A stretch of 64,000 bases of DNA from Candidatus Micrarchaeota archaeon (GTDB lineage: Archaea; Micrarchaeota; Micrarchaeia; Burarchaeales; JACRGF01). The stretch is taken from NCBI GenBank assembly GCA_016212395.1, contig JACRGF010000048.1:10759-74758 (forward strand), written 5' to 3'. The notes beneath the pieces are model-generated. The model ran no database searches and was not told the DNA's origin. It worked only from the letters and a program-made list of their open reading frames with translations. A program made the translations under genes and the position numbers. Positions 1-64,000 of this stretch are shown here, in pieces (position 1 is the first letter of the stretch; every line of letters starts with the position of its first letter).

Positions 1-7
1 GAAGTGC

Positions 8-751
8 ATGGGCTCGTGCGTCAACCCGTCTGTTTCAGAACAATCGAGAATTCAAGCACAGCAGTACCAAGCTGAAGTTTACGCGAGAGTAAATAGGGCA
101 GCGACGACAATGTTGCAGGGGAATGGCACTGCCAACCAGACAGCGCCAGTTGAAACGATTCAAAACCAAACTGCTGGTCAGGACGCGCAACCACAGACGG
201 ATGTACAGCCAGTGCAAACTCCTCCACCTGCTCAAACTCCGCCAGTCCAACAGCCTCCAGCGCCGAAGATAGTGCAAGTGAAGTCGTTCAGGGACAACGC
301 TGGAAGGCAGCAATTGCAGTCGTGCGTGAGAGATAAAATGGAAAGCTGCACGCAGCCTTCTCCTGACGGAATGTTTGCAGTGAATTACGCACCAGTAGCA
401 ACTATTACAGCGGGAAACTCGTTTGACTTTACAGTGGATGCTGAAGAAGCAACTGAATACAATTTCGGATTTAATTATGTCGCGCAGGTGAGCGGGAAAA
501 ACCTCGTGTTCCAGGAAGCGTACAGCGGCTGGACTACGTCAAAAACGTGGACGATAAGGCTGAATTCAGGGGTAGGCGACGGAAAGTATTCTATCGGGAC
601 AGACACGGGCGGGATGACGGTGCAAAACAAAAAGTTAGTAGCGTTCGTCAGGGTTAGAAACGCTGACGGGAAAAACGAGTTGGGAGCAAGTTCAGTGGCA
701 GGAATGGATTTGGGCGACGACGTTACTGCAATGGCTTACACGATACAGTAA
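8..751 (+). CDS. hypothetical secreted/surface protein (P/Q-rich linker plus beta-rich C-terminal domain); may continue upstream of the window
   Basis: 247-aa ORF with no stop between position 2 and 8; PPPAQTPPVQQPPAP linker; no family recognised by eye. Confidence 0.35.
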   Translation: MGSCVNPSVSEQSRIQAQQYQAEVYARVNRAATTMLQGNGTANQTAPVETIQNQTAGQDAQPQTDVQPVQTPPPAQTPPVQQPPAPKIVQVKSFRDNAGRQQLQSCVRDKMESCTQPSPDGMFAVNYAPVATITAGNSFDFTVDAEEATEYNFGFNYVAQVSGKNLVFQEAYSGWTTSKTWTIRLNSGVGDGKYSIGTDTGGMTVQNKKLVAFVRVRNADGKNELGASSVAGMDLGDDVTAMAYTIQ

Positions 752-884
752 CACGAAGGACAAATACAAAGATAGCGGAAGCGGGTTTGCTGCAGTGGCG
801 CACGCAAGCAGGGCGAACATGGATATGGGTTTAACGATGCAAAATGTTATAAACTTCATTATGTTTAACGTAATTGGTGAGTTT

Positions 885-1148
885 ATGAATGTGAACGTAA
901 AATTTACTGGAATTATTGAAGAGATTCTTGACGCAGCGATTAGGGTGGGAATGGCAAAGGATAGGACTGAAGCTTTGCGCATGAGTGTGCTTGAGCTTGA
1001 TCATCATTACAGGCTGCTGGAACGAGAGGCTGAACTGCAGGAGGAAGCCGAGGACGTGCGCGATGCGAAAGAATTTTTGAAGAAGCTCGGAAAGAATGAA
1101 GCAAAACTGCATTCAGAAGAGGAAATCCGAAAGGCATTAAGGTCTTAG
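885..1148 (+). CDS. ribbon-helix-helix type antitoxin (putative)
   Basis: ATG 885 lies behind GGTGA. N-terminus NVNVKFTGIIEEILDAAIRVGMAKDRTEALRMSVLEL reads as strand-helix-helix. Stop is 1 nt before the toxin start. Confidence 0.5.
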   Translation: MNVNVKFTGIIEEILDAAIRVGMAKDRTEALRMSVLELDHHYRLLEREAELQEEAEDVRDAKEFLKKLGKNEAKLHSEEEIRKALRS

Positions 1149-1149
1149 C

Positions 1150-1398
1150 ATGGATTATGAACTGGTCTTTTCAGATAGTTTTCGGAAGGCGATAACGAAA
1201 CTTGACAAGTCTGTTCGCCTTGAAGTTGACAGGGCACTTGACAAGATACGGGCAAGGCCAGAGGGAGGCAAGCCTCTTCATGGAGTTCCTAACTTGTTTT
1301 CAGAACGCGTGGGCAGCTTCAGAATTGTCTACCTCTTGAGGGGGAACGTGATTTATTTTGTCAAGATTGGAAAAAGAAAGGATGTTTACAAGCTGTGA
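1150..1398 (+). CDS. relE: RelE/ParE-family toxin
   Basis: 82 aa; ...PLHGVPNLFSERVGSFRIVYLLRGNVIYFVKIGKRKDVY resembles the RelE/ParE core; tightly coupled to the upstream small gene. Confidence 0.7.
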   Translation: MDYELVFSDSFRKAITKLDKSVRLEVDRALDKIRARPEGGKPLHGVPNLFSERVGSFRIVYLLRGNVIYFVKIGKRKDVYKL

Positions 1399-1467
1399 TT
1401 GGTGCGTGGGGTTATCGGCAATCTGGCGCGTTCTCAAAGTTTTTGCTTTACTTTGAATCCGCACGCT

Positions 1468-1983
1468 CTACAACGAAGGAGCGCGTTCAAGGTTTTTTCC
1501 GATTATTTCTGAAGCCATTTCGCTGAATTTTTTGCCGTTGCAGCTCGCGCACAATTCTTTTATCACGGCTGTTTTGAAGCCTGAGTCGAACGCGTCGAAA
1601 GCGCTTGCGAGCACGCAGGCTTCAGAGTCAGTGCCGCAAAGAAAAACGTGCGAGACTGAATTTTTTTTGAGAAAAGCAGGCAATCCGAGAGAGTCGAGCG
1701 AGCGCTTGGACTTGAATGCGGAAAACGTGTTTTTCTCGAACGTGTTTTCAGGAGTGGACAGCTTCGCGAGTTCTGGCGCGATGTCTGTTTCCGGGGGAAG
1801 CGCGCACTCGTTCCAGCCAAAATTCTTCACGAAACCAGAGTCGTTGTTGTTTACGAACTTTATGAACAGCACGAAATCGAACTTGTTTTTCGAAACAAAA
1901 TCGAGAATGCGCGCTGGCAAGTGGCGCGTGAACTCGTTCATGAAACGGTTTTGCACGTCGATTATGATTAGAGCGGTTGCCAT
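1468..1983 (-). CDS. isochorismatase-family cysteine hydrolase (nicotinamidase-like)
   Basis: IIIDVQNRF and LCGTDSEACVLASAFDA motifs (Asp/Cys of the family triad); adjacent to nadE; ATG at 1983. Confidence 0.65.
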   Translation of the reverse strand: MATALIIIDVQNRFMNEFTRHLPARILDFVSKNKFDFVLFIKFVNNNDSGFVKNFGWNECALPPETDIAPELAKLSTPENTFEKNTFSAFKSKRSLDSLGLPAFLKKNSVSHVFLCGTDSEACVLASAFDAFDSGFKTAVIKELCASCNGKKFSEMASEIIGKNLERAPSL

Positions 1984-2000
1984 AAACACACACTGCTACT

Positions 2001-2038
2001 CGAAACTCCGAAACTGCAAAACTTCAAAACTCTAAACT
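2001..2038 (-). repeat. tandem 8-nt GTTTTGRA-type array
   Basis: CGAAACTCCGAAACTGCAAAACTTCAAAACTCTAAACT; overlaps the last codons of nadE. Confidence 0.7.
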
Positions 2039-2830
2039 AATCGCAGGAGGTGCCTGCTTTCGCTTGAACTCTGATTTTTCGTAGAGTTGCATTGTTTTTT
2101 CTACTGTTTGAGCGTCGAAGCCTGAAGAAATTATTTGCTGCGTGGTTTTCTTTTCATCTACGAGCAGGGTAAGAATCGGGTCGAGAATTTCGTAAAGCGG
2201 GAGCGAGTCGGAGTCGCGCTGGTTGGGCTTTAGTTCAGCGGAAGGATGTTTTTCGAGAATGGCTTGCAGAATTATTTCTCTTCCTTTCTTTGAGTTGTAA
2301 TATTTCGCGAGCGCGTACACTTGAGTTTTGTAGACGTTTGCAATGACTGCTACTCCGCCGAGCAGGTCGCCGTAAAGCGTGCAGTAGCCGGTTAGGAGTT
2401 CGCTTTTGTTGCCAGTGCTTAAAACCAAGTGTCCGAACTTGTTCGAGAAAGCCATGAGGATGTTTCCTCGGATGCGCGCCTGCAAGTTTTCTTCAGCAGT
2501 GCCGAAAGGAGTTTTTGCAAAATGAGGCGAGAGCGAGGAGAGGAGCGAGTCGTAAACGTTGTTTATTGGAATTATTTTCAGTTCTATTCCAAGGTTTTTC
2601 GCGAGTTTTTCAGAATTGGAAACGCTTTCTTTAGAGGAAAATTTTGAGGGCATGCTGAGAGCAAGCACGTTTTCTGCTCCGAGCGCTTCAACTGCAATGC
2701 ACGCGGTGAGCGTTGAGTCGATGCCTCCGCTCAAGCCGAGCACTGCTTTTGTGAATCCGTTTGCCTTCGCGTAATCGCGCAAGCCTGAAACGAGCTTGTT
2801 GAAGATTGCTTCGGAATTGAAGCTTGCCAT
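2024..2830 (-). CDS. nadE: NH3-dependent NAD+ synthetase
   Basis: SGGIDSTL PP-loop; full-length NadE-like sequence. Confidence 0.9.
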   Translation of the reverse strand: MASFNSEAIFNKLVSGLRDYAKANGFTKAVLGLSGGIDSTLTACIAVEALGAENVLALSMPSKFSSKESVSNSEKLAKNLGIELKIIPINNVYDSLLSSLSPHFAKTPFGTAEENLQARIRGNILMAFSNKFGHLVLSTGNKSELLTGYCTLYGDLLGGVAVIANVYKTQVYALAKYYNSKKGREIILQAILEKHPSAELKPNQRDSDSLPLYEILDPILTLLVDEKKTTQQIISSGFDAQTVEKTMQLYEKSEFKRKQAPPAISLEF

Positions 2831-2895
2831 GCGGGAATTATGTTGTGAAAGCGTTTTATAGTTTGCGAGAGTAAGGGAAAAAGGATGTTGATGGA

Positions 2896-4242
2896 ATGAG
2901 CGAGTTAAAGTATTATTCTACTAATCACGCGTCTGAAAAAATAGGGTTTGGGAAAGCGCTGCTTGAAGGCCAGGCGCCGGACAAGGGGTTGTACTTGCCT
3001 GAGAGGATTCCGCCAATCACCAAGATGGAGATTGCAGGGTTCTCGCAAAAGAATTACGCGGAGATAGCGTTCGCGGTTGCTGAAAAGTTTCTTGGGGATG
3101 TTGTTCCTGAAGAAAAATTGCGCGAGATAACGAAGTCTGCTTATGATTTTGAAGTGCCTTTGGAGAAGATTGATGGGCAAAAGTGGATAATGCGGTTGGA
3201 CAAAGGCCCGACTGCGAGCTTCAAGGACTTTGCAGCGCGGATGATGGCGCGGTTGATGGACTATTTTTTGGAGGAGGAAAAGAAAAGCGCGCTCGTGCTT
3301 GTTGCTACGAGCGGGGACACTGGAAGCGCGATTGCGAACGCGTTTCACGGGCTTGAAAACGTGAAGGTGTGCGTGCTTTTTCCAGAGAAGGAAGTGAGTG
3401 AAAGGCAGAGAAGGCAAATGACTACGCTTGGCGGGAACGTGCGAGTGCTTGCAGTGAACGGAAAGTTCGACGACTGCCAGAAGATGGTAAAGCAGGCGTT
3501 TTCAGATGAAGAATTGAAAGTGTTGAATTTGACTTCCGCCAATTCGATTAATTTCGGAAGGCTGTTGCCGCAGGCAGTGTATTACTTTTACGCGTACTCG
3601 CGCTTGTGCGACGGAGTAGAGCAAATAATTTTCTCTGTGCCGTCAGGAAACTTCGGGGACTTGATGGGCGGGGTGATAGCGCGCGAAATGGGCTTGCCTG
3701 TGCGGAAATTCGTTGTTGCAACGAACGAGAACGATTCTTTCCCGAAATTCATGGAGAGCGGAAAGTACGAGAGGATAGTGCCGTCGCGCGCGTGCTTGTC
3801 TAACGCGATGAATGTCGGCCACCCGAGCAACCTCGCGAGGCTCATTGACGTTTACGGCGGTCAAATGAAGGAAACGGGGGAGATAATAAAAATGCCTGAA
3901 TTAGGGGAAATGCAGAGAGATTTTTTCGCAGTAAGCGTGAGTGATGAAGAGACGAGGCGGACAATCAGGGAAGCGTTTGAAAAACAAAAAATCGTTTTAG
4001 AGCCGCACGGCGCGGTAGCGTGGGCTGGCTTGAAAAAGTTTTTGGAGAAAGAGGGAAGCGAGCTCAAGTGCGTGAGCTTCGAGACTGCAGACCCGGCAAA
4101 GTTTCCTGAAGAACTCGTGAAGATGGGAGTGAAAGTTGAAACTCCGAAGCAGCTTCAGGGGCTTGAAGAAAAAAAAGAAGAATACGGGAAAATGAACGCT
4201 GAGTACGAAGAGTTCAAGGGATGGCTGAAGAAAAATTATTGA
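2896..4242 (+). CDS. thrC: threonine synthase (long, E. coli/yeast type)
   Basis: GPTASFKDFAARMMA PLP-lysine motif; 448 aa. Confidence 0.85.
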   Translation: MSELKYYSTNHASEKIGFGKALLEGQAPDKGLYLPERIPPITKMEIAGFSQKNYAEIAFAVAEKFLGDVVPEEKLREITKSAYDFEVPLEKIDGQKWIMRLDKGPTASFKDFAARMMARLMDYFLEEEKKSALVLVATSGDTGSAIANAFHGLENVKVCVLFPEKEVSERQRRQMTTLGGNVRVLAVNGKFDDCQKMVKQAFSDEELKVLNLTSANSINFGRLLPQAVYYFYAYSRLCDGVEQIIFSVPSGNFGDLMGGVIAREMGLPVRKFVVATNENDSFPKFMESGKYERIVPSRACLSNAMNVGHPSNLARLIDVYGGQMKETGEIIKMPELGEMQRDFFAVSVSDEETRRTIREAFEKQKIVLEPHGAVAWAGLKKFLEKEGSELKCVSFETADPAKFPEELVKMGVKVETPKQLQGLEEKKEEYGKMNAEYEEFKGWLKKNY

Positions 4243-4946
4243 GGCGTGGCAGGCTTGGCTTCTCTAATTGGTATCGCGCCTCCGCTGCAGTGCTCCAAAT
4301 TTCTCGCGCATTGTTCCTTCATATTGCTGTTAATTATTTTATCGCAGTATGAACTGTCGCATTGAGATGAAGCTAAATTGGAATAGCAGTTGTCTTTGTT
4401 GTTCGCCATCTTTATTTTTTCGCAGAATGCAGCATCGCCTGCTCTTGAAGCGTACTGTGAATAGCAGCTGTCTTTCATGCTAGAATCAGTTATCTTGTCG
4501 CAGGCAGTCACGTCTTCGTTGTTTTGCGAGTAAGTTAAGTAGCAGTAATTCTTCTGCGTTCCAGCAGCGTCGCAGATGGCCGCGTCTTCTTTCAATGTTG
4601 CAAGCCCGGAGTAGCAATCCATCTTCTTGGACTCGCTGAGTTTCCTGCATATAGTCGCGTTTTCTCTCTTGAAAGCCAAGCCCATATAGCAATAGTCTGC
4701 GAATGCAGCGCCTCCTTTTTCCACTTCTGGCATGTCTTCGCATACTTTCATTTCAGGGTCTGCTTGCTCGGCGAGTTGCACTGCAGGGCAAAGGGAAACG
4801 TTTTTGACGACGGTAGTTCCGTCAGCACACACGTACTCTTTCTCTGCTTGGCCTGCTGCCTGGCCTGGCACTGGGTTAGTCACTTGAATACAGCCCAGCA
4901 AAGTGAATGCTGCAATTAAAACAAGGAGCAGGAAACAAACTTTCAT
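4236..4946 (-). CDS. Cys-rich repeat lipoprotein (paralogue of 59770..60912)
   Basis: Signal peptide ending LLGC; about 8 repeats of C-Y-x3-A...D-x3-C-x2-I; ATG 4946 behind AGGTGG. Confidence 0.6.
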   Translation of the reverse strand: MKVCFLLLVLIAAFTLLGCIQVTNPVPGQAAGQAEKEYVCADGTTVVKNVSLCPAVQLAEQADPEMKVCEDMPEVEKGGAAFADYCYMGLAFKRENATICRKLSESKKMDCYSGLATLKEDAAICDAAGTQKNYCYLTYSQNNEDVTACDKITDSSMKDSCYSQYASRAGDAAFCEKIKMANNKDNCYSNLASSQCDSSYCDKIINSNMKEQCARNLEHCSGGAIPIREAKPATPQ

Positions 4947-4976
4947 TAGAACCACCTGAAAAACGATTAGCGCGAG

Positions 4977-4988
4977 TTATTTAAAAAA
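4977..4988. promoter_or_regulatory. shared A/T box between divergent genes (candidate bidirectional TATA)
   Basis: TTATTTAAAAAA lies 29 nt before ATG 5017 (+) and about 31 nt before ATG 4946 (-). Confidence 0.45.
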
Positions 4989-5016
4989 CTATGGGGGAGT
5001 ATAATGTTTTGTTTGT

Positions 5017-5817
5017 GTGCATGCTTTAGAGTGTGAGGGCATGGTTTTATTCGATGAAGCAAAAAAGATTGTTGAAGAAGCGGTTTCTGCAGGAAAATTG
5101 TGCGTAGTAATTGGGAGATGCCGAGTGCAGTATGCAGGCAGGGCTGCGAGCAAGCTGAGCGAAGGGGACCGCATGCTCGTAATAAAGCATGACGGCACTT
5201 TCTTAGTGCACCAGTCGAAGGGAATGCGCGCGATAAACTACCAAGGCCCTGGAGCAGCAATAACTGCTGAAATGGACGAGCATGAAGGCAGGAAAGTGCT
5301 TGTTGTAAAAGCAACGCGCACAAAGCCCTTGAAGGAAGAAATCAAAGTGGTTTTTTTTGAAGTTGATTTTGCAAGCTCGTTCAAGCTCGAGGACGACGAG
5401 AAGCTGAAAGTGTTCGGCACTGAAAGGGAATTGGCAGACTTGATGATGCAAGACTTGAGCATGATTGAGAAAGGGCTGGTGCCACTCCAGCAGGAGAGCT
5501 CGATGAGGAAGGGAGCAATGGACATCGTGGCGACAGACTTTCGCGGTAGAATGGTTGTTATTGAAGTAAAGCGCAGGAGCGCGGGATTGGATGCAGTCAC
5601 ACAGCTTGCGAGGTATGTCGAAGAGGTTGGAAAGAGGGCGGACAAGCAGACGCGCGGGATACTGTGCGCTCCTGAAATTACCGAGAACGCGTTGAGAATG
5701 CTTGAAAAGCAAGGGCTCGAGTACTACAAGCTTGATTACGAAATTCACAACCCGCGCGCTGAAATAAAAGGATTGCAGAAAAAACAAAGCGGGCTGTCAG
5801 AGTTTATGGAAAAATAG
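5017..5817 (+). CDS. nucS: endonuclease NucS/EndoMS
   Basis: N-terminal VIGRCRVQYAGRA...DGTFLVHQ and C-terminal RecB-like DIVATD...VVIEVKRR; alternative start ATG 5041. Confidence 0.85.
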   Translation: MHALECEGMVLFDEAKKIVEEAVSAGKLCVVIGRCRVQYAGRAASKLSEGDRMLVIKHDGTFLVHQSKGMRAINYQGPGAAITAEMDEHEGRKVLVVKATRTKPLKEEIKVVFFEVDFASSFKLEDDEKLKVFGTERELADLMMQDLSMIEKGLVPLQQESSMRKGAMDIVATDFRGRMVVIEVKRRSAGLDAVTQLARYVEEVGKRADKQTRGILCAPEITENALRMLEKQGLEYYKLDYEIHNPRAEIKGLQKKQSGLSEFMEK

Positions 5818-5911
5818 AACTGCGTTGCTTGAAAAAACAAAGCGGCTGCCGGAATTCGTGGGAAAATAGAGAGATTTGGAAAAGCACGAGCGCTGAAATG
5901 TACAGCACGCA

Positions 5912-6388
5912 TTACTCTTGTTTTTCAAACTTGCATTCTCCTCTGTAAAAAGCCCATTCTTCGCACTCTGAACCGTCTGGGAAAACGCACACGCCGAATT
6001 GGCTTGACTCGTTCTCGCGCAAGTCAAGCTGAAACCCTTGGGCGATGCACTTTTCAGAAGCAGGGTTTGTAATGGCGGTTTCTTCAAAGCTTTTGCCTCG
6101 CGCTTTCAACTCCACGCAAGCACTGTTTTTCAGCTCGCAGCCTGCAACGCGGAACTTCTGCGCGCAGTCCAAATCACAAGCCTTGCCTTCAACTGCCTCG
6201 GGAGTGCTTCCTTTCAAGTAGCATTTGCAGTCGCACAAGCTCAACTCGCACGAGCCTATTTCTTCAACAGCCTTCTGCTGGCTGGAACGCCAGAAATCAT
6301 AAATAAAGAAAGCAGACACGGCAACTGCAATGAGAACAACCAGCGCCTTCCAGTTTATTTTGAAACGAGGTTCATCGTACAACAGCAA
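5912..6388 (-). CDS. membrane-anchored Cys-rich protein with C-terminal DUF333-like domain
   Basis: One N-terminal TM; NPASEKCIAQG...GVCVFPDGSECEEWAFYRGEC matches the DUF333 pattern; TTG start abutting the ABCE1 stop. Confidence 0.55.
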   Translation of the reverse strand: MLLYDEPRFKINWKALVVLIAVAVSAFFIYDFWRSSQQKAVEEIGSCELSLCDCKCYLKGSTPEAVEGKACDLDCAQKFRVAGCELKNSACVELKARGKSFEETAITNPASEKCIAQGFQLDLRENESSQFGVCVFPDGSECEEWAFYRGECKFEKQE

Positions 6389-8152
6389 TCACCTTTCGCG
6401 GTAAAAATATTCTCCCGCTTGTTTTTGCTCTTCATCGAGCTGAGAGCCGGTTTTGTTCACGCGCGGCCTGCCTGTGTCCTTGTCGCGCCGCATTGTGACA
6501 TTCATGCGCTTCAAGAACGCGTTCATGCCGTCCCGCTTGCTCGCAGGCGCGTTCGCTTTTCCGCGCACGCTGCTCTCTCCCTCAAACACCATAAGCCTGT
6601 CTGAAACAGAGTCGACGAGAACAATGTCGTGGTCAACTACAAAACACGTTTTCTCTCCGGATTCAATCCTCTGCTTTAAAATGTGCGAAAACTGAAGCCT
6701 CTGTTCAACATCAAGAAAAGCGCTCGGCTCGTCGAACAAGTAAACGTCCGCGTCCTGCGAGAGCGAAAGAGCTATTGAAACACGCTGCAGTTCCCCTCCG
6801 CTCAAGTGCTTCACGCTCTTGTCAAGCAATTCGCTGACGCTCAAACGCTTCTTCAAATCCTCCATTACTCCCAAATTCACTTTGCTGCTTGAAACCAATT
6901 CCGCCACTGTCCCGTTGAAATCGCTTTTCACGTACTGGGGCTTGTAGCTCACTTTCATTTTTTGCTCTACCGTGCCAGAGGAAGGAGCTTCAACTCCGGC
7001 AAGCATTTTCACGAACGTGCTTTTTCCAATCGCGTTCGGGCCGATAATGCCGACAACTTCACCCACTCGAATTGCTCCTGCGTCGCACTCCAAATCAAAA
7101 CGAGCGTACTTCTTCGTCAACTCCTGGTAAGAGTAAGCAACTGAAGATTTTTTCGCTTCACTGGCAGCACGCACTTCAAACTTGATGTCGTTCTCGCGGA
7201 ATCGCATGTTCTCGTCCTTGAGAAAACCTTGCAAGTACTCGTTCACCCCGTTGCGCACGCCCTTCAACCCGCTCGCAACCCCGTACGCGCCGTTCACTCC
7301 GTAGAAAACGTGCACGTAATCGCACAAGTAATCAAGCACTGCCAAATCGTGCTCTACAACAACAACGAACTTTCCTTCCACGGCAAGGCCTTTAATCAAG
7401 CGCGCCATGTTCAAGCGCTGCTCGATGTCCAGGTAAGAGCTGGGCTCGTCGAAAAAATAAAAATCAGCTTTCTTCATCCACGCCGCGCACACTGAAACGC
7501 GCTGCAGTTCCCCTCCGCTCAAGTCAGCAACGTCGCTGTCGAGAAAATTTTCCAGCTCGAACAACTTGACTGCTTCAGCGAATTTTTTGCGCTCGTCCAT
7601 CTTCTTGAGAAGCGCGTTTACTTTGCCTTTAAAGAGCTTTGGAACGTCGTCGACATTCTGTGGCTTGAATGAAACTTTCAAGCCGCTCGCGAGCTTCCGG
7701 TAATAATTCTGAATTTCAGGAACTCCCTTGAAAAACTGCATTATCGAGTCGAATGAAAAATTTTCCTTGTACTTGCCCATGTTCGGGACAAGCTGGCCTG
7801 AAAGAATCTTGAGCGTAGTAGTCTTGCCAATGCCGTTCGCGCCAATCAAGCCCACCACCGCACTCTCGCGCGGAAGCGCTTGGTTGAACAAGCGGAAAGA
7901 ATTAACTCCGAACTGCACCACGAGCGTGCCTTTCTCTTCAGGAAGGTTGATGATTTTAATCGCGCCAGTAGGGCATTTCTTCGGGCAAATGCCGCACCCA
8001 GTGCACAGAATTTCACTAATAACAGGAAAATCGTCTTCGCCTTTCAAGATAGTCTCGTCGCCCATGCGAACTCCAGGGCATGCTTTAATGCAAACGTATC
8101 CGCACTCTTGCTTCGAGCACTTGTCCTTGTCTAAAACAGCAATCCTTGGCAT
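6389..8152 (-). CDS. ABCE1 / RNase L inhibitor (ribosome recycling ATPase)
   Basis: N-terminal double 4Fe-4S Cys clusters plus two ABC cassettes (GANGIGKTT, GPNAIGKST, two LSGGELQR). Confidence 0.95.
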   Translation of the reverse strand: MPRIAVLDKDKCSKQECGYVCIKACPGVRMGDETILKGEDDFPVISEILCTGCGICPKKCPTGAIKIINLPEEKGTLVVQFGVNSFRLFNQALPRESAVVGLIGANGIGKTTTLKILSGQLVPNMGKYKENFSFDSIMQFFKGVPEIQNYYRKLASGLKVSFKPQNVDDVPKLFKGKVNALLKKMDERKKFAEAVKLFELENFLDSDVADLSGGELQRVSVCAAWMKKADFYFFDEPSSYLDIEQRLNMARLIKGLAVEGKFVVVVEHDLAVLDYLCDYVHVFYGVNGAYGVASGLKGVRNGVNEYLQGFLKDENMRFRENDIKFEVRAASEAKKSSVAYSYQELTKKYARFDLECDAGAIRVGEVVGIIGPNAIGKSTFVKMLAGVEAPSSGTVEQKMKVSYKPQYVKSDFNGTVAELVSSSKVNLGVMEDLKKRLSVSELLDKSVKHLSGGELQRVSIALSLSQDADVYLFDEPSAFLDVEQRLQFSHILKQRIESGEKTCFVVDHDIVLVDSVSDRLMVFEGESSVRGKANAPASKRDGMNAFLKRMNVTMRRDKDTGRPRVNKTGSQLDEEQKQAGEYFYRER

Positions 8153-8290
8153 GAAAAACACCAGTAACAGCAGAGTTAAGAAAAAAAGAAGTTAAAAAAC
8201 AAGCACTATCGCCTGCAACTTCACGCGTTTTGCTGGAAAACAGTTCACAAACCTACGCATTTTTATTACGGCGAGTCCAAAAATAGCGTT

Positions 8291-9331
8291 ATGAAAGTAA
8301 TCCACTTTGACTGGAAGGCAGGCGAGCTGAAAGCAGTTGCTGAAAACAGCGAGGATTTGTGGCACTTGGAACGCGTAATGGAAATTGGGGACGAAGTGGA
8401 AAGCAAGAGCTTCAGGCGCTTCAAAACAAGCGAGGGAGAAGCAGGCGAAAAAAAGCCGGTGACGATTCGCTTGAGAGCAGAAAAAATAGAGTTCAGCGAG
8501 CACGCGAACAAGTTGAGGGTTACTGGGCCAATCAAGAGCGGGAACCCAGAGGAATTCGTGCAAATCGGAAGCTACCACACTATTGACGTTGAATTGAATT
8601 TTCCAGTAAAAATAATCAAGCACTGGAAGCAATGGCAAGTGGACAGGCTCAAGCAAGCACAAAAGGAAACGAAGAGGCCGAAACTGGAAATAATCGTGCT
8701 TGACGAGGAGAAGGCAGTGTTTGCGCGCTTGAAAGCAAAAGGCGTGGATTTTGCTTTTGAAATAAAAAACAATGCTGGCGGGAAAGGCGACGAGAAGAAA
8801 GAAGAAAAAACGAAGAGCTACTTCGGGGAAATAATGAAGAAGATAAGCGAGGGAAGCACTGGGAGGATAGTGATTGCCGGGCCTGGGTTTACGAAGGACA
8901 ATTTGAGGAAATTCATTGCAGAACGCCAGCCTGAGTTGGTAAAGAAAATAATTTTCGAATCGTGCTCGAACGCCGAGGAAAGCGGAGTTTATGAACTGCT
9001 CAAGAGAGGAGTGCTTGCGAAAGCAGTGCAGGACGAGCGCGTGGCGCGCGAGTTTGAGTTGATAGAGAAACTAATGGCTGAAATCGGGAGGGAAAGCGGG
9101 CTTGCTGTCTACGGAGTGGATGAAGTGCGCAAAGCAAGCGAGTACAAGGCAATAGGCGAACTGCTCGTGCTCGACGAAGCACTGAGAAAACACGGGCAAG
9201 TGGAAAAACTGCTGGAAGAAAACGAAGCGAACAAGGCGAAAATAATTATTTTCTCAAGCGAAAACGACGCTGGAAAACAACTGGCAGGGCTGGGAGGCAT
9301 TGCGGGAATATTACGGTTTAAAATGAGGTGA
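8291..9331 (+). CDS. pelA: Pelota (Dom34) mRNA surveillance factor
   Basis: MKVIHFD...SEDLWHLERV N-terminal domain and eRF1-like C-terminal domains. Confidence 0.9.
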   Translation: MKVIHFDWKAGELKAVAENSEDLWHLERVMEIGDEVESKSFRRFKTSEGEAGEKKPVTIRLRAEKIEFSEHANKLRVTGPIKSGNPEEFVQIGSYHTIDVELNFPVKIIKHWKQWQVDRLKQAQKETKRPKLEIIVLDEEKAVFARLKAKGVDFAFEIKNNAGGKGDEKKEEKTKSYFGEIMKKISEGSTGRIVIAGPGFTKDNLRKFIAERQPELVKKIIFESCSNAEESGVYELLKRGVLAKAVQDERVAREFELIEKLMAEIGRESGLAVYGVDEVRKASEYKAIGELLVLDEALRKHGQVEKLLEENEANKAKIIIFSSENDAGKQLAGLGGIAGILRFKMR

Positions 9332-9399
9332 AAAAAGCAGAAAGTAATTGGATTATAAAGGGGAAAAACTAAAAGAAATATAGCGTGGGGGGAATAAAA

Positions 9400-9909
9400 A
9401 TGGCTATATTTGAGGGTGGAAACGCAGTAGCAACAACACGAGGAGCTGCAGCTGTTGCGAGAGAACCTATTGTTAGCAGGCGAGTGCTTGAACCAATGGC
9501 AGAAAAAGTTGGAGCAGGCGACGCAACAGGGAGGCAGTTGAACTGCGCGCGTGTTCCGTACAGGTTAGCGCGCGACGCAACGAAAGCTGCAGTTGAAGAA
9601 GTTGAGAGGCGCATTGAAAAAAATAGGGTTGAAAGCAGAATAGCACGTAAAGAAGATAGTGTAGTAGCGTATGAAACTGAATCTGCCCTGGAGTTGCGCG
9701 ACGCGGTTTTAAAGTGTCATGAAAAGATTGAGGAACGGCTTCAAGCAGAGCTTGCTGTGAGGAAAAAAGCCGCAGCGCTGGTTGAGAAGGCGTTGCGCGC
9801 TTTCGACAGAGGCAGGAAGAACGTTGCTGATAATCTTTTGGAAAGAACCAACCGTATTCTGAACACGCTGGATGGAATGGATGAGGGAAGACAGGCAAAA
9901 GCACAGTAG
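9400..9909 (+). CDS. hypothetical coiled-coil protein
   Basis: ORF with a charged helical C-terminal half; no family recognised. Confidence 0.35.
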   Translation: MAIFEGGNAVATTRGAAAVAREPIVSRRVLEPMAEKVGAGDATGRQLNCARVPYRLARDATKAAVEEVERRIEKNRVESRIARKEDSVVAYETESALELRDAVLKCHEKIEERLQAELAVRKKAAALVEKALRAFDRGRKNVADNLLERTNRILNTLDGMDEGRQAKAQ

Positions 9910-10102
9910 GAAAACTGCGAATGCGGAAAAAGCGAGTAACGAACAGCGCGAGTTTTGGAAGGCACTAGCGCGAACAAAGGAATCAAATTTTTCGAAGAGC
10001 CTCCCTCGCTGATGCTCATTCGAAAAATACTCGTGAAGCTTCCGACTTCACGAAAGATTAATAAACGCGGGCGAGCAACTATTTCTTTTAGAGGCGATCT
10101 GA

Positions 10103-10279
10103 ATGGGCGTGTGTCCTATCTTTGAGAAGGAGATAGTTGAAGGGTGCAACTACGAGTTGGACGGCTTGGCGTTCGCGAGCATAAGCGAATTGCTTGCGCA
10201 CGTGAACAAAAGCAAGAAGAAAAAAATAACGCACGAGAAAATGAAAGGAATATGCTTGAAGTGCAGGGAAAGAAAGTAA
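10103..10279 (+). CDS. possible small Cys-containing protein (58 aa)
   Basis: Hand-translated MGVCPIFEKEIVEGCNYELDGLAFASISELLAHVNKSKKKKITHEKMKGICLKCRERK; below the ORF-track cutoff; weak. Confidence 0.2.
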   Translation: MGVCPIFEKEIVEGCNYELDGLAFASISELLAHVNKSKKKKITHEKMKGICLKCRERK

Positions 10280-10353
10280 ACGCGCAGGATTGCTTTTTTC
10301 CGAGAAGCATTAGTATTTGCGCGGGCAAAATTTTGAGTTGAATGCGTTCGAGC

Positions 10354-11322
10354 TTATTTTTTTCCGAGAAGCATTATTTGCGCGAGGAGTGCTTCTAGTT
10401 GTATTCTTTCGTTTGCTCCTTCCACCATGCGGAAGTTGTATTCGCCTATCTTGTCAACGAGTTTTACTTTCGCGTCGTCTGGAATTCCGAGCGTTGTTGC
10501 TTCACGATACACTTGAAGCAAAACGTCTTCGCCGCTCATTCCGTAGTTGAGCATGAGCTTGTCGAGCTTGTCGCGCGCTTCAACAAACTTTCCCGCAAGC
10601 GCGCTCTCGAGCATTTCAGCTATTTCTTTCGGACGCGCGCGCGAGCAGACTTTGTAGACTGTTTCTTCAGTGATTTTTTTCGTGAGGAACGCCGCGCCTT
10701 GAAGCGCGTTGATTGACTTGCGCATGTCGCCTTCACTGACGTAAATCAACGCCTTGATAGCGTCGTCGCTCAAACTAATGCCTTCTTTTTCCGCAACGTG
10801 CTTGAGCATTTGCGCGACTTCTTCTTCAGAGAGCGGCTTGAAGCGGAAGACTGCGCACCTGCTCTGGAGAGGCTCGATTATTTTGGAGGAATAGTTTGCA
10901 GAGAAAATGAAGCGCGTGGCAGTAGAGTACATTTCCATAGTTCTGCGCAGCGCCTGTTGTGCGTCTGAAGTGAGCGCGTCGCTCTCGTCGAGGAAAATTA
11001 TTTTGAATGGTGATGTCGAGAGCGAGAGAGTGCGCGCAAAGTCCTTTATTTTCCCGCGCACAACGTCAATTCCGCGCTCGTCGCTGGCGTTTAGTTCGAG
11101 GAAGCTGTCTTTGTAATTGCCTGCGCCGTACAAGTCGCGAGCGAGCGAGAGTGCGGAAGTGGTTTTTCCAATTCCAGCTGGCCCGGCGAACAATAGGTGA
11201 GGCATGCTTTTCGCTGCTACGAATGCTTTCAATCGCTCGACTATTTCTTTCTGGCCTACTACTTCGCTTAAAGTTTTCGGCCTGTACTTTTCAACCCAAG
11301 GAAGTTCAACGTCCATAATCAT
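10354..11322 (-). CDS. rfcS: replication factor C small subunit
   Basis: PWVEKYRPKTLSEVVGQ, GPAGIGKTT, DESD, SRC motifs. Confidence 0.9.
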   Translation of the reverse strand: MIMDVELPWVEKYRPKTLSEVVGQKEIVERLKAFVAAKSMPHLLFAGPAGIGKTTSALSLARDLYGAGNYKDSFLELNASDERGIDVVRGKIKDFARTLSLSTSPFKIIFLDESDALTSDAQQALRRTMEMYSTATRFIFSANYSSKIIEPLQSRCAVFRFKPLSEEEVAQMLKHVAEKEGISLSDDAIKALIYVSEGDMRKSINALQGAAFLTKKITEETVYKVCSRARPKEIAEMLESALAGKFVEARDKLDKLMLNYGMSGEDVLLQVYREATTLGIPDDAKVKLVDKIGEYNFRMVEGANERIQLEALLAQIMLLGKK

Positions 11323-11345
11323 CCCCGCACGACAGTGAAAAAAGT

Positions 11346-11780
11346 ATGGGAGTTTCAAGTCTTTTAAAACTATGTTGCGTAATAGGTTGCTATTCTGTTT
11401 GGAGGAGTGTTTTCTTGTCTGGCTCGAGTGAAGGCTTTTCGCTGTTTGAATTCAACGTTGCTGCAGTGCTGCTCGTGTTAGTGTGGCTTGCAAACGTTGG
11501 AAGCGTGCACAGCACGCCTTACGCGATGGTGTTGTTCGCAGGCGCGGCGTTGCTGGGAGTTTTCCTCGTGCAGTTCGGGAAGAAAGAGTTTGGAGTGAGT
11601 GAAGTGAAAACGCTTTCAGCATTGTGCGTCGCAACAGTGTTTGGTTTCGGGCTGGGGGTTGTTTCTACAAAGTCGTGGGCAAGCGTGTTTGGTTCGCTTG
11701 AGTTTGTTTCGCTCGTGTTCCTCGTATTGCCGGCAGTCGCGAGGCTTGTGAGAGTAAAATTCGTGAAGGCAAAGGAATAG
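11346..11780 (+). CDS. hypothetical membrane protein (about 4 TM)
   Basis: Hydrophobic segments; no family recognised. Confidence 0.35.
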   Translation: MGVSSLLKLCCVIGCYSVWRSVFLSGSSEGFSLFEFNVAAVLLVLVWLANVGSVHSTPYAMVLFAGAALLGVFLVQFGKKEFGVSEVKTLSALCVATVFGFGLGVVSTKSWASVFGSLEFVSLVFLVLPAVARLVRVKFVKAKE

Positions 11781-11796
11781 TTTGGAAGTGTTTGCA

Positions 11797-14700
11797 ATGT
11801 ATGAGTTTAAGGAAGTTGAAGAGGGCGTGAAAAAGTTTTGGAAATCCAAAAAGATTTACGCTAAGGCAGTGGAGAAGAACGTTAAAGGCAAAAAGTTTTA
11901 CTTCTGCGACGGACCGCCTTACGTTACTGGAACTATTCACCCGGGAACTGCGTGGAACAAGTGCGTGAAGGACGCAGTGTGCAGGTTCAAGCGAGCGCGG
12001 GGATTTAAAGTGCGCGACCAGGCTGGTTTTGACACGCACGGGTTGCCTATTGAAGTGAAGGTAGAGCAAGAGCTGAAGCTGAAAAGCAAGAAGGAAATAG
12101 AGGAAAAAATAGGCGTGACTGAATTCATTGAAAAATGCAAGCACTTCGCAACCCAGTATATTGGAGTGATGAGCGAACAATTCAAGTCCTTAGGAGTGTG
12201 GATGGATTTTGAAAACCCTTACATTACTTACAAGGATGATTACATTGAAAGGTCTTGGGCGACGGTAAAGGCAGCGCACGAGAAAGAATTGTTGTCGAGA
12301 GGCGTGTACGTTCTGCCTCACTGCCCGAGGTGCGAGACTACAATGGCGAACTACGAGCTCGAGTACGACGACAAGGACGACCCGTCTATTTACGTGAAGT
12401 TTAAAGTGAAAGGAAAAGAAAACGAGTACCTGGTGGTTTGGACTACGACGCCTTGGACGCTTGCTGCAAACATGGCTGTAATGGCGCACCCTACTTTCGT
12501 TTACGTGAAAGTGAAAGTTGACGGAGAACAGTGGATTGTCGCGAAAGAACGCTTGGACGCATTAATGGCAGTAACGCACGAGTTGGGGTTAAGCCCGGTT
12601 GTTGTGGACGAGTGCACTGGAATGAAGTTGAAGGGCTTGGAGTACGAACAGCCTCTTGGTGAAAAAATTCCGTTCCACGAAGGCAAAAAACACGAGGTGG
12701 TATTGTCAGACCAGTTCGTGACGCTTGAAGAAGGCACGGGGTTAGTGCACTGCGCGCCTGGCCACGGGCCTCAAGACTTTATAGTCGGAAGGCAGTACGG
12801 CATTGAAGCATTCTGCCCTGTTGGAATAAACGGGAAGTACACTGAAGCAGCGGGAGAGTACGCTGGAATGTTCGTGAAGGATGCGGACAAGAGGATAATA
12901 AAGTACTTGCAGGAAAAAGGCGCGCTCATCCACTCTGGGACAATAAGGCACAGGTATGCGCACTGCTGGAGGTGCAAGACTCCGCTCGTGCACGTTGCGA
13001 CAGACCAGTGGTTCATTGCAGTGACGAAGCTCAAGGAAAAAATGAGGGAAGAAATAGACAAGAGCACGTGGCAGCCTGAATTCGCGCGAACGTGGTTTAA
13101 AGACTTCGTGTCAACAGCGCCGGACTGGTGCATAAGCAGGCAGAGGTACTGGGGCATTCCTCTTCCTATTTGGATTTGCGAAAACAAAGAGTGCGGGAAA
13201 ATAAAGGTGGTAGGCTCGAAGAAAGAACTCGGAAAGAAAATCAAGGAACTGCACAAGCCGTTCATTGATGAAGTGGAGTTCGAGTGCGAAAAATGCAAGT
13301 CGAAAATGAAGCGCACTCCGGACGTGCTCGACGTGTGGTTTGACTCGGGGAACGCAATTTGGGCGTCGCTTTCCGAAGAGGAAATGAAGGAATGGTACCC
13401 GTGCGACTTTATAGTTGAAGGCAAAGACCAGATTAGGGGATGGTTTTACTCGCTGCTCGGAAGCGGGGTAGTGTACAACAACGAAATCCCTTACAAGTCG
13501 CTGTTAATGCACGGGCATTTCGTCGACGAGAAAGGCGAGAAGATGAGCAAGAGCATGGGCAACTTCGTGCCTCTAGAGGAAATAATCGAAAAGCACGGCA
13601 TAGACGCGTTCAGGCTGTGGAGCTTGTCCGCAGTAACGTGGGAGGACGTCAAATTCCTGTGGGACGAAATACAGGAAGCGCAGAGAGTGCTGTCCATTTA
13701 CTGGAACTTGTGCGTGTTCCTCCAGCGCTTCAGCAAAGGCGAGCCTGAAAAAAAGAATATCGAATACGAGCTTGAAGACCAGTGGCTGCTGTCAAGGCTC
13801 AACTCGCTCGTGAAAAAATGCACTGAATCACTCGACGCCTACGCAGTCCACGAGGCAGCGCGCGTGTGCAGGGAATTCATAGTCGAAGACTTGTCAAGAT
13901 TTTACCTGAAGCTCGGCAAGAAAAGGTTGAACGAAGAGAAGAATGCAGAGGCAGTCCAGTCAGTGCTCTACCAAGCGATGCTCACGCTCGCGAAGCTGAC
14001 AACGCCGATAGTGCCGTTCATTTCCGAGGAAGTGTACCAATCGTTCTACAAAAAATTCGAGAAGGAAGAAAGCATTTCACTCGCGCACTGGCCTGAAGCA
14101 GAGCACATGAGAGCGGACCCGCTCCTCGAAAAAAACATGGCGATAGCCCAAAGCATTTCAAGCGCTGCTGCAAACGCGCGCAACAACGTGAACATCAAGC
14201 TCAGGTGGCCGCTTGAAGAAATAGTGGTAGTTACGAACTCGAGCGAAGTAGTAAGCGCAGTGGAACGCCTCGCGTACATTATAGAAGGCCTTGCAAACGT
14301 GAAAAGAACAACCATAAAACAATCAATGAAAGCAGAGCTCGAGATAAAGCCACTCCCAAGCAAAATAGGGCCGGTGTTCAAAAACAACGCCGGAAAAGTA
14401 AAGGAAGAGCTTGAAAAGCTCAACGCGCTTGAAGCGAAAAAAACAGTAGAGGAAAAAGGCGAAGTTGAAGTGAAAATAAACGGCGCGAGCATTGCAGTAA
14501 AAAAAGAGTTTTTCGAAATAAAAGAAAAGCCTGTTGAAGGCTACTCTGCGGCACAGTTCGAGCACGGGACTGTCTACGTGAAGACGGAAATTTCAAAAGA
14601 ACTCTACCGCGAAGCGCTCGCAAGGGAAGTCGCGAGAAGAATTCAAATAATGAGGAAGGAAATGCAGCTCGTCGAAAAAGACTCGGTGGAAGTGAACATT

Positions 14701-14877
14701 GTCGTAAAACAAGAATTCGCGAGCGAACTCGAGCCGAGCAAAGACGCGATCGCAAAAGAAGTAAAAGCAAAAGAACTGGCAATATCAACAAAGCAAGAAA
14801 TGAAATTAAAGAAAGGCTTGAAGAAAAAATGGGAAATCGAGGAAGAAGAAGTGACGATAATAGTCGAAAAAGCTTGA
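11797..14877 (+). CDS. ileS: isoleucyl-tRNA synthetase
   Basis: PPYVTGTIHPGTAWNK (HIGH-like), KMSKSMGN, CP1 editing region; ATG 11797. Confidence 0.95.
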   Translation: MYEFKEVEEGVKKFWKSKKIYAKAVEKNVKGKKFYFCDGPPYVTGTIHPGTAWNKCVKDAVCRFKRARGFKVRDQAGFDTHGLPIEVKVEQELKLKSKKEIEEKIGVTEFIEKCKHFATQYIGVMSEQFKSLGVWMDFENPYITYKDDYIERSWATVKAAHEKELLSRGVYVLPHCPRCETTMANYELEYDDKDDPSIYVKFKVKGKENEYLVVWTTTPWTLAANMAVMAHPTFVYVKVKVDGEQWIVAKERLDALMAVTHELGLSPVVVDECTGMKLKGLEYEQPLGEKIPFHEGKKHEVVLSDQFVTLEEGTGLVHCAPGHGPQDFIVGRQYGIEAFCPVGINGKYTEAAGEYAGMFVKDADKRIIKYLQEKGALIHSGTIRHRYAHCWRCKTPLVHVATDQWFIAVTKLKEKMREEIDKSTWQPEFARTWFKDFVSTAPDWCISRQRYWGIPLPIWICENKECGKIKVVGSKKELGKKIKELHKPFIDEVEFECEKCKSKMKRTPDVLDVWFDSGNAIWASLSEEEMKEWYPCDFIVEGKDQIRGWFYSLLGSGVVYNNEIPYKSLLMHGHFVDEKGEKMSKSMGNFVPLEEIIEKHGIDAFRLWSLSAVTWEDVKFLWDEIQEAQRVLSIYWNLCVFLQRFSKGEPEKKNIEYELEDQWLLSRLNSLVKKCTESLDAYAVHEAARVCREFIVEDLSRFYLKLGKKRLNEEKNAEAVQSVLYQAMLTLAKLTTPIVPFISEEVYQSFYKKFEKEESISLAHWPEAEHMRADPLLEKNMAIAQSISSAAANARNNVNIKLRWPLEEIVVVTNSSEVVSAVERLAYIIEGLANVKRTTIKQSMKAELEIKPLPSKIGPVFKNNAGKVKEELEKLNALEAKKTVEEKGEVEVKINGASIAVKKEFFEIKEKPVEGYSAAQFEHGTVYVKTEISKELYREALAREVARRIQIMRKEMQLVEKDSVEVNIVVKQEFASELEPSKDAIAKEVKAKELAISTKQEMKLKKGLKKKWEIEEEEVTIIVEKA

Positions 14878-14933
14878 AGCAGAAAAAAAGCAAAACAAGA
14901 CGAAACTGCTCGAAACAACTAATAGGGTATTTG

Positions 14934-16328
14934 ATGACGAAAAAAATTCTTGCAATTACAGCGTTACTGCTCGTTTTTTCTCTCACTGCAATGGCTGCAG
15001 AACAGTCGCCTAAAACGTACGCGAGCAGCGAATTGGGAATGCAAATAAACTGGATAGTGGGCATTAAGGGAAACACGCAGCAGTACAGCATTGACTTTGC
15101 AAGCTTCGTGCCGGCGAATTATTCAAAGCAGGAAATAATCCAGTCATCTGCAACAAGAAAATTTTCATTAAACAAGGACAACGAAATGGCTGAATTCAGC
15201 TTCAGGACAGACAAGAGCGAAACAATAGTTTACAGCGCGAACGTGAAAATAGACTTTACTGAAACTTTCTCGCAGCCACTCGCGTTCCCAGTAGAAACAA
15301 CTCCTGAAACAGAAGCATACTTGAAAGAATCCCCGCTCGTGCAAATCACTCCTGAGATAAAAACAGAAGCAACAAGGCTCGTGGGAAGCACGAGCGACGG
15401 GTTGGAAGCAAGCGCAAAACTCACTGAATGGGTTTACAACAACATTCAATACGACTTGGCGTACGGAAACGCGAACTATTCATCTGAATGGGTGTACGAA
15501 AACAGGAAGGGAACGTGCGACGAGTTCGCGCACCTGCTCATTGCAATGGCGCGATCGCAAGGAATTCCCGCGCGCTACGTTTCAGGCTACGTGCTCGGAG
15601 TGTCGCCAAGCCCGGAGTACGGGGAAGTTGGAACGATAAAATGGGTTCCGCACGGGTGGGCTGAATTATACTTCCCGGAACAAGGCTGGATCCAGGCAGA
15701 CCCCACGTACAACGAACTCCTCCAGCTCGACGCGAGCCACTTGAAAATGGCTGACGCGCTCGACCAAAGCACGATGCGCGAAAAAGTGGAAGGAAAAGGA
15801 GAACAGGGAGTGTCGCTCTCGCTTGAAAAAAAATACGAGATAAGAATGAAAAACTACAAGCAATTCCAGCCGCTCGCAGTAGAAATAGAATTCCCTGAAG
15901 AACAAGTGGAAAACGTGCAAAAAATTATGGTAACACTCCGCAACCCATCAAGCCAAATAGTAGTAGCGCCAGTAGAGATAGTGCTGCCAGGCGGGCTTCA
16001 AACAAAAAGCTTGAAAAACACGCTCGTGCACTTGAAGCCGAACGAAGAAAAACAAATAGCGCTCGACGCTGAAATAACGTTCGAAATGCAGAACAACACG
16101 AAATACACGTTCCCAATCCAAGTGCAAACGTTCGGCAAGCCGTTCGACGCCAGCTTTGAAAAAGTCAAGCTGTCAGAAGAACAAGCGACATTCAACATGA
16201 CGCAAATAAACGTGCAGAAAGTATCAGACTTGATAACAGAAATCCCATTAGATTTTAAAGTTTTAATCGCAATAGTACTAGTGGCAACACTCGCACTCGT
16301 AGTACTCGCAGTACTAAAAGCCAGATGA
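14934..16328 (+). CDS. transglutaminase-like cysteine protease domain protein, N- and C-terminally anchored
   Basis: GTCDEFAHLLIAMARSQGIPARYVSGY ... HGWAELYF ... ADPT (Cys-His-Asp); signal/TM at both ends. Confidence 0.75.
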   Translation: MTKKILAITALLLVFSLTAMAAEQSPKTYASSELGMQINWIVGIKGNTQQYSIDFASFVPANYSKQEIIQSSATRKFSLNKDNEMAEFSFRTDKSETIVYSANVKIDFTETFSQPLAFPVETTPETEAYLKESPLVQITPEIKTEATRLVGSTSDGLEASAKLTEWVYNNIQYDLAYGNANYSSEWVYENRKGTCDEFAHLLIAMARSQGIPARYVSGYVLGVSPSPEYGEVGTIKWVPHGWAELYFPEQGWIQADPTYNELLQLDASHLKMADALDQSTMREKVEGKGEQGVSLSLEKKYEIRMKNYKQFQPLAVEIEFPEEQVENVQKIMVTLRNPSSQIVVAPVEIVLPGGLQTKSLKNTLVHLKPNEEKQIALDAEITFEMQNNTKYTFPIQVQTFGKPFDASFEKVKLSEEQATFNMTQINVQKVSDLITEIPLDFKVLIAIVLVATLALVVLAVLKAR

Positions 16329-16362
16329 CATTCGACCGAAGACTCGCATTTCTCGTCATTCG

Positions 16363-16508
16363 GTCGACACAGTCGACTGCGGTCGACTTGTCGACATTTC
16401 GACTGCAGTCGAAATCGTCGAATACTCGAGCGACAAAACCGTCGGAGCGGTTTTGTGCTCCACAAGAGCGATGCATCGCTCTTGTCGGACAAGTCAGCGT
16501 AGACTTGT
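16363..16508 (+). repeat. cluster of six short perfect hairpins (GTCGAC type and ACAA...TTGT type)
   Basis: GTCGAC-ACA-GTCGAC; ATTTCGACTGCAGTCGAAAT; ACAAAACCG/CGGTTTTGT; ACAAGAGCGATGCATCGCTCTTGT; ACAAGTC/GACTTGT. Confidence 0.7.
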
Positions 16509-16524
16509 CGATGCTAAAATTAAT

Positions 16525-16640
16525 GCGGCTGTAGTCTAGCCTGGTAGGACTCGAGGTTGCCAATCTCGTAACCCGGGTTCAAACACCCGTCGCTGAAGCA
16601 ACGCGCTTTCAGCAACGTGCTGAAAATCCCGGCGGCCGCA
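16525..16640 (+). tRNA. tRNA-Gly(GCC) with ~43-nt intron in the T-loop (exons 16525-16583 and 16627-16640)
   Basis: Hand-folded cloverleaf: acceptor GCGGCUG/CGGCCGC, anticodon loop UUGCCAA, T-stem CCGGG/CCCGG split after UUCAAA; no encoded CCA. Confidence 0.85.
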
Positions 16641-16668
16641 TAACTTCGTGGTTTTCAGTCTTCTGTCT

Positions 16669-16728
16669 CCAACAAGTCAGACGCATCTGACTTGTGGACC
16701 ACAAGTTCGTAACGACGAACTTGTCGGT
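16669..16728 (+). repeat. two tandem CCA(A)CAA...TTGTGG hairpins
   Basis: CCAACAAGTCAGA-CGCA-TCTGACTTGTGG and ACCACAAGTTCGT-AACG-ACGAACTTGTCGGT. Confidence 0.7.
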
Positions 16729-16785
16729 TCAGTTTTGAAAGGCAAAAAAACGGAAAACGCAATACAGAAAACGGAAAACTGAAAA

Positions 16786-16869
16786 TCCCGGCGACCGCAA
16801 TTTTTTTAACGCGGTTGTAGTCTAGCCTGGTAGGACTTTGGCCTTCCAAGCCAATGACCCGGGTTCAAA
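16786..16869 (+). tRNA. tRNA-Gly(UCC), 3'-piece-first gene (circularly permuted or split): nt 60-73 at 16786-16799, 11-nt linker, nt 1-59 at 16811-16869
   Basis: The 5' piece folds to position 59 (anticodon loop CUUCCAA) and then diverges. The upstream UCCCGGCGACCGCA completes the T-stem and acceptor stem, including U5-A68. Confidence 0.75.
16801..16807 (+). terminator. T7 tract immediately after the 3' piece of tRNA-Gly(UCC)
   Basis: GCGACCGCA-A-TTTTTTT; oligo-T is the archaeal termination signal. Confidence 0.4.
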
Positions 16870-16998
16870 TGACCTTTTTTCTTTCTTTTTCTCTCTGAAA
16901 AAGAAAGAAAAAACCTCAACAACCAACAAAAGCGATGTGTCGCTTTTGCGGTCCACAAATTCGATTCGTCGAATTTGTTGGAAAAAAGAAAGAAAAAA
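16870..16998 (+). repeat. structured intron-like module flanking the 5' piece of tRNA-Gly(UCC)
   Basis: Y-run/R-run hairpin (16875-16913), then two ACAA hairpins, then a polypurine run. Same architecture as intron 18535-18676. Confidence 0.65.
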
Positions 16999-17008
16999 GC
17001 AAAAAAAT

Positions 17009-18208
17009 TTACAGCGTTAAGAAAAAGCCTGTTGCGAACACGTCGCCTAGTCCTACTGTCTGCCGGGGGTTGCCGAGAGTAAAGCTTGGAGTGAATGCTT
17101 TCATGCAATCGAGCTTCTGCTTGTCGAAATCTTGTTCTTTTTCAGCAGAACGCTCGCACGGCTCGCCTGGGGAAAAAGTCCTCAAGTCGCTGAATGAAGC
17201 GAAGCGCGCGTTCGCTGCCTTGAAGCACGCGAGAAGCGAAGCGAAAAACAACGCGTTCTTCAAATCCACTTCGCGCTTGTCTTTGCTCAACGCGAAAGAA
17301 TAATCACTCGAGTGAACTACGATAGTACGCACTTTGTTCAACAGCAGGCGCGCGTCCGAAAACTCGTTGCGAGGCATTCCGTCCAATGCTTTCAAGCACT
17401 GCTTCAACTCCAGTTCGTTCAAGCCCAAGCAATCGCACAACGGCGCGAAAACTTCAAGCACTCTCTTCAAAACACTCAAGTCCTGGAAATCGCCGAGCTC
17501 CAAGTGAACGCGCAAACGAGAGTTTGCCTTCTTCCACCCGGAAACTATTTTCGCCACTTCGTCAACGCGCTTGAAAAACTTCGGGGACAGCAAATGAAAA
17601 CCGCCAATAATCGCCTTGTCTATTTCCCCAATGCAAGCTGAAGCGTGCTTCAAGAAAACATCGTCAACACGCAGCTCAAACGCGCCGGAATCGAAAGAAG
17701 CAATAAAACGATTGGAAACAGGGACAGTCTTTCCTCGGACTAACGCGCCTTTTGAATACTCTAAAATAAAGTGAGTAGCACTCTCGCCCAAGGGAGCCAG
17801 CCTGCGCGCAGACGCAAACCCGTTCTCTCCTGCAAGCAAAAGCTTGTCGTCCAACACGCTCAACTGAGTCTTGCCCTTGTCCGCAACATGCAGGAAACTC
17901 TCAACGCCAAGCCTGCAAGCAGCACTCGCGGAAATGCCAGCCTGCCCGCCAACCTGCAGAGAATCAAAGCCAACGCGAGAACGAAGAAAATCAAGGGAAG
18001 ACTCTGAAACTGCAACCTCGCGCTCAACACCCTTCACCATGCACTCCTCCAAGCAAGACAACTCGCCGGGCAAACCGCGAAAATCAATGCCTCGAGCATC
18101 AATCGTCCTCACAGCATCAACATTAGTGTTAAAAGCAAACAACGCCCTCCTCGCAACACGCGCGCTCGCCCAATCAACCAAATCAACCAAACGACAACAC
18201 CCCTGCAA
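17009..18208 (-). CDS. ADP-dependent sugar kinase family protein (glucokinase/phosphofructokinase-like)
   Basis: FAFNTNVDAV, GGQAGISA and C-terminal TVGLGDVFATGF motifs. Start is uncertain: no in-frame ATG upstream of the conserved N-terminal motif FAFNTNVDAV, TTG about 18208. The upstream part of the 444-aa ORF is probably not coding. Confidence 0.65.
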   Translation of the reverse strand: MQGCCRLVDLVDWASARVARRALFAFNTNVDAVRTIDARGIDFRGLPGELSCLEECMVKGVEREVAVSESSLDFLRSRVGFDSLQVGGQAGISASAACRLGVESFLHVADKGKTQLSVLDDKLLLAGENGFASARRLAPLGESATHFILEYSKGALVRGKTVPVSNRFIASFDSGAFELRVDDVFLKHASACIGEIDKAIIGGFHLLSPKFFKRVDEVAKIVSGWKKANSRLRVHLELGDFQDLSVLKRVLEVFAPLCDCLGLNELELKQCLKALDGMPRNEFSDARLLLNKVRTIVVHSSDYSFALSKDKREVDLKNALFFASLLACFKAANARFASFSDLRTFSPGEPCERSAEKEQDFDKQKLDCMKAFTPSFTLGNPRQTVGLGDVFATGFFLTL

Positions 18209-18294
18209 AACAACAACAGAAACAAAACAATTCAAAACCAAAAAATAAAAACCCCTTAAACAAGACCACCACGAACAAAACCGCAGAAACAAAA

Positions 18295-18336
18295 CCCCAA
18301 AACTCAAAACTCCAAAACTCCTAAACTTCCAAACCC
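18295..18336 (-). repeat. tandem 8-nt GTTTTGRA-type array
   Basis: CCCCAAAACTCAAAACTCCAAAACTCCTAAACTTCCAAACCC. Confidence 0.7.
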
Positions 18337-18430
18337 ACTGCAATTATTACATTCTCAAACAACAAACAATACGAACAATAAAGAATATAAAAATGAGAAA
18401 CACAAAAATAAAAACAGAAACAACTGAAAA

Positions 18431-18720
18431 TCCCGGCGACCGCATGATTTTTTTGTGGTTCTCGGTTTTGAGTCAACAGTTTTGGAAACCCCAAAACTGA
18501 AAACTCGAAACTCGACACTGCGGTTGTAGTCTAGTAACCTTTCTTTTTTCTTTTTCGAGTAGAAAAAGAAAAAAGAAACGTTAACGACCAACAAAAGCGA
18601 CGCATCGCTTTTGTGGTCCACAAAAACGTCACGACGTTTTTGTTGGAAAGAAAAAAGAAAAAGAAAGGTTGGACATCTTGGTAGGACATGGGCTTCCCAA
18701 GCCTATAACCCGGGTTCAAA
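18431..18720 (+). tRNA. tRNA-Gly(CCC), 3'-piece-first gene with an extra D-loop intron: nt 60-73 at 18431-18444; nt 1-15 at 18520-18534; intron 18535-18676; nt 16-59 at 18677-18720
   Basis: Pieces sum to 59+14 nt; anticodon loop UUCCCAA; acceptor GCGGUUG/CGACCGC; the D-loop intron forms a BHB (GUCU/GGAC helix flanked by AG|U and AU|C bulges). Confidence 0.75.
18448..18454 (+). terminator. T7 tract immediately after the 3' piece of tRNA-Gly(CCC)
   Basis: GCGACCGCA-TGA-TTTTTTT. Confidence 0.4.
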
Positions 18721-18722
18721 AT

Positions 18723-18770
18723 AAAGTTTTTTCTTTCTTTTCGGCGATCCGAAAAGAAAGAAAAAACTTT
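18723..18770 (+). repeat. perfect 22-bp polypyrimidine/polypurine hairpin directly after the 5' piece of tRNA-Gly(CCC)
   Basis: AAAGTTTTTTCTTTCTTTTCGG-CGAT-CCGAAAAGAAAGAAAAAACTTT. Confidence 0.8.
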
Positions 18771-18894
18771 AATGAAAAAAGAAAGAAAAGAAGAACGAGA
18801 AAAGAAAAAGAGGTACTAAAAGAAAGAAAAGAAAAAAGAAAGAAAAAAAGAAACGCTGAAAAAAAGAAAAAAGAATTAGGAACTGCTTGTTTTT

Positions 18895-20505
18895 TTATCT
18901 TCGCGCGAAGCCGCCCATTCCGACTCTTTGGAATGGAGCTGAGACTGCTTCCCGCTGCATTTGCACTCTCCGCAGGAACGCTTGCGCGTCCCTCGGCTTG
19001 GCTTTCAAGCCTATCGACAATTCTAAAACGCTTGAAGCGCGGACTCCTTCCACGCCGCGCGCCTTCAAATCGTTAGCCATTCGAACGTCTTGCTCGGCGT
19101 GCATGTGGATTACTTGCCTGCCTTTTTCGTTCAACTCTTTGATTTCTTGCGGGGTGAGCCAGTCGCGCACGTCTTCGTTGAGCCAAGGCATTTTCCTGCC
19201 AGCTTGAACGTCTTTGTAGAGTTCTTTAAGGCGCGTGAAAACATGGCTGCGCGTGCCTTCAGTGCCCACTTTAAGCACTTCGCCGTCTCCTTCGAAAACC
19301 TTGTTTCCGTCAGCGTCGAAATGAAATTTTGGGACTATCACGCGCGTGAAGCAAACGAGCCCGGCGTAATTGCCGGTCATGAACGCGCCGAGCACGTTTT
19401 CTCCGGCAAGGTCTATGGGCAAGCCGCCCCTGCCTGTAGAGCGCGTGAATAGTTTCACCGCCTCCAAAGCAGAGTCCGGAAGAGAAAACATTGCCTCAGC
19501 CATTTCAATGCCTTCAGCGCGCGCGAGTTCAAGCGTTATGGAACGCGTGACGCCAGGCAGGCACTTTCCCTCCACAACGTTGGGAGTAACGAGAACGTCC
19601 GAACCACCGTGCCTCACGACTGCAAACAAGTTCTCGCCAGTGCCCTCGCTAATCCTGCCGTCAGGCTGGGGAAGCAACGCGTCCTCGCAAACCAATTTCT
19701 CCAATCGGGAAACCTCGCACCTTATTCCATCTGCACGAAATTGATCAGGTGCACTGAGCCCGACAGTTTTCATTTCGTCATTCAATTTTCTTATTTTCGC
19801 GTGCACTGCTTCGTTGTGCAAACGCATTTGCTGGCGCGCCATTTTCGAAGCGTCGTAATTGGCGAACGACTTTGTGCTCAAGCTCGCGCCCTCGCGCGTC
19901 AACTCAACAGGCAAAAACAACGCAGCGCCCTCTTTTTCCGCTTGCTCGCCCAAGTAGAGGCCGACTTTCATCATGCTCGTGCCAAGCTCGAACTGGACAG
20001 GGTTGCCCAAGCCAACGCCGTTAGTCATGTCAGCAAGCCTGCTTCGCACGTAAACCCTGTCTGTCTTTCCGCCAGCACTCGCGAAATTTACTTTAACGGT
20101 TTTTCCGTCTTCGCACAAAATCCAGTTGTTTAACGCGAGCAACTGCATTCGCGCGCCGATGACTGCTTCCAAAGAATGCTCTGGATGCTTGAAGCCCTTT
20201 GTTCTCGCGCCCCATAAAAGCCGGGCGACGTTTACTGCAGGGTGAAAAAAAACAGCTGACTCGCCGTCACTGCCAACCACTCTCAAGACAGACTCGCCCT
20301 CGAACAACCCTAAGCCGTAATCAATGCTCGCGGACTGCGTTGGCACAGGGTTAGAGCGCGCGAGCCTCACTCGGTCTATTCCCACTAAAACAAGAGTACT
20401 CGAAAAATTAGGCAAACTGCCGTCGCGCATTCCAGCAAGCATTTCAGAGTATAACGCTTCAACTGACGAAGTGTCCAATTCCCCCACGCAAACGCACCCC
20501 ACCAA
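18895..20505 (-). CDS. fold-type IV PLP enzyme, branched-chain aminotransferase-like, atypically long (536 aa)
   Basis: YGLGLFEG, STKSFANY (compare IlvE KAGGNY with the PLP lysine), EGTGENLFAV, LPGVTR; start uncertain (TTG 20505 or ATG 20442). Confidence 0.6.
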   Translation of the reverse strand: MVGCVCVGELDTSSVEALYSEMLAGMRDGSLPNFSSTLVLVGIDRVRLARSNPVPTQSASIDYGLGLFEGESVLRVVGSDGESAVFFHPAVNVARLLWGARTKGFKHPEHSLEAVIGARMQLLALNNWILCEDGKTVKVNFASAGGKTDRVYVRSRLADMTNGVGLGNPVQFELGTSMMKVGLYLGEQAEKEGAALFLPVELTREGASLSTKSFANYDASKMARQQMRLHNEAVHAKIRKLNDEMKTVGLSAPDQFRADGIRCEVSRLEKLVCEDALLPQPDGRISEGTGENLFAVVRHGGSDVLVTPNVVEGKCLPGVTRSITLELARAEGIEMAEAMFSLPDSALEAVKLFTRSTGRGGLPIDLAGENVLGAFMTGNYAGLVCFTRVIVPKFHFDADGNKVFEGDGEVLKVGTEGTRSHVFTRLKELYKDVQAGRKMPWLNEDVRDWLTPQEIKELNEKGRQVIHMHAEQDVRMANDLKARGVEGVRASSVLELSIGLKAKPRDAQAFLRRVQMQREAVSAPFQRVGMGGFARR

Positions 20506-20535
20506 AAAAATTGAGAATAATTAAAGCATCCAACG

Positions 20536-20543
20536 TATTTAAA
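20536..20543 (-). promoter_or_regulatory. TTTAAATA TATA box (BCAT-like gene)
   Basis: 31 nt upstream of 20505. Confidence 0.5.
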
Positions 20544-20592
20544 CATATAGTTCAAACGCTATAAAAACAAGTATAACGCGACGAGTGCAAGT

Positions 20593-22743
20593 TTAAGTTG
20601 GCGGAGGAGCTGAAGGTTTCGCCTGCACGACTTTCCCGCCGTGCTTGGACAACCCGAAGTCGAAGCGCGTTCCTTCAAATCCTTCAGGCAATTGCTCAGG
20701 AGTTTCAACCCACACTCCGTCGGACCAGACACGCCGCATGCCGTCGTAGTAGTGTAGGGAATGGTCGCGCCCTCCTTTTCCTGAAACGAACAAGCGTTCG
20801 ACTGTTGGCCCGTACGGAAAACGCCTTTCAACCAGTTCTGCAAAACGAAGCAAACTGCCAGCTTCAAAGTCAGAGTTTACAGCAGCACTGCCGAACAACG
20901 GGTCAAGCAACTGGCGCAAGCCAAACCCTGCAACAGCAGAGTGCGCCTTGTGAAAACCAACTCCTTTCTTCAACACGCGTTCCAAAAGCTCTGCGTGGTT
21001 ATTAACGCGCTGACTCGCGTTTTTTGGAATGTTCTTGAAATGAGTTGGAACAACAGAGCCAGGGTGGCTTCTCAACTGCAACGCACGCGCAAACTCTTTG
21101 CCATCACGCGCGCCGAACTCGCCAGCATCAAGCAACTGCTCGCTCGAACTGCCAGTATTGCTGGATTTGAAAAGCGAGCGCATCTTGTCATACGCTTTAG
21201 CGAACCTCGCGACACTGCACTCGAAATAACCGTCTATTTGGACTCCTAAAAAGTTTTCAACTGCTTCAACTTCAAGCTCTGGCCCGCCGAGGAAAGACGC
21301 GTGGTTTATCTTCTGCCTTCCGTAGCCGGGGATGTCAACCAGCAAGTCCCTCGAAAGGCTGGCAATGTAAATGCGGTTGTCCGCCTCGTGAAAAACAATC
21401 AAGTGAAGCGAGTCCGACCTGCCTACTGCATCGCCTTCGCGCGTGTCAGTGCCCATCACGAGAAACGCAGCGCCGTAATCCTTTAAGCCATCGCGCGCAA
21501 CTTCGGGAACACGCTTCTTCCCTTCCTTCTTCTCGAAAACGAAATCAGAAAAGGAATTTGAAGGCTGAACTGCAGCAGGAGCATGCTCGACAGCAGCATA
21601 AGCAACGTTGGAATGAAACAATTTATTGCGAGGAGCATCAACAGAACTTGAATCTGATGCAGTTAGATTGCGCATTAGGGAAAGGTAAGGATCTTTAGGC
21701 AAAGATATGCTCACGAGGGCAGGTAACAGCGAAGCGAATGCAAAGACAATCAAAGTTGGTGCGTGCATGGACAGGAACGTAAAACGAAGCGCTGCAAGAA
21801 CTCCTGAAGCGCACAATTTAACGCCTTTGAAAAAAAGCTTGAAAGGAAAACACGCGACTTCAAACGCTTTCCCGGCAAGTTCGTCAGCTCGCTTGAAAAA
21901 ACTCTTCCTGCTCTGAAGGCTTGCATCCAAAATGCGCGCTGCATTCTGCACACTCAAAGGAGAAACACCATCAGCAACATGAACCGCAGCACTCGCACCT
22001 GCACCCAAAACATTATCAACAGCCTGCATGCCAGCATCAACAACGCTTCTCGCAGCTTCCGCGCTCGCGCCTAAAACGCTTTGTGCACCACGCGCACTCA
22101 AATCAACAACTTGTCCAGCAGCCTGCGCGCTCGCATTAACAGCTTGTCTTGCATTTTTTACGCTTGCGTTGAAAACAGCGTTCAAGCTGCGTGAAAAATT
22201 TTCAAGAAAAACATTCTGCTTTGGAGAAACCCTGCCGACAACGCTTTCGCACGCGCGCAACGCAAACGCGAGCGTCTCGCGCTGCACTGAAAGGACAAGC
22301 TCGAACTCACGCAGGAGAGAGCGAAGAGTTGAAACTTGCTTTGCATTCAAGCCTGAAATAGCGTTAACGCGCCTCGCCACAGAGTTGACGCTCTTGCCTT
22401 CAAGCAAACTGTTCGCAAGTTTTGTTGAAACGTCGAGTGCAACGCGCTTTCTCCTGTTTCCTGAAAGCAATAATTCGAAAGCCATTTGCTGAAAACCGTC
22501 GATAGTGCGCTTGAACTTGCGCGCTTGAAAATCACGCAGAGCACGCGCTTCAACAGCATTAAAGCCAGCCTTTCTTCGAGTAGAACAACTCGTTACAACT
22601 TCAACAGCGTCTGGAATAGAGAGAGTGGAAATTTTCCTGCGCGCTGAAACAACTCCGCCGTCCAACTCAACTTGAAAGCGGTGAAACTCGCAGTGCGGAC
22701 GCAACGAATTTGATACCCTGCCTTTAGAGATTGCCCCACGCAT
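20593..22743 (-). CDS. LytR-CpsA-Psr (LCP) domain membrane protein with long Ala-rich N-terminal region
   Basis: FLVMGTDTREGDAVGRSDSLHLIVF...SLSRDLLVDIPGYGRQKINHA...GVQIDGYF is the LCP signature; one TM (APTLIVFAFASLLPALVSISL). Confidence 0.75.
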   Translation of the reverse strand: MRGAISKGRVSNSLRPHCEFHRFQVELDGGVVSARRKISTLSIPDAVEVVTSCSTRRKAGFNAVEARALRDFQARKFKRTIDGFQQMAFELLLSGNRRKRVALDVSTKLANSLLEGKSVNSVARRVNAISGLNAKQVSTLRSLLREFELVLSVQRETLAFALRACESVVGRVSPKQNVFLENFSRSLNAVFNASVKNARQAVNASAQAAGQVVDLSARGAQSVLGASAEAARSVVDAGMQAVDNVLGAGASAAVHVADGVSPLSVQNAARILDASLQSRKSFFKRADELAGKAFEVACFPFKLFFKGVKLCASGVLAALRFTFLSMHAPTLIVFAFASLLPALVSISLPKDPYLSLMRNLTASDSSSVDAPRNKLFHSNVAYAAVEHAPAAVQPSNSFSDFVFEKKEGKKRVPEVARDGLKDYGAAFLVMGTDTREGDAVGRSDSLHLIVFHEADNRIYIASLSRDLLVDIPGYGRQKINHASFLGGPELEVEAVENFLGVQIDGYFECSVARFAKAYDKMRSLFKSSNTGSSSEQLLDAGEFGARDGKEFARALQLRSHPGSVVPTHFKNIPKNASQRVNNHAELLERVLKKGVGFHKAHSAVAGFGLRQLLDPLFGSAAVNSDFEAGSLLRFAELVERRFPYGPTVERLFVSGKGGRDHSLHYYDGMRRVWSDGVWVETPEQLPEGFEGTRFDFGLSKHGGKVVQAKPSAPPPT

Positions 22744-22787
22744 AAAACAACACCACAGAAGTAAATAATAGTATATGACGAAACTCG

Positions 22788-22795
22788 TATTTAAA
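22788..22795 (-). promoter_or_regulatory. TTTAAATA TATA box (LCP gene)
   Basis: 45 nt upstream of ATG 22743; a GTGGTG SD-like sequence lies in the leader. Confidence 0.5.
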
Positions 22796-22958
22796 CCAAC
22801 AGGGGTTTAAAAAGGGAAAAAAAGGAGAGGAAAAACAAACTGAAGGAAAAAGAAAAAAAAACAACGAGTGGAATTCAGAAAAAGAAAGAAAAAAACGAAT
22901 GAGAAAAGAATAGAAAAATTAGAAAAAAAAGAAAGGAAAAAAAGAGGGAATTGCAAGG

Positions 22959-23378
22959 TTATTCGGTTATTCTCTTCCTTTGCCTTGCAACTATTTGCTG
23001 CGCTTTGAACGCGTCTTTCGGGAATTCGCGTCCCCTCATTAAAAAGTTTTTTTCGAACCTTTTCGCTTCAAAAGCGCTGACGATGTATTCCGCCGTTGAC
23101 TCCACGTCGAAGTCTTTGCAGGAAAAAATGTCAATAGTCACATAACCCTTGTCGGGGAACGTGTGCACGCTTATGTGGCTTTCAGCAATCAAAACAATAC
23201 CAGAAACGCCCCAGTCCTCAGGCTTCAAGCCAGAGTACTTGAACGTGTACGGCGGCATTATTTTCGTCATTCCAATGGATGCAGGAAGCGCGTCCAAAAA
23301 CTTTGCGACAAAATTCACGTCCTCCATCTTCTTTCTGCTGCAATCATAACAGTCCAGCATCAAGTGCGGTCCAAACAT
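22959..23378 (-). CDS. speH: S-adenosylmethionine decarboxylase proenzyme (pyruvoyl, SpeH type)
   Basis: GVSGIVLIAESHISVHTFPDKGYVTIDIFSC with the ES self-cleavage site. Confidence 0.9.
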   Translation of the reverse strand: MFGPHLMLDCYDCSRKKMEDVNFVAKFLDALPASIGMTKIMPPYTFKYSGLKPEDWGVSGIVLIAESHISVHTFPDKGYVTIDIFSCKDFDVESTAEYIVSAFEAKRFEKNFLMRGREFPKDAFKAQQIVARQRKRITE

Positions 23379-23471
23379 TTCGTTACCCTCCGCTTCCCTT
23401 TCAGGAAGCTCACTCTTTATTTTTTTACCACTCGTTTACATACGAGTGTTGACTATATTATAAACAAAACT

Positions 23472-23481
23472 TATTTAAATA
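23472..23481. promoter_or_regulatory. TATTTAAATA, palindromic TATA-like box (speH, and possibly a + strand transcript)
   Basis: 94 nt upstream of speH ATG; reads TTTAAATA on both strands. Confidence 0.4.
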
Positions 23482-23926
23482 CATATCTAAACGGAGGCGT
23501 ATAAACGCTCCGAACAGCAGTTCAGAGGAGAAAAACCCTGTCCCGACGAAGTTCAGGCGTGTTAAAGCAGGTTAAACGCGAATCCCTCTGAATAAAACAG
23601 CCCTGCGACGAAACAGCCGAGTATAAACCGCCTGTTCTCAAATCAATTCGATTTCTGCATGCTTTATTGAACAGGAAACGTTTTAATCTGGTTTGTTTTT
23701 GGTTAAAACGGTTAAAAACAGTTTGTTTGTGTTTAAATCGTTTTAAAATCGTTTGAATTTGAAAAAAACGGTTTATGAACGTTTTTTTAGAGTTAAATGC
23801 GTTTTTGGGTGTTTGCAGGCAGGGGAAACAGGTTTAAACGCGTTTGTTTTGTCGAATTTCAGGGGTTTTTGAGTTGGACGTTGAATTTAAAAGCAGTGCT
23901 TTGGAAAAGGTTTTTCGGTGTGAAAA

Positions 23927-24724
23927 TTGGCTGTTGCGAAGAAGCGTGAAGCATTTGGAGAAGGCGTTGCCGTGCAGGCAAGTGCGAGGAAGCGTGAAGC
24001 AGTTGGAGAAGGCAGTAGCAGTGCTGTGCAGGCAGTTTCAAAGAAGCGTGAAGACAGCAGGGGAAGTTCGAGCAGTCTTGCGCAGGGGAAGCAGTTCACG
24101 AAGACAGTTATAGATAGGATGGTTGAGATAGTTAGGGAGAAGGGGAGGGTTACTGTCGAGGAGCTTGCGGGGATTATTGGCTTGGAGCGGAATGAAGTCG
24201 AGCAGCTTGCCGGGGTTCTCGAGGAAAGCGACTTGATTGCAGTGAGGTATTCGTTGCTTCACCCTGGGAGGACAGAACTTGTCTCGAAGGAAACTTCAGC
24301 GAAAGGCGAGGAGAGCAGGGAGAGCCTGCGCGAAGTAATGAGTGGCATTGGCAGGAATGTTGATGAAAGCGAGAAAGCGTTTTACGAGATTTACGGGGAC
24401 TTGCTGAAGCGCTTGAGCAATGTTGAAGGAGGCCTTTTGAAAATAGAGCGGGAGAAAAACATTTCCATTGAGGCAGTTGATTTTCTGCTTGAGGAGAGTT
24501 CGAAGCTCGAGGACTCGTTGAGAAACTTTGACGTGAAAGTGGACGCGTTCGAGAAAAAAATCGAGGCGGTGCGGAGGAAAATCGCGTTTATAAAAGCTAA
24601 CGCGATGAAAGCGAAAAAGCCCGGAGTTGGAAGCGGAATTTCAGCTTTTTTCGAGAGGATAAAGCGCGCGTTTCAAAAGGGGAAAAACGGTTCGCGATTT
24701 GAAAATATTTTGAGTGGTGTTTGA
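23927..24724 (+). CDS. winged-helix plus coiled-coil protein at the head of the pilus locus; N-terminal tandem repeats
   Basis: RMVEIVREKGRVTVEELAGIIGLERNEVEQLAGVLEESDLIAV (wHTH-like). Start ambiguous: TTG 23927, or first in-frame ATG 24119. Confidence 0.45.
   Translation: MAVAKKREAFGEGVAVQASARKREAVGEGSSSAVQAVSKKREDSRGSSSSLAQGKQFTKTVIDRMVEIVREKGRVTVEELAGIIGLERNEVEQLAGVLEESDLIAVRYSLLHPGRTELVSKETSAKGEESRESLREVMSGIGRNVDESEKAFYEIYGDLLKRLSNVEGGLLKIEREKNISIEAVDFLLEESSKLEDSLRNFDVKVDAFEKKIEAVRRKIAFIKANAMKAKKPGVGSGISAFFERIKRAFQKGKNGSRFENILSGV
23936..24066 (+). repeat. about 2.5 copies of a 51-57 bp tandem repeat
   Basis: GCGA[AG]GAAGCGTGAAGCA[TG]TTGGAGAAGGC... repeated; all frames open across it. 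Confidence 0.7.
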
Positions 24725-24726
24725 AA

Positions 24727-26295
24727 ATGGGCGAGAAGAGCAGGGAGAGCGTGCTTGAAAAGTATACTGTTATTGCTGATGGAGTGCCTGCTGAAGTTGT
24801 CATTTCGAGGAGGGAAGGCGAGTTTGTTGACTCGTACGAGATTTCTACAGTGAAGTTTCAGAAGCCCACGCAGGCTGTTATCGATCATATTAGGCAGAAG
24901 ATTTTGGAGGACGTGAACTTGAAGGCTTCAGAGGTTTTGGACGCGGAGTCTATGGACACGCTTCACCACAGGTTCGTGTTGAAGGCAGGCGAGCTTGTGA
25001 ACAAGGAAATGTTCAACGTTACTCCGACGACGCGTTCTATTATCGTGGGGAAGCTTGCGCATGAGTTGCTTGGCTTGGGCGACTTGGAATTGTTTCTGGC
25101 TGATGACAAGCTTGAAGAGATAGTAGTTAATTCCTGCAAGGAGCCGGTGTGGGTTTACCACAAGAAGCACGGGTGGCTGAAGACGGATTACGTTATTCCG
25201 AGCGAGGAGAGCATTCATAATTTTGCGTCTATTATCGGGAGAAAGTCAGGCAGGCAGGTGAGCACGCTTTATCCTTTGCTTGACGCGCACCTCGTGCAGG
25301 GCGACAGGGCGAATGCTACGCTTTACCCGATTTCAGCAAAAGGAAGCTGCATCGTGATTAGAAAATTTGCGCGCAACCCGTGGACGATAGCAAGCCTCAT
25401 TCCGCCCGTGGGCAATACGCTGAGCGTTGAAGTCGCGGCGTTGCTGTGGCTGTGCATACAGTACGAGTTGAACATCGTCGTGGCGGGAGGCACTGCGAGC
25501 GGAAAGACGAGCATGCTGAACGCGCTCATGATGTTCTGCCCTCCGAACCAGCGGATTATTTCCATTGAGGACACGAGGGAAATTTACTTGCCTGATTTTC
25601 TTCACTGGACTCCGCTCGTAACGCGTTCTTCGAACACTGAAGGCAAAGGCGAAGTGACGATGCTTGACTTGATGGTGAACAGCCTGCGCATGAGGCCTGA
25701 CCGAATCGTCGTAGGGGAAATCAGGAGGCAGCGCGAGGCTGAAGTGCTGTTTGAAGCAATGCATACTGGGCACAGCGTTTACTCGACGATTCACGCTGAC
25801 AACGCGGAGCAGGTGAAGAACAGGATGATTACTCCGCCGATAAGCTTGCCTGAAACGCAGTTGTCTGCAGTGCACCTCGTGCTCGTGCAGTACAGGCAGA
25901 GGAGGACTGGCTTGCGTCGCGTGCTGGAAGTGGCGGAGTTCGTTCCGCAAGGCGCAGGCGTTTCGCTCAACAGGCTTTACCAGTGGAACGCGCGCAAGGA
26001 CGCGCTTGAAAAAGTAGGGGAATTCAAAAGGATTATTGACGAGCTCGCGTTGTATTCCGGAATGAGCCCGAAAGAGATAGCTCACGATTTGGAGGAAAAA
26101 GAGGCAGTGCTGGAATGGGTTGCTGAAAACAAGATTTCAGGGGTTAACGGCGTGGGGACGGTTATTGCGAGTTATTACAGGGAAAAGGAAAAGTTGATGA
26201 ACGTCGTGAAAAACAAAGGCAAGCCTGAAGAAATAATTTCCGCGAGAGAAGCTGGAGAAGAAAAAAATGTTGGCGATGCAGGGGTAAAAATATGA
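24727..26295 (+). CDS. type IV filament / Tad-like secretion ATPase (FlaI/CpaF/VirB11 family)
   Basis: Walker A GGTASGKTS, ISIEDTREI, RPDRIVVGEIR, His box TGHSVYSTIH. Confidence 0.9.
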   Translation: MGEKSRESVLEKYTVIADGVPAEVVISRREGEFVDSYEISTVKFQKPTQAVIDHIRQKILEDVNLKASEVLDAESMDTLHHRFVLKAGELVNKEMFNVTPTTRSIIVGKLAHELLGLGDLELFLADDKLEEIVVNSCKEPVWVYHKKHGWLKTDYVIPSEESIHNFASIIGRKSGRQVSTLYPLLDAHLVQGDRANATLYPISAKGSCIVIRKFARNPWTIASLIPPVGNTLSVEVAALLWLCIQYELNIVVAGGTASGKTSMLNALMMFCPPNQRIISIEDTREIYLPDFLHWTPLVTRSSNTEGKGEVTMLDLMVNSLRMRPDRIVVGEIRRQREAEVLFEAMHTGHSVYSTIHADNAEQVKNRMITPPISLPETQLSAVHLVLVQYRQRRTGLRRVLEVAEFVPQGAGVSLNRLYQWNARKDALEKVGEFKRIIDELALYSGMSPKEIAHDLEEKEAVLEWVAENKISGVNGVGTVIASYYREKEKLMNVVKNKGKPEEIISAREAGEEKNVGDAGVKI

Positions 26296-27161
26296 GGATT
26301 CCTTTGGCGTTGCTTCCGCCGAAAGCGCTTGAAAGCATTTCAAGGCAGATGGTTGGAGTTGGCGCGTTATTGTGCAAGATGTTTCTAAGCCTGAAGATGG
26401 ACTTGTTCCAGGCAGGCTTTGATTTTGCTCCGAAAAACTATTGCGCTGCAGCGTTCGCTTCTGCAGCGCTGAACGCAATAGTTTTTTTCTCGCTCGTGGA
26501 GCTGGTTGGTTTTGCTGCGAAAAGCCAAATGCACGAGCTCGCGGCAATTGCAGCTGTTGCAGTAGGCGGATTTTCTTTCCTGTCCGCGTTGATGTACCCG
26601 AAAATGATTGCGCGCAAGAGAGTGCGCGCGCTTGACACGAACTTGATTCCCGCGATGAGGCAGATGCTCATAGAACTGCGCTCTGGAGTAACGCTGTTTC
26701 AGGCAATGCAGAGCGTAACAAAAGATTACGGGGAAGTGTCAGTGGAGTTCGCGCGGATTGTAGAACGCATAGACATGGGAGTCGCGGAAATGGTCGCGCT
26801 GGGTGAAGCAAGCAAGCGGAATCCATCCCCGAATTTCCGCAGGGTGCTGTGGCAGGTTTCGAACGCAGTGGTTGCAGGCTCTGATGTCACGAACGAGTTG
26901 GAAGCGATAGTGAATGACTTGACGAAGGAAAAAATGGATGATATTAGGAGGTACGGGCAGGAGTTGAACCCGTGGACAATGGCGTACATGATGTGCACTG
27001 GAGTCATTCCTTCGCTCGGTTTGAGCATTGCAATCATATTGCTTTCTTTCATGAGCGTCGGGTTTCCGAAAATAATTCTGCCCATGACGATAGTGGGGAT
27101 AGTGCTGTTCAACGTTTTTTTCATGAACTTCATCAAAAACAGGAGGCCCGTGATAGATTAG
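26292..27161 (+). CDS. pilus platform protein, single T2SS-F domain (TadB/EpdJ-like)
   Basis: ATGA overlap with the ATPase; cytoplasmic helical domain flanked by TM segments. Confidence 0.7.
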   Translation: MRIPLALLPPKALESISRQMVGVGALLCKMFLSLKMDLFQAGFDFAPKNYCAAAFASAALNAIVFFSLVELVGFAAKSQMHELAAIAAVAVGGFSFLSALMYPKMIARKRVRALDTNLIPAMRQMLIELRSGVTLFQAMQSVTKDYGEVSVEFARIVERIDMGVAEMVALGEASKRNPSPNFRRVLWQVSNAVVAGSDVTNELEAIVNDLTKEKMDDIRRYGQELNPWTMAYMMCTGVIPSLGLSIAIILLSFMSVGFPKIILPMTIVGIVLFNVFFMNFIKNRRPVID

Positions 27162-27176
27162 GGAGCGTGTGAAAAA

Positions 27177-28187
27177 ATGGTTGAATTGATTGACAAGCTT
27201 CTTTCAGTGACTGGCGCGATAGCTCCGAAAAGCATGCTGGATAGCTTTGACAAGACGCTTGCAGAAGCGGATTTCGACACGTCCGCAAAAAAATACGCGG
27301 GCTTCATGCTGTGGAGCGCGCTGCTCATTGCAGTGCTCGTGTTTTTCATTGCTTGGAATTTCATTTCCGTAGAATACAGCCTTGCAGTGTCAGCGTTCTT
27401 TTTCGTGCTGGGCATTGCAATGTTTTACTTGATAGTGTCGATGATTGCGGACTCTCGCGCGAAAAAAATAGATGAGGTTTTGCCTGACGCGATTTCAATG
27501 ATTTCAGCAAACGTGCGCGCCGGAATGACTGTTGAAAATGCAGTGCTCGTGTCCGCTCGCCCTGAATTCGGCCCGCTCGAGGAGGAGATAAGGCTTGCGA
27601 GCGCGAAAACTTACGGAGGAATGAGCATGAGCCAAGCGTTCGCCGAGATGGGCGGGCGCGTGCGCTCGAACCAGTTGAAGCGCACTGTTAAAATGTTTAT
27701 AGAAGGAAGCAAGCTCGGAGGTCAAATGGCGCAGTTGCTGAACGAGATAGCGCGCGACTTGCGCGAGCTTTCCGCCTTGCGCAGGGAAATACAAAACGCG
27801 ACGCTCACTTACACGATATTCATATTGTTCAGCACAGTAATAGCATCGCCGGTGCTGTTCGCAACGTCTGTTTACTACGCGCAAGTGAACGAGAAGGTTA
27901 CAAGCAAAATAGCGTTGAGCGGCGAGCTTCCGACAGCAGGCATGGGGGGTTTCGTGCCGAAGTACAACAAGCAGAACGCCATTTCCGCAGAAGAATTCTA
28001 CTCGTTCGCAATAGCAACAGTGCTCGTAACGTCGTTTTTGAGCGCGCTCGTGCTCGCGCTCATCAGGCACGGGAAAGCAACTGCAGGATTGAAGCAAGCG
28101 CCAATGTTTGCGTTCGCGGCAGTGGCAGTGTTTCTCGGAACTCATTATGCGCTTACACTGTTCTTTAAAGGATTCACGGGATTTTGA
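27177..28187 (+). CDS. pilus platform protein, single T2SS-F domain (TadC/EpdK-like)
   Basis: Second half-size FlaJ/TadC-like membrane protein 15 nt downstream. Confidence 0.7.
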   Translation: MVELIDKLLSVTGAIAPKSMLDSFDKTLAEADFDTSAKKYAGFMLWSALLIAVLVFFIAWNFISVEYSLAVSAFFFVLGIAMFYLIVSMIADSRAKKIDEVLPDAISMISANVRAGMTVENAVLVSARPEFGPLEEEIRLASAKTYGGMSMSQAFAEMGGRVRSNQLKRTVKMFIEGSKLGGQMAQLLNEIARDLRELSALRREIQNATLTYTIFILFSTVIASPVLFATSVYYAQVNEKVTSKIALSGELPTAGMGGFVPKYNKQNAISAEEFYSFAIATVLVTSFLSALVLALIRHGKATAGLKQAPMFAFAAVAVFLGTHYALTLFFKGFTGF

Positions 28188-28259
28188 AGAGAGAGAAGAG
28201 GGAGAGGGGAAGATTTGAACGCGCGTGTTCGCTCGCAAAGTTTTCAAAAGGTTTTTTGA

Positions 28260-28730
28260 ATGAAGGAAAAGATAGGCCAGGCGTCGCTTGAAATGCTTTT
28301 CAACTACGGGTGGATGACGCTAGCAGTGCTCATAGTGGTTGGAGTATTGTACAGCCTGGGGGTTTTTTCAACTCTTGAAAACGTTTTTCAAAAACAAGAA
28401 CAAACGATTGGGACTGCAACGTTCAAAATAGACGCGAGAATAGAAGCAGGAGGGAAAGCGAACTTCAACTTGGTGAACAAAGGAGGAGGGACGGTGACAG
28501 TAAATTACGTGAAAGTGAACAACGCGTTCCTCTCAAGCCCATCGCCTGAACCTCCGTTCCCGATTGCTGAAGGCGCGTCGTTCCAAATGCAAGGCGGAAC
28601 GAGCTTAAGCGGAAGCGTTGGGCAAAGCTTCAGAAGCGTGCCAGTGGAAATAGGCTTCGCGACTGCTTACAGCGAAACGCACGTTGACTCTGGAGTAATA
28701 AGCGGAACGTACGCTCCGAACACCGAATAG
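28260..28730 (+). CDS. type IV pilin-like protein (class III signal peptide)
   Basis: MKEKIG|QASLE then hydrophobic helix; Gln +1 and Glu +5. Confidence 0.7.
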   Translation: MKEKIGQASLEMLFNYGWMTLAVLIVVGVLYSLGVFSTLENVFQKQEQTIGTATFKIDARIEAGGKANFNLVNKGGGTVTVNYVKVNNAFLSSPSPEPPFPIAEGASFQMQGGTSLSGSVGQSFRSVPVEIGFATAYSETHVDSGVISGTYAPNTE

Positions 28731-28848
28731 AGAAAAAAAGGGGAGATTGAAAATGAACGTGAAAGAGTTGAGGAAGCATGCTGCTTTGAAACACTCAAAA
28801 TTGAATAGCGCGCGCGAGAATGGAAAAAAAATAAAGAGGCATGCTGGA

Positions 28849-29253
28849 ATGAAAGGGCAGGTTGCTTTAGAGTACTTGATTATGATAGGGCTGCTGTTGC
28901 TCGTGATAGTGCCAGTGTGGGCTTACGTCAACTCTGCCTCAACTGAAGAAAAACTCGAAGCGCGGACGACGGGCGCAAAGTACGCCGCGCAGAGAATAGC
29001 AGAATCTGCAGATGCAGTTTACGTGCAGGGGCCGCCGGCGAAACTCTCTATTTACGTGAACATTCCTGAAGGAACGCAGGCAATAACGTTTTCAGGGCAC
29101 GAAGTGAGTTTCCGCATTGCAAGCGCAGGAGGCTATTCAGACGCGTTCGCGCAAACGCTCGGGGAACTGCAGGGAAATGTCTCGACAAGCGCAGGACAAA
29201 AAAAAATAAAGGTGGAAGCAACGGATAATTTCGTGAACGTAACGAGCAACTAA
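28849..29253 (+). CDS. type IV pilin-like protein (class III signal peptide)
   Basis: Start moved to MKG|QVALEYLIMIGLLLLVIV; Glu +5. Confidence 0.7.
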   Translation: MKGQVALEYLIMIGLLLLVIVPVWAYVNSASTEEKLEARTTGAKYAAQRIAESADAVYVQGPPAKLSIYVNIPEGTQAITFSGHEVSFRIASAGGYSDAFAQTLGELQGNVSTSAGQKKIKVEATDNFVNVTSN

Positions 29254-29265
29254 TCATTTTTTCTT

Positions 29266-31035
29266 CTAGAAAATCTTTTTTCCAGTGAGCTTCAAAATTT
29301 CTTCAAGCAATTTCAAGTCGTCTTCCGTGATGTACTGCCTGAATTTTTCCTGAAGCAGGCGCGCGTGGTCTCTTGAAATGTTAGAGTAAAGAAAATCGTT
29401 TTCCTTGATTGTTCTTCCGAACACTGGCTCGTCCATTGAAACAGCAACCTTTTCGCCTGCTTTTGCTTCTTTCACGCTTTCCTTGTCGCTTTGAATCGCT
29501 TTCACAGTGCCGATGAATTCTCCTTGCTCGTTCACCATGTCTGAAGACTGCTTGAGCTTTCCCTTGAGTATTTCAACTCCGAAGATGGCGGGCTTGCATG
29601 CGCGGAAGCAGTGGTCCGGGAGAATGCGGATTTTCGCTGGAAGCGCGAGCATGTCAAAGCCAGTCTCTTTTTCCTTCTGCTTTTCCTGCTCGCGCCACGC
29701 GGAATAGCCGTCAAGCAAAGCGTAAACGACTTTCTCCTCGAAAATCGGAATCTTGTTTTTCTCAAGCTCGAGCCTCGCGTCTTCGTTCACTGGAACGTTG
29801 AACGCGAAAATAACCCCTAAGAATTTGTCTTCGTTTCGTATTGAAATTGTTTCAGAAACGTCTTTCTTCGAGACCGCGCCAATGCTCGCTTCCCTCACGA
29901 GAATGCCTTGCGCTTCAATCAAGCGCGTCAATGCTTCCACAGAGCCGAGCGTGTCCGCTTTCAGCAGCACGCCTTTGGAAGCATCGCGTTTTACGAGAAT
30001 GCTTTCAATTTCAGACTTTATTTTGTCTTTTAGTTCTTCTTCGTTGCCTGAAGACACGAGGAGAGGCGAGCCTGGAAGCGCGCTGTCCAAGCCTGGGGCG
30101 AAAATCTTCACTCCGCTCGCAGCATGCACTTCGTCGGCGTAACTGAATTTTTCGCGCGGGTCCCTCATTTCGTCGAGAGGCTTTGGCTTCAACAGCGCGC
30201 GCACTTTAGTTGAAGAAGAACCCTCGACAGTCCCGAAGACGATAATGTCGTTCTTTTTTATAGTGCCGTCGTAAAGGATGACGTCGATAGTTTTGCCGAG
30301 CCCGCGCTCTTCCCTTGTCTCGAGAATGCTTCCCTTGCCGGGACCGCTCACTTCAGTGCGCAGCTGCTGTTCGAGAAACTTCTGCGAAATGCCTGTCAAG
30401 TAAAGCAATAATTCCGAAACGCCTTCACCTGTTTTTGCTGAAACTGGAATGATGAGAATCTGCTTAGTAAAATCATTCACCCTGTCGAAACGCTCGCTTT
30501 CAAAACCCAGTTCGTGCAACCGCCCAACCAATTGGTACATTTTCTCTTCAAACAATTCCTGAACGCGCGCGTTCTGCTTTGAAAAACTCTCGAGGAAAGA
30601 AAGGTGTTTCGAAGGAATCCAGCCGTTCACCAAATCAATCTTGTTCGCCGCAACAACAAAAGGAGTCTTGTACTCTTTCAAAATGCTGAGCGCCTCGAGC
30701 GTCTGAGGCTGGAAGCCCTGCGCCACGTCCACAACAAGAATGGCAATGTCCGCAATGCTCCCTCCTCGCTTGCGCAGGTTCACGAACGCCTCGTGCCCAG
30801 GAGTGTCGATGAACAGCAAGCCTGGAATTTTCACGTCTATATTCAACGCCTTCAAAGCATTCCCGCAAATGCCGGTAATAACATCGAAAGGCACTTCGCT
30901 CGCGCCAATATGCTGGGTGATAGCGCCAGCTTCCCTGCTCGCAACCTTTGAAGTGCGGATAGCGTCGAGCAAGCTCGTCTTGCCGTGGTCAACGTGCCCG
31001 AGAACAGAAACAATAGGCTGCCTAATGACTGCCAT
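29266..31035 (-). CDS. infB: translation initiation factor aIF5B
   Basis: [21 protein letters not shown] GTPase motifs; 589 aa. Confidence 0.95.
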
Positions 31036-31276
31036 AAAAAAACACCCTGCAACAACTGGCGAACATTAACTACGAAAACAAATAAAAGGCGCACACACGA
31101 ACGAAAAAAAAGCAAAACGAGCAACGTAGGAATGGAAAAAAAAATAATGCATAAACCAAAAACTTATTTTGCAGTGCCAAAAGTTTGCTTTGTTTTGCAG
31201 TTGTTTTTGTATTGTAAATTCGAACTGCGGTTCTCATTTACAAACAGGACAAAATTTTGGATTTTGTCCTTTGGCA

Positions 31277-31768
31277 CTACAAGTTTTCTCCCTTGAATTT
31301 TCCTTCGTAAGCGTGCTTTGCTTCCTCGCGCAAAGAGAAAAAGACGAGCTGGATGATGCGCGCGTTTTTCTTCAAAGTGATTCCTTTCTCGTTTTCAACT
31401 ATCAACAGAGACTCGCTTCTGCCCTCGTAGCCGGGATCCCACACTGCGCAGTGCACGTCCACTCCGCAGCGGAGCAGGCTCGAACGGGGAAACGCGAGCG
31501 CAGCGCAGTCAAGCGGAATTTTCACCACCTCGTTGTAAACAACTTTGTAAGCGCCTTTCGGAAGGAACGCTTCTTCATTAGCGTCAAACTTCAATTCTTC
31601 GCAGTCGCTCAAGACGCGCTGGGAATTGTCGAAATCAATTTTGCCAGGGGAGGAAAAACGGAAGATTTTCTGGAGCGTCAAGTCCACTCCGCAAGGCTGG
31701 AACTGCACGCCGCCCAAAAAATCGCGTATCAAGCCTCGCGCAATAATCTCGTGTTTCGGCAAAATCAT
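31277..31768 (-). CDS. dut: dUTPase / dCTP deaminase family protein
   Basis: GVDLTL...DPGYEGRSESLLIVEN pattern of archaeal DCD-DUT enzymes. Confidence 0.8.
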   Translation of the reverse strand: MILPKHEIIARGLIRDFLGGVQFQPCGVDLTLQKIFRFSSPGKIDFDNSQRVLSDCEELKFDANEEAFLPKGAYKVVYNEVVKIPLDCAALAFPRSSLLRCGVDVHCAVWDPGYEGRSESLLIVENEKGITLKKNARIIQLVFFSLREEAKHAYEGKFKGENL

Positions 31769-31885
31769 TCAAACCAACCCCAAGCGTAATTAACAACACG
31801 CAAAAAATAATAATAGGATGCAGAAGCGTGCTTGGTTGTCTTTCGCTTTTTCTTTATTTGCGTGCGAATGCAGAATAAGTTTCTT

Positions 31886-32374
31886 TTATCTTTTCTTTAT
31901 TTTGCTTCTGTTCGCGCGCTCGTCGTCCGCGTAAGCGACTTTGTCGAGTTCGAGCGTGTACTCGTGCACTTCGCTTGGAGAGAAAAAGCGCTCTATTTCC
32001 TTGTAAGCTGTTTCAAGCGAGTCGCTCGCGTGAATAATGTTGCTTTGAACGCTCAACGAATAGTCGCCTCGGATAGTTCCGGGCGCTGCTTCGCGGGAAT
32101 TGGTTACACCGCACATTTTGCGCACTGCCTCCACCGCGTCTTTGCCTTCCAAAACCATGCACACTACGGGTGTTGAACACACGAATTTTTTCAAGCCCGG
32201 GAAAAAGCTTTTAGTCGCGTGGTGCGCGTAGTGCGCTTTGCACAGCTCGTCAGTAAGCTGAATCATTTTCAAGCCAACTATCTTCAAGCCTTTGCGCTCG
32301 AAGCGTGAAACTACTTCCCCGATTATTTTCTTGTTCAACGCGTCAGGCTTCAGCAAAACAAAAGTCTGTTCCAT
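31886..32374 (-). CDS. ndk: nucleoside diphosphate kinase
   Basis: TFVLLKPDA...NIIHASDS. Confidence 0.95.
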   Translation of the reverse strand: MEQTFVLLKPDALNKKIIGEVVSRFERKGLKIVGLKMIQLTDELCKAHYAHHATKSFFPGLKKFVCSTPVVCMVLEGKDAVEAVRKMCGVTNSREAAPGTIRGDYSLSVQSNIIHASDSLETAYKEIERFFSPSEVHEYTLELDKVAYADDERANRSKIKKR

Positions 32375-32384
32375 AAAAAGCCCC

Positions 32385-32561
32385 TTACTTCTTTTTCTTC
32401 ACTTTCTTCGTAATCCACTTCTGGTACTTAGGATCGCGCTTGAGCACGAGCATGTTTTTCTTGCACGAGTTAGAGCAGAACTTTAGGATAGTGCCGTCCC
32501 TGCGCGCGAAAAGCAGGCCAGTGCCACGCGGAAATTCTTGTTTGCAAAAAGAACAATCCAT
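32385..32561 (-). CDS. rpl24e: ribosomal protein eL24 (L24e)
   Basis: Hand-translated MDCSFCKQEFPRGTGLLFARRDGTILKFCSNSCKKNMLVLKRDPKYQKWITKKVKKKK; absent from the ORF track (58 aa). Confidence 0.85.
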   Translation of the reverse strand: MDCSFCKQEFPRGTGLLFARRDGTILKFCSNSCKKNMLVLKRDPKYQKWITKKVKKKK

Positions 32562-32574
32562 TTGAATACACCGT

Positions 32575-32790
32575 TTAACGAGCCTTGATTATTTTGGCTT
32601 CACGCTCTGTCTCAAGCAGGTAAATCTTGTCCCCGCGCTTTACCGGGCCTTTAACGTTCCGCCTGATTACTCTGCCCTTGTCCCTGCCTTCGAGGATTTT
32701 GCACATGACTTGGTACACTTCACCGTAAATGCCTGTCTTTCCAATCACTTCAACAACTTCAGAGAGAGATGGCTCAACCAAGATAATCAC
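32575..32790 (-). CDS. rps28e: ribosomal protein eS28 (S28e)
   Basis: [37 protein letters not shown]. Confidence 0.9.
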
Positions 32791-32797
32791 ACTCTAT

Positions 32798-33292
32798 TTA
32801 TTCCTTCTTTTCTTCAGCCGGCGCTTCTTTTTTTGGAGCGCGAGGCTTTTTCGCCTTCTTCTTCTTCTCCTCGCCGCCTTCAGCAGGAGCTTCAGTCTTT
32901 TCAACAGGCGCCTCGACAGAAGCTTTCTTCACTCCGACTGGAATTTTCTTCACGATTTCGTTTATAGCTTCAGAAGCATTGCCTGGCTTTTCTATCGCAA
33001 TAGCAGCGCACGGCACAGTCAAGCCCGCAGCCTTGCCGAGCTCGTTCTTGCTTGGAACGTACACGAAAGGAGCGCCTTTCTCACCGCAAATAAGCGGGAG
33101 GTGCATTACAACTTCCTCAGGGTCAACGTCCTCGGCGATTACAACAAGCTTCGCTTCCCCTCGCTCGATGATTTTAGTCGCCTCGTTCACGCCCTTCCTA
33201 ATCCTGCCAGTGTCGCGAGCCATTTCAACTGCCTGAAATGCTTTGTCCGCAACATCTTTCGGAGTCTCAAACTTCACATACGCCTTCGCCAT
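32798..33292 (-). CDS. rpl7ae: ribosomal protein L7Ae with K/E/A/P-rich C-terminal tail
   Basis: [29 protein letters not shown]; ATG 33292. Confidence 0.9.
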
Positions 33293-33567
33293 TATTCTCA
33301 CCTCGAAAAAAGGTTTCATCGAACTGCAGTCTCACTAAAAACAGTTCAAAGAAGAAAAACACTTTTGCTGAAACAAATTTAAAAGCGTTCGCATTCAACG
33401 CGCAACACGCGACAGGAAAAAACAGGGAAAAAAATTAACTTGCTTCAAAGAAAAAAAACGATTGAAAAAAAATGCTTTAGAAAAAAAACGATTAGAGGAA
33501 AAAAAATTCAAGACGTTTATTTCAATGCGAGAAAAAAAATAATGCTGCAGCTAATTTGTTTTCTTTT

Positions 33568-35475
33568 TTATTTCACTCTTTTCTTCGCCTCGGCGAGTGC
33601 TTGATAATTGAGCATTGGAAAGCGAGTTGATGGAGGCATGAACTGCGCCATTTCACTCCAGTCTTTGCCTGCTTCGCGCATTAACAAGCAGTACTCGACT
33701 AAAATTTCTGAAGCATCTTTTAAGGAGAGCCTGTTCGGATCAACTGCAGAAAGCCTTCCAGCAAATGCTGAAAAAAGCTCTCTGTGCTCGTAATCCTCAA
33801 TGCCTCCAATTGTTTTTGCAGCGTCGAGCACAAAACCGTAAACATAAAATAAAGCCGTTTTTTCAGCGAGCGCGTCACGGGCTGACGAAGGTTTTTCATC
33901 TTTAGTTTCTCTGCCTGAAGCTGCAACGCCTTGAGGCTGCAGTGCACTGGCACTCACCTGCGCTTCCAGCCTTTGCGCTTCATTCACAGCATAGGCTGCC
34001 AAGCCTTGAATAAAACGCGAGGAAGGCAGAATCGTTTCTATCAGTCTCCAATCAACGCCAGCACTTCGGGCTGCGATTGCAAAAGCAGTCGAGTAATCAT
34101 AAACGTCTGACTGCTTGAGCGCAGTCACATCGAGTTCTTTCAATCCATCAACAAAATCACGCAGCCCAGCATTTTCAGGATGTTTTTTCGCAACACGTTC
34201 TGCAGTCGCGCGCAAAGAAGAAACAACGTAAACCCTGTCTGCTTGTGAAAGCGTTTCGAAAACTTGCTCGTCGCCAAATTGAAGAGTTAACGTTTCAATT
34301 GCTAAACGCGCGTCATCGAAGCTTACGCCTCGTGTGATTGCCTTCAACGCGAAAGCACTCGCAGCATCAAGCAAAGTTTGGAGAGTATAATTAGCTGGTG
34401 AAACGCTGCCCATTAACCTAACCAGTTCGGCATCAAGCAAACCCTTTGGAGTCAAAGGCAGTGAGTCTTTAGGCTTCGGAGGCGCTGCGCCACCTTCAGG
34501 CTGTGAAGGGCGAGAAGCTATAGTGGTTGATGCTCTGCCAACTGCAGGCTGTTCTGTTTCACCAGCTGGCCTTCCAGCAGGCAATGCTTGCAGGCGCTCT
34601 CCTTCAACTGGAGGTTCTCCGCTTTGCACTTCAACAGGAGGAGCTTGCACAGGTTCAACAGTGCCAAGTGTTGCAGGCAAAGAAACGAACGGTTCGAGTC
34701 TCCTCAACTTAGGCAACGCAGGCTTTTTCTCGACGTGAGAAACTGCAGGCGGTTTTGAAGTGAAATAAATTATGGATGGAATCGTGTTTATTACTGCTGC
34801 AACTGCAACCAACGCGAGCGCTGAAGCGAACAAAAGCGGGAAAAGAAATTTCTGTCTTGAAACTCTTGGAGCTTCAACTTTAGAAAGTGGAAGAGGAACT
34901 GCACGAGCGCTTGAAGCTGCGAGTTGACTTAAATCTAAAACTCCTGAAGGTGCAGCAGGCGTTTCTCTGAGAGAAGTATGAACAGGGAGTGTGAATTCTC
35001 CTTGAACAATAAGAGGCGCTTGCCCTCGAGCTTCAGCAGGTTGTTCTTGAACTCCGAGAGAAGCAGAAAGAATTGGAGCACGTTCGTCTTGCGCTGGAAC
35101 ACCACTTGCTTGTGCGGGTTCTGCTTCTAGTCTGATTAATTTTGAGATCACGAAGCATGTTGCGTCTATTCGTTCTATTGCTGCGAGCACGAGTTTTCTC
35201 TGAGCAGGCTTTACTTTTCCAGCGAGTTCGCGCAGAATTTTTCCAGCTGTTCCTTTCGGCTTGTCAAGCGCTCGGCGTTCCAATTCTGAAATGATTTGCT
35301 TGAACTCTGCGCCTTTCGAGGTTAAAGCATCTTTCTTTAAAGCAGCGAGAGTAGTGTGTGAAAAGTCAGGAGTTTGCACTGCGCGAGCGCGCCTGCCTGC
35401 CAACGGCTCGGCGGAAATAGGATCGCTTGCTTTGGAAATACGCTTTTCCACACGCGCTCTTCCAGCTGAAGCCAT
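33568..35475 (-). CDS. hypothetical bitopic membrane protein (635 aa)
   Basis: ATG 35475 lies 23 nt below a TTTAAATA box; one central TM; P-rich linker; C-terminal helical repeats; no family recognised. Confidence 0.5.
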   Translation of the reverse strand: MASAGRARVEKRISKASDPISAEPLAGRRARAVQTPDFSHTTLAALKKDALTSKGAEFKQIISELERRALDKPKGTAGKILRELAGKVKPAQRKLVLAAIERIDATCFVISKLIRLEAEPAQASGVPAQDERAPILSASLGVQEQPAEARGQAPLIVQGEFTLPVHTSLRETPAAPSGVLDLSQLAASSARAVPLPLSKVEAPRVSRQKFLFPLLFASALALVAVAAVINTIPSIIYFTSKPPAVSHVEKKPALPKLRRLEPFVSLPATLGTVEPVQAPPVEVQSGEPPVEGERLQALPAGRPAGETEQPAVGRASTTIASRPSQPEGGAAPPKPKDSLPLTPKGLLDAELVRLMGSVSPANYTLQTLLDAASAFALKAITRGVSFDDARLAIETLTLQFGDEQVFETLSQADRVYVVSSLRATAERVAKKHPENAGLRDFVDGLKELDVTALKQSDVYDYSTAFAIAARSAGVDWRLIETILPSSRFIQGLAAYAVNEAQRLEAQVSASALQPQGVAASGRETKDEKPSSARDALAEKTALFYVYGFVLDAAKTIGGIEDYEHRELFSAFAGRLSAVDPNRLSLKDASEILVEYCLLMREAGKDWSEMAQFMPPSTRFPMLNYQALAEAKKRVK

Positions 35476-35497
35476 GAATATATTATGGGTTTTGGAG

Positions 35498-35505
35498 TAT
35501 TTAAA
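35498..35505 (-). promoter_or_regulatory. TTTAAATA TATA box, leaderless geometry
   Basis: Box ends 23 nt before ATG 35475. Confidence 0.55.
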
Positions 35506-35611
35506 CAGCACTGGAGAGAAAAGGCGGAAAAATAAGGAAAAGAAAACTGTAACCCTTTTAAACCCTTTCGTGCATAAAAATTGTTTGCTTTTGTTCGTAT
35601 GCACAAATCAG

Positions 35612-35671
35612 ATTCGTTCGAAGAGCGCGGTCTCATTCGAACGAATACTCGACAAGCCTGCGGGCTTGTCG
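35612..35671 (+). repeat. two hairpins in the L3-operon upstream spacer
   Basis: ATTCGTTCGAA...TTCGAACGAAT and CGACAAGCC-TGCG-GGCTTGTCG. Confidence 0.6.
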
Positions 35672-35932
35672 ATGCACCAATTTTTCTGAATGAAAAATGG
35701 TTTCGCACGCCATAAAGGTGGTGCGGCCGGTTGTGCACACACGAGCAAGCAATACAAGGTATTGCGAGCGAAGTCGACGCGAGTCGACTACGAGCGAGAG
35801 ACGAGAATGAAAAGCAATTTGCTTTCTAGAGCGCGAGATTTTTTTTCGTGTTTTGTTAGGATAGCTTATTTCATTTCAGTTGCGTTCGTCTTCAAGACAC
35901 AGGACTCAAGACAGTAGACGATTGGTGTTTGA

Positions 35933-36901
35933 ATGGGCAAGATTAACAAGCCAAGGCATGGTTCAATGGCGTTCTGGCCTAGAAAGCGGGCTGGAAAGCA
36001 GACGCCGAGAATAAAGTTCTGGCCGAAAGTGAAGGAAGTGACGCCTTTGAGCATTGCGGGCTACAAGGCTGGAATGACGCACATTTTAATGGTTGACGAT
36101 TCTGATTCTCCGACGAAGAATTTAGAGGTTGCTGTTCCTGTTACTGTTTTGGAAGTTCCTCCAGTGACTGTCTACGGAGTGCGCGCGTATAGGAAAGCGT
36201 ACGGCGGAAGGCAAGTGAGTGTAGACGCTTACGACGGGGATGAGAAACTTTTGAAAAAACTCGGCGTGAAGAAGAATGGCGGGATTGAAAAAATAAAGGC
36301 GAGTGCGGATGTTGTTGATGTTTGCTTGCTCGTCGCAGCGAACGCTGGAAAAACTGGTTTTGGGAAAAAGAGCGAAGACAAAATGGAAGTCGGAGTTGGC
36401 GGGAGCGACGTGAAGGCAAAGTTGGATTACTGTGCTGGAGTGCTTGGGAAAGAGTTGAAGGCTGGAGATGTTTTCAAGGAAGGCGAGTTTGTTGACGCTT
36501 GTTCTGTAACGCGAGGGAAAGGCTGGCAGGGTGCCGTGAAACGCTTTGGAGTGAACATGCAGAGGAGGAAAGCAAGCGGGAAGAGAAGGCACGTTGGAAC
36601 GCTCGGGCCGTGGCACCCGGCGAAAGTAATGTACACCGTGCCAATGGCTGGGCAAATGGGTTATCACGTTCGAACTGAAATCAACAAGAGAGTGATGAAA
36701 ATTGGCGAAAACCCGGCTGAAATAAACGCGAAAGGCGGTTTCCCGGGCTACGGGCTGGTGAAAAACCCCTATATTATAGTAAAAGGGTCAGTGGGCGGGC
36801 CTGTGAAGAGGATTGTGAGATTGAGGAAAGCTGCGAGGAGAACGAATGAAGGGAAAAAGCCGCAGATAAACTATGTTTCTTTGGAAAGCAAGCAGGGGTA
36901 A
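35933..36901 (+). CDS. rpl3: ribosomal protein uL3
   Basis: Sequence (PRHGSMAFWPRKRA) and operon position. Confidence 0.95.
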   Translation: MGKINKPRHGSMAFWPRKRAGKQTPRIKFWPKVKEVTPLSIAGYKAGMTHILMVDDSDSPTKNLEVAVPVTVLEVPPVTVYGVRAYRKAYGGRQVSVDAYDGDEKLLKKLGVKKNGGIEKIKASADVVDVCLLVAANAGKTGFGKKSEDKMEVGVGGSDVKAKLDYCAGVLGKELKAGDVFKEGEFVDACSVTRGKGWQGAVKRFGVNMQRRKASGKRRHVGTLGPWHPAKVMYTVPMAGQMGYHVRTEINKRVMKIGENPAEINAKGGFPGYGLVKNPYIIVKGSVGGPVKRIVRLRKAARRTNEGKKPQINYVSLESKQG

Positions 36902-36914
36902 CGGGTGTAGATAA

Positions 36915-37703
36915 ATGAATGCTATTGTTTTTGATTTGAACGGCGGAGTCGTTGGTTCTGTTGAATTGCCTAAGCAGTTTGATGAGGAGTACAGGAAGGA
37001 CTTGATTCGAAGGGCAGTAGTGGCAGAGCAGACGAGGACGAAACAGCCGAAGAGTTGCTACAGGTGGGCTGGATTGCAGACGAGCGCACGTTACAGGGGA
37101 AGAAAAGAGGATTACGGTTCAATAAAAAACCATGGTATTTCGCGTTTGCCGAGGACAGTGTTGCCGAAGGGAGGGTTCGGGAAAGTGAGGAGAATCCCGT
37201 TCGCAGTAGGGGGAAGGAGGACGCACCCTCCGAAAGTTGACAAGGTGCTTATAGAGAAAATTAATGCGAAAGAGTGGGCGAAGGCAGTGAGAAGCGCTAT
37301 CTCGGCGACAGTAAGGCTGGACTTGGTGAAAGCGCGGGGCCACGAGATAGACGAGACGAAACAGTTTCCGTTGATAGTTGAAAATTCTTTGGAAGGATTG
37401 AAGAAGACTGAAGAAGTTTTGAAAGCGTTGAACGCGCTCGGGCTCGGAGCTGACTTGAAAAAATCTGAAGCAAGAAGGCACGCGAGCGGAGTTGCAGCGA
37501 ACAGGAGAGGAGGAAGCAGGCAGAGGAAAAGCGTGCTCATAATCGTTGGTGAAGACAACGGGATTTTGAAGAGCGCGAAAAACATTTGCGGAGTGGACGT
37601 TGCACTCGCAGAAAAAATAACTGCTGAACTGCTCGCGCCTGGAACGCACGCTGGAAGATTAACAGTATGGAGCAAGAATGCGTTGGGAAAATTGAAAGTG
37701 TAA
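36915..37703 (+). CDS. rpl4: ribosomal protein uL4
   Basis: Sequence and position. Confidence 0.95.
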   Translation: MNAIVFDLNGGVVGSVELPKQFDEEYRKDLIRRAVVAEQTRTKQPKSCYRWAGLQTSARYRGRKEDYGSIKNHGISRLPRTVLPKGGFGKVRRIPFAVGGRRTHPPKVDKVLIEKINAKEWAKAVRSAISATVRLDLVKARGHEIDETKQFPLIVENSLEGLKKTEEVLKALNALGLGADLKKSEARRHASGVAANRRGGSRQRKSVLIIVGEDNGILKSAKNICGVDVALAEKITAELLAPGTHAGRLTVWSKNALGKLKV

Positions 37704-37716
37704 AAGGTGTAAACGA

Positions 37717-37965
37717 ATGGTGTTGTTGTATCCGATCACGACTGAAAAAGCAATTGGCTTGATAGAGTTGCAGAACAAGATTATTTTCATAGTGGAAGCG
37801 AACGCGACGAAGAAGGACGTGAAGGATGAAGTGGAGCAGAGGTTCGGAGTGAAAGTCGCGAAAGTTACTGTGCTTAACACTACGACGAACAAGAAAAAGG
37901 CGTTCGTGAAATTAAAGCCTCCGTTCAAAGCAGATGATATTGCAGCAAAGTTGAAAATAGCGTAA
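37717..37965 (+). CDS. rpl23: ribosomal protein uL23
   Basis: Sequence and position. Confidence 0.95.
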   Translation: MVLLYPITTEKAIGLIELQNKIIFIVEANATKKDVKDEVEQRFGVKVAKVTVLNTTTNKKKAFVKLKPPFKADDIAAKLKIA

Positions 37966-38065
37966 ATGAAGTGAGAAAACAAACAGTCAAAACAACTGCA
38001 GAACCACAGAGTCGAAACGTTTTATGTTTTTGTTTGAAATCGAATGGGTTAAGTTGGTGTGAATT

Positions 38066-38830
38066 ATGGGAAAGCCGTTGATTCAGCAGAGGTCTGGAAA
38101 GGGTTCGCCTGCTTACGCGAGGCCCTCTCACAGGTTCAAGGTTGAACTTGAGTACCGCGAGTACGACGAGATTGAAAAGAACAGCAAGCTGCGGGGGGAA
38201 GTCGTTGGTTTTGTTGACGACCCGGCGCGCAGTGGGTTGCTCATGGACGTTCGTTTTGAGAATAATGAGAAGAGATTGCTTCTCGCTCCCGAGGGAATGA
38301 AAGTTGGTGATGTTATTGAAGTCGGCGCTGCTGCTGATTTGGGCAAAGGGAACGTGTTGCCTTTGTCCGCTATTCCAGACGGCGCGCCAATTTATGGTTT
38401 GGAGTGCACTCCTGGCGACGGCGGGAAATTAGTCAGGGCGTCTGGCTCGTGCGCATTTGTTGTTGGAAGGGAAGGGGACATGGTGAGGGTAAAGCTTCCT
38501 TCTCGCAGTGTTAAAGAATTGGATTCGCGTTGCAGGGCTCAAATCGGCGTTGTAAGCGGCGGCGGGAGAGGCGAACTGCCTTTTGCCACTGCTGGGAAAA
38601 AGCATTACGCGATGAGAGCGCGCAACTTGAACTGGCCGGACGTGAGGGGAGTTGCAATGAATGCAGTGTCCCACCCGTTCGGAGGAAAGGAACACCACAG
38701 GGGAAGATCGTCATGCGTTGCGCGTGGGACTCCGCCTGGAAGGAAAGTTGGCCACTTGGCTGCAAGGTCTACGGGAAGGTCGTCTGCAGCTAAAGACTTG
38801 CTGAAGAAAGAGCAGGGAACGAGTTTGTAA
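38066..38830 (+). CDS. rpl2: ribosomal protein uL2
   Basis: GVAMNAVSHPFGG motif. Confidence 0.95.
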   Translation: MGKPLIQQRSGKGSPAYARPSHRFKVELEYREYDEIEKNSKLRGEVVGFVDDPARSGLLMDVRFENNEKRLLLAPEGMKVGDVIEVGAAADLGKGNVLPLSAIPDGAPIYGLECTPGDGGKLVRASGSCAFVVGREGDMVRVKLPSRSVKELDSRCRAQIGVVSGGGRGELPFATAGKKHYAMRARNLNWPDVRGVAMNAVSHPFGGKEHHRGRSSCVARGTPPGRKVGHLAARSTGRSSAAKDLLKKEQGTSL

Positions 38831-38842
38831 AGAGGTTGTTGA

Positions 38843-39244
38843 ATGGCAAGAAAGTTTACGTTCAGGGGAAAAACGATTGAAGAGTTGAAGACGCTGACTC
38901 TCGACGAGTTCGCAAGCTTGCTGAAGTCAAGGGCGAGGAGGGCGTTGAAGAGAGCGAACCCGAACTACAAGAAGTTGTTGAGGATAGTCAAGAAAGTTAA
39001 GGACGCTGCGGCAGCGAAGAAAGACAAAGTGATCAAGACGCATTACCGCAATGCAGTCATTTTGCCTGACTGGGTGGGGTTAAAGTTTGGCATTCACAAC
39101 GGGAAAGAGTTCAAGGTAGTGCAGTTGAAGGAAGAAATGGTTGGAAAGAGGCTCGGGGAATTTTCCCACACGACGGGAAGAGTAGCGCACTCTGGCCCTG
39201 GAGTTGGAGCAACGAGAGGCTCGAAATTCATTCCGTTAAAGTAA
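38843..39244 (+). CDS. rps19: ribosomal protein uS19
   Basis: Sequence and position. Confidence 0.95.
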   Translation: MARKFTFRGKTIEELKTLTLDEFASLLKSRARRALKRANPNYKKLLRIVKKVKDAAAAKKDKVIKTHYRNAVILPDWVGLKFGIHNGKEFKVVQLKEEMVGKRLGEFSHTTGRVAHSGPGVGATRGSKFIPLK

Positions 39245-39253
39245 GGTGTAACA

Positions 39254-39877
39254 ATGCCGGAATACGATTATTCATACGCACAGGAAAACAAGCAGTTGAA
39301 AACTGCGCGCGCGCAAGCATACAATTTGGACGCGTCCTACAAGGACTTGTCGCAAGTGTGCGCTAACATCAAGGGAAAAATGATTGACGACGCGCTCGAA
39401 CTGCTTGAAAGCGCGAGCGAAGGAAAACGCGCTATCAAATACAAAAAGTTTAACAAGAAGCTCGGCCACCGCAGGGAACTCGGCGGAAAAAAAGGAAGGT
39501 ACCCGTGGAAGGCTGCGAAGATGGTGTTGAAAGTCGTCCAGAATGCGCAGGCGAACGCTTCGTTCAAAGGATTGTATGAAGCGCTGAAAATAGTGCACGC
39601 GTCTGCAAACAAGCAGGCAACGTACCCGCGCATGCAATCGAAGGGAAGGCAGTCGCGCGCGTACTACGAGACTGCGAGAGTTGAAGTTGTTGTGCGCGAA
39701 ATGCTTGGCGCGAAAATCAAGAAGAAGGAATTGAGCGCTGACGAGAAGAAAAATCTTGAAGAAAAAAAAGAAGCGAAAAAGAGGAAGAAGGAAGAGAAGA
39801 AAAAGGAAGCAGAGGAAGTGAAGAAGGAAGAAAACAAGCAAACTGTTGATCCGAAGAAAATTCCGATACCCGCGTAA
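39254..39877 (+). CDS. rpl22: ribosomal protein uL22 with K/E-rich C-terminal tail
   Basis: Sequence and position. Confidence 0.9.
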   Translation: MPEYDYSYAQENKQLKTARAQAYNLDASYKDLSQVCANIKGKMIDDALELLESASEGKRAIKYKKFNKKLGHRRELGGKKGRYPWKAAKMVLKVVQNAQANASFKGLYEALKIVHASANKQATYPRMQSKGRQSRAYYETARVEVVVREMLGAKIKKKELSADEKKNLEEKKEAKKRKKEEKKKEAEEVKKEENKQTVDPKKIPIPA

Positions 39878-39887
39878 TGGATGGGTT

Positions 39888-39965
39888 GTGAAGTTTAGAA
39901 GTTTTGGAGTTTAGGATTTTTGTGGTTTTGTTTGAAGTGGTTTTGAATTGTTTTGGTGGTTTTGA
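39888..39965 (+). repeat. tandem 8-nt GTTTTGRA-type array upstream of uS3
   Basis: GTGAAGTTTAGAAGTTTTGGAGTTTAGGATTTTTGTGGTTTTG... Confidence 0.7.
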
Positions 39966-40613
39966 ATGGCTGTAGAGAAAAAGTTTATCGAGGACGCGAT
40001 TGCAAGGTACAGAGTTGCAACTTTTTTGGAGCACGAGTTGGACAGGGCTGGGTTTTCGAAAGTTGACATTCAGAGAACGCCCATGGTTACGAGAATTGCA
40101 GTCGAGGTTACAACGCCTGGAAAAGTTATTGGAAGAAAAGGGAAAACAATCAGGGACTTGACTGACGCAGTGCAAAAAGAATTCGGGATAGACAACCCGC
40201 AGATTAGCGTCGTGGACGTTAGGAACGCGGACTTGGAGCCAAGGCTTGTTGCAAAAAAAGTAGTGAAGCTCATTGAAATGGGAAAAAACGTTAGGCGAAT
40301 GCTTCACGCGTCGCTCAAGACAGTGATGGATGCCGGCGCGATGGGCGCGGAGATAGTGGCGAGCGGAAAAATCGCTGCGAAAGGAGGCAGGAGCAAAAGC
40401 CTGCGCGTAGTTGCAGGGTACATTCCTAAAGCAGGAGAGCCTGCAAGATTAGTGAGGCGGTCGCACGTGACAGCGTACCCGAAAAGCGGTGCGATAGGAG
40501 TGCTCGTGCGCATAGTGCCTCCGGGAACAATTTTCCCAGACAAGGGGGAAATAAAGAAAATAGAGTTGCCGAAAGTCATTTCAGCAGCTGAAGTTGACGA
40601 AGTGAAATTGTAG
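39966..40613 (+). CDS. rps3: ribosomal protein uS3
   Basis: KH domain GRKGKTIRDL. Confidence 0.95.
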   Translation: MAVEKKFIEDAIARYRVATFLEHELDRAGFSKVDIQRTPMVTRIAVEVTTPGKVIGRKGKTIRDLTDAVQKEFGIDNPQISVVDVRNADLEPRLVAKKVVKLIEMGKNVRRMLHASLKTVMDAGAMGAEIVASGKIAAKGGRSKSLRVVAGYIPKAGEPARLVRRSHVTAYPKSGAIGVLVRIVPPGTIFPDKGEIKKIELPKVISAAEVDEVKL

Positions 40614-40632
40614 AAAACAAGAGTTGAATAGA

Positions 40633-41061
40633 ATGGCAGTATTGAGAATGAAAGACATTAATGAAATGGATGCGCCGACGCTCAAGGCAAGGCTCGTCGA
40701 ATTGTCGAACGAGTTGAACGCCGAGAAGGGAATAGTTGCAGCTGGAGGAAAAGCAACGAACCCGGGCAGGATAAAAGAATTGCGCAGGACGATTGCAAGA
40801 ATACACACTGTCGCGCAAATGCGCGAAGTGGATTTGAAGAAAATAGAAACTGGAAAAGCAAAGGAAAAAACCGTTGAAGAAAAACCTGAAAAGAAAAAGG
40901 AACCGGCTGCAGAAAAAAAAGTCGGGGAAAAAAAGCAGGCTGAAGGGAAAACTATTGTTGAGGAAAAAAAGCCCGCAGCAGCAGTTGAGAAAACCGTAGC
41001 GCTTGAAAAAAAGCCTGAAGCTAAAGTAAGCAAGGGAATCGCCGAGATAGGCGAAGTTTAA
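40633..41061 (+). CDS. rpl29: ribosomal protein uL29 with about 75-aa K/E-rich tail
   Basis: MAVLRMKDINEMDAPTLKARLVEL. Confidence 0.9.
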   Translation: MAVLRMKDINEMDAPTLKARLVELSNELNAEKGIVAAGGKATNPGRIKELRRTIARIHTVAQMREVDLKKIETGKAKEKTVEEKPEKKKEPAAEKKVGEKKQAEGKTIVEEKKPAAAVEKTVALEKKPEAKVSKGIAEIGEV

Positions 41062-41092
41062 CGTTCGCAAAATTTGGAGGTGCGTGAAAAAA

Positions 41093-41398
41093 ATGGAAGC
41101 GATTTGTTCGAAGTGCGGGTTGCTGAAGGAACTCTGCGCCTGCGAGGCGCTCGAGAAGGAAGGAGTGCAGCAAATCAAAGTGTACTCGACGAAGAAAAGG
41201 TTCGGGAAGCTGGTTACCATCGTTGAAGGCGTGGACGAGCCGAAGCTTGAAAAGCTCGCGAAAGAACTCAAGCACAGGCTCGCTTGCGGCGGGACCGCGA
41301 AGGAAGGGGTAATCATTCTCCAAGGAGAACAGCGCAACAAAGTCAAGAAAGCTTTGGTTGCACTCGGGTACGACGAAAAGATCATTGCAGTCCGTTGA
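41093..41398 (+). CDS. sui1: translation initiation factor SUI1 (aIF1)
   Basis: KKRFGKLVTIVEGVD...LACGGTAKEG. Confidence 0.9.
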   Translation: MEAICSKCGLLKELCACEALEKEGVQQIKVYSTKKRFGKLVTIVEGVDEPKLEKLAKELKHRLACGGTAKEGVIILQGEQRNKVKKALVALGYDEKIIAVR

Positions 41399-41449
41399 GA
41401 AAAAAAAAGCGTCGTAGGAAGGGGGGATGAACCCAGGGGTTTCGGCGGA

Positions 41450-41501
41450 CCGGGAAATCGGCGAACCGATTTCCGGCCCATATTTCGGATCGCCGAAATA
41501 T
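41450..41501 (+). repeat. two tandem hairpins between sui1 and rnp1
   Basis: CCGGGAAATCGG-CGAA-CCGATTTCCGG and ATATTTCGG-ATCG-CCGAAATAT. Confidence 0.65.
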
Positions 41502-41532
41502 AGGGAACCGTTGGTTTCACCCAAGACGCCTT

Positions 41533-41835
41533 GTGGTGATTGATTTGTTGGACGAGCAGAGTTTGCTTATGCACGAGCTTATCGGATTGCACGCGCGCGT
41601 TGTTGAAAGCAACGTGAAGCAATTCGTTGGAATCAAGGGAATGATTGTTGACGAGACGAAAAATATGCTCGTGTTTGAAGCTGGAGACAAGGAAAAACGC
41701 GTTCCGAAAAAAGCGTGCGTGTTTGAATTTGTTTTGCCGGACGGAAAAAAAGCAGTCGTGAACGGAGAAAAAATCGCTTTCGCGCCCGAAGAACGGCCGA
41801 AGAAACTGTGGAGAAGCATTGGAAAAGAAAAATGA
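41533..41835 (+). CDS. rnp1: RNase P protein component 1 (Rpp29/Pop4)
   Basis: LIGLHARVVESNVKQFVGIKGMIVDETKNMLVF; GTG start uncertain. Confidence 0.85.
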   Translation: MVIDLLDEQSLLMHELIGLHARVVESNVKQFVGIKGMIVDETKNMLVFEAGDKEKRVPKKACVFEFVLPDGKKAVVNGEKIAFAPEERPKKLWRSIGKEK

Positions 41836-41903
41836 ATTGTAGAGTGAGGTTGGAAGACAATACTGAAAATCCGAAACTCAAAACTTCTAAACTCGAAACG
41901 TTT

Positions 41904-42215
41904 ATGGTGATGATTATGGTTGATTGTGTTGACGAGCATTGTTTTATTCACGGGCGTTTGCCCACGCGCGGCGCGGTTATTGAAGGGAAGGTAGTAAGCG
42001 ACAAGGGAAAGCGCACAGTGGTTATTGAAAGGCAGCTCGTGAGGAAAGTTCCGAAGTACGAAAGGTATTCGAGGACGACTTCGCGCATTTCAGCGCACAA
42101 CCCGGACTGTGTTCACGCGCAGACTGGGGATGAAGTTCAAATCGCAGAATGCAGGAAGATAAGCAAGACGAAAGCGTGGACGGTAGTGAAAATATTGGCG
42201 AAGAAGAAAGAGTAG
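41904..42215 (+). CDS. rps17: ribosomal protein uS17
   Basis: Sequence and position; ATG 41904. Confidence 0.9.
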   Translation: MVMIMVDCVDEHCFIHGRLPTRGAVIEGKVVSDKGKRTVVIERQLVRKVPKYERYSRTTSRISAHNPDCVHAQTGDEVQIAECRKISKTKAWTVVKILAKKKE

Positions 42216-42225
42216 AAAAAAACGG

Positions 42226-42636
42226 ATGTTGGTTTGCATGAAGGGTTTGGGAACGCATATTACGAGGGGCTTGCAGGTCGGGTCGCGCATGCTTTGCGAC
42301 GACAACAGCGGCGCGAAGATAGTCCAGATTATTGGCTTGATCAGGGCGAAAGCGCGCAGGAAGAGAGTTCCGAGCGCTGGAATAGGCAGCATCATTATAG
42401 TTGCGGTAAAGAAGGGGACTCCACAGATGGTGAAGAAAGTAGAACGCGCAGTCATAGTGAGGCAGAGGAAAGAATTCATGAGGCCGAACGGGTTGCGCGT
42501 CCAGTTCGAGGACAACGCAGTTATATTGATAGATGAAGACGGGTTGCCGAAGGGAACTGAAATCAAAGGGGCGATAGCAAGGGAAGTTGCTGAAAGGTTT
42601 CCGAAAGTAGCTGCAATCGCCGCGGCAGTAGTATAA
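42226..42636 (+). CDS. rpl14: ribosomal protein uL14
   Basis: Alternative start ATG 42238 (MKGLGTHITRGLQVGS). Confidence 0.95.
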   Translation: MLVCMKGLGTHITRGLQVGSRMLCDDNSGAKIVQIIGLIRAKARRKRVPSAGIGSIIIVAVKKGTPQMVKKVERAVIVRQRKEFMRPNGLRVQFEDNAVILIDEDGLPKGTEIKGAIAREVAERFPKVAAIAAAVV

Positions 42637-42646
42637 GTTGGAGTTG

Positions 42647-43024
42647 ATGATGGTGAGTTCACAGCCGAGAAAACAAAGGAAAGCGGTCTACGACGCGCCG
42701 CTGCACGAGAGGCAGGGAATGGTTTGCGTTCACGTGAGCAAGGAACTGCGCGCGAAGCTAAACACGAAAAAGAGGAGCTTGGCAGTGCGCAAGGGCGACA
42801 CTGTGAAAGTAATGCGCGGAAAAAACAAGGGCAAGAACGGGAAAGTGTCGCGCGTGAGCTTGAACGACTTGAAAGTGTTCATTGAAGGAATCGTCGTGAA
42901 AAAAGCAAAGGGAGAAGAACAGTTGATTCCGGTAGACGCTTCAAACCTGCTGCTCGTTGAAGCGGATATGAACGACAAGGAAAGAAAACAAGTGCTCGAG
43001 CGAGCAGCGAAAAGCAAGCAATAA
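42647..43024 (+). CDS. rpl24: ribosomal protein uL24
   Basis: KOW motif KGDTVKVMRGKNKGKNGKV. Confidence 0.9.
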   Translation: MMVSSQPRKQRKAVYDAPLHERQGMVCVHVSKELRAKLNTKKRSLAVRKGDTVKVMRGKNKGKNGKVSRVSLNDLKVFIEGIVVKKAKGEEQLIPVDASNLLLVEADMNDKERKQVLERAAKSKQ

Positions 43025-43099
43025 TGCAAAACTGAAGACTTCAAAACAAGTCAATGCAAGTCGGAACAAGTCAAAACTGGAAGAGTATTGGTGGTGTTC

Positions 43100-43801
43100 A
43101 TGGGAAGAAAAAGTGGAAGCACGCGTTTGAAGAGGCTTGCAGCGCCGAGGGCGATGCCGGTCAAGAGGAAAACTTCAAAGTGGGTTTCGAAGCCAAAGCC
43201 TGGCCCGCATGCGGGAAATGAAAGCGTTTCGCTCGTAAGCATTTTGAGGGACGTGCTCAAGCTGACGGGGACGTCGAGGGAAGCTGAAAAAATAGTCGCG
43301 CGCGGTGACGTGATTGTAGACGGGAGAGTTGTGAAAGAACCGCGTTTTCCAATAGGATTGATGGACGTCGTGAGCATTCCAAAAGCGGGAAAGAGTTACC
43401 GCGTGCTTGTGGATTCGAAGTCGAGAATTTTGCTTAATGAAGTTGGAAAAGAGCAGACGAAGTACAAGTTGTGCAAGCTGCTTGGAAAGCAGACAGTGAA
43501 AAAAGGAAAAACGCAGTTGGCGCTTCACGACGGCAGGACGCTGTTGAGCAACGAACAGCACGCGACTGGGACGACGCTGAAAATTTCTGTTCCGGAAGGA
43601 AAAGTGCTTGAAGCCTTGAAGATAGAAAAAGGCGCGAAGTGCTTTGTCACGAAAGGAACGCACGCTGGAGTCGTCGCAGAGCTTGTTGAAGTAACTCCGG
43701 GAACTGCAACGAGGGACGCTGAAGCGAAAATGAAATCCGAGAATGGAGAGTTCATGACGGTATTGAAGTACTTGTTCGTGGTTGGAAACGAACTGCAGTA
43801 A
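43100..43801 (+). CDS. rps4e: ribosomal protein eS4
   Basis: MGRKSGSTRLKRLAAP. Confidence 0.95.
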   Translation: MGRKSGSTRLKRLAAPRAMPVKRKTSKWVSKPKPGPHAGNESVSLVSILRDVLKLTGTSREAEKIVARGDVIVDGRVVKEPRFPIGLMDVVSIPKAGKSYRVLVDSKSRILLNEVGKEQTKYKLCKLLGKQTVKKGKTQLALHDGRTLLSNEQHATGTTLKISVPEGKVLEALKIEKGAKCFVTKGTHAGVVAELVEVTPGTATRDAEAKMKSENGEFMTVLKYLFVVGNELQ

Positions 43802-43893
43802 AAAAGTTGAAAGAAAAAATAGTTGTTTGAAGTTGTGAAAGTTCGCAGTGGAAAGCGAAACTGGGAAAAAAGTTGTTTTAAAAGTTGGTTGAA

Positions 43894-44412
43894 ATGAGCG
43901 AAAACGGAAACAAAATGCGTGAAATAAGAGTCGAAAAGGTTACGGTTAACCTTGGGGTTGGACAGTCCGGCCAGCCTCTTGAAAACGCGAGGGAACTCCT
44001 TAAAGTGCTTACTGGCAGAAAGCCGGTGACGACTTTTTCGAGGATGCGAAACCCTGTGTTCAGGATAAAGAAAGGGGACCCGATTGGAGTCAAGGTGACT
44101 ATGCGGGGGAAATTGGCTGAAGAGTTTTTGAGGAAAGCGCTTGAAGCTGCGGACAACAAGGTTTCAAGAAGGTCTTTCGATGAGAGAGGAAATTTTTCGT
44201 TCGGAGTGAAGGAGTACATTGACTTTCCTGGCGCGAAGTACAACCCGAAAATTGGAGTGCTTGGGTTTGACGTTTGCGTAACGCTTTCAAGGAGAGGCGC
44301 GAGAGTGCGGGACAGGCGCAGGATGACGTCGCGCATTGGGAAAGCGCACCGCGTGGCGCGCGAGGAAGGAATTGCGTTGGCAGAGCAGGCTTTCAAGGTT
44401 GTTAGCGAGTGA
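43894..44412 (+). CDS. rpl5: ribosomal protein uL5
   Basis: Sequence and position. Confidence 0.95.
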   Translation: MSENGNKMREIRVEKVTVNLGVGQSGQPLENARELLKVLTGRKPVTTFSRMRNPVFRIKKGDPIGVKVTMRGKLAEEFLRKALEAADNKVSRRSFDERGNFSFGVKEYIDFPGAKYNPKIGVLGFDVCVTLSRRGARVRDRRRMTSRIGKAHRVAREEGIALAEQAFKVVSE

Positions 44413-44432
44413 AGTTTTGAGAGTTGATTTTG

Positions 44433-44621
44433 ATGGCTGGTGGAGAGAAGAGGAAAAAACCGAGCGCGATGAAAAAACTGTGGACGCGCTATAAGGGCAA
44501 AGGCGGGAGAAAATGCCGTTTCTGCGGGAACGCGAGAGGTCTTGTAAGGTCGTACAACTTGAGAATTTGCAGGCGTTGCTTCAGGGAAGTCGGGGAACAG
44601 ATTGGTTTCAGGAAGTATTGA
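44433..44621 (+). CDS. rps14: ribosomal protein uS14 (zinc type)
   Basis: [22 protein letters not shown]. Confidence 0.9.
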
Positions 44622-44635
44622 TTAAGGTGGTTTGA

Positions 44636-45025
44636 ATGGCTAACGATCCATTGTCAGATGCATTGAACACGATTAAGACGCACAAACTGGTTGGGCAGAA
44701 CAAGTGCACTGTAAAGCCTGCTTCGAAACTCATTCGCGAAGTGTTGAACTTGTTCCAGGCGAACAGCTACATTGGGGAATTCGAGTACGTTGACGACGGA
44801 AAAAGCGGGTTTTTCTTGTTGAAGGAACTCGGCGCGATAAACAGCTGTGGAGTAGTGAAGCCCAGGTTCAACGTGAAGGCAAGCGAGTGGGCAAAGTGGG
44901 AGCAGAGGTTTATTCCCAGCAGGGGTTACGGAATGCTCGTAGTTTCAACGTCGCAAGGAGTAATGACGAACTCTGAAGCGAAAAAGAGGAAGATTGGAGG
45001 AAGGCTGCTCGCGTTTATTTATTGA
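44636..45025 (+). CDS. rps8: ribosomal protein uS8
   Basis: Sequence and position. Confidence 0.95.
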   Translation: MANDPLSDALNTIKTHKLVGQNKCTVKPASKLIREVLNLFQANSYIGEFEYVDDGKSGFFLLKELGAINSCGVVKPRFNVKASEWAKWEQRFIPSRGYGMLVVSTSQGVMTNSEAKKRKIGGRLLAFIY

Positions 45026-45039
45026 GAGAGTTGAGTGAA

Positions 45040-45534
45040 ATGATTGAAGTTCCAAACGGAGTAACGGTTTCAGTGGTGGACGGGAACAGCGTCCAAGTGA
45101 AAGGAAAGCTTGGAAGCGCGAGCAGGGTTTTCCCAGCCAAAGGATTGAAACTCGAAAAGAAAGAGGCGGGAATTGAAGTGACTGCCCCAACAGAAAGCAT
45201 TGCAACGACGGTAACGTCGGTGATAAAAAGCTTGCTGAAGGGAGTGAGCGAGGGTTACACTAAAAAAATGACTGTCATTTACTCGCACTTTCCGATTTCA
45301 GTTGAAGTGAAAGGGAAAGTTGTTTTAGTGAAAAACTTTTTGGGAGAAAAAAAGCCGCGCGAGTCTAAAATAATCGGCGAAACGAAAGTGCAGGCTAAAG
45401 GCGCGGAAATAACCATTACGGGAGTGGACAAGGAGCACGTGAGCCAAACAATAGCGAACATGAAGACCGCGACGAGAATAACGAAAAGGGACTCGAGAGT
45501 GTTTCAAGACGGAGTGTATGTAGTGGAAGAGTAA
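45040..45534 (+). CDS. rpl6: ribosomal protein uL6
   Basis: Sequence and position. Confidence 0.95.
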   Translation: MIEVPNGVTVSVVDGNSVQVKGKLGSASRVFPAKGLKLEKKEAGIEVTAPTESIATTVTSVIKSLLKGVSEGYTKKMTVIYSHFPISVEVKGKVVLVKNFLGEKKPRESKIIGETKVQAKGAEITITGVDKEHVSQTIANMKTATRITKRDSRVFQDGVYVVEE

Positions 45535-45598
45535 AGAAGTTTCGAGAGCAGTTCAAAACTCCGAAACTACAAAACTCAAAATCAGTATTATGGTGGTA

Positions 45599-45970
45599 AT
45601 GATGATGAATGTCAAAAAACTGGCTGCGAGAAAAAAGAAAAGGCCGCACTTCAAGAGGTCGAACTGCGGAAGGCCTGACATGAAGAGCGTGAAGGACGTG
45701 TGGCGCAGGCCGAGAGGCATTGACAACAAGCAGCGCGAGCAGAAGAAAGCAGCAGGCCCTATTCCGAGCATCGGCTGGAGAAACTCGAGGGACATTAGGG
45801 GAGTCCACCCGTCTGGGTTTGTCGAGTGCAGGGTTCACAATATTGCGGAATTGAAAAATCTTGAAAGCGAAAAGCACGCAGTAATGGTAGCTTCAAGCGT
45901 CGGCGGAAAAAAGAGGCTGGAGATAATCGCTGAAGCGAAAAAAAAGAACTTGAAGATATTAAACGCGTAG
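45599..45970 (+). CDS. rpl32e: ribosomal protein eL32
   Basis: Sequence and position; several candidate ATGs at 45590-45605. Confidence 0.9.
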   Translation: MMMNVKKLAARKKKRPHFKRSNCGRPDMKSVKDVWRRPRGIDNKQREQKKAAGPIPSIGWRNSRDIRGVHPSGFVECRVHNIAELKNLESEKHAVMVASSVGGKKRLEIIAEAKKKNLKILNA

Positions 45971-46097
45971 AAATGGTTTTGCAGTAGTTTTGTTTATGGG
46001 GTTTTGAAGTTTAGGAGTTATTGGGTTTGAAAGTTTTGGAGTTTCAGCAGTTCGAAACTCCGAAACTGCAAAACTCGAAACTGTTTTAAGGTGTTGT
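45971..46097. repeat. 8-nt array followed by its inverted copy (long imperfect hairpin)
   Basis: GGGGTTTTGAAGTTTAGGAG...AGTTTTGGAGTTTCAGCAGTTCGAAACTCCGAAACTGCAAAACTCGAAACTG. Confidence 0.7.
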
Positions 46098-46100
46098 TTG

Positions 46101-46559
46101 ATGAGTTTGAAAATGGTTAAGAGGGTGGCTTCTGATATTCTTGGGGTTGGCGAGAGCAGGATTCGCATTGACCCGAACCATGTGAAGAAGGCAGGCGAAG
46201 CGCTTACTCGCGACGACGTGCGCGCGCTTATCGGGCAGGGAGTAATTGCAGTTGTTCAAGCAAGGGGAATTTCGCGCGGGAAAGCGAGGGTGAAGGACGC
46301 GCAAAAGAAAAGCGGGAGGCGCAGGGGAATTGGAAGCAGGAAGGGAACGAAGTACAGCAGGATTTCGAGGAAAGAAATTTGGATGAAGAAAGTAAGGGCG
46401 CAGAGGAAGTTGTTGAATGAATTGCGCGAGAAAAAACTGCTTGAAGGGCAGGGGACGTTCAGGAATGTTTACATGATGGTGAAGGGCAGGGCGTTCAAAG
46501 CGAAGGCACAGCTTATCACTTACTTGGCTGAAAATAATTTGATTAAAAAGAGAAGTTGA
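46101..46559 (+). CDS. rpl19e: ribosomal protein eL19
   Basis: Sequence and position. Confidence 0.95.
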   Translation: MSLKMVKRVASDILGVGESRIRIDPNHVKKAGEALTRDDVRALIGQGVIAVVQARGISRGKARVKDAQKKSGRRRGIGSRKGTKYSRISRKEIWMKKVRAQRKLLNELREKKLLEGQGTFRNVYMMVKGRAFKAKAQLITYLAENNLIKKRS

Positions 46560-46564
46560 TTGGT

Positions 46565-47146
46565 ATGGCAAAAGCAACAGGTGCAACGTACGACGTTCCT
46601 TTCAAAAGGAGAAGAAAGGGATTGACGAATTACAGGAAGAGGCTCGCGCTGGCAAGCGCGGGAGTGCGCATGGTAGTGCGCAAGAGCTTGAAGCACGTGC
46701 GCGTGCAGTTCGCCGAGTTCGAGGAAAAAGGGGACAGCGTGCTTGCGACTGCAACATCTGAAGAGTTGGGCGAGTACGGGTGGAAGATGAACAAGAACAC
46801 TCCGACCGCGTACTTGACTGGATTGCTTGCTGGCTTGAAGGCGAAAAAGAAGGGAATTGGGAAAGCGGTTCTTGATGTTGGCCTGCACACGCCTTCGAAA
46901 GGCGCGCTCGTGTTCGCTGCGCTGAAAGGAGCGCTTGACGCGGGAGTGGACATTCCGCACGGGGAAAACTTGTTTGACGAAGAGAGGCTGAATGGAGCGC
47001 ACATTGCGGCATACGCTTCGCAGTTGAAGGGAAAGCCGGAGTACGAGAAAAAGTTTTCAGCCTGCTTGAAGGCTGGAGTTGACCCGGAAAAAATTCCGTC
47101 ACTTGTTGAAGAAGCGAAAAAGAAGATAGTTTCAAAAGGTGTTTGA
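46565..47146 (+). CDS. rpl18: ribosomal protein uL18
   Basis: Sequence and position. Confidence 0.95.
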   Translation: MAKATGATYDVPFKRRRKGLTNYRKRLALASAGVRMVVRKSLKHVRVQFAEFEEKGDSVLATATSEELGEYGWKMNKNTPTAYLTGLLAGLKAKKKGIGKAVLDVGLHTPSKGALVFAALKGALDAGVDIPHGENLFDEERLNGAHIAAYASQLKGKPEYEKKFSACLKAGVDPEKIPSLVEEAKKKIVSKGV

Positions 47147-47148
47147 AG

Positions 47149-47832
47149 ATGAACTTTAGAAGGGATAGGGAAAAGGAAGAGAAAGCGCCTTGGGTTCCAA
47201 GAACGGAGATAGGCAGGAAAGTCCAAAACAAGGAAATAGTTTCTATTGAAGAAATTTTTGAAATGGGCAAGCCGATACTGGAGTACCAGATTGTTGACGC
47301 GCTGCTTCCGAACTTGAAGGAAGAGCTGATTCAAGTTTCTACAACGCAGAGAATGACGGATTGCGGGAGAAAAATGAAGTTCCGCGCAGTCATGATCGTA
47401 GGGGATGGAAACGGCCACGTCGGAGTGGGGTTCGGAAAGGCTGACGAGGCAAAACCAGCGATAGAAAGCGCGATAGGCTCTGCGAAGAGAAACATTATTC
47501 GAGTGCCGCTAAGTTGCGGGTCTTGGGAATGCAGTTGCAACACGAGGCACACTGTGCCGATTAAAGTCGTTGGAAAAAACGGAAGCGTTAAAATAGAACT
47601 TAAGCCCGCGCCGAGGGGAGTGGGCATTGTCGCGAACGAGATAGCGCGCAAAACGCTTGAACTCGCTGGAGTGAAGGACGTGTGGAGTTTTTCAAGAGGC
47701 AGGACGAAAAGCGTTTACAACATGGCAATGGCAGTAATCAACGCGCTCGACTCGTTGAACAAGATGAGGTATACGGGGGACTGGGAGACTGCGCTTGGAG
47801 AAAAAAAGGAAGTTAAAGAGAGTCCGGCGTGA
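47149..47832 (+). CDS. rps5: ribosomal protein uS5
   Basis: Sequence and position. Confidence 0.95.
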   Translation: MNFRRDREKEEKAPWVPRTEIGRKVQNKEIVSIEEIFEMGKPILEYQIVDALLPNLKEELIQVSTTQRMTDCGRKMKFRAVMIVGDGNGHVGVGFGKADEAKPAIESAIGSAKRNIIRVPLSCGSWECSCNTRHTVPIKVVGKNGSVKIELKPAPRGVGIVANEIARKTLELAGVKDVWSFSRGRTKSVYNMAMAVINALDSLNKMRYTGDWETALGEKKEVKESPA

Positions 47833-47857
47833 GAAGGGTTATAAAGAGTTGGTTTGA

Positions 47858-48412
47858 ATGGTTGCAAAGAAGAAAAACGTTGAAACGATAGCAAACCCGA
47901 AAAGCGACGCAGGGTTTGCTAGAAGCAGTCGAGCTACTTCGCGAGACTGCTGCCAAAAGAAGCTGGTGCTGGTGCGCATACGCGGCTGCACGGGCATAAG
48001 AAGGGAAGTGGAAGACACTATGAAAATGCTTTGCTTGACTCGCGTGAACCACTGCAGCCTCGCGGACGAATCTCCGCAGACGAAAGGGATGATTCAGAGG
48101 TGCAAGGATTATATTACGTGGGGCGAAGTCGAGCAGAAGACGCTGGCGAAGCTTCTTGAAAAAAGAGGACGGCTGCCGGGAGACGCGAGAGTGACTGTTG
48201 AAACTCTCAAGGAAAAGGGATTTGAATCGTTTTCAGAACTTGCTGGAAAACTTATCGCGTCGGAATGCAGCCTTGAAGGAGTTGGGCTTAAAAAAGTTTT
48301 CAGGTTAAACCCTCCAAGCAAGGGGTTTGGAAGCATAAAACTGGCTTTCCCCAGAGGAGCTTTGGGGTCGAGGGGCGCGGGCATAAACGCGTTGCTAGAA
48401 AGAATGATGTGA
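47858..48412 (+). CDS. rpl30: ribosomal protein uL30
   Basis: Sequence and position. Confidence 0.9.
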   Translation: MVAKKKNVETIANPKSDAGFARSSRATSRDCCQKKLVLVRIRGCTGIRREVEDTMKMLCLTRVNHCSLADESPQTKGMIQRCKDYITWGEVEQKTLAKLLEKRGRLPGDARVTVETLKEKGFESFSELAGKLIASECSLEGVGLKKVFRLNPPSKGFGSIKLAFPRGALGSRGAGINALLERMM

Positions 48413-48431
48413 GTCGCAGTGGTGAAAAATT

Positions 48432-48854
48432 ATGGTCAGAAGGCATAGAAAAAGAAGCAGAAAATATTTGGGAAGCAGGTCGCACGGCGGAGGCAACGCA
48501 AAAAACCGAAGAGGCAAAGGAAGCAAGGGAGGAAAAGGCTTCGGTGGCGGCCACAAGCACAAGTGGTCCCGCATGGTAAAGCTTGACCACTTCGGAGTTC
48601 ACGGATTCGCGCCGATAAACAAGGAGCACGTAGAAGTGCTGAACTTGGGGGACATCACGCGCAAAATTGAAAACGGAAAGATAAAAGAGAAAGAAGGAAA
48701 ATACTTTTTTGATTTCGAGGGAAAAATTCTTGGAAGCGGAAAAATTAGCGAGCCAGTCGTTGTAAAAGCCAAAGCATTTTCCAAGAATGCGGTTGAAAAA
48801 ATAAAACAGGCTGGCGGAGAAGCGCGCATTAACGGTGAGAAAAATGCGGCTTGA
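48432..48854 (+). CDS. rpl15: ribosomal protein uL15
   Basis: Sequence and position. Confidence 0.95.
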   Translation: MVRRHRKRSRKYLGSRSHGGGNAKNRRGKGSKGGKGFGGGHKHKWSRMVKLDHFGVHGFAPINKEHVEVLNLGDITRKIENGKIKEKEGKYFFDFEGKILGSGKISEPVVVKAKAFSKNAVEKIKQAGGEARINGEKNAA

Positions 48855-50340
48855 ATTTCTAAAGCCAATCATCCGCTTTCTGCCTGAAGTGAAGCAGCCT
48901 GTGCGAAAGCCTCCTTTGAACGAGAAAGTAATTTGGACGCTCGCAGCGCTCATCATCTTCTTTGTAATGTATCACGTAGAGCCAGTGGGCGCTATAGTGA
49001 GCAAGGGAGGCCAGAACGATTTCCTCCAGCTTATTCTCGCAAGCAAAGTAGGAAGCTTGATTACAGTAGGAATAGGCCCGATTATTTTAGCGTCAATCTT
49101 CCTCCAGTTGTTCGTTGGAGCAAAAATAATAGACATTGACATGAAGGACCCGGAGCAGAAGAAGACGTTCCAAGGAGCGCAGAAGCTGCTCGCGCTGCTC
49201 TTGTGCTTTTTCGAGTCAGCAATGTATGTAATGTCTGGAAACGTAATGCCAATGGGCTTTGCAGGCACGAGCACGCTGCCGTTGCTTGGAAGCTTTACGT
49301 TCACGCAAATCTTAGTAGTAATGCAGCTTGCAATCGGCTCGATAATACTGCTGTACATGGACGAGATAGTTTCAAGGTACGGCTTGGGAAGCGGCATAAG
49401 CTTGTTCATCGCAGCAGGAGTATCGCTCGCAGTAGTAATGGGAACAATCGCCATAATCACGGGGTACGGAGGGGGAATAGCGGAACAACAGACAGTATTT
49501 TACAACCTCGCGCAAGGAGGCGCTGACTCCATCCCCAACGCGATAATCGCATTGCTGCCGATTATTTTCACGATTATAGTGTTCCTAGTGGTAACGTACG
49601 CGGAGGGAATGAAAGTAGAAATTCCTCTCGCGTTCGAACGCGCGCGAGGCTTTGGTGGTAGGTACCCGATAAAGCTCATGTACGTTTCTAACATTCCAGT
49701 CATTCTCGCCAGCGCGCTGTTGCTCAACTTGCAGTTGTGGACGCGAGCACTTCAAAACGCGTCGTTCTACGTTGGAGGCGCGGATGTAGTCAAATTGTTC
49801 GTGCAAATAGACAGTGCCACTCAAGGAGTGAACGGAGGAATACTGTACTTCTTGACTCCGAGGTTTTTCAACCCGCTTGCAGTAGGATACCAAACGTATT
49901 TCTCAATGTTTTTCACGAACCATGTGCTCAACTTTCCGTATATTGGCACAGTGATAGTGCCTGAGTGGATTCACATTTTCACGTACACGATATTCCTCGT
50001 AATACTTTGTGTCATATTCGGAAGATTCTGGATTGAAACTACTGGAATGGGCCCGCGCGACGTTGCAGCACAGCTTCAAAACAGCGGGCTGCAAATCCCC
50101 GGATTCAGGAGAGACCCGCGAGTGATGGAGAAAATACTCGAAAAATACATTCCAATCATTACCATCCTAGGGTCGGTATTCGTCGGCTTGCTCGCGTCGT
50201 TCGCTGACTTGACTGGAGCGCTCGGGACTGGAACAGGAATATTGCTTACAGTCGGAATACTTCACAGGATGTACGAAGACTTGACAGCGCAAAAAATGTT
50301 TGACATTTACCCGGACTTGAGAAAAATAGTTGGCGGGTAA
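48844..50340 (+). CDS. secY: preprotein translocase subunit SecY
   Basis: 10-TM SecY/Sec61alpha pattern; position after L15. Confidence 0.95.
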   Translation: MRLEFLKPIIRFLPEVKQPVRKPPLNEKVIWTLAALIIFFVMYHVEPVGAIVSKGGQNDFLQLILASKVGSLITVGIGPIILASIFLQLFVGAKIIDIDMKDPEQKKTFQGAQKLLALLLCFFESAMYVMSGNVMPMGFAGTSTLPLLGSFTFTQILVVMQLAIGSIILLYMDEIVSRYGLGSGISLFIAAGVSLAVVMGTIAIITGYGGGIAEQQTVFYNLAQGGADSIPNAIIALLPIIFTIIVFLVVTYAEGMKVEIPLAFERARGFGGRYPIKLMYVSNIPVILASALLLNLQLWTRALQNASFYVGGADVVKLFVQIDSATQGVNGGILYFLTPRFFNPLAVGYQTYFSMFFTNHVLNFPYIGTVIVPEWIHIFTYTIFLVILCVIFGRFWIETTGMGPRDVAAQLQNSGLQIPGFRRDPRVMEKILEKYIPIITILGSVFVGLLASFADLTGALGTGTGILLTVGILHRMYEDLTAQKMFDIYPDLRKIVGG

Positions 50341-50416
50341 AAAAACGAGACGAGTCAAAACCAGCCAAGGCAACTCAAAACTGGAAACTGCAAAACTGAA
50401 AACGAATAGTGGTGTT

Positions 50417-50965
50417 ATGATAGTAGTTATGGGCGCTCCTGGCGCTGGAAAAACTACGGTGCTTGCGGAACTGCGCAAAGAGTTTCCGGAAGTGAAGATA
50501 ATAGTTTACGGGGACTTGATGTACGAGATTGCAAAGAGAATGCAACTCGTGAACAACAAGGACGAGATTAGAAAACTGCCCCAGGCAACCCAGAAGAGGA
50601 TACAATCGCAAGTTGCGAGAGTGCTCGCGAAAGAAGAAGGGAAAGTTATTCTCGACACGCACTGCTCGATAAACACGCCGCACGGGTACTTGCCAGGGCT
50701 GCCGTTCGAACTGCTGTCGAAATTCAAGGTAGAGCGCCTCGCGCTCATTGAAGCTCCGATACAGCAGATAATATCGCGCAGGAAAAAAGACTTGACGCGC
50801 ATGAGAGACGCGCAACTGGAAGAACAATTGGAAGAGCACGCGTTCGTGAACAGGGGAATGATTTGCGCTTACGCCGCGTTCACTGGAGCTCCGGTGCGCA
50901 TAATAAAAAACAAGGACGGGAAACTTCAGGATGCAGTGCAAGAGTTGAAACAACTCCTGCAATGA
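50417..50965 (+). CDS. adk: adenylate kinase (archaeal type)
   Basis: MIVVMGAPGAGKTT P-loop; position after secY. Confidence 0.9.
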   Translation: MIVVMGAPGAGKTTVLAELRKEFPEVKIIVYGDLMYEIAKRMQLVNNKDEIRKLPQATQKRIQSQVARVLAKEEGKVILDTHCSINTPHGYLPGLPFELLSKFKVERLALIEAPIQQIISRRKKDLTRMRDAQLEEQLEEHAFVNRGMICAYAAFTGAPVRIIKNKDGKLQDAVQELKQLLQ

Positions 50966-51507
50966 AAAATGAGGGAATGAAGATGAGCGAAGAAATAATT
51001 GCGTTTTTCATAATCGCCGTTGCGGCAATGGCTTACTCGCTGTTGTCAATGTACGTTACTTCAAAGTACGGAAAAAAAGACAGGGTGAAGCAAATACAGG
51101 AAGAAATGAAGAACATAAACAAGGAGTACGCGGACGCGCTGAAGGCTAACGACCCGAAAAGGCTCTCCAAAGCGGAGAAAGAGCAAACGCGCATTGCAAA
51201 CCTGCTTAAAGAATCAATGATTCTGCAGTTCAAGCCGCTCGTCATAATGCTCCCGGCACTGTTGCTCGTGCCAATGGCGCTCGTGCATTTTTTCCCGAAC
51301 TTCGTAGTGCAGTTAAGCCAGCCGATTCCAGTAGTAATCCAAAACTTGAACAACTTTCCGAACTGGAGGAGCGTGTTCGGCGCGCGAGGATGGTTCTGGG
51401 TTTCACTCGTGTTCACCTCGCTCGCGATTCAAGTGCTCGTTCAAGGAACGAAAAAACTCAAGGAAAAACTCAATAAAACAAATTTACAGATTCAAAAACA
51501 AGGGTGA
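50962..51507 (+). CDS. DUF106 / EMC3-TMCO1-like membrane protein (archaeal Oxa1/YidC-like)
   Basis: TM - coiled coil - 2 TM architecture; conserved position after adk; ATGA overlap. Confidence 0.65.
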   Translation: MKNEGMKMSEEIIAFFIIAVAAMAYSLLSMYVTSKYGKKDRVKQIQEEMKNINKEYADALKANDPKRLSKAEKEQTRIANLLKESMILQFKPLVIMLPALLLVPMALVHFFPNFVVQLSQPIPVVIQNLNNFPNWRSVFGARGWFWVSLVFTSLAIQVLVQGTKKLKEKLNKTNLQIQKQG

Positions 51508-51513
51508 TTAAAA

Positions 51514-51834
51514 ATGCCAATGCCTAAAGACAGGGGAAGAAAAAGAATTCCGAGAAAAACTCCGGGAGGAAAACAAGCGTTCTTGATTGAAAAAGGCAAG
51601 CGGGGAATTGCAGCGTGCGCTGCATGCAAAAACCAGCTTCAAGGCACTACTACGAAAAGAAACGTGGCGAAAAGCATGAGGACGCCAAGCAGGCTCTTCG
51701 GCGGAAACATGTGCGCCAAATGCACTGAAAAAGTAATTTCAATCGCAGCGCTCGTCGAAAGCAACGAGCTGAGAACAGCAGACGTTGACTTGAAGTACAG
51801 GGAGAAAGTAAAACAGCTCGTGGGAGAGAAATAA
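51514..51834 (+). CDS. rpl34e: ribosomal protein eL34
   Basis: Sequence and position. Confidence 0.9.
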   Translation: MPMPKDRGRKRIPRKTPGGKQAFLIEKGKRGIAACAACKNQLQGTTTKRNVAKSMRTPSRLFGGNMCAKCTEKVISIAALVESNELRTADVDLKYREKVKQLVGEK

Positions 51835-51965
51835 AAGAAAGAGGAAAAAGGCAAACGCGCTTTGCGGAAAAGCAATTCGTGAAAAAACGAAAAAGGGGGA
51901 ATGCGCAAGCGCGTTTAATGGAAACATTTCGTGAAAAAAAAAAGCGAAAAGAGAGGGAAGGAACA

Positions 51966-52487
51966 ATGATAGTATGCGTTTCAGGCCTTGCAGGATGCGG
52001 AAAAAACACAGTAGGAGAATTTCTAGCTGAAAAACTTTCGCTCAAGCCAGTTGGATTTTCGTTTAAAGACGAAGCTGAAACACGAGAGATAAGCCTCATG
52101 GAACTGCAGGAACTTGCGGCAAAAAATCCAAGCATAGACAAGGAATTCGATGAACGCCTCGTGCGGGAAGCTGGAAAAGGAAACTGCGTGATAACAACAT
52201 GGCTCGGCTCGTGGATGGTTGAAAACGCAGATTTTAGGGTGTGGCTGAAGGCAAGCGAGGAAGAACGCGCGAAGCGGGTTTCTTCCAGGGACAAGATGAG
52301 CTTCGGGGAAGCGCTCGCGCACGTGAAAAAAAGAGATGATGGAAACAGGCAGAGGTACAAAAAATACTATGGAATAGACATTGACGATCATTCGAACTTT
52401 GACTTGGAGATAAACACGCGCGTGTTCACTCCTGAAGCAATAGCAGAAATAATTGTTGAAGCGATAAAAAGAAAGAAAAAAAATTGA
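51966..52487 (+). CDS. cmk: cytidylate kinase (archaeal type)
   Basis: MIVCVSGLAGCGKNT P-loop; position. Confidence 0.85.
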   Translation: MIVCVSGLAGCGKNTVGEFLAEKLSLKPVGFSFKDEAETREISLMELQELAAKNPSIDKEFDERLVREAGKGNCVITTWLGSWMVENADFRVWLKASEEERAKRVSSRDKMSFGEALAHVKKRDDGNRQRYKKYYGIDIDDHSNFDLEINTRVFTPEAIAEIIVEAIKRKKKN

Positions 52488-52503
52488 AGACAATACTAGG
52501 GGG

Positions 52504-52728
52504 ATGGAAATGGCTTTGATTGAAAAAGGAAGAGTGTGCTTGAAAAAAAGAGGAAGGGACGCTGGAAGCAAATGCGTCATAACAAACAAGATAGACGATA
52601 GCTACGTTGAAATAAGGAGCGCTGGCAGAAAAAAACCGCGCAAATGCAACGTGTCACACCTCGAGCCACTCAGCATTGTAGTTAATGTTGAAAGCGAAGA
52701 GGAAGTGAAAAAAGCGCTTGAAAAATAA
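52504..52728 (+). CDS. rpl14e: ribosomal protein eL14
   Basis: KOW-like GRVCLKKRGRDAGSKCVI. Confidence 0.85.
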   Translation: MEMALIEKGRVCLKKRGRDAGSKCVITNKIDDSYVEIRSAGRKKPRKCNVSHLEPLSIVVNVESEEEVKKALEK

Positions 52729-52750
52729 GGCAGTAAAAGGATGAAGACGC

Positions 52751-53767
52751 ATGGTTTCAGTGAAACGAGACGAGGAAACGAGCCCGGCAACGGGAAAAAA
52801 ACCGTCCGAGAGAAGCATTCAGGAACTCTTCGGCAATGGAATAATTTTCGTGGACAAACCGTGCGGGCCGTCATCCCACGAAGTAAGCGCGTGGGTGAAA
52901 AGAATAACCGGAGTGCAGAAGACAGGGCACTCGGGAACGCTTGACCCGCAAGTGTCCGGCGTCCTTCCAGTAGGGCTGGACAACTCGACGAAAATACTCG
53001 GAACGCTCCTCGAAGACACGAAGGAATACGTGGGAATAATCAAATTTCACGCGAACGTGAGCGTTGAACAAGTGGAAAAAGCGTTCAAGAAATTCACTGG
53101 CGAAATAACACAGCTTCCGCCTGTCCGCAGCGCCGTAAAACGCGTTCCGAGAAAAAGAAAGGTTTATTACCTTGCTGCGCTCGAATATAGTGGCAGGGAA
53201 GTTCTCTTCAAAGTAGGGTGCGAAGCAGGAACTTATATTCGGAAACTCTGCCATGACATAGGCATTTTCCTCGGATGCCAAGCGCACATGCTCGAGCTTC
53301 GAAGGACGAAAGCCGGCGGAATAACCGAAAAAGAGACGGTTACGTTGCAGCAATTAAGCGACGCCATGTGGCTGTGGAAGGAAAAGAACGACGAATCGCT
53401 TCTGCGAAAAACTATCCACCCGCTCGAAGCCGCTGTTCACCTGAAAAAAATATGGATTTCAGACAACGCAATCGAAGCCGTCTGCACTGGAGCGCAACTG
53501 GCTGCTCCCGGAATAATAAAATTAGACGACGGCATCGCCGAACAGGAAAAAATAGCTCTCCTTTCACTGAAAGGAGAACTGGTAAGCATCGCACGCGCGC
53601 AGGCAAGCACGAAGCAAATGCTTGAAATGCAGAAAGGAATAGCAACCAAAACAATGCGAGTGATACTGCCACGAGGCACGTACCCAAAACACAAGAAAAA
53701 AGAAAAAAGCGAACAAGAAAAACTCGAAACTATAGCAAACCACGAAAGTAATGCGACGAAAGTCTGA
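52751..53767 (+). CDS. cbf5: H/ACA RNP pseudouridine synthase Cbf5 (TruB family, PUA domain)
   Basis: GHSGTLDPQVSGVLPV catalytic Asp motif. Confidence 0.95.
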   Translation: MVSVKRDEETSPATGKKPSERSIQELFGNGIIFVDKPCGPSSHEVSAWVKRITGVQKTGHSGTLDPQVSGVLPVGLDNSTKILGTLLEDTKEYVGIIKFHANVSVEQVEKAFKKFTGEITQLPPVRSAVKRVPRKRKVYYLAALEYSGREVLFKVGCEAGTYIRKLCHDIGIFLGCQAHMLELRRTKAGGITEKETVTLQQLSDAMWLWKEKNDESLLRKTIHPLEAAVHLKKIWISDNAIEAVCTGAQLAAPGIIKLDDGIAEQEKIALLSLKGELVSIARAQASTKQMLEMQKGIATKTMRVILPRGTYPKHKKKEKSEQEKLETIANHESNATKV

Positions 53768-53778
53768 TAGTTCGTTCT

Positions 53779-53849
53779 CGTGGTTTGCTTTGAGTTGACT
53801 GATGTCAACTGCTCAACAACGCAAGGCGTTGTTGAAGTTGCAAACCGCA
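53779..53849 (+). repeat. compact multi-hairpin element after the cbf5 stop
   Basis: Outer stem GGTTTGC/GCAAACC encloses GAGTTGAC-TGAT-GTCAAC and CAACAACGC-AAG-GCGTTGTTG. Confidence 0.65.
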
Positions 53850-53917
53850 TTACTTATTTACAGTAACGAAACAAAACCTGAAAACAGAAAACTGGAAACT
53901 GAAAACATTATAATCAC

Positions 53918-54274
53918 GCCGGGGTGGCAGAACCTGGTTAATGCGTACGCCTGGAATTAACCTTTTTTTCTTTCTTTTCTAGGAGAAAAGAAAGAAAAAA
54001 ACGTTAACGAAAAAAGAAAGAAAATGTAAAGAAACGTTAACGAAAAAAGAAAGAAAAACGAATGAAAAAAGAAAAGAAAACAACAGTAGTATTCATCAAA
54101 AAAAGAAGTGATTTCTTTTTTGGAATCTGGAGAGCGTATGGCTCTAACGGGCCGCATGGGTTCAAAAGGAGTTTTGAAGTTTAGAAGTTTTGAAGTTTCG
54201 TGTAGATGTTTTTAAGGGAATGCGAAACTCCAAAACCCGAAACTTCGAAGCCCGTGAGAATCCCATCCCCGGCG
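53918..54274 (+). tRNA. tRNA-Ser(GGA) with two introns: anticodon-loop intron about 53957-54132 and T-loop intron 54167-54260
   Basis: Acceptor GCCGGGG/CCCCGGC, discriminator G, anticodon stem UACGC/GCGUA with CUGGA in the loop, long variable arm GGCUC/GGGCC, T-stem AUGGG/CCCAU; exons sum to about 87 nt. Confidence 0.8.
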
Positions 54275-54288
54275 TTGAAAATTAGCGT

Positions 54289-54918
54289 TTGAAAAAAATT
54301 GGTGATTTGTTGAGCAGTGTGAAACCTGGCAAGAAAAAGAGTGATGAGAAAGGCGCGCCTGAAGTGCGCAAGCCTGAAGCTAAAGTTGATTATGGGAAAG
54401 CAGTATTGTCTCCTCGAGGAAAGGAAATAAGGGGTATCGTTAGGATTGCCGGCAAAGACGTGAAAGGAGAAGTTTCTTTGCGCAGGGCGGTTATCGAGGT
54501 AAAGGGAGTCGGGGAGAGGTATGGACGGATAATTTTTGACGCTGCGTGCAGCAAAATGGGTTTTCCTTTGGACTGCATGGTCGGCGAATTGTCTGAAGAC
54601 GAGCTGGACAGGCTCGAAGAGATTATGAAGAATCCTGCGAGCGTTGGAATCCCGTCGTTTTTGATGAACAGGCGCAAGGATGTTGACACGGGGCAGGATA
54701 AGCAGTTGATTGCAACTGATTTAGTGTTTCAAAACAAGCAGGATGTTGAACGGGAAAAAGGAATGAGCTCGTGGAGAGGCTACAGACACGTGTACGGAAA
54801 GAAAGTACGCGGCCAGCGCACGAGGACTACGGGAAGAAAGGGAATGAGCGTTGGAGTGTTGAGGAAATCCCTTGTTGCAAAGCCCGGTGCAGCTCCTGCG
54901 AAAGAGGAAAAGAAATAA
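54289..54918 (+). CDS. rps13: ribosomal protein uS13 with N-terminal extension
   Basis: IVRIAGKDVKGEVSLRRAVIEVKGVG; TTG start, no ATG before the conserved core. Confidence 0.9.
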   Translation: MKKIGDLLSSVKPGKKKSDEKGAPEVRKPEAKVDYGKAVLSPRGKEIRGIVRIAGKDVKGEVSLRRAVIEVKGVGERYGRIIFDAACSKMGFPLDCMVGELSEDELDRLEEIMKNPASVGIPSFLMNRRKDVDTGQDKQLIATDLVFQNKQDVEREKGMSSWRGYRHVYGKKVRGQRTRTTGRKGMSVGVLRKSLVAKPGAAPAKEEKK

Positions 54919-54946
54919 CAAGAAAGTTTTTTTCAAGGTGGTTTGA

Positions 54947-55537
54947 TTGGGAGATCCTAAGAAGAACAAGAAAAAATACGAGTCTCCGAGGAAAGTTTGG
55001 GACTTGACGCGCATAGTTAAGGAACAAGGCTTGCTTGAAGAGTACGGCTTGAGAAGCATGCGTGAATTGTGGGCTGTAGAGCAGGAACTCAAGAAGATTA
55101 GGAGGGAAGCGCGGAGATTGCTGCCTTTGGGTGAACGCGGTGAGACTGAATCGAGAAAGCTGCTCACGAGGACAGCACGCTTGGGCTTGACTGCGGAAAG
55201 CGCGACGCTCGACGACTTGCTTTCCTTGAAAGTTCAAGACTTGCTGGACAGGCGGCTCGAGTCGCAAGTGTTCAAGCGCGGGCTTGCGAAATCAATGAAG
55301 CAAAGCAGGCAGATTATAGTTCACGGGTTTGTTGCAGTGAACGGAAAGCGAATATGCGCGCCGAATTATATAGTGCCGGTCTCTGAAGAAAAAGCGATTT
55401 CTTACTACAAGCCGATAAACTTGAACCCTGAGCCTTTGACTGTCCCGACGAGGAAAAGCAGGGAGGTTGAAGGCAAGATAGAGGAAACACCAGCAAGCGG
55501 AGAAGGGGAAACGCCGTCTGCTGAAGCAGCGAGTTAA
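54947..55537 (+). CDS. rps4: ribosomal protein uS4
   Basis: TTG start behind AAGGTGGT. Confidence 0.95.
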   Translation: MGDPKKNKKKYESPRKVWDLTRIVKEQGLLEEYGLRSMRELWAVEQELKKIRREARRLLPLGERGETESRKLLTRTARLGLTAESATLDDLLSLKVQDLLDRRLESQVFKRGLAKSMKQSRQIIVHGFVAVNGKRICAPNYIVPVSEEKAISYYKPINLNPEPLTVPTRKSREVEGKIEETPASGEGETPSAEAAS

Positions 55538-55552
55538 GTTAGGTGATATTTG

Positions 55553-56107
55553 ATGAGTGAAGAAAAAACTGAAGTGAAAAAAGAAGCAGTGCAAGCAAAG
55601 GAAGCAACGCAAGTTCAGGAAGTCAAAAAAGAAACAGCACAGCCTCAACTGCAGGAAATCAAGAAGGATGGAGTGCAAGCGCCTGTCCAGGCAGGAGCGC
55701 AGCCTGTTCCAATGATAAGAAGGCCGAAAAAATCCGCGTTGGCGAACGTCTACTCTTCGAAGAACAACACGATTATAACAATAACAGACTTGAGCGGTGC
55801 TGAAACTATAGCGAAATGCAGTGGCGGAGTGATAGTAAAGTCTGACAGGGAGGAAGGCTCGCCGTACGCGGCAATGCAGGCAGCGTTCAAAGCAGCAGAC
55901 TTGGCGAAAGAGAGAGGGATTACTCACATTCGAATAAAAATACGCGCGCCTGGAGGCCACGGCGCGAAAACTCCCGGAGCAGGAGCGCAGGCAGTAGTAA
56001 GGGCGCTCGCGCGTTCAGGGCTGAGGATAGAAAAAATAGAGGACGTTACTCCGATTCCAACAGACACGACGAAAAGGCCTGGCGGAAGGAGAGGCAGGAG
56101 AGTGTAG
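55553..56107 (+). CDS. rps11: ribosomal protein uS11 with about 55-aa N-terminal extension
   Basis: Sequence and position. Confidence 0.95.
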
Positions 56108-56206
56108 AAAATTGTTTTGAATGGTTCTGAATGGTTTCGAGTTGTTTTGGAGGTTGTTCAAAACAAGTCAAGGCCAGTCAAAACAAATCAAAACCAATAA
56201 AAGGGT
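56108..56206. repeat. 8-nt array followed by its inverted copy, upstream of rpoD
   Basis: TTGTTTTGAATGGTTCTGAATGGTTTCGAGTTGTTTTGGAGGTTGTTCAAAACAAGTCAAGGCCAGTCAAAACAAATCAAAACC. Confidence 0.65.
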
Positions 56207-56218
56207 TTGGTGGAGTTT

Positions 56219-56791
56219 ATGAAAGTTGAAACGATAAAGTCTTCTGAAGAAGAATTGGAGTTAGTGATTTCAGGGGTTGCTTGCTCGTTCGCGAACGCGT
56301 TGAGGCGCGTGGGAATGTCCCAAGTACCGGTATTTGCCGTAGACTCGATTACAGTCTATGAAAACTCGTCAGCATTTTTCGACGAGTATATTGCGAACAG
56401 GCTCGCACTCGTTCCGCTGAGGACAGAGGAAGGCTACAAGGAAGGCGAAGAAATAATTCTCATGCTTGACGCGGTAGGCCCGTGCACAGTGTACTCGAAG
56501 GACTTGCGAAGCACAGACGGGAAGATAACTCCTGCGAGAGAAAAAATTCCGTTGCTGAAGCTCGGGCAAGGGCAGAACGTGAGGCTCGAGGCAAAAGCAA
56601 AACTCGGCATTGGAAGGGAACACGCGAAATTTCAAGCGTCGAACATAATGTACAATTACGACGAGAAGAAAGACGAGTACGCGTTCAAAATAGAGTCGTT
56701 CGGCCAAATGGCTGCGAGAGAAGTGCTCAAGCAGGCAGTGAAAGTGATAAACGAAAAATGCAAGGAACTTGAAAAGCAAATGAAAAAGTAA
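56219..56791 (+). CDS. rpoD: DNA-directed RNA polymerase subunit D (Rpo3), short form
   Basis: SFANALRRVGMSQVPVFAVD; no Cys cluster domain. Confidence 0.9.
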   Translation: MKVETIKSSEEELELVISGVACSFANALRRVGMSQVPVFAVDSITVYENSSAFFDEYIANRLALVPLRTEEGYKEGEEIILMLDAVGPCTVYSKDLRSTDGKITPAREKIPLLKLGQGQNVRLEAKAKLGIGREHAKFQASNIMYNYDEKKDEYAFKIESFGQMAAREVLKQAVKVINEKCKELEKQMKK

Positions 56792-56855
56792 AAGCACTCG
56801 CAGAACGGTTTTCACACTGCTGAAAACTGGAAACAGAAAACCGAAAACGTTTGCT

Positions 56856-56994
56856 GCGGGGGTGTCAGAGCTAGGTCAAATGAGCAGGACTGAGGCTCCT
56901 GTGCCTTTAGTGGCTGCGCGAGTTCAAATCTTCGCAAACTCCGCTTGCGATTTTTAAACGGAGTGAAGCGGAGTTGAAAATCTCGTCCCCCGCA
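56856..56994 (+). tRNA. tRNA-Leu(GAG) with ~52-nt T-loop intron (about 56929-56980)
   Basis: Acceptor GCGGGGG/CCCCCGC, A73, anticodon loop CUGAGGC, long variable arm, T-stem GCGAG/CUCGU split after UUCAAA. Confidence 0.85.
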
Positions 56995-57005
56995 TTAGTG
57001 TTTTT

Positions 57006-57061
57006 GGTTTAGAAGTTTTGGAGTTTTGTAGTTTAGAGGTTTGGAAGTTTTGGAATTTGGG
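57006..57061 (+). repeat. seven exact-phase tandem octamers
   Basis: GGTTTAGA AGTTTTGG AGTTTTGT AGTTTAGA GGTTTGGA AGTTTTGG AATTTGGG. Confidence 0.85.
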
Positions 57062-57094
57062 AATTGTTTGTTCAAATGAAAAAGGTGTGGTGGT

Positions 57095-57454
57095 ATGAAG
57101 AAAGGTCCGGAAAATCAGGTAGTAAAGAAAATTGCGAGAGAACTGGAAAAAGCGTCTTCGAAGAACGATGTCGCCATATGGCGCAGCGTGTCTGAAAGGA
57201 TATGCAAGCCAGCTCGGCTTTCCGTGGGCGTGAACGTTGGAAAGATAAACGATTTGACGAAGAAGGGCGAGGTAGTGCTCGTTCCTGGGAAAGTTCTCGG
57301 CACTGGCGTGCTTGACCACGCGGTGAGCGTTGCTGCGTTAAAGTTTTCGGAAAGCGCGAAAGGCAAAATTGCTTCTGCGGGTGGAAAGTGCTTGGGCTTG
57401 CTTGAATTAGTGAACAGCAACCCGAAGGGAAGCGGGGTCAGGGTATTGTGTTGA
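57095..57454 (+). CDS. rpl18e: ribosomal protein eL18
   Basis: Sequence and position. Confidence 0.9.
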   Translation: MKKGPENQVVKKIARELEKASSKNDVAIWRSVSERICKPARLSVGVNVGKINDLTKKGEVVLVPGKVLGTGVLDHAVSVAALKFSESAKGKIASAGGKCLGLLELVNSNPKGSGVRVLC

Positions 57455-57478
57455 ACAAGTTGAGAGAGGTTGTTTGAA

Positions 57479-57907
57479 ATGGTTGTAATAGATGGAAAGG
57501 ATTTAGTGTTGGGGCGCGTTGCTTCAAAGGTTGCGAAAACGCTTTTGAACGGAGAGGACGTGGCGCTCGTGAATGCCGAGAAACTTGTTATTTCGGGAAG
57601 CCCGAAAGCGACTACTGAAAAGTATTTGACGCGCAGGAGGCTGAAGGACAAAGCGAACCCAGAGCATTCGCCGCACTGGCCGAGGAGGCCGGACTTGCTC
57701 GTGCGCAGGATTATCAGGGGAATGCTTCCATTCAAGAAAGCGCGAGGCAGGGAAGCGTTCAAAAAACTCAGAGTGTACGCCGGAGTTCCGAAAGAGCTTG
57801 AAGCTGCGGAGAAGCTGAGTTTTGTTGAAATGAACAAGGGCAAGTTGAACGTTGAGTTTACGGACGTGCAGAAATTGTGCGAGAGGCTCGGCCTCGAACA
57901 AGGGTGA
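57479..57907 (+). CDS. rpl13: ribosomal protein uL13
   Basis: Sequence and position. Confidence 0.95.
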   Translation: MVVIDGKDLVLGRVASKVAKTLLNGEDVALVNAEKLVISGSPKATTEKYLTRRRLKDKANPEHSPHWPRRPDLLVRRIIRGMLPFKKARGREAFKKLRVYAGVPKELEAAEKLSFVEMNKGKLNVEFTDVQKLCERLGLEQG

Positions 57908-57913
57908 AAATAA

Positions 57914-58378
57914 ATGGCTACTAGAAAAAAAACAGCTGCGGCAACAGGAGGCGCCAAGCCTGCTGCGAAAAAAAAGGACAAGTCTGTGGTTACTAGGGGA
58001 AAGAGAAAGGAAAGCATTGCGCGTGCAGTAGCACGCGAGGGGAAAGGAGTAGTGAGGATAAACCGTTTCAAGTTAAACGCTTTGGATCATTCCTATTTTC
58101 AAGAGATAGTGAACGAACCGCTTGAAGTAGCTGGAGAAGCGATTACGTCGAAAATAGACATTGACGTGAGCGTGCACGGCGGCGGGAGAATGAGCCAGGC
58201 TGAAGCAGCCAGGACTGCGATAGCACGCGCGATAATCGCGCACAATGGAACTGAAGAACTCAAAAACAAGATGCTCGAGCATGACAGGTTTTTGTTAAGG
58301 GAAGACGTGCGGAGAGTCGAGCCTAAAAAGTACAAGGGGCCGAAAGCACGCGCGAGATTCCAAAAATCATACAGATAA
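57914..58378 (+). CDS. rps9: ribosomal protein uS9
   Basis: C-terminal ...ARFQKSYR. Confidence 0.95.
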   Translation: MATRKKTAAATGGAKPAAKKKDKSVVTRGKRKESIARAVAREGKGVVRINRFKLNALDHSYFQEIVNEPLEVAGEAITSKIDIDVSVHGGGRMSQAEAARTAIARAIIAHNGTEELKNKMLEHDRFLLREDVRRVEPKKYKGPKARARFQKSYR

Positions 58379-58399
58379 AAAAAAAAGGGTGATTTGAGA

Positions 58400-58597
58400 A
58401 TGATGCCTCCGATAAGATGCTTTACGTGCGGGAAAGTAATTGGTGACAAGTTCGAGGAATACTCTGAAAAGACAGGCAAAGGCGAGGACGCGGGAAAAGT
58501 TTTGGACGCGGTCGGAGTTTCCAAGTATTGTTGCAGGAGAATGTTTGTTGGCCACGTGGACGTAGTGGATGAAACGATTAGGTACGGAAGGTTTTAA
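58400..58597 (+). CDS. rpoN: RNA polymerase subunit N (Rpo10)
   Basis: MMPPIRCFTCGKVIG...KYCCRRM. Confidence 0.9.
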   Translation: MMPPIRCFTCGKVIGDKFEEYSEKTGKGEDAGKVLDAVGVSKYCCRRMFVGHVDVVDETIRYGRF

Positions 58598-58608
58598 GGA
58601 AAAAGATT

Positions 58609-58729
58609 GGGGCCGTGTGCTAGCTTGGTATGCTTCCAGCTTGGGGTGCTGGCGACTCGAGTTCAAAAGAGCCCGGTCTTCAAAGCTTGGAATGGAAGGC
58701 TGGCGGCGCTGAATTTCTCGACGGCCCCA
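58609..58729 (+). tRNA. tRNA-Pro(GGG) with ~48-nt T-loop intron (about 58668-58715)
   Basis: Acceptor GGGGCCG/CGGCCCC, anticodon loop UUGGGGU, T-stem UCGAG/CUCGA; D-stem weak (U.U, G-C, C-G, U.U). Confidence 0.75.
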
Positions 58730-58817
58730 TTAGTGGTTTTGCAATTGTTTCGCAGTGGTTCTGAATGGTTTTGCCTCAGTAGTTTAGAAGTTTCGCAGTT
58801 TTGAAGTTTTGGAGTTT
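58730..58817 (+). repeat. tandem 8-nt array upstream of uS2
   Basis: ...AGTTTAGAAGTTTCGCAGTTTTGAAGTTTTGGAGTTT-ATG. Confidence 0.7.
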
Positions 58818-59603
58818 ATGAGTTTTGAGAGGGTTGATACGATGGAGGAAATGCTTGTACCGCAGGAAAAATACTTGGAAGCAGGAATACACATTGGAAC
58901 AAAGCTGAAAACGTCTGACATGATACAGTATATTTACAAGGCACGCCAGGACAAATTGTACGTGCTTGACTTGAAGAAAACTGACGAGAAAATAAGGCTT
59001 GCGGCGAGGTTTATTTCGCGTTACAAGCCTGAAGACGTGCTCATTGTCGCGTCTAGAACGTACGCAAGCAACGCGAGCAAAACGTTCTGCAAGACTACGA
59101 GTTGCAGGCAGCTGGCAGGAAGATTCGTGCCAGGCATTCTGACAAACCCGGCGAGGGAAAGCTTCATAGAGCCGAAGCTAGTGATAGTTTCAGACCCGAA
59201 GGGAGAACGGCAGGCGATAAGGGAAGCCGCAAAGTCAGGCATTCCGGTAATCGCGTTGTGCGACACGGACAACACGACGAAGTTCATTGACTTGATAGTG
59301 CCGTGCAACAACAAAGGCAAAAAATCTTTAGCGCTCGTTTTCTACCTGCTCGCGCGCGAAGTGCTTAAAGCAAAGGGAGAAATACAAACAGACGCAGAGT
59401 TTAAGACAAGCCTTGCGGAATTCGAGGAAGACGTTATTCTCGAAGAAGAAAACGCCGAACCTGCTGTTGATGCGGTAGAGGATTCTGCTCCGGCAGAAGC
59501 TGTTGCTGAACAACCGGCTGAAGAGCAGGAAGCGAAAAAACCGCGCAAGAAAAAGAAGGAAAAGAAAGAAGGCGAATCTGCTGAAGAAGCACCAGCACAG
59601 TAA
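58818..59603 (+). CDS. rps2: ribosomal protein uS2 with acidic/K-rich C-terminal tail
   Basis: [16 protein letters not shown]; start uncertain (58809 TTG, 58818 or 58842 ATG). Confidence 0.9.
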
Positions 59604-59769
59604 AAAAAAAAACGCGGAACAGAAAACGCTGAAGAACACGCAAAGCTGGAAAAAAAAGAAAAACGCGCGGAGAAATGTTTTCAAGAGTTAGCGGGAGCAC
59701 AAAAAAACGAGTGGGTGTTTTCGGGTGGGTTTAGAACTGCTCGCGTATATTTTTTGCGGTTTTATTTTT

Positions 59770-60912
59770 CTATTCAAGCAAGTTGGCGGGGTTGCATGTT
59801 TCTTTTAACGCCGAGTCTGTAATTTGTTCACACAGCGTCTTGTCTCCTGTTTTTTTGGACAGCCTGCTGTAGCAAGCATCTTTCCAGGAAGTGTCTTTCG
59901 CTGGAATGGCGTCGCAGCTTTCCTTTCCGTAGTCCGCGTCAGGTGATTCGACGATGTACGCGTAACAATTGTACCTGTGGTAGTTGACGATTATGCCACT
60001 GCATGTTTCAGGCTTTCCAGTGTCTTTCGCCACGTTGTTTCGGCAAACGTCTGCGAGCGTCTTGTTCATGAAGCCGCTTACTATCAATCCGCAAACGCTC
60101 GCGTTTCTGGTCCTGCTCGCAAGCACGGAATAGCAATCGTCCCTGTCGAACTCGTCGTACTTTTTCGAGCACGCGCTCGCGTCATTGTTGGCGAGCGCGA
60201 AGTGCTCGTAGCACAAGTTTACGTATGTGCGGGTTACGGCATAATAGCATAGCGAGCTGTCGTTCTTGAGTTTCGCCACATTAGTATAGCAAGCATCGCG
60301 CGTCGTGTTGTCTGTTGCAGGCAAGTTTTGGCAGAAAGACAAGTCGTTCGAGACGAACGCTTGGCACGCGTGCTTTTTCAAAGTTGATGAAATCAAGCTG
60401 CACGCTGAGAGGTTCAGCGTGCTTGACGCGTAGTCGTAAATGCACGAGTCGCCATAATCGCCGCATTTCTCGGCGTTGTTGTAAAACTTCGCCAGGCACA
60501 ATGCTTTCGACTCGTTTTCAGCAAGCGAGCACGGCGGGTTTATTTCCTCAATGCACGCAGTGCGCTCGGCGTAATTGCGTATGCTTTCGCAAACTCCTGA
60601 AAAGTTGAGAGAGCGAGCTGCAGAGTAAAAGCAAGAGTTTCTCGTTACAACATTTTCGACTTTCTCGCAGTCTTCAACACTGCCTTTTCCGCCTTCAAGC
60701 GAATAGCACGCGTCGCGTTCTTCAGCAGACTGCTTGCCCGCGCACCCTTCAAGAACAGGGACAGTCGTGTTTTGAGTAGTATTGGGTGGAATTATTATTA
60801 GAGGAACTGCAGGAGGCACAGTGTTGTTTTCAACAGGCTTTACTGGCTCTTGCCCGAAACAGCCGAACAACAGCAGGCAGGCGAATAATGGGACTAATAA
60901 TGCCAAGCGCAT
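59770..60912 (-). CDS. Cys-rich repeat lipoprotein (paralogue of 4236..4946)
   Basis: Start moved to MRLALLVPLFACLLLFGC (lipobox-like), 23 nt below TTTAAATA; about 16 repeats of [RK]D-x-CY-x3-A...C-x2-I. Confidence 0.6.
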   Translation of the reverse strand: MRLALLVPLFACLLLFGCFGQEPVKPVENNTVPPAVPLIIIPPNTTQNTTVPVLEGCAGKQSAEERDACYSLEGGKGSVEDCEKVENVVTRNSCFYSAARSLNFSGVCESIRNYAERTACIEEINPPCSLAENESKALCLAKFYNNAEKCGDYGDSCIYDYASSTLNLSACSLISSTLKKHACQAFVSNDLSFCQNLPATDNTTRDACYTNVAKLKNDSSLCYYAVTRTYVNLCYEHFALANNDASACSKKYDEFDRDDCYSVLASRTRNASVCGLIVSGFMNKTLADVCRNNVAKDTGKPETCSGIIVNYHRYNCYAYIVESPDADYGKESCDAIPAKDTSWKDACYSRLSKKTGDKTLCEQITDSALKETCNPANLLE

Positions 60913-60934
60913 AAAATAAACTGTCGCGGGAGAA

Positions 60935-60942
60935 TATTTAAA
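60935..60942 (-). promoter_or_regulatory. TTTAAATA TATA box, leaderless geometry
   Basis: Box ends 23 nt before ATG 60912. Confidence 0.55.
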
Positions 60943-61081
60943 TGCTGTGATGTTGAAAGACGTTTCGGGTGTATAATTGACGAGGGAAAAACTGCATTCT
61001 AGAGTAAAGCTCGTTGAGAGCGTTGCTGAAAACGTTTTGCAGGCAACACCCGACGCTACGCACGCCGTGTCAGTAATAACA

Positions 61082-61384
61082 ATGGGCAGTGTGGAAAAGG
61101 CGAGAGCAGAAGAAACGATTTCAAGGATATACTCGAAACTGCCCGGAGAGCTTGCGCGCTTGGGAATTACCTCTGTGCAGGCAGGGGATTTGAAAAAGAA
61201 AATCAACGAAGTGAGAGTGCGCGTCTATGGAAAGGAGCAGTGGGAGGCAGTGCACGGAAAAAAAGCTGCAAGCGTGTGGAGCATGGCAGTATACCACAAG
61301 CAAAATATCGTCGAGGTAGTTGAAGGAGAAAAAATGAAGGGCGCGCTCGTGAAAGCATTCGCGCACCACTTGCTGAAAGAATAA
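61082..61384 (+). CDS. hypothetical protein
   Basis: ORF only; first ATG of a TTG-initiated 135-aa ORF. Confidence 0.3.
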   Translation: MGSVEKARAEETISRIYSKLPGELARLGITSVQAGDLKKKINEVRVRVYGKEQWEAVHGKKAASVWSMAVYHKQNIVEVVEGEKMKGALVKAFAHHLLKE

Positions 61385-61410
61385 AAAAAAAAACGGGGAA
61401 AAAGAAAGAG

Positions 61411-61851
61411 ATGAAGAAAAAAAACAGCAAAAAACTAAAAGCGAGAGCAAACGCTAAACGCCCAGCAAGACTTAAAGCAAAAACTGTGAAGAAAAACAAA
61501 AAGAACACTGGCGCGAAAATAAAAGAAAGAATCGTAAAAAAAAATGCGAAGACGCTTGGCGGGAAAAAAAGCGCGCTGAAAAAAACAGTCAAGCCAAGGG
61601 GCACTTCACAACGCACGCCCATCAATCCGTCGCGCGCGCGAGTTGAAATCCGCAGGCTGCTTATTGCATTGAACAGGACGAACCAGCGCGACAAAGTCGG
61701 GTTGGCGAACCTGCGCGACGAAGTAAACGATTTCGCGGACAAGCTGCGCAGGTCAAGCCCTGACGCGTACACTGAATTCGAGCTTGAAATAAAACTGATT
61801 TACGAGAGAGTATTCAACAAGCTCACAGGCGAGCACGTGTTTGTTGAATGA
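61411..61851 (+). CDS. hypothetical very basic protein (K-rich N-terminal half)
   Basis: MKKKNSKKLKARANAKRPARLKAKTVKKNKK...; about 70-aa helical C-terminal domain. Confidence 0.4.
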   Translation: MKKKNSKKLKARANAKRPARLKAKTVKKNKKNTGAKIKERIVKKNAKTLGGKKSALKKTVKPRGTSQRTPINPSRARVEIRRLLIALNRTNQRDKVGLANLRDEVNDFADKLRRSSPDAYTEFELEIKLIYERVFNKLTGEHVFVE

Positions 61852-61955
61852 AAAAAAGAATAAAGAAATAGAAAAAGAATAAGAGAAAAAAAAGTAAAAA
61901 TAAAAAAGTCGGAAAAAGAAAGGAAACGGTTTTTCGGGGTGTGATTTGCAGCTTT

Positions 61956-61978
61956 GAGTCGACTGTTGTCGACTGCTC
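61956..61978 (+). repeat. GTCGAC hairpin, near-copy of 53792-53814 with a compensatory change
   Basis: GAGTCGACTGTTGTCGACTGCTC versus GAGTTGACTGATGTCAACTGCTC. Confidence 0.65.
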
Positions 61979-62098
61979 TCGGAAAGCTTTGCTTTCCTCG
62001 ATTTCCCGCTCGCGCTATTTGTTCAGCATCGTTTTTGCTTGAGCGAGTTTGTTTGCTTTCATCGATTCGCCTTTTTTTGCTTCTGGAGCGAATTGATT

Positions 62099-62380
62099 TT
62101 AGCCGAACAAGCTTGCCAAGCCTGCTGCTGCTTCTTCTTCAGTTTTCTTTTCTTCCTTCTTTGCTTCCTTCTTTGCTTCTGCTGCCGGGGCTGCTGCGAC
62201 TGGGACTGCTGCTTTCGCAATAGCTTCCTCGATGTTCACTCCTTGCAGTGAAGAAATCAAGGCTTTCGCTTTAGCTGCGTCTCCTTCTACGCCTGCTGCT
62301 TGCAGCACGCTGAGCACGTTTTGCTCGCTTACTTCCTTCTTCGCAGCGTGAAGCAACAGCGCCGCGTGTATGTATTCCAT
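62099..62380 (-). CDS. rpl12: ribosomal stalk protein P1 (aL12)
   Basis: [11 protein letters not shown]...[12 protein letters not shown]. Confidence 0.95.
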
Positions 62381-62419
62381 TCATCACACCTCCAAAAATG
62401 TTATCGTTTTTTTCTTTCG

Positions 62420-63274
62420 TTACTCTAGTTTTACGAGTGGTTGCAGTGCTTTTGCTTGCGCGTTGGCTTTAGCCAACAGCAAGTCGATTATTTCCTTCTC
62501 GTAAATTTCAGCGTTGAACGCCAAGTTCCTCGAGTCGTTGACTGCTTTCGCGATCAAGAGCGAAATGTTTGCAGTCGTCGGGTATGCAATGTTGAATGAC
62601 AGGTTGAACGCTTGCCCGGAAGCAGACGACAAGTCTCTCATGAATTTTTCTTCGTCAATGTTGAGCACGTCGTAAGCGTACACTACTCCGGTTTCCCATA
62701 CTGCGGGAATGCGCACCATTACTTCGAAAGGCTGTATGCCGAGTTTTTGCAATGCTTTCGCGACTTCAGGCTTTATTTTCACTCCTGTTTTCGCGACTGT
62801 AGAGTCTTTGCCGATTACTACTTTTCCTCCTGCAATGCGCGCGTCAATGCCTGCAGTCTTCAATTCTGAAAGCACTGGGCCTGGAGGAAGCGTTGTCTCG
62901 CCGGCTGGAACAATCAAGTCGAAAGGCGCGATTTGCCCTGGTTTTGCTGCTGCCTTTCCCTTGTTTTGCTTCATGAACTTGAATAATTCGAACGGGTTTA
63001 TCGAGGAAAACACGAGTGCGGACGGGCCTTTGATGTGTTCGAGCAGTTCTTTCGCTTTTCCGGTTTTTTCTATTGCGAGTTTTATGAGGTTGCTTTTTAC
63101 TACTGCGAACGTTGCTTTGCCTCGCAGTTTCTTTTTGACTGACTGGAATTGGCTGTCTGGGAGATTTCTCAAGTCTATTAACGCGACTACGCTTGCTTCT
63201 TGCAGCTGCTTGGCTACGCGTTCAAGCGTTTCCTGTTTTTTCTTTTTCTTCAAGCCTTTAACTTTTCTTGCCAT
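62420..63274 (-). CDS. rplP0: ribosomal stalk protein P0 (uL10), short form
   Basis: uL10 N-terminal domain; position between L1 and P1; 284 aa with no acidic tail. Confidence 0.9.
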   Translation of the reverse strand: MARKVKGLKKKKKQETLERVAKQLQEASVVALIDLRNLPDSQFQSVKKKLRGKATFAVVKSNLIKLAIEKTGKAKELLEHIKGPSALVFSSINPFELFKFMKQNKGKAAAKPGQIAPFDLIVPAGETTLPPGPVLSELKTAGIDARIAGGKVVIGKDSTVAKTGVKIKPEVAKALQKLGIQPFEVMVRIPAVWETGVVYAYDVLNIDEEKFMRDLSSASGQAFNLSFNIAYPTTANISLLIAKAVNDSRNLAFNAEIYEKEIIDLLLAKANAQAKALQPLVKLE

Positions 63275-63295
63275 GTTTCAACGCCACCGTTAATG

Positions 63296-63934
63296 TTAAA
63301 CTATTCTCGCCGGCTTGCCCATTGAGAGTTTCACGAAAACAGATTTTATCGCGTGGTCTCCACCCACCTTGTTTTTAACTGCCTCGTAGACAACGTCAAT
63401 GTTTTCAGCCAAGTCCTGCGCGCTCATTGCTTCAGTTCCAACAAGGCACTGGAGGGTGGGAAGGTTTTTCCCCTTGTTGCGCACGCGCACAGTTCGTTTT
63501 AACGCTTCCCAAATAGGGGTTACTGACTTTCCCACTATTGGTTTTGGAAGCTTGTCGCGCGTTCCTAGAAATTGCCCGAGGCTCTTGCCGACTTGCATCA
63601 TTAAGCTCGGCTGTGCAAGGAAAATGTGAGTCTTGGAGAGTGCTTTCAAGCGAGGCCTGTCGCCTGCAAGCTTGTCAATTTCGCCTGGAGCAAAAACAAT
63701 GTCTGCGCCTGCAGCCTTCGCGTCAACGCCAACCTGGCCGTCCGCGAACACTGCGAGCTTCAAGTTCCTTCCAGTGCCTTTCGGCAGGGGAATTTCAAGG
63801 TTCATCCTGCTGTCCTGCTTGCCGAAGTCGATTCCCTTGAAGTTTATGATTAGCTCTACTGACTGCGTGAACTTGCGCTTTCCCTTCTCCTGCAAAGCCT
63901 CCTCAAGCGATTTGGCTAACTTTTGCTTATCCAT
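63296..63934 (-). CDS. rpl1: ribosomal protein uL1
   Basis: MDKQKLAKSLEEAL...; ATG 63934. Confidence 0.95.
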   Translation of the reverse strand: MDKQKLAKSLEEALQEKGKRKFTQSVELIINFKGIDFGKQDSRMNLEIPLPKGTGRNLKLAVFADGQVGVDAKAAGADIVFAPGEIDKLAGDRPRLKALSKTHIFLAQPSLMMQVGKSLGQFLGTRDKLPKPIVGKSVTPIWEALKRTVRVRNKGKNLPTLQCLVGTEAMSAQDLAENIDVVYEAVKNKVGGDHAIKSVFVKLSMGKPARIV

Positions 63935-64000
63935 AGAATTTCCCTCCCACTCGAAAGTGGTCTTCACGGGAAAAACAGCGAACTAACTTATGCAAGAAAA

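What the first reader, a model, noticed from the sequence alone, without database searches (positions are those of the whole stretch)
16525..16640. tRNA-Gly(GCC) with a non-canonical T-loop intron
A clean cloverleaf is obtained only if about 43 nt (CACCCGUCGCUGAAGCAACGCGCUUUCAGCAACGUGCUGAAAA) are removed between UUCAAA and UCCCGG, at or near position 59/60. T-loop UUCA can pair with intronic UGAA, leaving a 3-nt bulge (AA|U) against the T-stem. That gives a helix-bulge-helix half of a BHB motif at the 3' splice site. Non-canonical intron positions are known mainly from Thermoproteales and some DPANN. They need a broad-specificity splicing endonuclease.
Basis: partly seen in the sequence, partly recalled or inferred. 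Interest (0 to 1): 0.6.

Follow-up and report, generated by a model that had tools for sequence, protein, structure and literature searches.

The report
Glycine tRNA gene with T-loop intron
This is a real glycine tRNA gene of a tiny uncultured archaeon (Micrarchaeota), interrupted in its T-loop by a 43-base intron of the ordinary archaeal cut-and-rejoin type; this kind of intron is already documented in this phylum, so it is a solid but unsurprising find.

Summary
Confirmed. Window 16525-16640 (+) encodes tRNA-Gly(GCC) as exon 1 (nt 1-59, 16525-16583), a 43-nt intron (16584-16626) and exon 2 (nt 60-73, 16627-16640).

- **Product:** removing the intron gives a clean 73-nt cloverleaf.
- **Orthologs:** eleven related genomes carry this gene uninterrupted, with the same T-loop and 3' end as the predicted product. 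Ten carry inserts of 38-119 nt at the same site. Two species of one genus differ only by the insert.
- **Structure:** the unconstrained fold is T-stem, a 4-bp helix (T-loop UUCA with intron UGAA) and a 3-nt bulge AA|U at the 3' splice site. The 5' site sits in a loosened loop. This is a relaxed bulge-helix-bulge motif.
- **Paralogs:** nine tRNA genes of this genome share the geometry, with compensatory changes.
- **Enzymes:** the genome encodes an epsilon2 splicing endonuclease (E 2e-138 to ARMAN-2 EndA, key residues kept), RtcB and a CCA-adding enzyme.
- **Precedent:** ARMAN-2 pre-tRNA-Cys has a 59/60 intron that this enzyme type cleaves in vitro, so this is a new member of a known kind.
- **Extra:** the intron belongs to a ~40-nt family at 59/60 in several different tRNAs, which suggests mobility.

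No RNA data could be obtained.

The parts
16525..16583 (+). Exon 1 of tRNA-Gly(GCC), nt 1-59: acceptor 5' strand GCGGCUG, D-arm, anticodon arm (anticodon GCC at 16559-16561), T-stem 5' strand CCGGG (16573-16577), T-loop nt 54-59 UUCAAA (16578-16583)
   Evidence: It is 92-98% identical to exon 1 of orthologs in relatives.
16584..16626 (+). 43-nt intron at 59/60. It contains CAC (16584-16586) pairing with GUG (16617-16619). It has an inner hairpin GCUGAAGC (16592-16599) / GCUUUCAGC (16605-16613). UGAA (16621-16624) pairs with T-loop UUCA, and AA (16625-16626) lies in the 3' bulge.
   Evidence: Folds. Homologous introns. Precisely absent from 11 orthologs.
16627..16640 (+). Exon 2, nt 60-73: U60, T-stem 3' strand CCCGG (16628-16632), acceptor 3' strand CGGCCGC (16633-16639), discriminator A73 (16640). 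No CCA is encoded.
   Evidence: The same 14 nt, or with one compensatory change, follow the T-loop directly in intron-less orthologs.
16573..16632 (+). Relaxed bulge-helix-bulge motif: T-stem (5 bp), central helix 54-57 with intron -6..-3 (4 bp), 3-nt bulge A,A|U60 (3' splice site), A58 A59| opposite C16620 (5' splice site), then outer helix CAC/GUG
   Evidence: The unconstrained MFE equals the constrained fold. z = -3.25. Across 9 paralogous genes the central helix is 100% paired, with A:U to G:C double changes.
16786..16869 (+). Context, not part of the gene: the neighbouring tRNA-Gly(UCC), whose 3' piece (16786-16799) lies 11 nt upstream of its 5' piece (16811-16869). It is broken at the same 59/60 site.
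   Evidence: The same order GCC then permuted UCC occurs in same-family genomes G001 and G002.
18431..18720 (+). Context: tRNA-Gly(CCC). Its 3' piece (18431-18444) is upstream, its 5' piece is 18520-18534, a long D-loop insert follows, and the body ends with GGGUUCAAA at 18720.
   Evidence: read by eye and from the repeat families D3, D6, D7.

Best explanation
Window 16525-16640 is the only tRNA-Gly(GCC) gene of a Micrarchaeota genome. It is transcribed as a 116-nt body carrying a 43-nt intron between T-loop nucleotides 59 and 60.

Proposed mechanism:

1. In the precursor, the T-stem stacks on a 4-bp helix made by T-loop U54-A57 and the intron's UGAA.
2. This exposes A,A|U60 as a 3-nt bulge (3' splice site). 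A58,A59| sits in a small internal loop closed by a short CAC/GUG helix (5' splice site).
3. The geometry copies a canonical 37/38 intron, with the T-arm playing the part of the anticodon arm.
4. The homodimeric epsilon2 splicing endonuclease cuts both sites. RtcB joins the exons and may circularise the intron. RNase P, a 3' nuclease and the CCA-adding enzyme finish the tRNA.

Shown here: the sequence anatomy, the fold, conservation and covariation of the motif, exact empty-site alleles in relatives, and the presence of the enzymes.

Inferred: that cutting and joining occur in vivo at these phosphates.
For: - **Product:** the spliced product is a regular cloverleaf. Its exon 2 and T-loop are identical to uninterrupted orthologs that score 61-65 bits with Rfam tRNA.
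- **Empty sites:** eleven relatives have the gene without any insert at 59/60, and ten have inserts of 38-119 nt at that exact site. G001 (none) and G002 (38 nt) belong to one genus.
- **Fold:** the free MFE fold gives the motif, z = -3.25.
- **Homologous introns:** in six other Gly genes they fold into a strict 3-4-3 motif.
- **Paralogs:** in nine 59/60-intron genes of this genome, the T-stem and central helix are 100% paired. UUCG:CGAA replaces UUCA:UGAA in His and Arg(GCG). Zero of 500 shuffles reach the covariation score, and slid registers drop to 25-52% paired.
- **Only copy:** no other GCC anticodon arm or Gly-type 5' end exists in the 89%-complete assembly.
- **Endonuclease:** a single 392-aa EndA matches ARMAN-2 epsilon2 EndA (4FZ2) over its full length at E 2e-138. 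The catalytic Tyr, His and Lys and the specificity-loop Lys align (residues from PMC3488258).
- **Other enzymes:** RtcB, a CCA-adding enzyme and an RNase P RNA candidate are present.
- **Precedent:** ARMAN-2 pre-tRNA-Cys with a relaxed 59/60 intron is cleaved in vitro by the epsilon2 enzyme (PMC3239211).
Against: - There is no RNA evidence.
- The 5' splice site is not in a canonical 3-nt bulge. The first outer pair is an A.C mismatch, and the MFE structure has only 5% ensemble frequency, with a centroid that lacks the central helix.
- No clear archaeal TATA box lies at about -26. The only A/T-rich box is at -12 to -1.
- The rtcB gene carries a 31-nt stop-containing insert and would itself need splicing.
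- The assembly is 89% complete, so a second GCC gene cannot be fully excluded.
Confidence: 0.9

Rival explanations
1. Dead gene: a tRNA-Gly(GCC) gene inactivated by a 43-bp insertion and no longer producing a functional tRNA.
For: Standard finders fail on it. The 5' half of the splicing motif is imperfect.
Against: - It is the only GCC gene found.
- Both exons are intact and pair perfectly.
- The insert keeps the exact 4-bp helix plus NN|N60 register seen in eight other tRNA genes, with covariation.
- Homologous introns persist across genera while the exons stay conserved.
Confidence: 0.04
2. Split gene joined in trans: the 5' part and the 3' part are separate transcripts, as in Nanoarchaeum or the neighbouring permuted Gly genes, and not one spliced precursor.
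For: The two neighbouring Gly genes keep their 3' pieces apart from, and upstream of, their 5' pieces, broken at the same 59/60 site.
Against: Only 43 nt separate the parts, and they lie in the normal order. There is no T-run terminator and no room for a promoter inside. The insert folds on itself as one motif. The other 3' pieces (CGACCGC) would mispair with this acceptor strand at position 5:68.
Confidence: 0.03
3. Insert retained: the mature tRNA keeps the 43 nt as an enlarged T-loop or extra arm.
For: Nothing positive. It cannot be excluded without RNA data.
Against: It would destroy the conserved T-loop/D-loop fold. Orthologs without the insert show what the functional molecule looks like. 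The motif and the enzyme for removal are present.
Confidence: 0.02
4. Assembly artefact: the insert is a chimeric join in a metagenome bin.
For: The genome is a 67-contig draft.
Against: Independent assemblies of other species carry homologous inserts at the same nucleotide. Eight more tRNA genes on other contigs show the same architecture.
Confidence: 0.01

Closest known systems
Pre-tRNA-Cys(GCA) of Candidatus Micrarchaeum acidiphilum ARMAN-2, with a 13-nt intron at 59/60 (Fujishima et al. 2011, PMC3239211)
   Same: Same phylum, same intron position, a relaxed bulge-helix-bulge motif, and the same epsilon2 endonuclease type. That enzyme cleaved the Cys precursor in vitro.
   Different: A different tRNA (Gly GCC), and a longer intron (43 vs 13 nt) with its own hairpin. 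Here the 5' site keeps a remnant outer helix, whereas the Cys motif is described as hBH (bulge-helix-loop). There are no experimental data for this gene.
Pre-tRNA-Pro(GGG) of ARMAN-2, with introns at 53/54 and 59/60 forming a strict hBHBh' motif (PMC3239211, Figure 1C)
   Same: A T-loop intron at 59/60 in Micrarchaeota.
   Different: The window's gene has a single intron and a relaxed motif. This genome's own Pro(GGG) (window 58609-58729) also has a 59/60 intron.
Canonical archaeal 37/38 intron with hBHBh' (3-4-3) motif
   Same: The same architecture, shifted to the other 7-nt loop on a 5-bp stem. The stem acts as the exon helix, the first four loop nucleotides pair with the intron's 3' end, and the cuts fall after loop nucleotide 6 and before loop nucleotide 7.
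   Different: It is located in the T-arm, not the anticodon arm. The 5' bulge is loosened, so narrow-specificity alpha4/alpha'2 enzymes would be expected to fail (PMC3488258: A. fulgidus EndA barely cuts the T-loop substrate).
Circularly permuted tRNA-iMet and tRNA-Tyr of Thermofilum pendens, joined at 59/60 (Chan, Cozen and Lowe 2011, PMC3218864)
   Same: The same break point, 59/60. The window's two neighbouring Gly genes have that permuted layout.
   Different: The GCC gene itself is colinear, not permuted.
Transposed non-canonical tRNA introns of Thermoproteales
   Same: Related intron sequences are found in different tRNA genes, implying intron gain by copying.
   Different: A different phylum and endonuclease type. 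Here the family members I found all sit at one site, 59/60.

Membership tests
Archaeal endonuclease-spliced tRNA intron at a non-canonical position (59/60) | Removing the insert restores a canonical cloverleaf with conserved T-loop | tested here: met
   ARAGORN on the spliced sequence. The T-loop and 3' end are identical to uninterrupted orthologs, which score 61-65 bits with Rfam tRNA.
Archaeal endonuclease-spliced tRNA intron at a non-canonical position (59/60) | [quoted passage not shown] | tested here: met
   The free MFE fold gives a 5-bp stem, a 4-bp helix and a 3-nt bulge at the 3' site, plus a 2x1 loop and a 3-bp helix at the 5' site. The motif is conserved with covariation in paralogs and in homologous introns.
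Archaeal endonuclease-spliced tRNA intron at a non-canonical position (59/60) | Host encodes a broad-specificity splicing endonuclease ((alpha-beta)2 or epsilon2) | tested here: met
   One 392-aa EndA has two tRNA_int_endo matches. It matches ARMAN-2 epsilon2 EndA 4FZ2 over its full length at E 2e-138. Residues aligned to Y236, H251, K282 and the loop Lys K161 are conserved.
Archaeal endonuclease-spliced tRNA intron at a non-canonical position (59/60) | RtcB-type ligase available to join the exons | tested here: met
   PF01139 hit at 510 bits on C24. Caveat: the reading frame is broken by a 31-nt insert after GGVGY, which itself looks like a mini-intron.
Archaeal endonuclease-spliced tRNA intron at a non-canonical position (59/60) | Intron actually absent from the mature tRNA | not testable with these tools
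Strict hBHBh' (3-4-3) intron | Two 3-nt bulges separated by a 4-bp helix and flanked by helices on both sides | tested here: not met
   The 3' bulge and the 4-bp helix are present. At the 5' side the pair intron +2 with -7 is A.C in the window, whereas it is G:C in 6 of 7 homologous introns.
Split or circularly permuted tRNA gene | 3' part encoded elsewhere or upstream of the 5' part | tested here: not met
   The parts are colinear and 43 nt apart. The neighbouring UCC and CCC genes do meet this feature.
Self-splicing (group I) tRNA intron | Group I ribozyme core, usually in the anticodon loop of bacterial or organellar tRNAs | tested here: not met
   No Rfam family matches in the window at gathering threshold. 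The insert is 43 nt, far too short for a group I core, and it lies in the T-loop.

The most novel reading that the evidence does not exclude
The 43-nt intron may be a copy of a small mobile tRNA intron family of about 40 nt. The family starts with YGC and has an invariant UYCAGC...GCUGAR core.

- **Targeting logic:** the 3' end (UGAA) pairs with the universally conserved T-loop UUCR, so any tRNA can host it at 59/60.
- **Hosts:** related copies sit at 59/60 in Gly(GCC/UCC/CCC), Arg(CCU), Arg(UCG) and Arg(GCG). Further hosts have at least two more acceptor-stem types, in nine genomes of one Micrarchaeota order.
- **Recent gain:** the Arg(CCU) copy of this genome (28/44 identical, z 5.3) is absent from six orthologs, and a seventh carries an unrelated 144-nt insert there.
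- **Turnover:** the Gly(GCC) site occurs in three states: empty, short-family intron, or unrelated long cassette.

This points to repeated gain, loss and replacement, that is intron transposition in a lineage with an epsilon2 endonuclease. The neighbouring permuted Gly genes could then have arisen from tandem copies of such a 59/60-intron gene.
Probability: 0.45. Interest if true: 0.55.

Novelty: new member of a known kind. Interest (0 to 1): 0.3.

Why it matters
**Annotation.** ARAGORN and the Rfam tRNA model miss or distort this gene, and they recover only about 15 tRNA signals in the whole genome. A genome like this would wrongly appear to lack tRNA-Gly(GCC) and many other tRNAs unless T-loop introns are modelled.

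**Biology.** The gene adds a well-supported case to the co-occurrence of epsilon2 endonucleases with heavily disrupted tRNA genes. The empty, short-intron and long-intron alleles in close relatives offer a natural series for studying how tRNA introns are gained, lost and replaced, and how permuted genes arise.

**Limits.** The gene does not change what is known about the splicing mechanism.

Tried and rejected
- **ARAGORN's contiguous reading:** its call at 16524-16599 was rejected. It uses intron bases as the T-stem and acceptor 3' strands, has mismatched acceptor pairs (second drawing), and disagrees with all orthologs.
- **Rfam:** at gathering threshold it gives nothing in the window. At E <= 0.01 the window's gene and the two-intron G002 gene are still missed.
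- **ARMAN-2 supplement:** the supplementary tRNA table of the ARMAN-2 paper is not held. I could not check whether ARMAN-2 Gly(GCC) itself has a 59/60 intron.
- **Second GCC gene:** a search by anticodon-arm and D-arm signatures found none. A copy with an anticodon-loop intron on a missing contig would escape this search.
- **Promoter:** no convincing box lies at about -26. The sigma-70 scanner was not used because it does not apply to archaea.
- **Alternative 3' pieces:** I considered that the GCC exon 1 might use the downstream 3' pieces (16786-16799, 18431-18444). I rejected this because A68 would face C5.
- **ARAGORN -i isotype labels:** labels for relatives' genes with a second intron are unreliable (the G002 Gly gene was called Phe). 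I therefore classed hosts of the intron family by acceptor stems instead.

Full report
**The observation**

On the + strand of the window, 16525-16583 reads GCGGCUG...UUGCCAA...CCGGGUUCAAA. This is a complete tRNA 5' part up to T-loop nucleotide 59, with anticodon GCC at 16559-16561. Positions 16627-16640 read UCCCGGCGGCCGCA, which is U60, the T-stem 3' strand, the acceptor 3' strand and A73.

Joined in silico, the two parts give a 73-nt tRNA-Gly(GCC) that ARAGORN draws as a regular cloverleaf. Standard tools do not handle the unspliced DNA:

- ARAGORN forces a distorted gene at 16524-16599.
- The Rfam tRNA model finds nothing at gathering threshold.
- In the whole-genome search the model reaches 28.3 bits, just under its cut-off of 29.

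Exon 1 ends in AAA and the intron ends in AAAA. Cuts at 56/57 to 59/60 would therefore all give the same product, and only the structure fixes the site.

**Structure**

The unconstrained minimum-free-energy fold of the T-arm plus intron has these elements:

- the 5-bp T-stem;
- stacked on it, a 4-bp helix between T-loop U54-A57 and the intron's UGAA (16621-16624);
- a 3-nt bulge A,A|U60 on the 3' strand;
- A58 and A59 opposite one C;
- a 3-bp CAC/GUG helix and an inner hairpin.

The energy is -22.2 kcal/mol against -13.7 +/- 2.6 for shuffles (z = -3.25).

By established knowledge of the archaeal motif, a canonical 37/38 intron has three features. The stem acts as the exon helix. Loop nucleotides 32-35 pair with the intron. 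The cuts fall after the second nucleotide of each 3-nt bulge. Replacing the anticodon arm by the T-arm (54-57 for 32-35, 58-59 for 36-37, 60 for 38) reproduces this geometry and places the cuts at 59|+1 and -1|60. This mapping is my inference.

**Comparative evidence for this gene**

A search of 60 related genomes found exon 1 at 83-98% identity, with the similarity typically stopping at nucleotide 59.

| State at 59/60 | Genomes |
|---|---|
| No insert; T-loop runs straight on as GUUCAAAUCCCGGC(G/A)GCCGCA | G003, G007, G008, G011, G019, G024, G026, G027, G028, plus G001 and G016 |
| Insert of 38-119 nt at exactly this point | G002, G012, G015, G018, G021, G023, G025, G039, G053 and the window |

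G001 and G002 belong to one genus and differ by presence or absence of a 38-nt insert, with identical flanks. These empty-site alleles are natural equivalents of the predicted spliced product. The uninterrupted orthologs score 61-65 bits with the Rfam tRNA model. No other GCC anticodon arm or Gly-type 5' end exists in this 89%-complete assembly.

**Evidence from paralogs**

I scanned the genome for a 5' part ending at nucleotide 59, a matching T-stem plus acceptor 3' part within 600 nt downstream or 1.5 kb upstream, and ARAGORN validation of the joined sequence.

- It found two uninterrupted tRNAs, nine genes with a single 59/60 insert of 43-148 nt (Ala x2, His, Gly, Pro, Arg x3, Thr), and the permuted Gly(UCC).
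- The same scan on the reversed genome gave 1 validated hit against 15.

In all nine genes the intron's positions -6 to -3 pair with T-loop 54-57, and exactly two nucleotides precede the junction. On an alignment of these junctions:

- the T-stem and central helix are 100% paired;
- A57:U is replaced by G57:C in His and Arg(GCG);
- 0 of 500 shuffles reach the covariation score;
- sliding the partner by 1-3 columns drops pairing to 25-52%;
- the first outer pair (intron +2 with -7) is paired in 7 of 9 genes, and Gly(GCC) is one of the two exceptions.

**Enzymes and organism**

- **Endonuclease:** the genome has one splicing endonuclease gene, 392 aa, with two endonuclease-domain matches. It aligns over its full length with the ARMAN-2 epsilon2 EndA structure 4FZ2 (E 2e-138).
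- **Key residues:** the residues aligned to the catalytic Y236, H251 and K282 are conserved. So is the residue aligned to K161 of the specificity loop, which confers cleavage of the relaxed T-loop substrate (residue roles from PMC3488258).
- **Taxon:** full-length relatives at 59-77% identity come almost exclusively from Micrarchaeota/Micrarchaeia assemblies.
- **Other enzymes:** RtcB, a CCA-adding enzyme and a full-length but sub-threshold RNase P RNA candidate are present.
- **Oddity:** the rtcB frame is interrupted by a 31-nt stop-containing insert between GGVGY and DINCGVRL.

**What is known**

- Fujishima et al. 2011 reported that ARMAN-2 tRNA genes are 56% disrupted.
- The same paper showed that pre-tRNA-Cys(GCA) carries a 13-nt intron at 59/60 in a relaxed motif. 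Pre-tRNA-Pro(GGG) carries introns at 53/54 and 59/60. The epsilon2 enzyme cleaves the Cys precursor in vitro (PMC3239211).
- The permuted tRNAs of Thermofilum pendens are also joined at 59/60 (PMC3218864).

The window's gene is therefore a new member of a documented kind.

**Something extra: an intron family**

The intron is significantly similar to 59/60 introns in several other genes:

- Gly(GCC) of G002 and G025;
- Gly(UCC) of G016, G018 and G025;
- Gly(CCC) of G013 and G016 (z 3.8-7.6 across these Gly genes);
- tRNA-Arg(CCU) of the same genome (28/44 identical, z 5.3).

It is not similar to the other 59/60 introns of this genome (z 0.9-2.4).

A pattern search in 60 relatives found further members in hosts with other acceptor stems: Arg(UCG), Arg(GCG), and stems GCGGGGG and GCUCCAG. 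Six of seven aligned members fold into a strict 3-4-3 motif, and the window copy has G to A at intron +2.

Arg(CCU) orthologs in six relatives have no insert, and one has an unrelated 144-nt insert. So the short intron in this genome's Arg(CCU) looks like a recent gain.

Both UYCAGC and GCUGAR are invariant and can pair with each other in place of the T-loop. I have no tested explanation for that.

**Surroundings**

The gene lies between a transglutaminase-like ORF (14829-16328, +) and an ADP-dependent kinase-like ORF (17009-18343, -). IleRS lies further upstream. No mobile-element genes are nearby.

It is the first of three Gly genes, and the other two store their 3' piece upstream of the 5' piece. 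The order GCC followed by permuted UCC is kept in the same-family genomes G001 and G002. Palindromic hairpin modules flank the gene on both sides.

**Verdict**

The mechanism is ordinary archaeal endonuclease/ligase splicing at 59/60 by an epsilon2 enzyme (confidence 0.9; not shown at the RNA level). Interest is modest because the kind is known. The intron-family and turnover pattern is the part worth a follow-up.

Noticed in passing
genome contig C41:5142-5260 (+), outside the window; relatives G002, G013, G015, G016, G018, G025, G038: A ~40-nt intron family with an invariant UYCAGC...GCUGAR core sits at 59/60 in different tRNAs: Gly isoacceptors, Arg CCU/UCG/GCG and others. The Arg(CCU) copy is absent from six orthologs. 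GCUGAA can pair either with the T-loop or with the internal UUCAGC.
   Followed up: partly
genome contig C24:360-1695 (-), outside the window: The rtcB (RNA-splicing ligase) frame is broken by a 31-nt stop-containing insert between GGVGY and DINCGVRL. It looks like a mini-intron in the ligase's own mRNA. Earlier notes of this scan report the same in other DPANN genomes.
   Followed up: partly
genome contig C29:52225-56716 (-), outside the window: The archaeal SSU rRNA model (1478 positions) matches end to end over 4.5 kb, so the 16S gene carries about 3 kb of inserts.
   Followed up: no
window 16786-16869 and 18431-18720: tRNA-Gly(UCC) and tRNA-Gly(CCC) have an identical 14-nt 3' piece (UCCCGGCGACCGCA) encoded upstream of the 5' piece. 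Each 3' piece is preceded by CUGAAAA, like the GCC exon 2. CCC also has a long D-loop insert.
   Followed up: partly
window 16865-16997 and 18530-18662: The trailer after the UCC 5' piece and the D-loop insert of the CCC gene are 78% identical 133-nt cassettes. Both have complementary polypyrimidine/polypurine ends and an inner double hairpin (CCAACAA...UUGUGG/CCACAA...UUGUUGG). Similar hairpins flank the GCC gene at 16440-16520 and 16669-16727.
   Followed up: partly
genome contigs C29 (upstream of tRNA-Ala UGC, about 6220 on the - strand) and C41 (upstream of 5142): A long hairpin lies directly upstream of two tRNA genes. Its 5' arm copies the tRNA's own 5' end (GGGCCCGUAGCUCA...). Its function is unknown.
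   Followed up: no
downstream of most tRNA genes, e.g. window 16641-16665 and 18290-18325 (complement): T-rich repeats with 8-nt periodicity (AGUUUUSR)n lie just after tRNA 3' ends and in many intergenic regions. They are possibly terminator arrays.
   Followed up: no
window 16509-16524: The only A/T-rich box upstream of the GCC gene (CUAAAAUUAAU) lies at -12 to -1, too close for a standard archaeal TATA box at about -26. Several other tRNA genes of this genome show a similar near box.
   Followed up: no

What the first reader, a model, noticed from the sequence alone, without database searches (positions are those of the whole stretch)
16741..17000. tRNA-Gly(UCC) gene with its 3' piece encoded upstream of its 5' piece (permuted or split)
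What the sequence shows:
- 16811-16869 is exactly nt 1-59 of a tRNA-Gly (anticodon loop CUUCCAA). It ends in GGGUUCAAA and then runs into unrelated sequence.
- No matching 3' end lies downstream.
- The missing nt 60-73 (UCCCGGCGACCGCA) lies 11 nt upstream, at 16786-16799.
- That piece completes the T-stem and the acceptor stem GCGGUUG/CGACCGC. Its A68 pairs with U5, unlike the neighbouring GCC gene, which has G68 opposite C5.
- It is preceded by CUGAAAA, the same 3' splice context as the cis introns.
- The break point is identical to the intron site of the GCC gene 170 bp away.

The upstream flank (two ACAA hairpins plus a polypurine run) and the downstream flank (polypyrimidine run, hairpins, polypurine run) look like the two halves of one intron. 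That fits the tandem-duplication model for the origin of permuted tRNA genes.

Permuted tRNA genes are established in Cyanidioschyzon merolae and a few archaea (Thermofilum). Split tRNAs are established in Nanoarchaeum and Caldivirga.

One puzzle remains. The 11-nt linker is A-T7-AAC, a potential archaeal terminator, which would favour two transcripts joined in trans.
Basis: partly seen in the sequence, partly recalled or inferred. Interest (0 to 1): 0.9.

Follow-up and report, generated by a model that had tools for sequence, protein, structure and literature searches.

The report
Permuted tRNA-Gly genes in Micrarchaeota
In this tiny uncultured archaeon (Micrarchaeota) the last 14 bases of two glycine tRNA genes are encoded just upstream of the first 59 bases, an arrangement conserved with matching mutations in related genomes, which adds a new archaeal phylum to the very few organisms known to build tRNAs from back-to-front genes.

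Summary
Bases 16811-16869 are nt 1-59 of tRNA-Gly(UCC), and nt 60-73 lie 11 nt upstream at 16786-16799, preceded by CTGAAAA. Rejoined, they give a tRNA that ARAGORN accepts. The window is from a Candidatus Micrarchaeota genome (DPANN archaea). It has an identical 3' piece, a 75-nt linker and a 142-nt D-loop insert.

The order is conserved in three other lineages (L001/L002, L005, L096). All fall in one clade on a neighbouring-kinase tree, while sister lineages have the same genes cis-spliced at 59/60. The acceptor stem joining 5' piece to upstream 3' piece is 100% paired, and 3 of 7 pairs change on both sides. This is therefore neither a misassembly nor a relic.

Most likely these are circularly permuted tRNA genes, like those of Thermofilum pendens and Cyanidioschyzon merolae, processed through a relaxed bulge-helix-bulge motif.

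Whether the T7 linker stops transcription remains open. Against two transcripts:
- 5 of 7 permuted 5' pieces have no promoter-like box.
- L096 has no T-run.
- T6-T8 runs occur inside genes and cis introns.

For it: T6-T8 follows the 3' piece in 6 of 7 cases.

I found no published report for Micrarchaeota. This is a new member of a known kind.

The parts
16525..16583 (+). tRNA-Gly(GCC) exon 1 (nt 1-59), cis-spliced neighbour
   Evidence: Sequence. Rfam tRNA partial hit at 28.3 bits. The rejoined sequence is called tRNA-Gly(gcc).
16584..16626 (+). GCC cis intron, 43 nt, at 59/60, ending CTGAAAA
   Evidence: The same junction TGAAAA|TCCCGG is found in about 28 cis introns of other Micrarchaeota.
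16627..16640 (+). GCC exon 2 (nt 60-73). No T-run follows it.
16666..16727 (+). ACAA double-hairpin module between the GCC gene and the UCC leader
   Evidence: 25 pairs, 11 of them with compensatory changes across copies.
16732..16751 (+). Weak AT-rich boxes (TTTTGAAA, CAAAAAAAC) 35-53 nt upstream of the 3' piece. Possible promoter; inferred only.
   Evidence: Comparable boxes lie at -47..-32 upstream of the 3' pieces of window CCC, L005 CCC and L001 UCC.
16752..16785 (+). UCC leader, purine-rich. TGAA at 16780-16783 pairs with T-loop TTCA. AA at 16784-16785 plus T60 form the 3-nt bulge at the 3' splice site.
   Evidence: Co-fold. CTGAAAA is conserved in all permuted and cis cases.
16786..16799 (+). 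tRNA-Gly(UCC) 3' piece, nt 60-73 (TCCCGGCGACCGCA)
16800..16810 (+). Intervening sequence (linker) A-T7-AAC, joining A73 to G1
   Evidence: A T6-T8 run follows the 3' piece in 6 of 7 permuted genes.
16811..16869 (+). tRNA-Gly(UCC) 5' piece, nt 1-59. TTCA at 16864-16867 is the central-helix strand. AA at 16868-16869 precedes the 5' splice site.
   Evidence: (Rfam tRNA 24.4 bits, partial).
16870..16918 (+). UCC trailer: TGAcc + 17-bp polypyrimidine/polypurine hairpin (16875-16913) + ccTCA. Contains a T6 five nt after the splice site.
   Evidence: self-fold -20.1 kcal/mol. The layout matches the 5' part of the L011 UCC cis intron.
16920..16998 (+). Trailer continuation: ACAA double-hairpin module (16920-16981) and distal polypurine run (16982-16998)
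   Evidence: The same module order occurs inside the CCC D-loop insert.
18384..18393 (+). AATATAAAAA box 38-47 nt upstream of the CCC 3' piece; promoter-like
   Evidence: Conserved in L005 and L004, and farther upstream in L001.
18431..18444 (+). tRNA-Gly(CCC) 3' piece, identical to the UCC 3' piece and preceded by CTGAAAA
18445..18519 (+). CCC intervening sequence, 75 nt, with T7 at 18448-18454. No AT-rich box at promoter distance from G1.
18520..18534 (+). tRNA-Gly(CCC) nt 1-15
18535..18676 (+). 142-nt insert in the CCC D-loop (Y-run/R-run hairpin, ACAA double hairpin 18585-18646, distal R-run). The boundary is ambiguous by 1 nt.
   Evidence: The orthologs in L001 and L005 lack it.
18677..18720 (+). 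tRNA-Gly(CCC) nt 16-59
18721..18771 (+). CCC trailer: self-folding polypyrimidine/polypurine hairpin
   Evidence: -28.7 kcal/mol.

Best explanation
These are functional, circularly permuted tRNA-Gly genes: UCC at 16786-16869 and CCC at 18431-18720.

Proposed pathway:
1. One precursor is transcribed in the order leader, 3' piece (nt 60-73), linker, 5' piece (nt 1-59), trailer.
2. The 3' piece pairs with the 5' piece through the acceptor stem (7 bp) and the T-stem (5 bp).
3. The leader's TGAA pairs with T-loop TTCA (nt 54-57). This makes the 4-bp central helix of a relaxed bulge-helix-bulge (hBH) motif.
4. The 3' cut falls in a 3-nt bulge (AA|U60). The 5' cut falls after A59, next to a self-folding trailer hairpin.
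5. The broad-specificity splicing endonuclease cuts both sites and the RNA ligase joins A59 to U60, giving a circular intermediate.
6. RNase P and tRNase Z remove the linker, and CCA is added.

Shown: the gene order, its conservation, the covariation of the two pieces, and the predicted hBH pairing.
Inferred: the single transcript, the circle, and the enzymes.

The stated confidence is for the full single-transcript mechanism. I put 'functional tRNA gene in permuted order', by either route, at about 0.9.
For: Anatomy and function:
- Anatomy confirmed.
- Rejoined sequences are called tRNA-Gly with the correct anticodons.
- The co-fold gives acceptor stem, T-stem, UUCA/UGAA helix and the AAU bulge.

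Conservation:
- Seven permuted tRNA-Gly genes in four lineages, from independent assemblies.
- Acceptor helix 100% paired, with 3 of 7 pairs changed on both sides; 0 of 500 shuffles reach the score.
- In L001 each 5' piece matches its upstream 3' piece 7/7. The GCC 5' piece matches the downstream piece only 6/7 (sequences; the pairing is my own count by hand).

Single transcript:
- Ordinary Micrarchaeota tRNA-Gly-type genes have an AT box at -36..-28 (100% A/T at -31; 16 of 22 pass the box test). Five of seven permuted 5' pieces have none, including both in this window. The two positives are the TTGAAAAT splice motif itself.
- Linkers of 11-20 nt leave no room for a promoter.
- AT boxes lie at -47..-32 upstream of the 3' pieces.
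- L096 has a 51-nt linker with no T-run and a strict motif with a 9-bp leader-trailer helix (-18 kcal/mol).

T-runs are read through elsewhere:
- T8 inside NucS and T7 twice inside a FlaJ-like gene.
- T6-T8 inside cis tRNA introns of L049, L086, L087 and L011.
- T6 inside the window's own CCC D-loop insert.

Enzymes and precedent:
- The RNase P subunit Rpp29 is encoded in the window.
- ARMAN-2 (Micrarchaeum) has a broad-specificity epsilon2 endonuclease that cuts relaxed hBH motifs, and has a 59/60 intron (PMC3239211).
- T. pendens and C. merolae permuted genes share the 59/60 junction (PMC3218864).
Against: - A T6-T8 run begins within 0-3 nt of A73 in 6 of 7 permuted genes. It is as long as or longer than the T-runs after the 5' pieces.
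- T-runs of 7 or more are about 10 times denser in intergenic DNA than on the sense strand of ORFs. T5-T7 also follows ordinary Micrarchaeota tRNA genes. So the run looks like a terminator.
- In known permuted genes, no termination signal lies in the intervening sequence (PMC3978253).
- In this window leader and trailer barely pair (-7.4 and -6.2 kcal/mol) while the trailers self-fold. The motif is therefore only the relaxed type.
- The promoter upstream of the UCC 3' piece is weak. The cis GCC gene also lacks a promoter box, so absence of a box is not fully diagnostic.
- No RNA data are available. The rest of the genome could not be searched for a conventional tRNA-Gly(UCC).
Confidence: 0.6

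Rival explanations
1. Adjacent split tRNA in reverse order. The T-run ends a short RNA (leader + 14-nt 3' piece). The 5' piece is made as a second RNA. The two anneal through the acceptor stem, T-stem and TGAA/TTCA helix and are trans-spliced. Because the UCC and CCC 3' pieces are identical, either short RNA could serve either 5' piece. A mixed mode is possible, in which some transcripts terminate and some read through.
For: - T6-T8 directly after A73 in 6 of 7 cases.
- T-runs are enriched in intergenic DNA and follow ordinary tRNA genes in the phylum.
- Identical 21-mer CTGAAAATCCCGGCGACCGCA at both loci.
- 16 bp of inter-piece pairing would hold two RNAs together.
- Adjacent split halves are known in Aeropyrum pernix (PMC3218864).
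Against: - No AT box at promoter distance upstream of 5 of 7 5' pieces, including both 75-nt linkers and the 51-nt one.
- 11-20-nt linkers cannot hold a promoter.
- L096 has no T-run.
- T6-T8 runs are tolerated inside genes and cis introns.
- The window lacks the long GC-rich leader-trailer helix typical of split tRNAs.
Confidence: 0.3
2. The UCC 5' piece uses a different 3' piece. One option is the GCC exon 2 at 16627, giving U5.G68 and U6.G67 wobbles. The other is the identical 14-mer at 18431, across a 1.56-kb spacer. On this reading the piece at 16786 is a redundant duplicate.
For: GCGGTTG can pair 7/7 with CGGCCGC if two G.U pairs are allowed (my reading). The piece at 18431 is identical to the one at 16786.
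Against: - It would leave CCC, or another gene, without a partner. There are three 3' pieces for three 5' parts.
- In L005 and L001 the CCC gene has only the upstream piece available.
- The dedicated piece keeps a Watson-Crick U5-A68 and covaries with its 5' piece across lineages.
Confidence: 0.05
3. A non-functional relic or an assembly artefact: fragments left by a rearrangement, or a chimeric join, with the working tRNA-Gly(UCC) encoded elsewhere.
For: This is a metagenome-assembled genome. Standard tools do not call the gene. The rest of the genome was not searchable.
Against: - The same order appears in four lineages and at least five independent assemblies.
- The cloverleaf is fully intact and the acceptor changes are compensatory.
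- The splice motif is conserved.
- In L001 all three Gly isoacceptors are permuted, and no conventional tRNA is called in 18.9 kb.
Confidence: 0.03

Closest known systems
[quoted passage not shown]
   Same: Archaeal. The 3' part lies directly upstream of the 5' part on the same strand. The junction is at 59/60. The promoter lies upstream of the 3' part. A further intron can sit in the 5' part, as the window's CCC gene has in its D-loop.
   Different: - Crenarchaeota versus Micrarchaeota (DPANN).
- Linkers of 1 and 7 nt versus 11-75 nt.
- CCA is encoded there but not here.
- The paper's text reports no T-run in the linker.
- There two unrelated isotypes are involved. Here up to all three isoacceptors of one amino acid are, conserved across a clade.
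Type IV (59/60) permuted tRNA genes of Cyanidioschyzon merolae (Soma et al. 2007; review PMC3978253)
   Same: Same junction. A 14-nt 3' part. Intervening sequences of 7-74 nt. A circular intermediate model with removal of the linker by RNase P and tRNase Z. CCA is not encoded.
   Different: Eukaryotic nucleus and RNA polymerase III. No termination signal in the intervening sequence there, whereas T6-T8 is present here in 6 of 7 cases.
[quoted passage not shown]
   Same: The two pieces lie next to each other on one strand. It is possibly an evolutionary intermediate between cis and trans splicing.
   Different: There the order is normal (5' then 3'), the split is at 37/38, a strong promoter lies between the halves, and a 14-bp GC-rich helix joins them. 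Here the order is reversed, no promoter-like box lies between the pieces, and the leader-trailer pairing in the window is weak.
Tri-split tRNA-Gly of Caldivirga maquilingensis (Fujishima et al. 2009, listed; details from my own knowledge)
   Same: tRNA-Gly(UCC) and tRNA-Gly(CCC) with identical terminal pieces that could in principle be shared.
   Different: There the pieces are dispersed and transcribed separately. Here each gene keeps its own adjacent copy.
59/60 introns with a relaxed hBH motif in ARMAN-2 (Candidatus Micrarchaeum acidiphilum) and its epsilon2 endonuclease (PMC3239211)
   Same: Same phylum, same intron site and the same relaxed motif class. These features probably make the permuted form processable.
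   Different: Those genes are cis-spliced. No permuted or split gene was reported there.

Membership tests
Circularly permuted tRNA gene | The 3' part is encoded upstream of the 5' part, on the same strand and adjacent | tested here: met
   11-nt (UCC) and 75-nt (CCC) linkers.
Circularly permuted tRNA gene | The parts rejoin into a canonical cloverleaf with a complementary acceptor stem | tested here: met
   (ARAGORN calls tRNA-Gly tcc and ccc); 100% paired, with 3 acceptor pairs covarying.
Circularly permuted tRNA gene | A bulge-helix-bulge or relaxed BHB motif forms at the junction from leader, trailer and exon ends | tested here: met
   relaxed hBH in the window (T-stem, AAU bulge, UUCA/UGAA helix); strict motif with a 9-bp leader-trailer helix in L096.
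Circularly permuted tRNA gene | A single transcription unit: promoter upstream of the 3' part, and no promoter or terminator in the intervening sequence | tested here: inconclusive
   No promoter-like box before 5 of 7 5' pieces. AT boxes lie upstream of the 3' pieces. But a T6-T8 run lies in the linker in 6 of 7 cases. T-runs are tolerated elsewhere.
Circularly permuted tRNA gene | A circular RNA intermediate, and a mature tRNA carrying the 59|60 junction | not testable with these tools
   No RNA data are available. The RNase P subunit Rpp29 gene is present.
Split (trans-spliced) tRNA gene | Each piece has its own promoter | tested here: not met
   no AT box at -42..-24 before the window's UCC and CCC 5' pieces, or before L001 GCC, L005 CCC and L096 UCC. 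This is a sequence-based inference only.
Split (trans-spliced) tRNA gene | A long complementary leader-trailer helix next to the BHB motif | tested here: not met
   -7.4 and -6.2 kcal/mol in the window, where the trailers self-fold instead. L096 does have 9 bp.
Split (trans-spliced) tRNA gene | A terminator after the first-encoded piece | tested here: met
   T7 after both 3' pieces in the window.
Archaeal non-canonical tRNA intron at 59/60 (the neighbouring GCC gene) | The intron lies between nt 59 and 60 with a relaxed BHB motif, and the exons rejoin into a cloverleaf | tested here: met
   The same junction occurs in about 28 Micrarchaeota cis introns.

The most novel reading that the evidence does not exclude
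The conserved T6-T8 run is a working but leaky terminator, so one promoter yields two products: short RNAs (leader plus 14-nt 3' piece) and full-length permuted precursors. The identical UCC and CCC 3' pieces would then be used both in cis (through a circle) and in trans (split mode). That would make this the first organism in which permuted and split tRNA maturation coexist at one locus. It would also be a living intermediate between cis-spliced, permuted and split tRNA genes.
Probability: 0.2. Interest if true: 0.85.

Novelty: new member of a known kind. Interest (0 to 1): 0.62.

Why it matters
- Permuted tRNA genes are known from a handful of algae and, in the papers I could search, one archaeon (two genes in T. 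pendens). As late as 2021 they were described only from Crenarchaeota and Nanoarchaeota.
- Here a clade of DPANN archaea carries them for up to all three glycine isoacceptors. Sister lineages still have the same genes, in the same genomic position, with ordinary 59/60 introns or uninterrupted.
- That gives a natural series: intact, then cis-intron, then permuted. With it, the origin of permuted genes (tandem duplication and loss of the outer halves, intron remnants becoming leader and trailer) can be tested by comparative genomics.
- It also explains 'missing' tRNAs in DPANN genome annotations. ARAGORN and Rfam see none of these genes.
- The terminator-like T-run in the linker offers a direct experimental handle on whether the permuted and split routes can overlap.

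Tried and rejected
- Close relatives of the neighbouring kinase in GTDB representative genomes by peptide patterns: none found.
- Exact-sequence look-up of the window's own proteins: not on record. The rest of the MAG could therefore not be searched for another tRNA-Gly(UCC).
- Metagenome scan for '3' piece, 1-30 nt, tRNA 5' start': 76 hits. All are ordinary intact tandem tRNA-Gly(GCC)/tRNA-Gly(UCC) genes 2-10 nt apart, probably methanogens, and none is permuted. This is a useful control but no new cases. Linkers longer than 30 nt were not covered.
- Genome scan for TGAAAATCCCGGNNNCCGCA: roughly 70 of the hits are chance matches in bacteria, as expected for 17 specified bases in 596 Gb. Only the Micrarchaeota and other archaeal hits were used.
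- Leader polypurine pairing with trailer polypyrimidine as the inner BHB helix: rejected for this window. The duplex is weak, and the trailers fold on themselves.
- The linker's T-run plus A's as a TATA box for the 5' piece: rejected. It lies at -10 to -4, whereas the box of ordinary genes is at -36 to -28.
- Integrative-element att duplication as the source of the repeated 3' piece: rejected. The kinase between the two copies is syntenic across the phylum.
It overlaps the NucS gene, so I treat it as spurious.
- ARAGORN's intact call in L096 (6831-6903) is a forced fit. Its acceptor pairs 5/7, against 7/7 with the upstream piece.
- Rfam miRNA and sRNA hits at 16875-16913 and 18722-18771 are just the AT-rich hairpins.

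Full report
**What is in the sequence.**
- Bases 16811-16869 are nt 1-59 of a tRNA-Gly with anticodon UCC. The stretch ends GGGTTCAAA and runs into unrelated sequence.
- The missing nt 60-73 (TCCCGGCGACCGCA) lie at 16786-16799. They are separated from G1 by the 11-nt linker ATTTTTTTAAC and preceded by CTGAAAA.
- Rejoined, the 73 nt fold as a cloverleaf, and ARAGORN calls them tRNA-Gly(tcc).
- In their genomic order neither ARAGORN nor Rfam at gathering threshold reports the gene. Rfam gives only a partial 24.4-bit tRNA hit on the 5' piece.
- The neighbouring tRNA-Gly(GCC) is cis-spliced at the same site. Its correct coordinates are 16525-16583, intron 16584-16626, and 16627-16640.
- The 11-mer CTGAAAATCCC occurs exactly three times in the window. 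Each copy lies at a tRNA-Gly 3' splice site.

- An identical 14-mer lies at 18431-18444, again after CTGAAAA and again followed by a T7 run.
- It is followed by a 75-nt linker and then by tRNA-Gly(CCC) nt 1-59 at 18520-18720.
- That 5' part is itself interrupted in the D-loop by a 142-nt insert at 18535-18676. The rejoined sequence is called tRNA-Gly(ccc).
- A permissive Rfam scan of all 64 kb finds no other tRNA. The window's only tRNA genes are therefore three glycine isoacceptors, two of them back-to-front.

**Organism.**
- The flanking genes are archaeal: isoleucyl-tRNA synthetase, ABCE1/RLI, aIF5B, a FlaI-type ATPase, SecY and an ADP-dependent sugar kinase.
- The kinase is 100% identical to a protein of a Candidatus Micrarchaeota MAG with locus tag HY992_04795.
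- Micrarchaeota belong to the DPANN archaea. ARMAN-2 (Micrarchaeum) is already known to have many non-canonical tRNA introns, including a 59/60 intron with a relaxed 'hBH' motif. It also has an epsilon2 endonuclease of broad specificity (PMC3239211).

**Conservation and covariation.**
- The syntenic relative L001 (GCA_053535415.1; kinase 64% identical; same IleRS, transglutaminase-like gene, tRNAs, kinase, tRNA order) has all three tRNA-Gly genes with the 3' piece upstream. Its linkers are 75, 14 and 14 nt.
- An independent assembly, L002, repeats this arrangement.
- L005 (kinase 66% identical) has a permuted CCC with a 20-nt linker.
- L096, a GC-rich Micrarchaeia MAG (kinase 40% identical), has GCC cis-spliced and then UCC permuted, just as in the window. 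Its linker is 51 nt.
- Across the seven permuted genes there are four different acceptor stems: GCGGTTG/CGACCGC, GCGGCCG/CGGCCGC, GCGGCGG/CCGCCGC and GCGGCGA/TCGCCGC. Each 5' piece is perfectly matched by the 3' piece upstream of it.
- Formally, the acceptor helix is 100% paired and 3 of its 7 pairs change on both sides. No shuffle of 500 reaches the observed covariation score.
- In L001 the GCC 5' piece pairs 7/7 with its upstream piece but only 6/7 with the piece downstream of it. This is my own hand count on the sequences.
- Together these results exclude misassembly and decay.

**Evolutionary setting.**
- A scan of reference genomes for the 3' splice junction returned about 30 Micrarchaeota loci above roughly 70 chance hits in bacteria.
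- Almost all of those loci are cis introns of 25-290 nt at 59/60, ending TGAAAA|TCCCGG.
- The kinase/tRNA-Gly synteny is old. L011, L073 and L079 have a cis-spliced Gly gene at the UCC position. L117 and L049 have one at the CCC position. L073 also has an uninterrupted GCC gene.
- On a neighbour-joining kinase tree, the four lineages with permuted genes form one clade and the cis-spliced loci lie outside it. This rests on a single protein and is only indicative.
- The window's UCC trailer reads tgacc-T6CT3CT5C-loop-GA5GA3GA6, followed later by a second purine run. This is the same layout as the 5' part of the cis intron of the L011 UCC ortholog.
- This fits an origin by duplication and loss of the outer halves, with intron remnants becoming leader and trailer.
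- The metagenome scan for '3' piece, short linker, tRNA start' returned only intact, tightly packed tandem GCC-UCC genes. An array of intron-containing tandem genes is one deletion at each end away from a row of permuted genes. That is what L001 looks like.

**How it most likely works.**
- Co-folding the 5' piece plus trailer with the leader plus 3' piece gives four elements: the acceptor stem, the T-stem, a 4-bp helix between T-loop UUCA and leader UGAA, and a 3-nt bulge AA|U60.
- The 5' cut after A59 lies next to a trailer that folds on itself (-20.1 and -28.7 kcal/mol).
- Leader-trailer pairing in the window is weak (-7.4 and -6.2 kcal/mol).
- This is the relaxed hBH class. L096, by contrast, has a strict motif with a 9-bp leader-trailer helix (-18 kcal/mol).
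- Endonuclease cleavage and ligation would join A59 to U60.
- If both pieces are on one RNA, the product is a circle. RNase P and tRNase Z then open it at the linker. The window encodes the RNase P subunit Rpp29. CCA is not encoded.

**One transcript or two?**

For two:
- A T6-T8 run begins 0-3 nt after A73 in 6 of 7 permuted genes. It is at least as long as the T-runs after the 5' pieces.
- T-runs of 7 or more are about 10 times denser in intergenic DNA than on the sense strand of ORFs.
- Ordinary Micrarchaeota tRNA genes end with such runs.
- Known permuted genes have no termination signal in the intervening sequence (PMC3978253).

For one:
- Twenty-two ordinary tRNA-Gly-type genes of the phylum show an AT-rich box at -36 to -28 (100% A/T at -31), and 16 of the 22 pass the box test. 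Five of seven permuted 5' pieces have none, including the cases with 51- and 75-nt linkers. The two 'positives' are the splice motif TTGAAAAT itself.
- Linkers of 11-20 nt cannot hold a promoter.
- AT boxes lie 32-47 nt upstream of several 3' pieces, notably AATATAAAAA at 18384-18393, which is conserved in L005.
- L096 has no T-run at all.
- T-runs are demonstrably read through elsewhere. There is a T8 inside NucS and T7 twice inside a FlaJ-like gene. T6-T8 runs lie inside cis tRNA introns of L049, L086, L087 and L011. A T6 lies inside the window's own CCC D-loop insert.

I therefore favour a single, possibly leaky, transcription unit (0.6) over obligate trans-splicing (0.3). Only RNA data can decide.

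**Comparison with what is known.**
- The closest matches are the permuted tRNA-iMet and tRNA-Tyr of Thermofilum pendens and the type IV permuted genes of Cyanidioschyzon merolae. Both are broken at 59/60.
- The differences here are the phylum, the conserved T-run in the linker, and the relaxed motif with a self-folding trailer. In addition, a whole isoacceptor family is involved across a clade.
- Literature searches found no report of permuted or split tRNAs in Micrarchaeota or ARMAN. tRNAscan-SE 2.0 (2021) lists such genes only for Crenarchaeota and Nanoarchaeota. A 2018 paper notes incomplete tRNA sets in DPANN genomes and suspects undetected disrupted genes (PMC5829648). The library I could search is incomplete.

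**Verdict.** This is a new member of a known kind: circularly permuted tRNA genes, now in DPANN archaea. The open mechanistic question is the T-run. Interest 0.62.

Noticed in passing
window 18431-18771 (+): A second permuted gene, tRNA-Gly(CCC). Its 3' piece is identical to the UCC one. It has a 75-nt linker with a T7 run, and its 5' part is interrupted in the D-loop by a 142-nt insert (18535-18676) that the L001 and L005 orthologs lack. The insert's 3' end repeats the exon sequence GGACAT, so the splice point is ambiguous by about 1 nt.
   Followed up: yes
window 16666-16727, 16920-16981, 18585-18646 (variant copy about 16455-16515); L001 about 9083-9025 and 7417-7359 (minus strand): A 62-nt double-hairpin module (CCAACAA..TTGTGG-N-CCACAA..TTGTYGG) with conserved ends and covarying stems (25 pairs, 11 compensatory). 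In the window it occurs only around the tRNA-Gly pieces and inside the CCC D-loop insert, usually bracketed by a polypyrimidine run and matching polypurine runs. Its function is unknown. It may be a mobile or intron-derived structured element.
   Followed up: partly
window 16329-16524 and 16641-16665: The cis-spliced GCC gene has no AT-rich promoter box at the usual -36..-28 and no T-run after its 3' end. Its upstream spacer is packed with GTCGAC-type hairpins. The tRNA cluster may be co-transcribed with the upstream IleRS and transglutaminase-like genes. This gene order is conserved in L001.
   Followed up: partly
window 18448-18470 and 16641-16665; L001 linker about 9378-9355 (minus strand): A shared motif GTGGTYYTCRGTYT follows the 3' end of three tRNA-Gly 3' pieces: the window's GCC flank, the window's CCC linker and L001's GCC linker. 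The long linkers therefore begin with what looks like the ordinary 3' flank of the gene, as a tandem-duplication origin predicts.
   Followed up: no
L065 110-230 (+); L124 about 4795-4560 (minus strand): Two other Micrarchaeota loci carry two or three tandem copies of a tRNA 3' exon (TCCCGGCTGCCGCA; TCCCGGCATCCGCA) about 85 nt apart, downstream of a cis-spliced gene. These may be duplication intermediates or remnants of integration sites.
   Followed up: no
L011 about 3648-3476 (minus strand): The cis-spliced UCC ortholog appears to have its T-loop broken twice. The 5' exon ends at GGGT, and an isolated TTCAAAT lies near the intron's 3' end. This resembles the two adjacent T-loop introns described in ARMAN-2 tRNA-Pro.
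   Followed up: no
window 41533-41835 (+): The RNase P/MRP subunit p29 (Rpp29) is encoded between SUI1 and S17 in the ribosomal-protein operon (E=5.7e-24). This organism therefore appears to have RNase P, unlike Nanoarchaeum.
   Followed up: yes
window 18721-18890, 22810-22945, 33425-33540, 59600-59710: Long purine-rich (GAAA-type) tracts with many A7-A11 runs fill several intergenic regions on the + strand. The whole window is purine-skewed on the + strand.
   Followed up: no
L001, L002, L005 (whole loci); L096 6831-6903: ARAGORN finds none of the permuted genes. In L096 it forces an 'intact' tRNA-Gly by borrowing trailer sequence (acceptor 5/7). Automatic annotation of these genomes will miss or mis-call these tRNAs.
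   Followed up: yes

Follow-up and report, generated by a model that had tools for sequence, protein, structure and literature searches.

A circularly permuted tRNA-Gly(CCC) gene, broken between positions 59 and 60 and probably functional, appears to be carried by a tiny, uncultured archaeon of the Micrarchaeota (DPANN). It lies in a 64-kb stretch of one Candidatus Micrarchaeota MAG, the whole of which is referred to here as the window. The case for a permuted gene is made by the sequence itself, by the pairing potential of its pieces, and by their conservation and covariation across genomes; that the gene is functional is suggested by the occurrence of the same back-to-front layout in related genomes.

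The tRNA pieces and the insert described in the original prediction were confirmed, with coordinates and sequences agreeing throughout the layout (3' piece, 75-nt linker, exon 1, 142-nt insert, exon 2). Joining 18520-18534, 18677-18720 and 18431-18444 (15+44+14) gives a tRNA of 73 nt, the last 14 bases of which are encoded ahead of the remainder on the same (+) strand, which also holds the other parts of the unit. The 3' piece, TCCCGGCGACCGCA (18431-18444, tRNA positions 60-73), is composed of U60, the 3' strand of the T stem (CCCGG), the 3' strand of the acceptor stem (CGACCGC) and A73, CCA not being encoded; it is preceded by CTGAAAA and followed by TGA and a T7 run. Upstream are a TATA-like box, ATATAAAAA (18385-18393), which is probably the promoter of the whole unit, and a leader (18394-18430) in which UGAA (18425-18428) can pair with the T-loop UUCA, leaving AA (18429-18430) as the bulge before the cut. 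The 75-nt linker, or intervening sequence (18445-18519), opens with UGA and the T7 run (18448-18454). It does consist of octamer units, as had been noted, but these form an inverted repeat that folds into a hairpin (approximately 18455-18518; -26.7 kcal/mol). The 5' piece then follows as exon 1 (18520-18534, tRNA positions 1-15), a 142-nt D-loop intron at 15/16 (18535-18676) whose removal restores the cloverleaf, and exon 2 (18677-18720, tRNA positions 16-59), which bears the CCC anticodon and ends with A59 in the T loop. The trailer begins (18721-18771) with an A and, right after the 59| cut, a perfect hairpin (18722-18771) that measures 23 bp instead of the 22 bp first given; its purine-rich tail (18772-18896) ends in a T7 run (18890-18896) that may act as terminator.

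The joined 73-nt sequence was accepted by ARAGORN as tRNA-Gly(CCC), with stems of 7/4/5/5 bp and A73, in agreement with the good cloverleaf claimed for it; all stems are paired, including C2:G71 and G3:C70. An intact CCC gene elsewhere had been named as evidence that would count against the permuted gene, and within the 64-kb window the CCC anticodon arm is present in a single copy. Exact copies of the 14-mer of the 3' piece occur in the window at 16786 and 18431 only, with a one-mismatch copy at 16627, meaning that there are three 3' pieces in total and none in the window downstream of the CCC 5' piece.

The two other 3' pieces belong to neighbouring Gly genes. A permuted tRNA-Gly(UCC) gene (16786-16869, + strand) is formed by a 3' piece (16786-16799), an 11-nt linker, AUUUUUUUAAC, and a 5' piece (16811-16869), while tRNA-Gly(GCC) (16525-16640, + strand) has the normal order (16525-16583 plus 16627-16640) and a 43-nt cis intron at 59/60 (16584-16626). 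The proposed cluster of three Gly isoacceptors all broken at 59/60 is therefore real, but only CCC and UCC (2/3) place the 3' piece first, GCC having an ordinary cis intron. In the window, cis 59/60 introns ending in UGA(A/G)AA|U are found in Gly(GCC), Leu(GAG) and Ser(GGA), and tRNA genes of the lineage frequently have 59/60 introns that end in UGAAAA|U. All three Gly genes of the window are missed or mis-called by ARAGORN and Rfam: Gly(CCC) escapes the standard finders, Gly(GCC) receives a distorted, sub-threshold call, no match was obtained in the window at the Rfam gathering thresholds, and a permissive Rfam scan gave sub-threshold tRNA matches for GCC and UCC alone. The miRNA-type matches that the same permissive scan placed on the Y/R hairpins were discarded as spurious.

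The same 3'-then-5' Gly(CCC) order was found at the syntenic site upstream of the ADP-PFK gene in the relatives L120/L121 and L124, whose ADP-PFK proteins share 64% and 66% identity with that of the window, respectively, and 69% between L120 and L124. Assembly error had been listed among the possible refutations; the L124 and L120 assemblies, which keep the order, are independent (an NCBI MAG and Logan contigs from different runs). The acceptor stems differ among the three, being GCGGUUG/CGACCGC in the window, GCGGCGG/CCGCCGC in L120 and GCGGCGA/UCGCCGC in L124, that is, the two strands covary. Across seven permuted units from four lineages, the upstream 3' piece pairs with the downstream 5' piece in 175/175 cells (100%), with 3/7 acceptor pairs changed on both sides and a covariation score that was reached by none of 500 shuffles. 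Since the two pieces covary across species, the permuted arrangement appears to be maintained by selection. With the cloverleaf, the order kept in independent assemblies of relatives and the compensatory acceptor-stem changes, a 3'-piece-first Gly(CCC) gene broken at 59/60 is upheld, and a homologous 15/16 intron in a relative lends further weight to the reading.

Both the window and L120 have all three Gly isoacceptors in one cluster. The GCC 5' piece of L120 matches its upstream 3' piece perfectly and would form a C6.C67 mismatch with the downstream one. In the more distant relative L125, Gly(UCC) is permuted and has a canonical hBHBh' motif, with a 9-bp leader-trailer helix adjoining the bulge (duplex of -48.8 kcal/mol, z = -3.5). 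The syntenic locus holds an intact gene in L178 and L125 and a cis 59/60 intron in L129, as in Gly(GCC) of the window; in the more distant PFK contigs L177-L179, synteny is lost or the genes are intact. No contigs were returned when metagenomes were scanned for the permuted arrangement (TGAAAATCCCGGNNNCCGCA followed by GCGGNNNTAGTC after a gap of 1-31), and a scan of a genome collection for the leader plus 3' piece gave no permuted case in at least roughly two dozen archaeal loci among the matches listed. The latter scan also returned many chance bacterial matches.

The 142-nt D-loop insert had been described as a textbook bulge-helix-bulge (BHB) intron. Its pairings were verified: GUCU:GGAC (4 bp), flanked by the 3-nt bulges AG|U and AU|C on opposite strands, and an inner helix, AACCUUUC:GAAAGGUU, of eight perfect pairs that can be lengthened to 21 positions at the cost of one mismatch and one wobble; excision of the insert restores both the exon sequence and the cloverleaf. 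The description as canonical did not hold, however, because no outer helix h was found, the motif being of the relaxed HBh' type, and because the BHB conformer is not the minimum free energy (MFE) fold. It lies 4.1 kcal/mol above the MFE, a local hairpin fold competing with it, and its pair probabilities are 0.18-0.44. The intron is modular, comprising a U plus a perfect AACC/Y-rich:R-rich hairpin (18535-18583), a double hairpin (18588-18646), a second R-rich copy (18645-18670) and GGAC-AU (18671-18676), and it is homologous to the trailer of Gly(UCC) (16870-17000). No C/D-box motif (UGAUGA) was seen in it by eye.

A homologous 15/16 intron is present in Gly(GCC) of L127/L128 (GUCUAG|UAAACUUUCUUUC...GAAAGAAAGUUUGGGCAA|CCUGG), with the same geometry as in the window and compensatory changes in the inner helix. 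Gly(GCC) of L171 has a D-loop intron too, with a weaker motif; this was the one true D-loop-intron Gly(GCC) gene among 47 loci retrieved in a metagenome scan for the exon-intron junction TAGTCTAGTAAMCTTTC, nearly all of which were rejected as chance matches, CRISPR repeats among them. The CCC genes of L120 and L124 have no 15/16 intron. The contig of the 88%-identical relative (L123) breaks off in the leader, and a search of it gave no D-loop intron. As for the enzyme, a splicing endonuclease of a broad-specificity type ((alpha-beta)2, epsilon2 or loop-bearing) was not among the 25 Pfam families listed of the 67 matched in the window; the broad-specificity epsilon2 type is known in Micrarchaeota ARMAN-1/2 and Mia14 (PMC3239211, PMC5829648).

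At the 59/60 junction, a pairing is possible that consists of the T stem, an AA|U bulge, UGAA:UUCA (4 bp) and an AA|A bulge, both bulges being of 3 nt. When the full precursor is folded with the T stem and acceptor stem formed, it lies 0.9 kcal/mol above the MFE, and 2.1 kcal/mol above it when the leader UGAA:UUCA helix is added. In the MFE fold, the T-loop UUCA pairs instead with a UGAA of the trailer (18773-18776), which was set aside as incidental, not being conserved in L120 or L124. The UGAAAA|U sequence is invariant across the permuted units (7/7); in the cis 59/60 introns that were scanned it was demanded by the search pattern, and hence its conservation there is not independent. The junction motif of Gly(CCC) is incomplete, lacking the outer leader-trailer helix, because no significant pairing of leader and trailer was detected (RNAduplex -7.6 kcal/mol, z = -0.5 against shuffles). 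A strict hBHBh' junction was dropped, the leader-trailer complementarity of CCC and UCC not rising above that of shuffles. The 23-bp trailer hairpin stands where the outer helix would be, and it is proposed to act as helix h' of the motif. A hairpin within a few nucleotides of the 59| cut is also found in L124 and in the cis 59/60 introns of L104, L111, L084 and L118, and in the L120 trailers the opening segment is Y-rich and pairs with R-rich sequence some 100 nt further on.

The organism being an archaeon, promoters were sought with archaeal TATA-like words. The ATATAAAAA box matches the TATA-like words of other intergenic regions in the window, and L123, L120 and L124 have conserved versions of it (AAAGAATATAAAAA / CATATAAAAA) ahead of their CCC 3' piece. 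The AT-rich element of the original prediction is thus present and conserved, but it is less likely to be a promoter of the 3' piece's own; it more likely serves the whole unit. Linkers range from 11 to 75 nt in the clade and are of 11-20 nt in 4/7 permuted units, which leaves no room for a second promoter, and in these short-linker units no TATA-like element recurs at a fixed place ahead of the 5' piece. T runs are the usual terminators of archaea, and cis tRNA genes of relatives normally have one as their 3' flank; in 6/7 permuted units, a conserved T6-8 run comes immediately behind the 3' piece. The D-loop intron and the Ser anticodon intron contain T6/T7 runs too, which must be transcribed through. 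Runs of at least seven T were counted six times in sense within ORFs. Because T runs in the sense strand of ORFs show a depletion of about 5-fold, they probably terminate in part.

Such termination is central to the main rival explanation, a rather unlikely one, in which the pieces are adjacent split tRNA halves in reverse order, transcribed separately and joined in trans. The RNA of the 3' piece would extend from the TATA at 18385 to the T7 run at 18448-18454, the 5' piece would be transcribed within or through the linker, and the two RNAs would meet via the acceptor stem, the T stem and UGAA:UUCA to yield an identical mature product. The conserved T6-8 run after the 3' piece agrees with this, as does the behaviour of T runs as normal terminators after the cis tRNA genes of relatives and their depletion in sense within ORFs; moreover, the octamer array of the 75-nt linker is the same as that found ahead of the 5' ends of normal Ser and Leu tRNAs, and the halves of Aeropyrum pernix tRNA-Asp are adjacent yet separate transcripts (PMC3218864). 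Two transcripts are nevertheless hard to reconcile with linkers of merely 11-20 nt in 4/7 units or with the lack of any TATA-like word in the 75-nt linker. The 12-14-bp GC-rich leader-trailer duplex of known split tRNAs is likewise absent (z = -0.5), and the T6/T7 runs of the D-loop and Ser introns need read-through anyway. The short linkers, the 75-nt linker devoid of a TATA-like word, the missing split-type duplex and the T runs read through elsewhere together seem to favour a single transcript.

It is very improbable that the pieces are nonfunctional relics, with decoding performed by a normal Gly(CCC) gene elsewhere or by Gly(UCC) wobble. The portion of the genome examined is 64 kb and the BHB motifs are not in the MFE folds, which would suit decay; yet every cloverleaf pair is intact, the motifs at both cut sites are invariant, the three Gly isoacceptors share one cluster in the window and in L120, and the arrangement persists at a PFK identity of only 64-69% while the pieces change in compensation. 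Hardly credible is a normal order with very long introns, or an artefact of mis-assembly. Because the 3' piece has identical copies at 16786 and 18431, sequence alone cannot assign them within the window; the UCC 5' piece (16811-16869) might, for example, be joined over 1.56 kb to the copy at 18431, the CCC 5' piece being left partnerless. This, however, would orphan one 3' piece and one 5' piece and place the ADP-PFK gene, in antisense, within the supposed intron; the 3'-then-5' order is repeated in the independent L124 and L120 assemblies, and in L120 the GCC 5' piece is mismatched with its downstream partner.

For the permuted gene, then, the following pathway may be proposed. A single transcript would start about 25-30 nt past the TATA-like box (18385-18393) and contain, in order, the leader, the 3' piece, the 75-nt linker hairpin, exon 1, the 142-nt intron, exon 2 and the trailer. 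The upstream 3' piece would pair with exon 1 to form the acceptor stem and with exon 2 to form the T stem, and the leader UGAA would pair with UUCA (54-57) as the 4-bp centre of a relaxed bulge-helix-bulge with bulges AA|U and AA|A, flanked by the T stem as one helix and by the 23-bp trailer hairpin as substitute for the other. The splicing endonuclease would cut after A59 and before U60, and an RNA ligase would join A59 to U60, generating a circular intermediate; the D-loop intron would be removed at the second relaxed motif (HBh') at 15/16. Finally, RNase P and RNase Z would open the circle at the linker, with CCA added afterwards. The limits of the transcript, the read-through of the linker T7 run, the individual cuts and ligations and the circular intermediate are all inferred.

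So far, reports of permuted tRNA genes come from one archaeon, Thermofilum pendens (two genes), and a few algae. The genes of T. pendens are also archaeal and resemble Gly(CCC) in placing the 3' piece immediately ahead of the 5' piece, both on one strand, in the T-loop junction at 59/60, in an additional intron in the 5' piece and in a promoter, a probable one in Gly(CCC), upstream of the 3' piece; like them, Gly(CCC) is single-copy, within the 64 kb examined, and presumably essential for decoding. T. pendens is, however, a crenarchaeon, its linkers are of 1 and 7 nt (75 nt in Gly(CCC), with a T6-8 run, and 11-75 nt in the clade), CCA is encoded, the extra intron is at the canonical 37/38 instead of 15/16, and the junction forms a BHB, whereas that of Gly(CCC) lacks the leader-trailer helix. 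In Micrarchaeota, in contrast, the members of a whole isoacceptor family are affected, and several genera keep the layout. The alga Cyanidioschyzon merolae also combines permutation with a D-loop intron and has a type IV (59/60) junction (PMC3978253, PMC3218864). Shared as well are intervening sequences of up to 74 nt, an upstream TATA-like element and the pathway, proposed for Gly(CCC), in which RNase P and tRNase Z open a circular intermediate and CCA is added later. The alga differs in being eukaryotic, with Pol III transcription, and in the absence of a terminator, or terminator-like T stretch, from the intervening sequence (PMC3978253); its circular intermediates were shown experimentally, that of Gly(CCC) being a proposal.

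The split tRNAs of Nanoarchaeum equitans and A. pernix (tRNA-Asp) are joined at a BHB-type motif by endonuclease and ligase (PMC3218864), as proposed for Gly(CCC); the pieces of A. pernix tRNA-Asp are adjacent, and split tRNAs have a terminator-like T run after the first-encoded piece. Known split tRNAs, unlike Gly(CCC), have separate promoters and 12-14-bp GC-rich complementary leaders and trailers, and in the permuted units a promoter would not fit into most linkers and the order is 3' before 5'. Closest in phylum, cut site and type of relaxed motif is ARMAN-2 (Ca. Micrarchaeum), with non-canonical 59/60 introns, a relaxed hBH motif and an epsilon2 endonuclease (Fujishima et al. 2011, PMC3239211; PMC12397907), but its tRNA genes with 59/60 introns run 5' to 3' as usual. 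No permuted tRNA gene is reported in the literature for ARMAN or other DPANN genomes. The best reading of Gly(CCC) is a gene of the kind known from T. pendens and C. merolae, here in a new lineage, and departing from known permuted genes in the conserved T6-8 run of the intervening sequence and in the lack of a leader-trailer helix.

The origin of permuted tRNA genes is still debated through scenarios. In the present case it likely lies in tandem or recombined intron-bearing Gly genes, in which case the leader would descend from the 3' end of a 59/60 intron, the trailer from the 5' part of one, and the T run after the 3' piece from an old terminator. The cassette formed by the Y-rich/R-rich hairpin and the double hairpin is found in the Gly(CCC) D-loop intron, in the Gly(UCC) 59/60 trailer and partly in the Ser(GGA) anticodon-loop intron. 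A bolder and doubtful idea is that this cassette is a mobile, endonuclease-compatible element, recombination between whose copies gave rise to permuted genes, and that the junction is a new class of substrate. If true, the cassette would insert into tRNA genes and recombination in clustered isoacceptor genes would repeatedly permute the intron-bearing ones, UCC first, then CCC, then GCC in L120; one BHB helix would be supplied by the trailer hairpin rather than by leader-trailer pairing, and permuted tRNA genes would be seen in the making in Micrarchaeota.

In this archaeon, a second and unrelated lineage, the DPANN Micrarchaeota, would join T. pendens in having permuted tRNA genes, and would do so for a whole isoacceptor family. 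One syntenic locus presents all stages, from the intact gene (L178, L125) and the cis 59/60 intron (L129, window GCC) to permuted forms with a canonical BHB (L125 UCC) or with the T run kept and no leader-trailer helix (window, L120, L124), and a tandem-gene/recombination origin therefore becomes testable by comparative genomics. Genes of this type would also explain the incomplete tRNA sets that standard finders return for DPANN genomes, gaps which Kaneta et al. 2018 (PMC5829648) regarded as pointing to disrupted genes not yet identified. Missed Gly genes would in turn affect what is concluded about completeness and auxotrophy in Micrarchaeota MAGs.

The Gly(CCC) gene opens with its 3' piece (tRNA positions 60-73), TCCCGGCGACCGCA (18431-18444), with CTGAAAA in front of it and TGA plus a run of seven T (18448-18454) behind. 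A 75-nt linker (18445-18519) separates it from the 5' piece (positions 1-59), made of exon 1 GCGGTTGTAGTCTAG (18520-18534), a 142-nt insert (18535-18676) and exon 2 CTTGG...GGGTTCAAA (18677-18720), and a sequence check of the window found all these elements on the plus strand, where the original prediction had placed them. Once joined, the 5' and 3' pieces form the predicted cloverleaf, which is accepted by ARAGORN as a 73-nt tRNA-Gly(CCC) with four stems all paired and A73; the joined pieces of the neighbouring UCC and GCC genes pass the same test. On the unspliced window the sole Gly report of ARAGORN was a distorted Gly(GCC), and Rfam returned nothing at the gathering score, the Gly(CCC) gene being without any match. 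Within the window, the 3'-piece 14-mer has just two exact copies, at 16786 and 18431, and one copy with a single mismatch, at 16627; the CCC anticodon arm is found once. The motif GUGGUY(U/C)UC is conserved 3' of the 3' piece in the permuted CCC gene (18455-18470), the cis GCC gene (16648-16660) and the linker of the GCC gene of the related contig L120; it is able to pair with the 3' acceptor strand (GACCGCA/UGUGGUU) over a U-rich loop, and may be a degenerate 5' acceptor strand remnant or a processing/termination hairpin.

As anticipated, all three Gly isoacceptors are clustered and each is broken at 59/60, GCC by a cis intron and the other two by permutation. Gly(GCC) (16525-16583 and 16627-16640, plus strand) has the normal order with a 43-nt intron, and Gly(UCC) (16786-16799 and 16811-16869, plus strand) has its 3' piece ahead of the 5' piece, across a linker of 11 nt. 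The window, part of a Candidatus Micrarchaeota MAG, represents core chromosome, with ribosomal proteins, SecY and IleRS among its genes, and the ADP-PFK gene between UCC and CCC matches NCBI protein HY992_04795 at 100% identity. Breaks at 59/60 also affect tRNA-Leu(GAG) (56856-56994), whose 52-nt cis intron (56929-56980) closes with UGAAAA|U, and tRNA-Ser(GGA) (53918-54274), which has a 176-nt anticodon-loop intron, its exact site being ambiguous because CUGGA repeats at both ends, and a 94-nt 59/60 intron (54167-54260) that ends in UGAGAA|U and consists of octamer repeats together with their complement. ARAGORN confirmed both tRNAs in spliced form; on the raw sequence Leu(GAG) was missed by ARAGORN and Rfam alike. 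Cis introns at 59/60 ending in UGA(A/G)AA|U are therefore the normal intron type of the lineage, and ARMAN-2 tRNAs likewise show 59/60 breaks with the same 3' motif (PMC3239211). Arrays of period 7-8 (CAAAACTC / NNGAAAAC, complement AGTTTTGA) populate many intergenic regions of the window (2003-2036, 18290-18333, 39890-39922, 41872-41899, 45553-46082, 50372-50403, 53869-53907, 54170-54249, 56822-56848, 57000-57065 and 58781-58828), often just ahead of the 5' end of a tRNA; their complements lie downstream or within introns. Leaders and trailers could thus pair, and the arrays may act as promoter-proximal elements, processing stems or otherwise.

The decisive loci came from related contigs traced through the ADP-PFK gene. 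In L120/L121 (GCA_053535415.1; PFK 64% identical), gene order is that of the window (IleRS, transglutaminase, Gly genes, PFK, Gly gene), and each of the three Gly genes has its 3' piece first, the linkers measuring 75, 14 and 14 nt. The longest belongs to Gly(GCC) (9515-9662, minus-strand index, JAIYJG010000062.1) and equals the window CCC linker in length; as this gene is permuted in L120 and carries a cis intron in the window, the locus changed state between the two genomes. The Logan contig L124 (SRR22387786; PFK identity 66% to the window and 69% to L120) has a 3'-piece-first Gly(CCC) with a 20-nt linker. In the more divergent L125/L126 (PFK 40%), GCC and CCC are normal and UCC is 3'-piece-first with a 51-nt linker, while the UCC genes of two other contigs have a cis intron at 59/60 (L129) or are intact (L178). 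A scan of species-representative genomes with the leader and 3' piece as query gave, among the matches listed, at least about two dozen archaeal loci (Micrarchaeota, Thermoplasmata, Aenigmatarchaeota, Freyarchaeota); wherever a Gly gene was recognisable in the listed matches, the 59/60 break was a cis intron with UGA(A/G)AA|U at its 3' end; the permuted layout was seen in none of the listed archaeal matches. A more remote Micrarchaeia MAG, L127, also has heavily disrupted Gly tRNAs (4806-4992 and 6143-6289, minus-strand index): GCC has three introns (D-loop at 15/16, anticodon and T-arm), and CCC has two T-loop introns, at about 54/55 and 59/60, like ARMAN-2 tRNA-Pro(GGG).

The upstream 3' pieces and downstream 5' pieces covary in their acceptor stems, which read GCGGUUG/CGACCGC in the window, GCGGCGG/CCGCCGC in L120 and GCGGCGA/UCGCCGC in L124. 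In an alignment of the seven permuted units (four lineages: window, L120, L124, L125), standard pairs occupy 175 of 175 cells, and three of the seven acceptor pairs are altered on both sides. The covariation score was reached by none of 500 shuffles, and slid registers fall to 28-55% pairing. The L120 GCC 5' piece matches its upstream 3' piece perfectly; the downstream one would give a C6.C67 mismatch. The compared assemblies (one an NCBI MAG, the others Logan contigs of separate runs) are independent and agree, so that pseudogene decay is unlikely, as is the assembly error that had been named as a possible refutation, the order being repeated in relatives.

The mature tRNA would be identical whether the pieces are transcribed as one RNA or two. 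We consider it probable that the T run is read through and that a permuted precursor is made. The main rival, adjacent trans-spliced halves made from two transcripts, draws on the T6-8 run that follows the 3' piece in six of the seven units and is the normal 3' flank of relatives' cis tRNA genes, and on the algal permuted genes, whose intervening sequence has no terminator (PMC3978253). This objection is weakened by the T6 and T5 runs of the D-loop intron and the T7 run of the Ser intron, which must be transcribed because those tRNAs could not exist otherwise, and by the six sense T runs of at least 7 nt in window ORFs. Being present in such introns and in ORFs, T runs are leaky terminators here; their rarity in ORFs, about five-fold relative to A runs (19, 6 and 2 sense T runs of at least 6, 7 and 8 nt, against 92, 31 and 7 A runs), is consistent with partial termination.

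Promoter and linker features also speak against two transcripts. The AT-rich word ATATAAAAA (18385-18393), correctly noted upstream of the 3' piece, is TATA-like, similar to words of other intergenic regions, and conserved 5' of the CCC 3' piece in L120, L124 and the related L123; no TATA-like word was found in the 75-nt linker, and linkers measure only 11-20 nt in four of the seven units. Extended leader-trailer complementarity, probably needed by a bimolecular reaction (PMC3218864), is lacking at window Gly(CCC), where the outer helix is missing (RNAduplex -7.6 kcal/mol, z = -0.5). Adjacent trans-spliced halves are kept as a less probable rival to the permuted precursor.

At the 59/60 junction of that precursor, T-loop UUCA (54-57) is predicted to pair with leader UGAA (18425-18428), leaving bulges AA|U (leader/3' piece) and AA|A (5' piece/trailer), with the T stem on one side. 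A 405-nt model precursor has an MFE of -142.1 kcal/mol; the fold with T and acceptor stems reaches -141.2, and that with the leader helix as well -140.0. The predicted perfect hairpin after the 5' piece is present, with 23 bp (18722-18771) instead of 22, and starts one base past the cut. Trailers that self-fold from near the cut, with no significant leader-trailer duplex, also occur in window UCC, L120 UCC and CCC, and L124 CCC (hairpin from the first base past the cut), and relatives' cis 59/60 introns open with such a hairpin. Real leader-trailer helices exist in two units, L125 UCC, a textbook strict bulge-helix-bulge (BHB; hBHBh') whose 9-bp helix adjoins the bulge (duplex -48.8 kcal/mol, z = -3.5), and L120 GCC (13 bp, AAGCUCGGACUAU / AUAGUCCGAGCUU, z about -2). 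Given the missing helix and the self-folding trailer, we infer from these models a relaxed motif at the window CCC junction, in which the T stem, one bulge and the central helix (hBH) would define the 3'-piece cut and the trailer hairpin would stand in for h' at the 5'-piece cut.

The 142-nt insert lies between tRNA positions 15 and 16, and all its predicted pairs are present: G10-U13 with GGAC (18671-18674), bulges A14 G15|U and A U|C16, and an inner helix, AACCUUUC with GAAAGGUU, extendable to 21 positions if one mismatch and one wobble are allowed. To call this a textbook BHB is an overstatement: bulges, 4-bp helix and inner helix are there, but no outer helix was found, so the motif is HBh' and not the strict hBHBh'. 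In the MFE structure (-69.0 kcal/mol) the 5' Y-rich strand forms a perfect 17-bp local hairpin with the middle R-rich copy, the BHB conformer lying at -64.9 kcal/mol with pair probabilities of 0.18-0.44. The CCC genes of L120 and L124 lack this intron. Gly(GCC) of L127/L128 has a homologous intron at 15/16 with the same geometry (GUCU:GGGC, bulges AG|U and AA|C), its inner helix AAACUUUCUUUC:GAAAGAAAGUUU showing compensatory differences to the window AACC:GGUU, and the contig L171 has a weaker homologue. An estimate from alignment puts the identity between the intron and the Gly(UCC) trailer (16870-17000) at about three-quarters, and the two correspond in each module, sharing U(G/A)ACC with a Y/R hairpin, a double hairpin and a second R-rich copy; this homology suggests a mobile or duplicated cassette. 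The first module recurs near-identically at the start of the Ser(GGA) anticodon-loop intron, and such likeness suggests that these intron cassettes form one family and may be mobile. The double-hairpin element (CCAACAAA..UUUGUGGNCCACAAA..UUUGUUGG), as a whole a palindrome of two hairpins, has four copies in the window, in the tRNA-Gly cluster only (cores at 16453, 16692, 16946 and 18611; 9 strand-hits vs 1.8 expected), and occurs in L120 trailers and the L123 leader. Its stems are conserved at the base and covary above (AAGCGA/UCGCUU, GUCAGA/UCUGAC, AACCG/CGGUU, AAACG/CGUUU). Exon-intron pattern matches in four metagenome contigs (L130, L132, L166, L173) were unrelated chance hits in CRISPR arrays with repeat GTTTCAATTCCTCATAGGTAGTCTAGTAAC.

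The permuted genes may descend from tandem or recombined intron-bearing Gly genes, a tandem-gene scenario having been discussed by Soma (PMC3978253). Three parts suit such a descent: the leader closes with the conserved 3' terminus of a 59/60 intron, the trailer begins like the 5' part of one, and the T run sits where the upstream copy's terminator would be expected. Judging by the states shared among relatives, UCC was permuted first (L125, L120, window), CCC next (window, L120, L124) and GCC in L120 only.

Window Gly(CCC) probably belongs to a known kind, the circularly permuted tRNA gene with a 59/60 junction, as in Thermofilum pendens (iMet, Tyr) and Cyanidioschyzon merolae, the latter having a permuted Gly(CCC) and an Arg(CCU) gene with a 14/15 intron (PMC3218864, PMC3978253). 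A full-text search found no literature linking permuted tRNAs with Micrarchaeota; the DPANN papers it found that name such tRNAs cite the T. pendens case, and Kaneta et al. explicitly describe incomplete tRNA sets among DPANN genomes (PMC5829648). Three variant features stand out: the intervening sequence carries a terminator-like run, the junction lacks a leader-trailer helix, and an entire isoacceptor family is affected.
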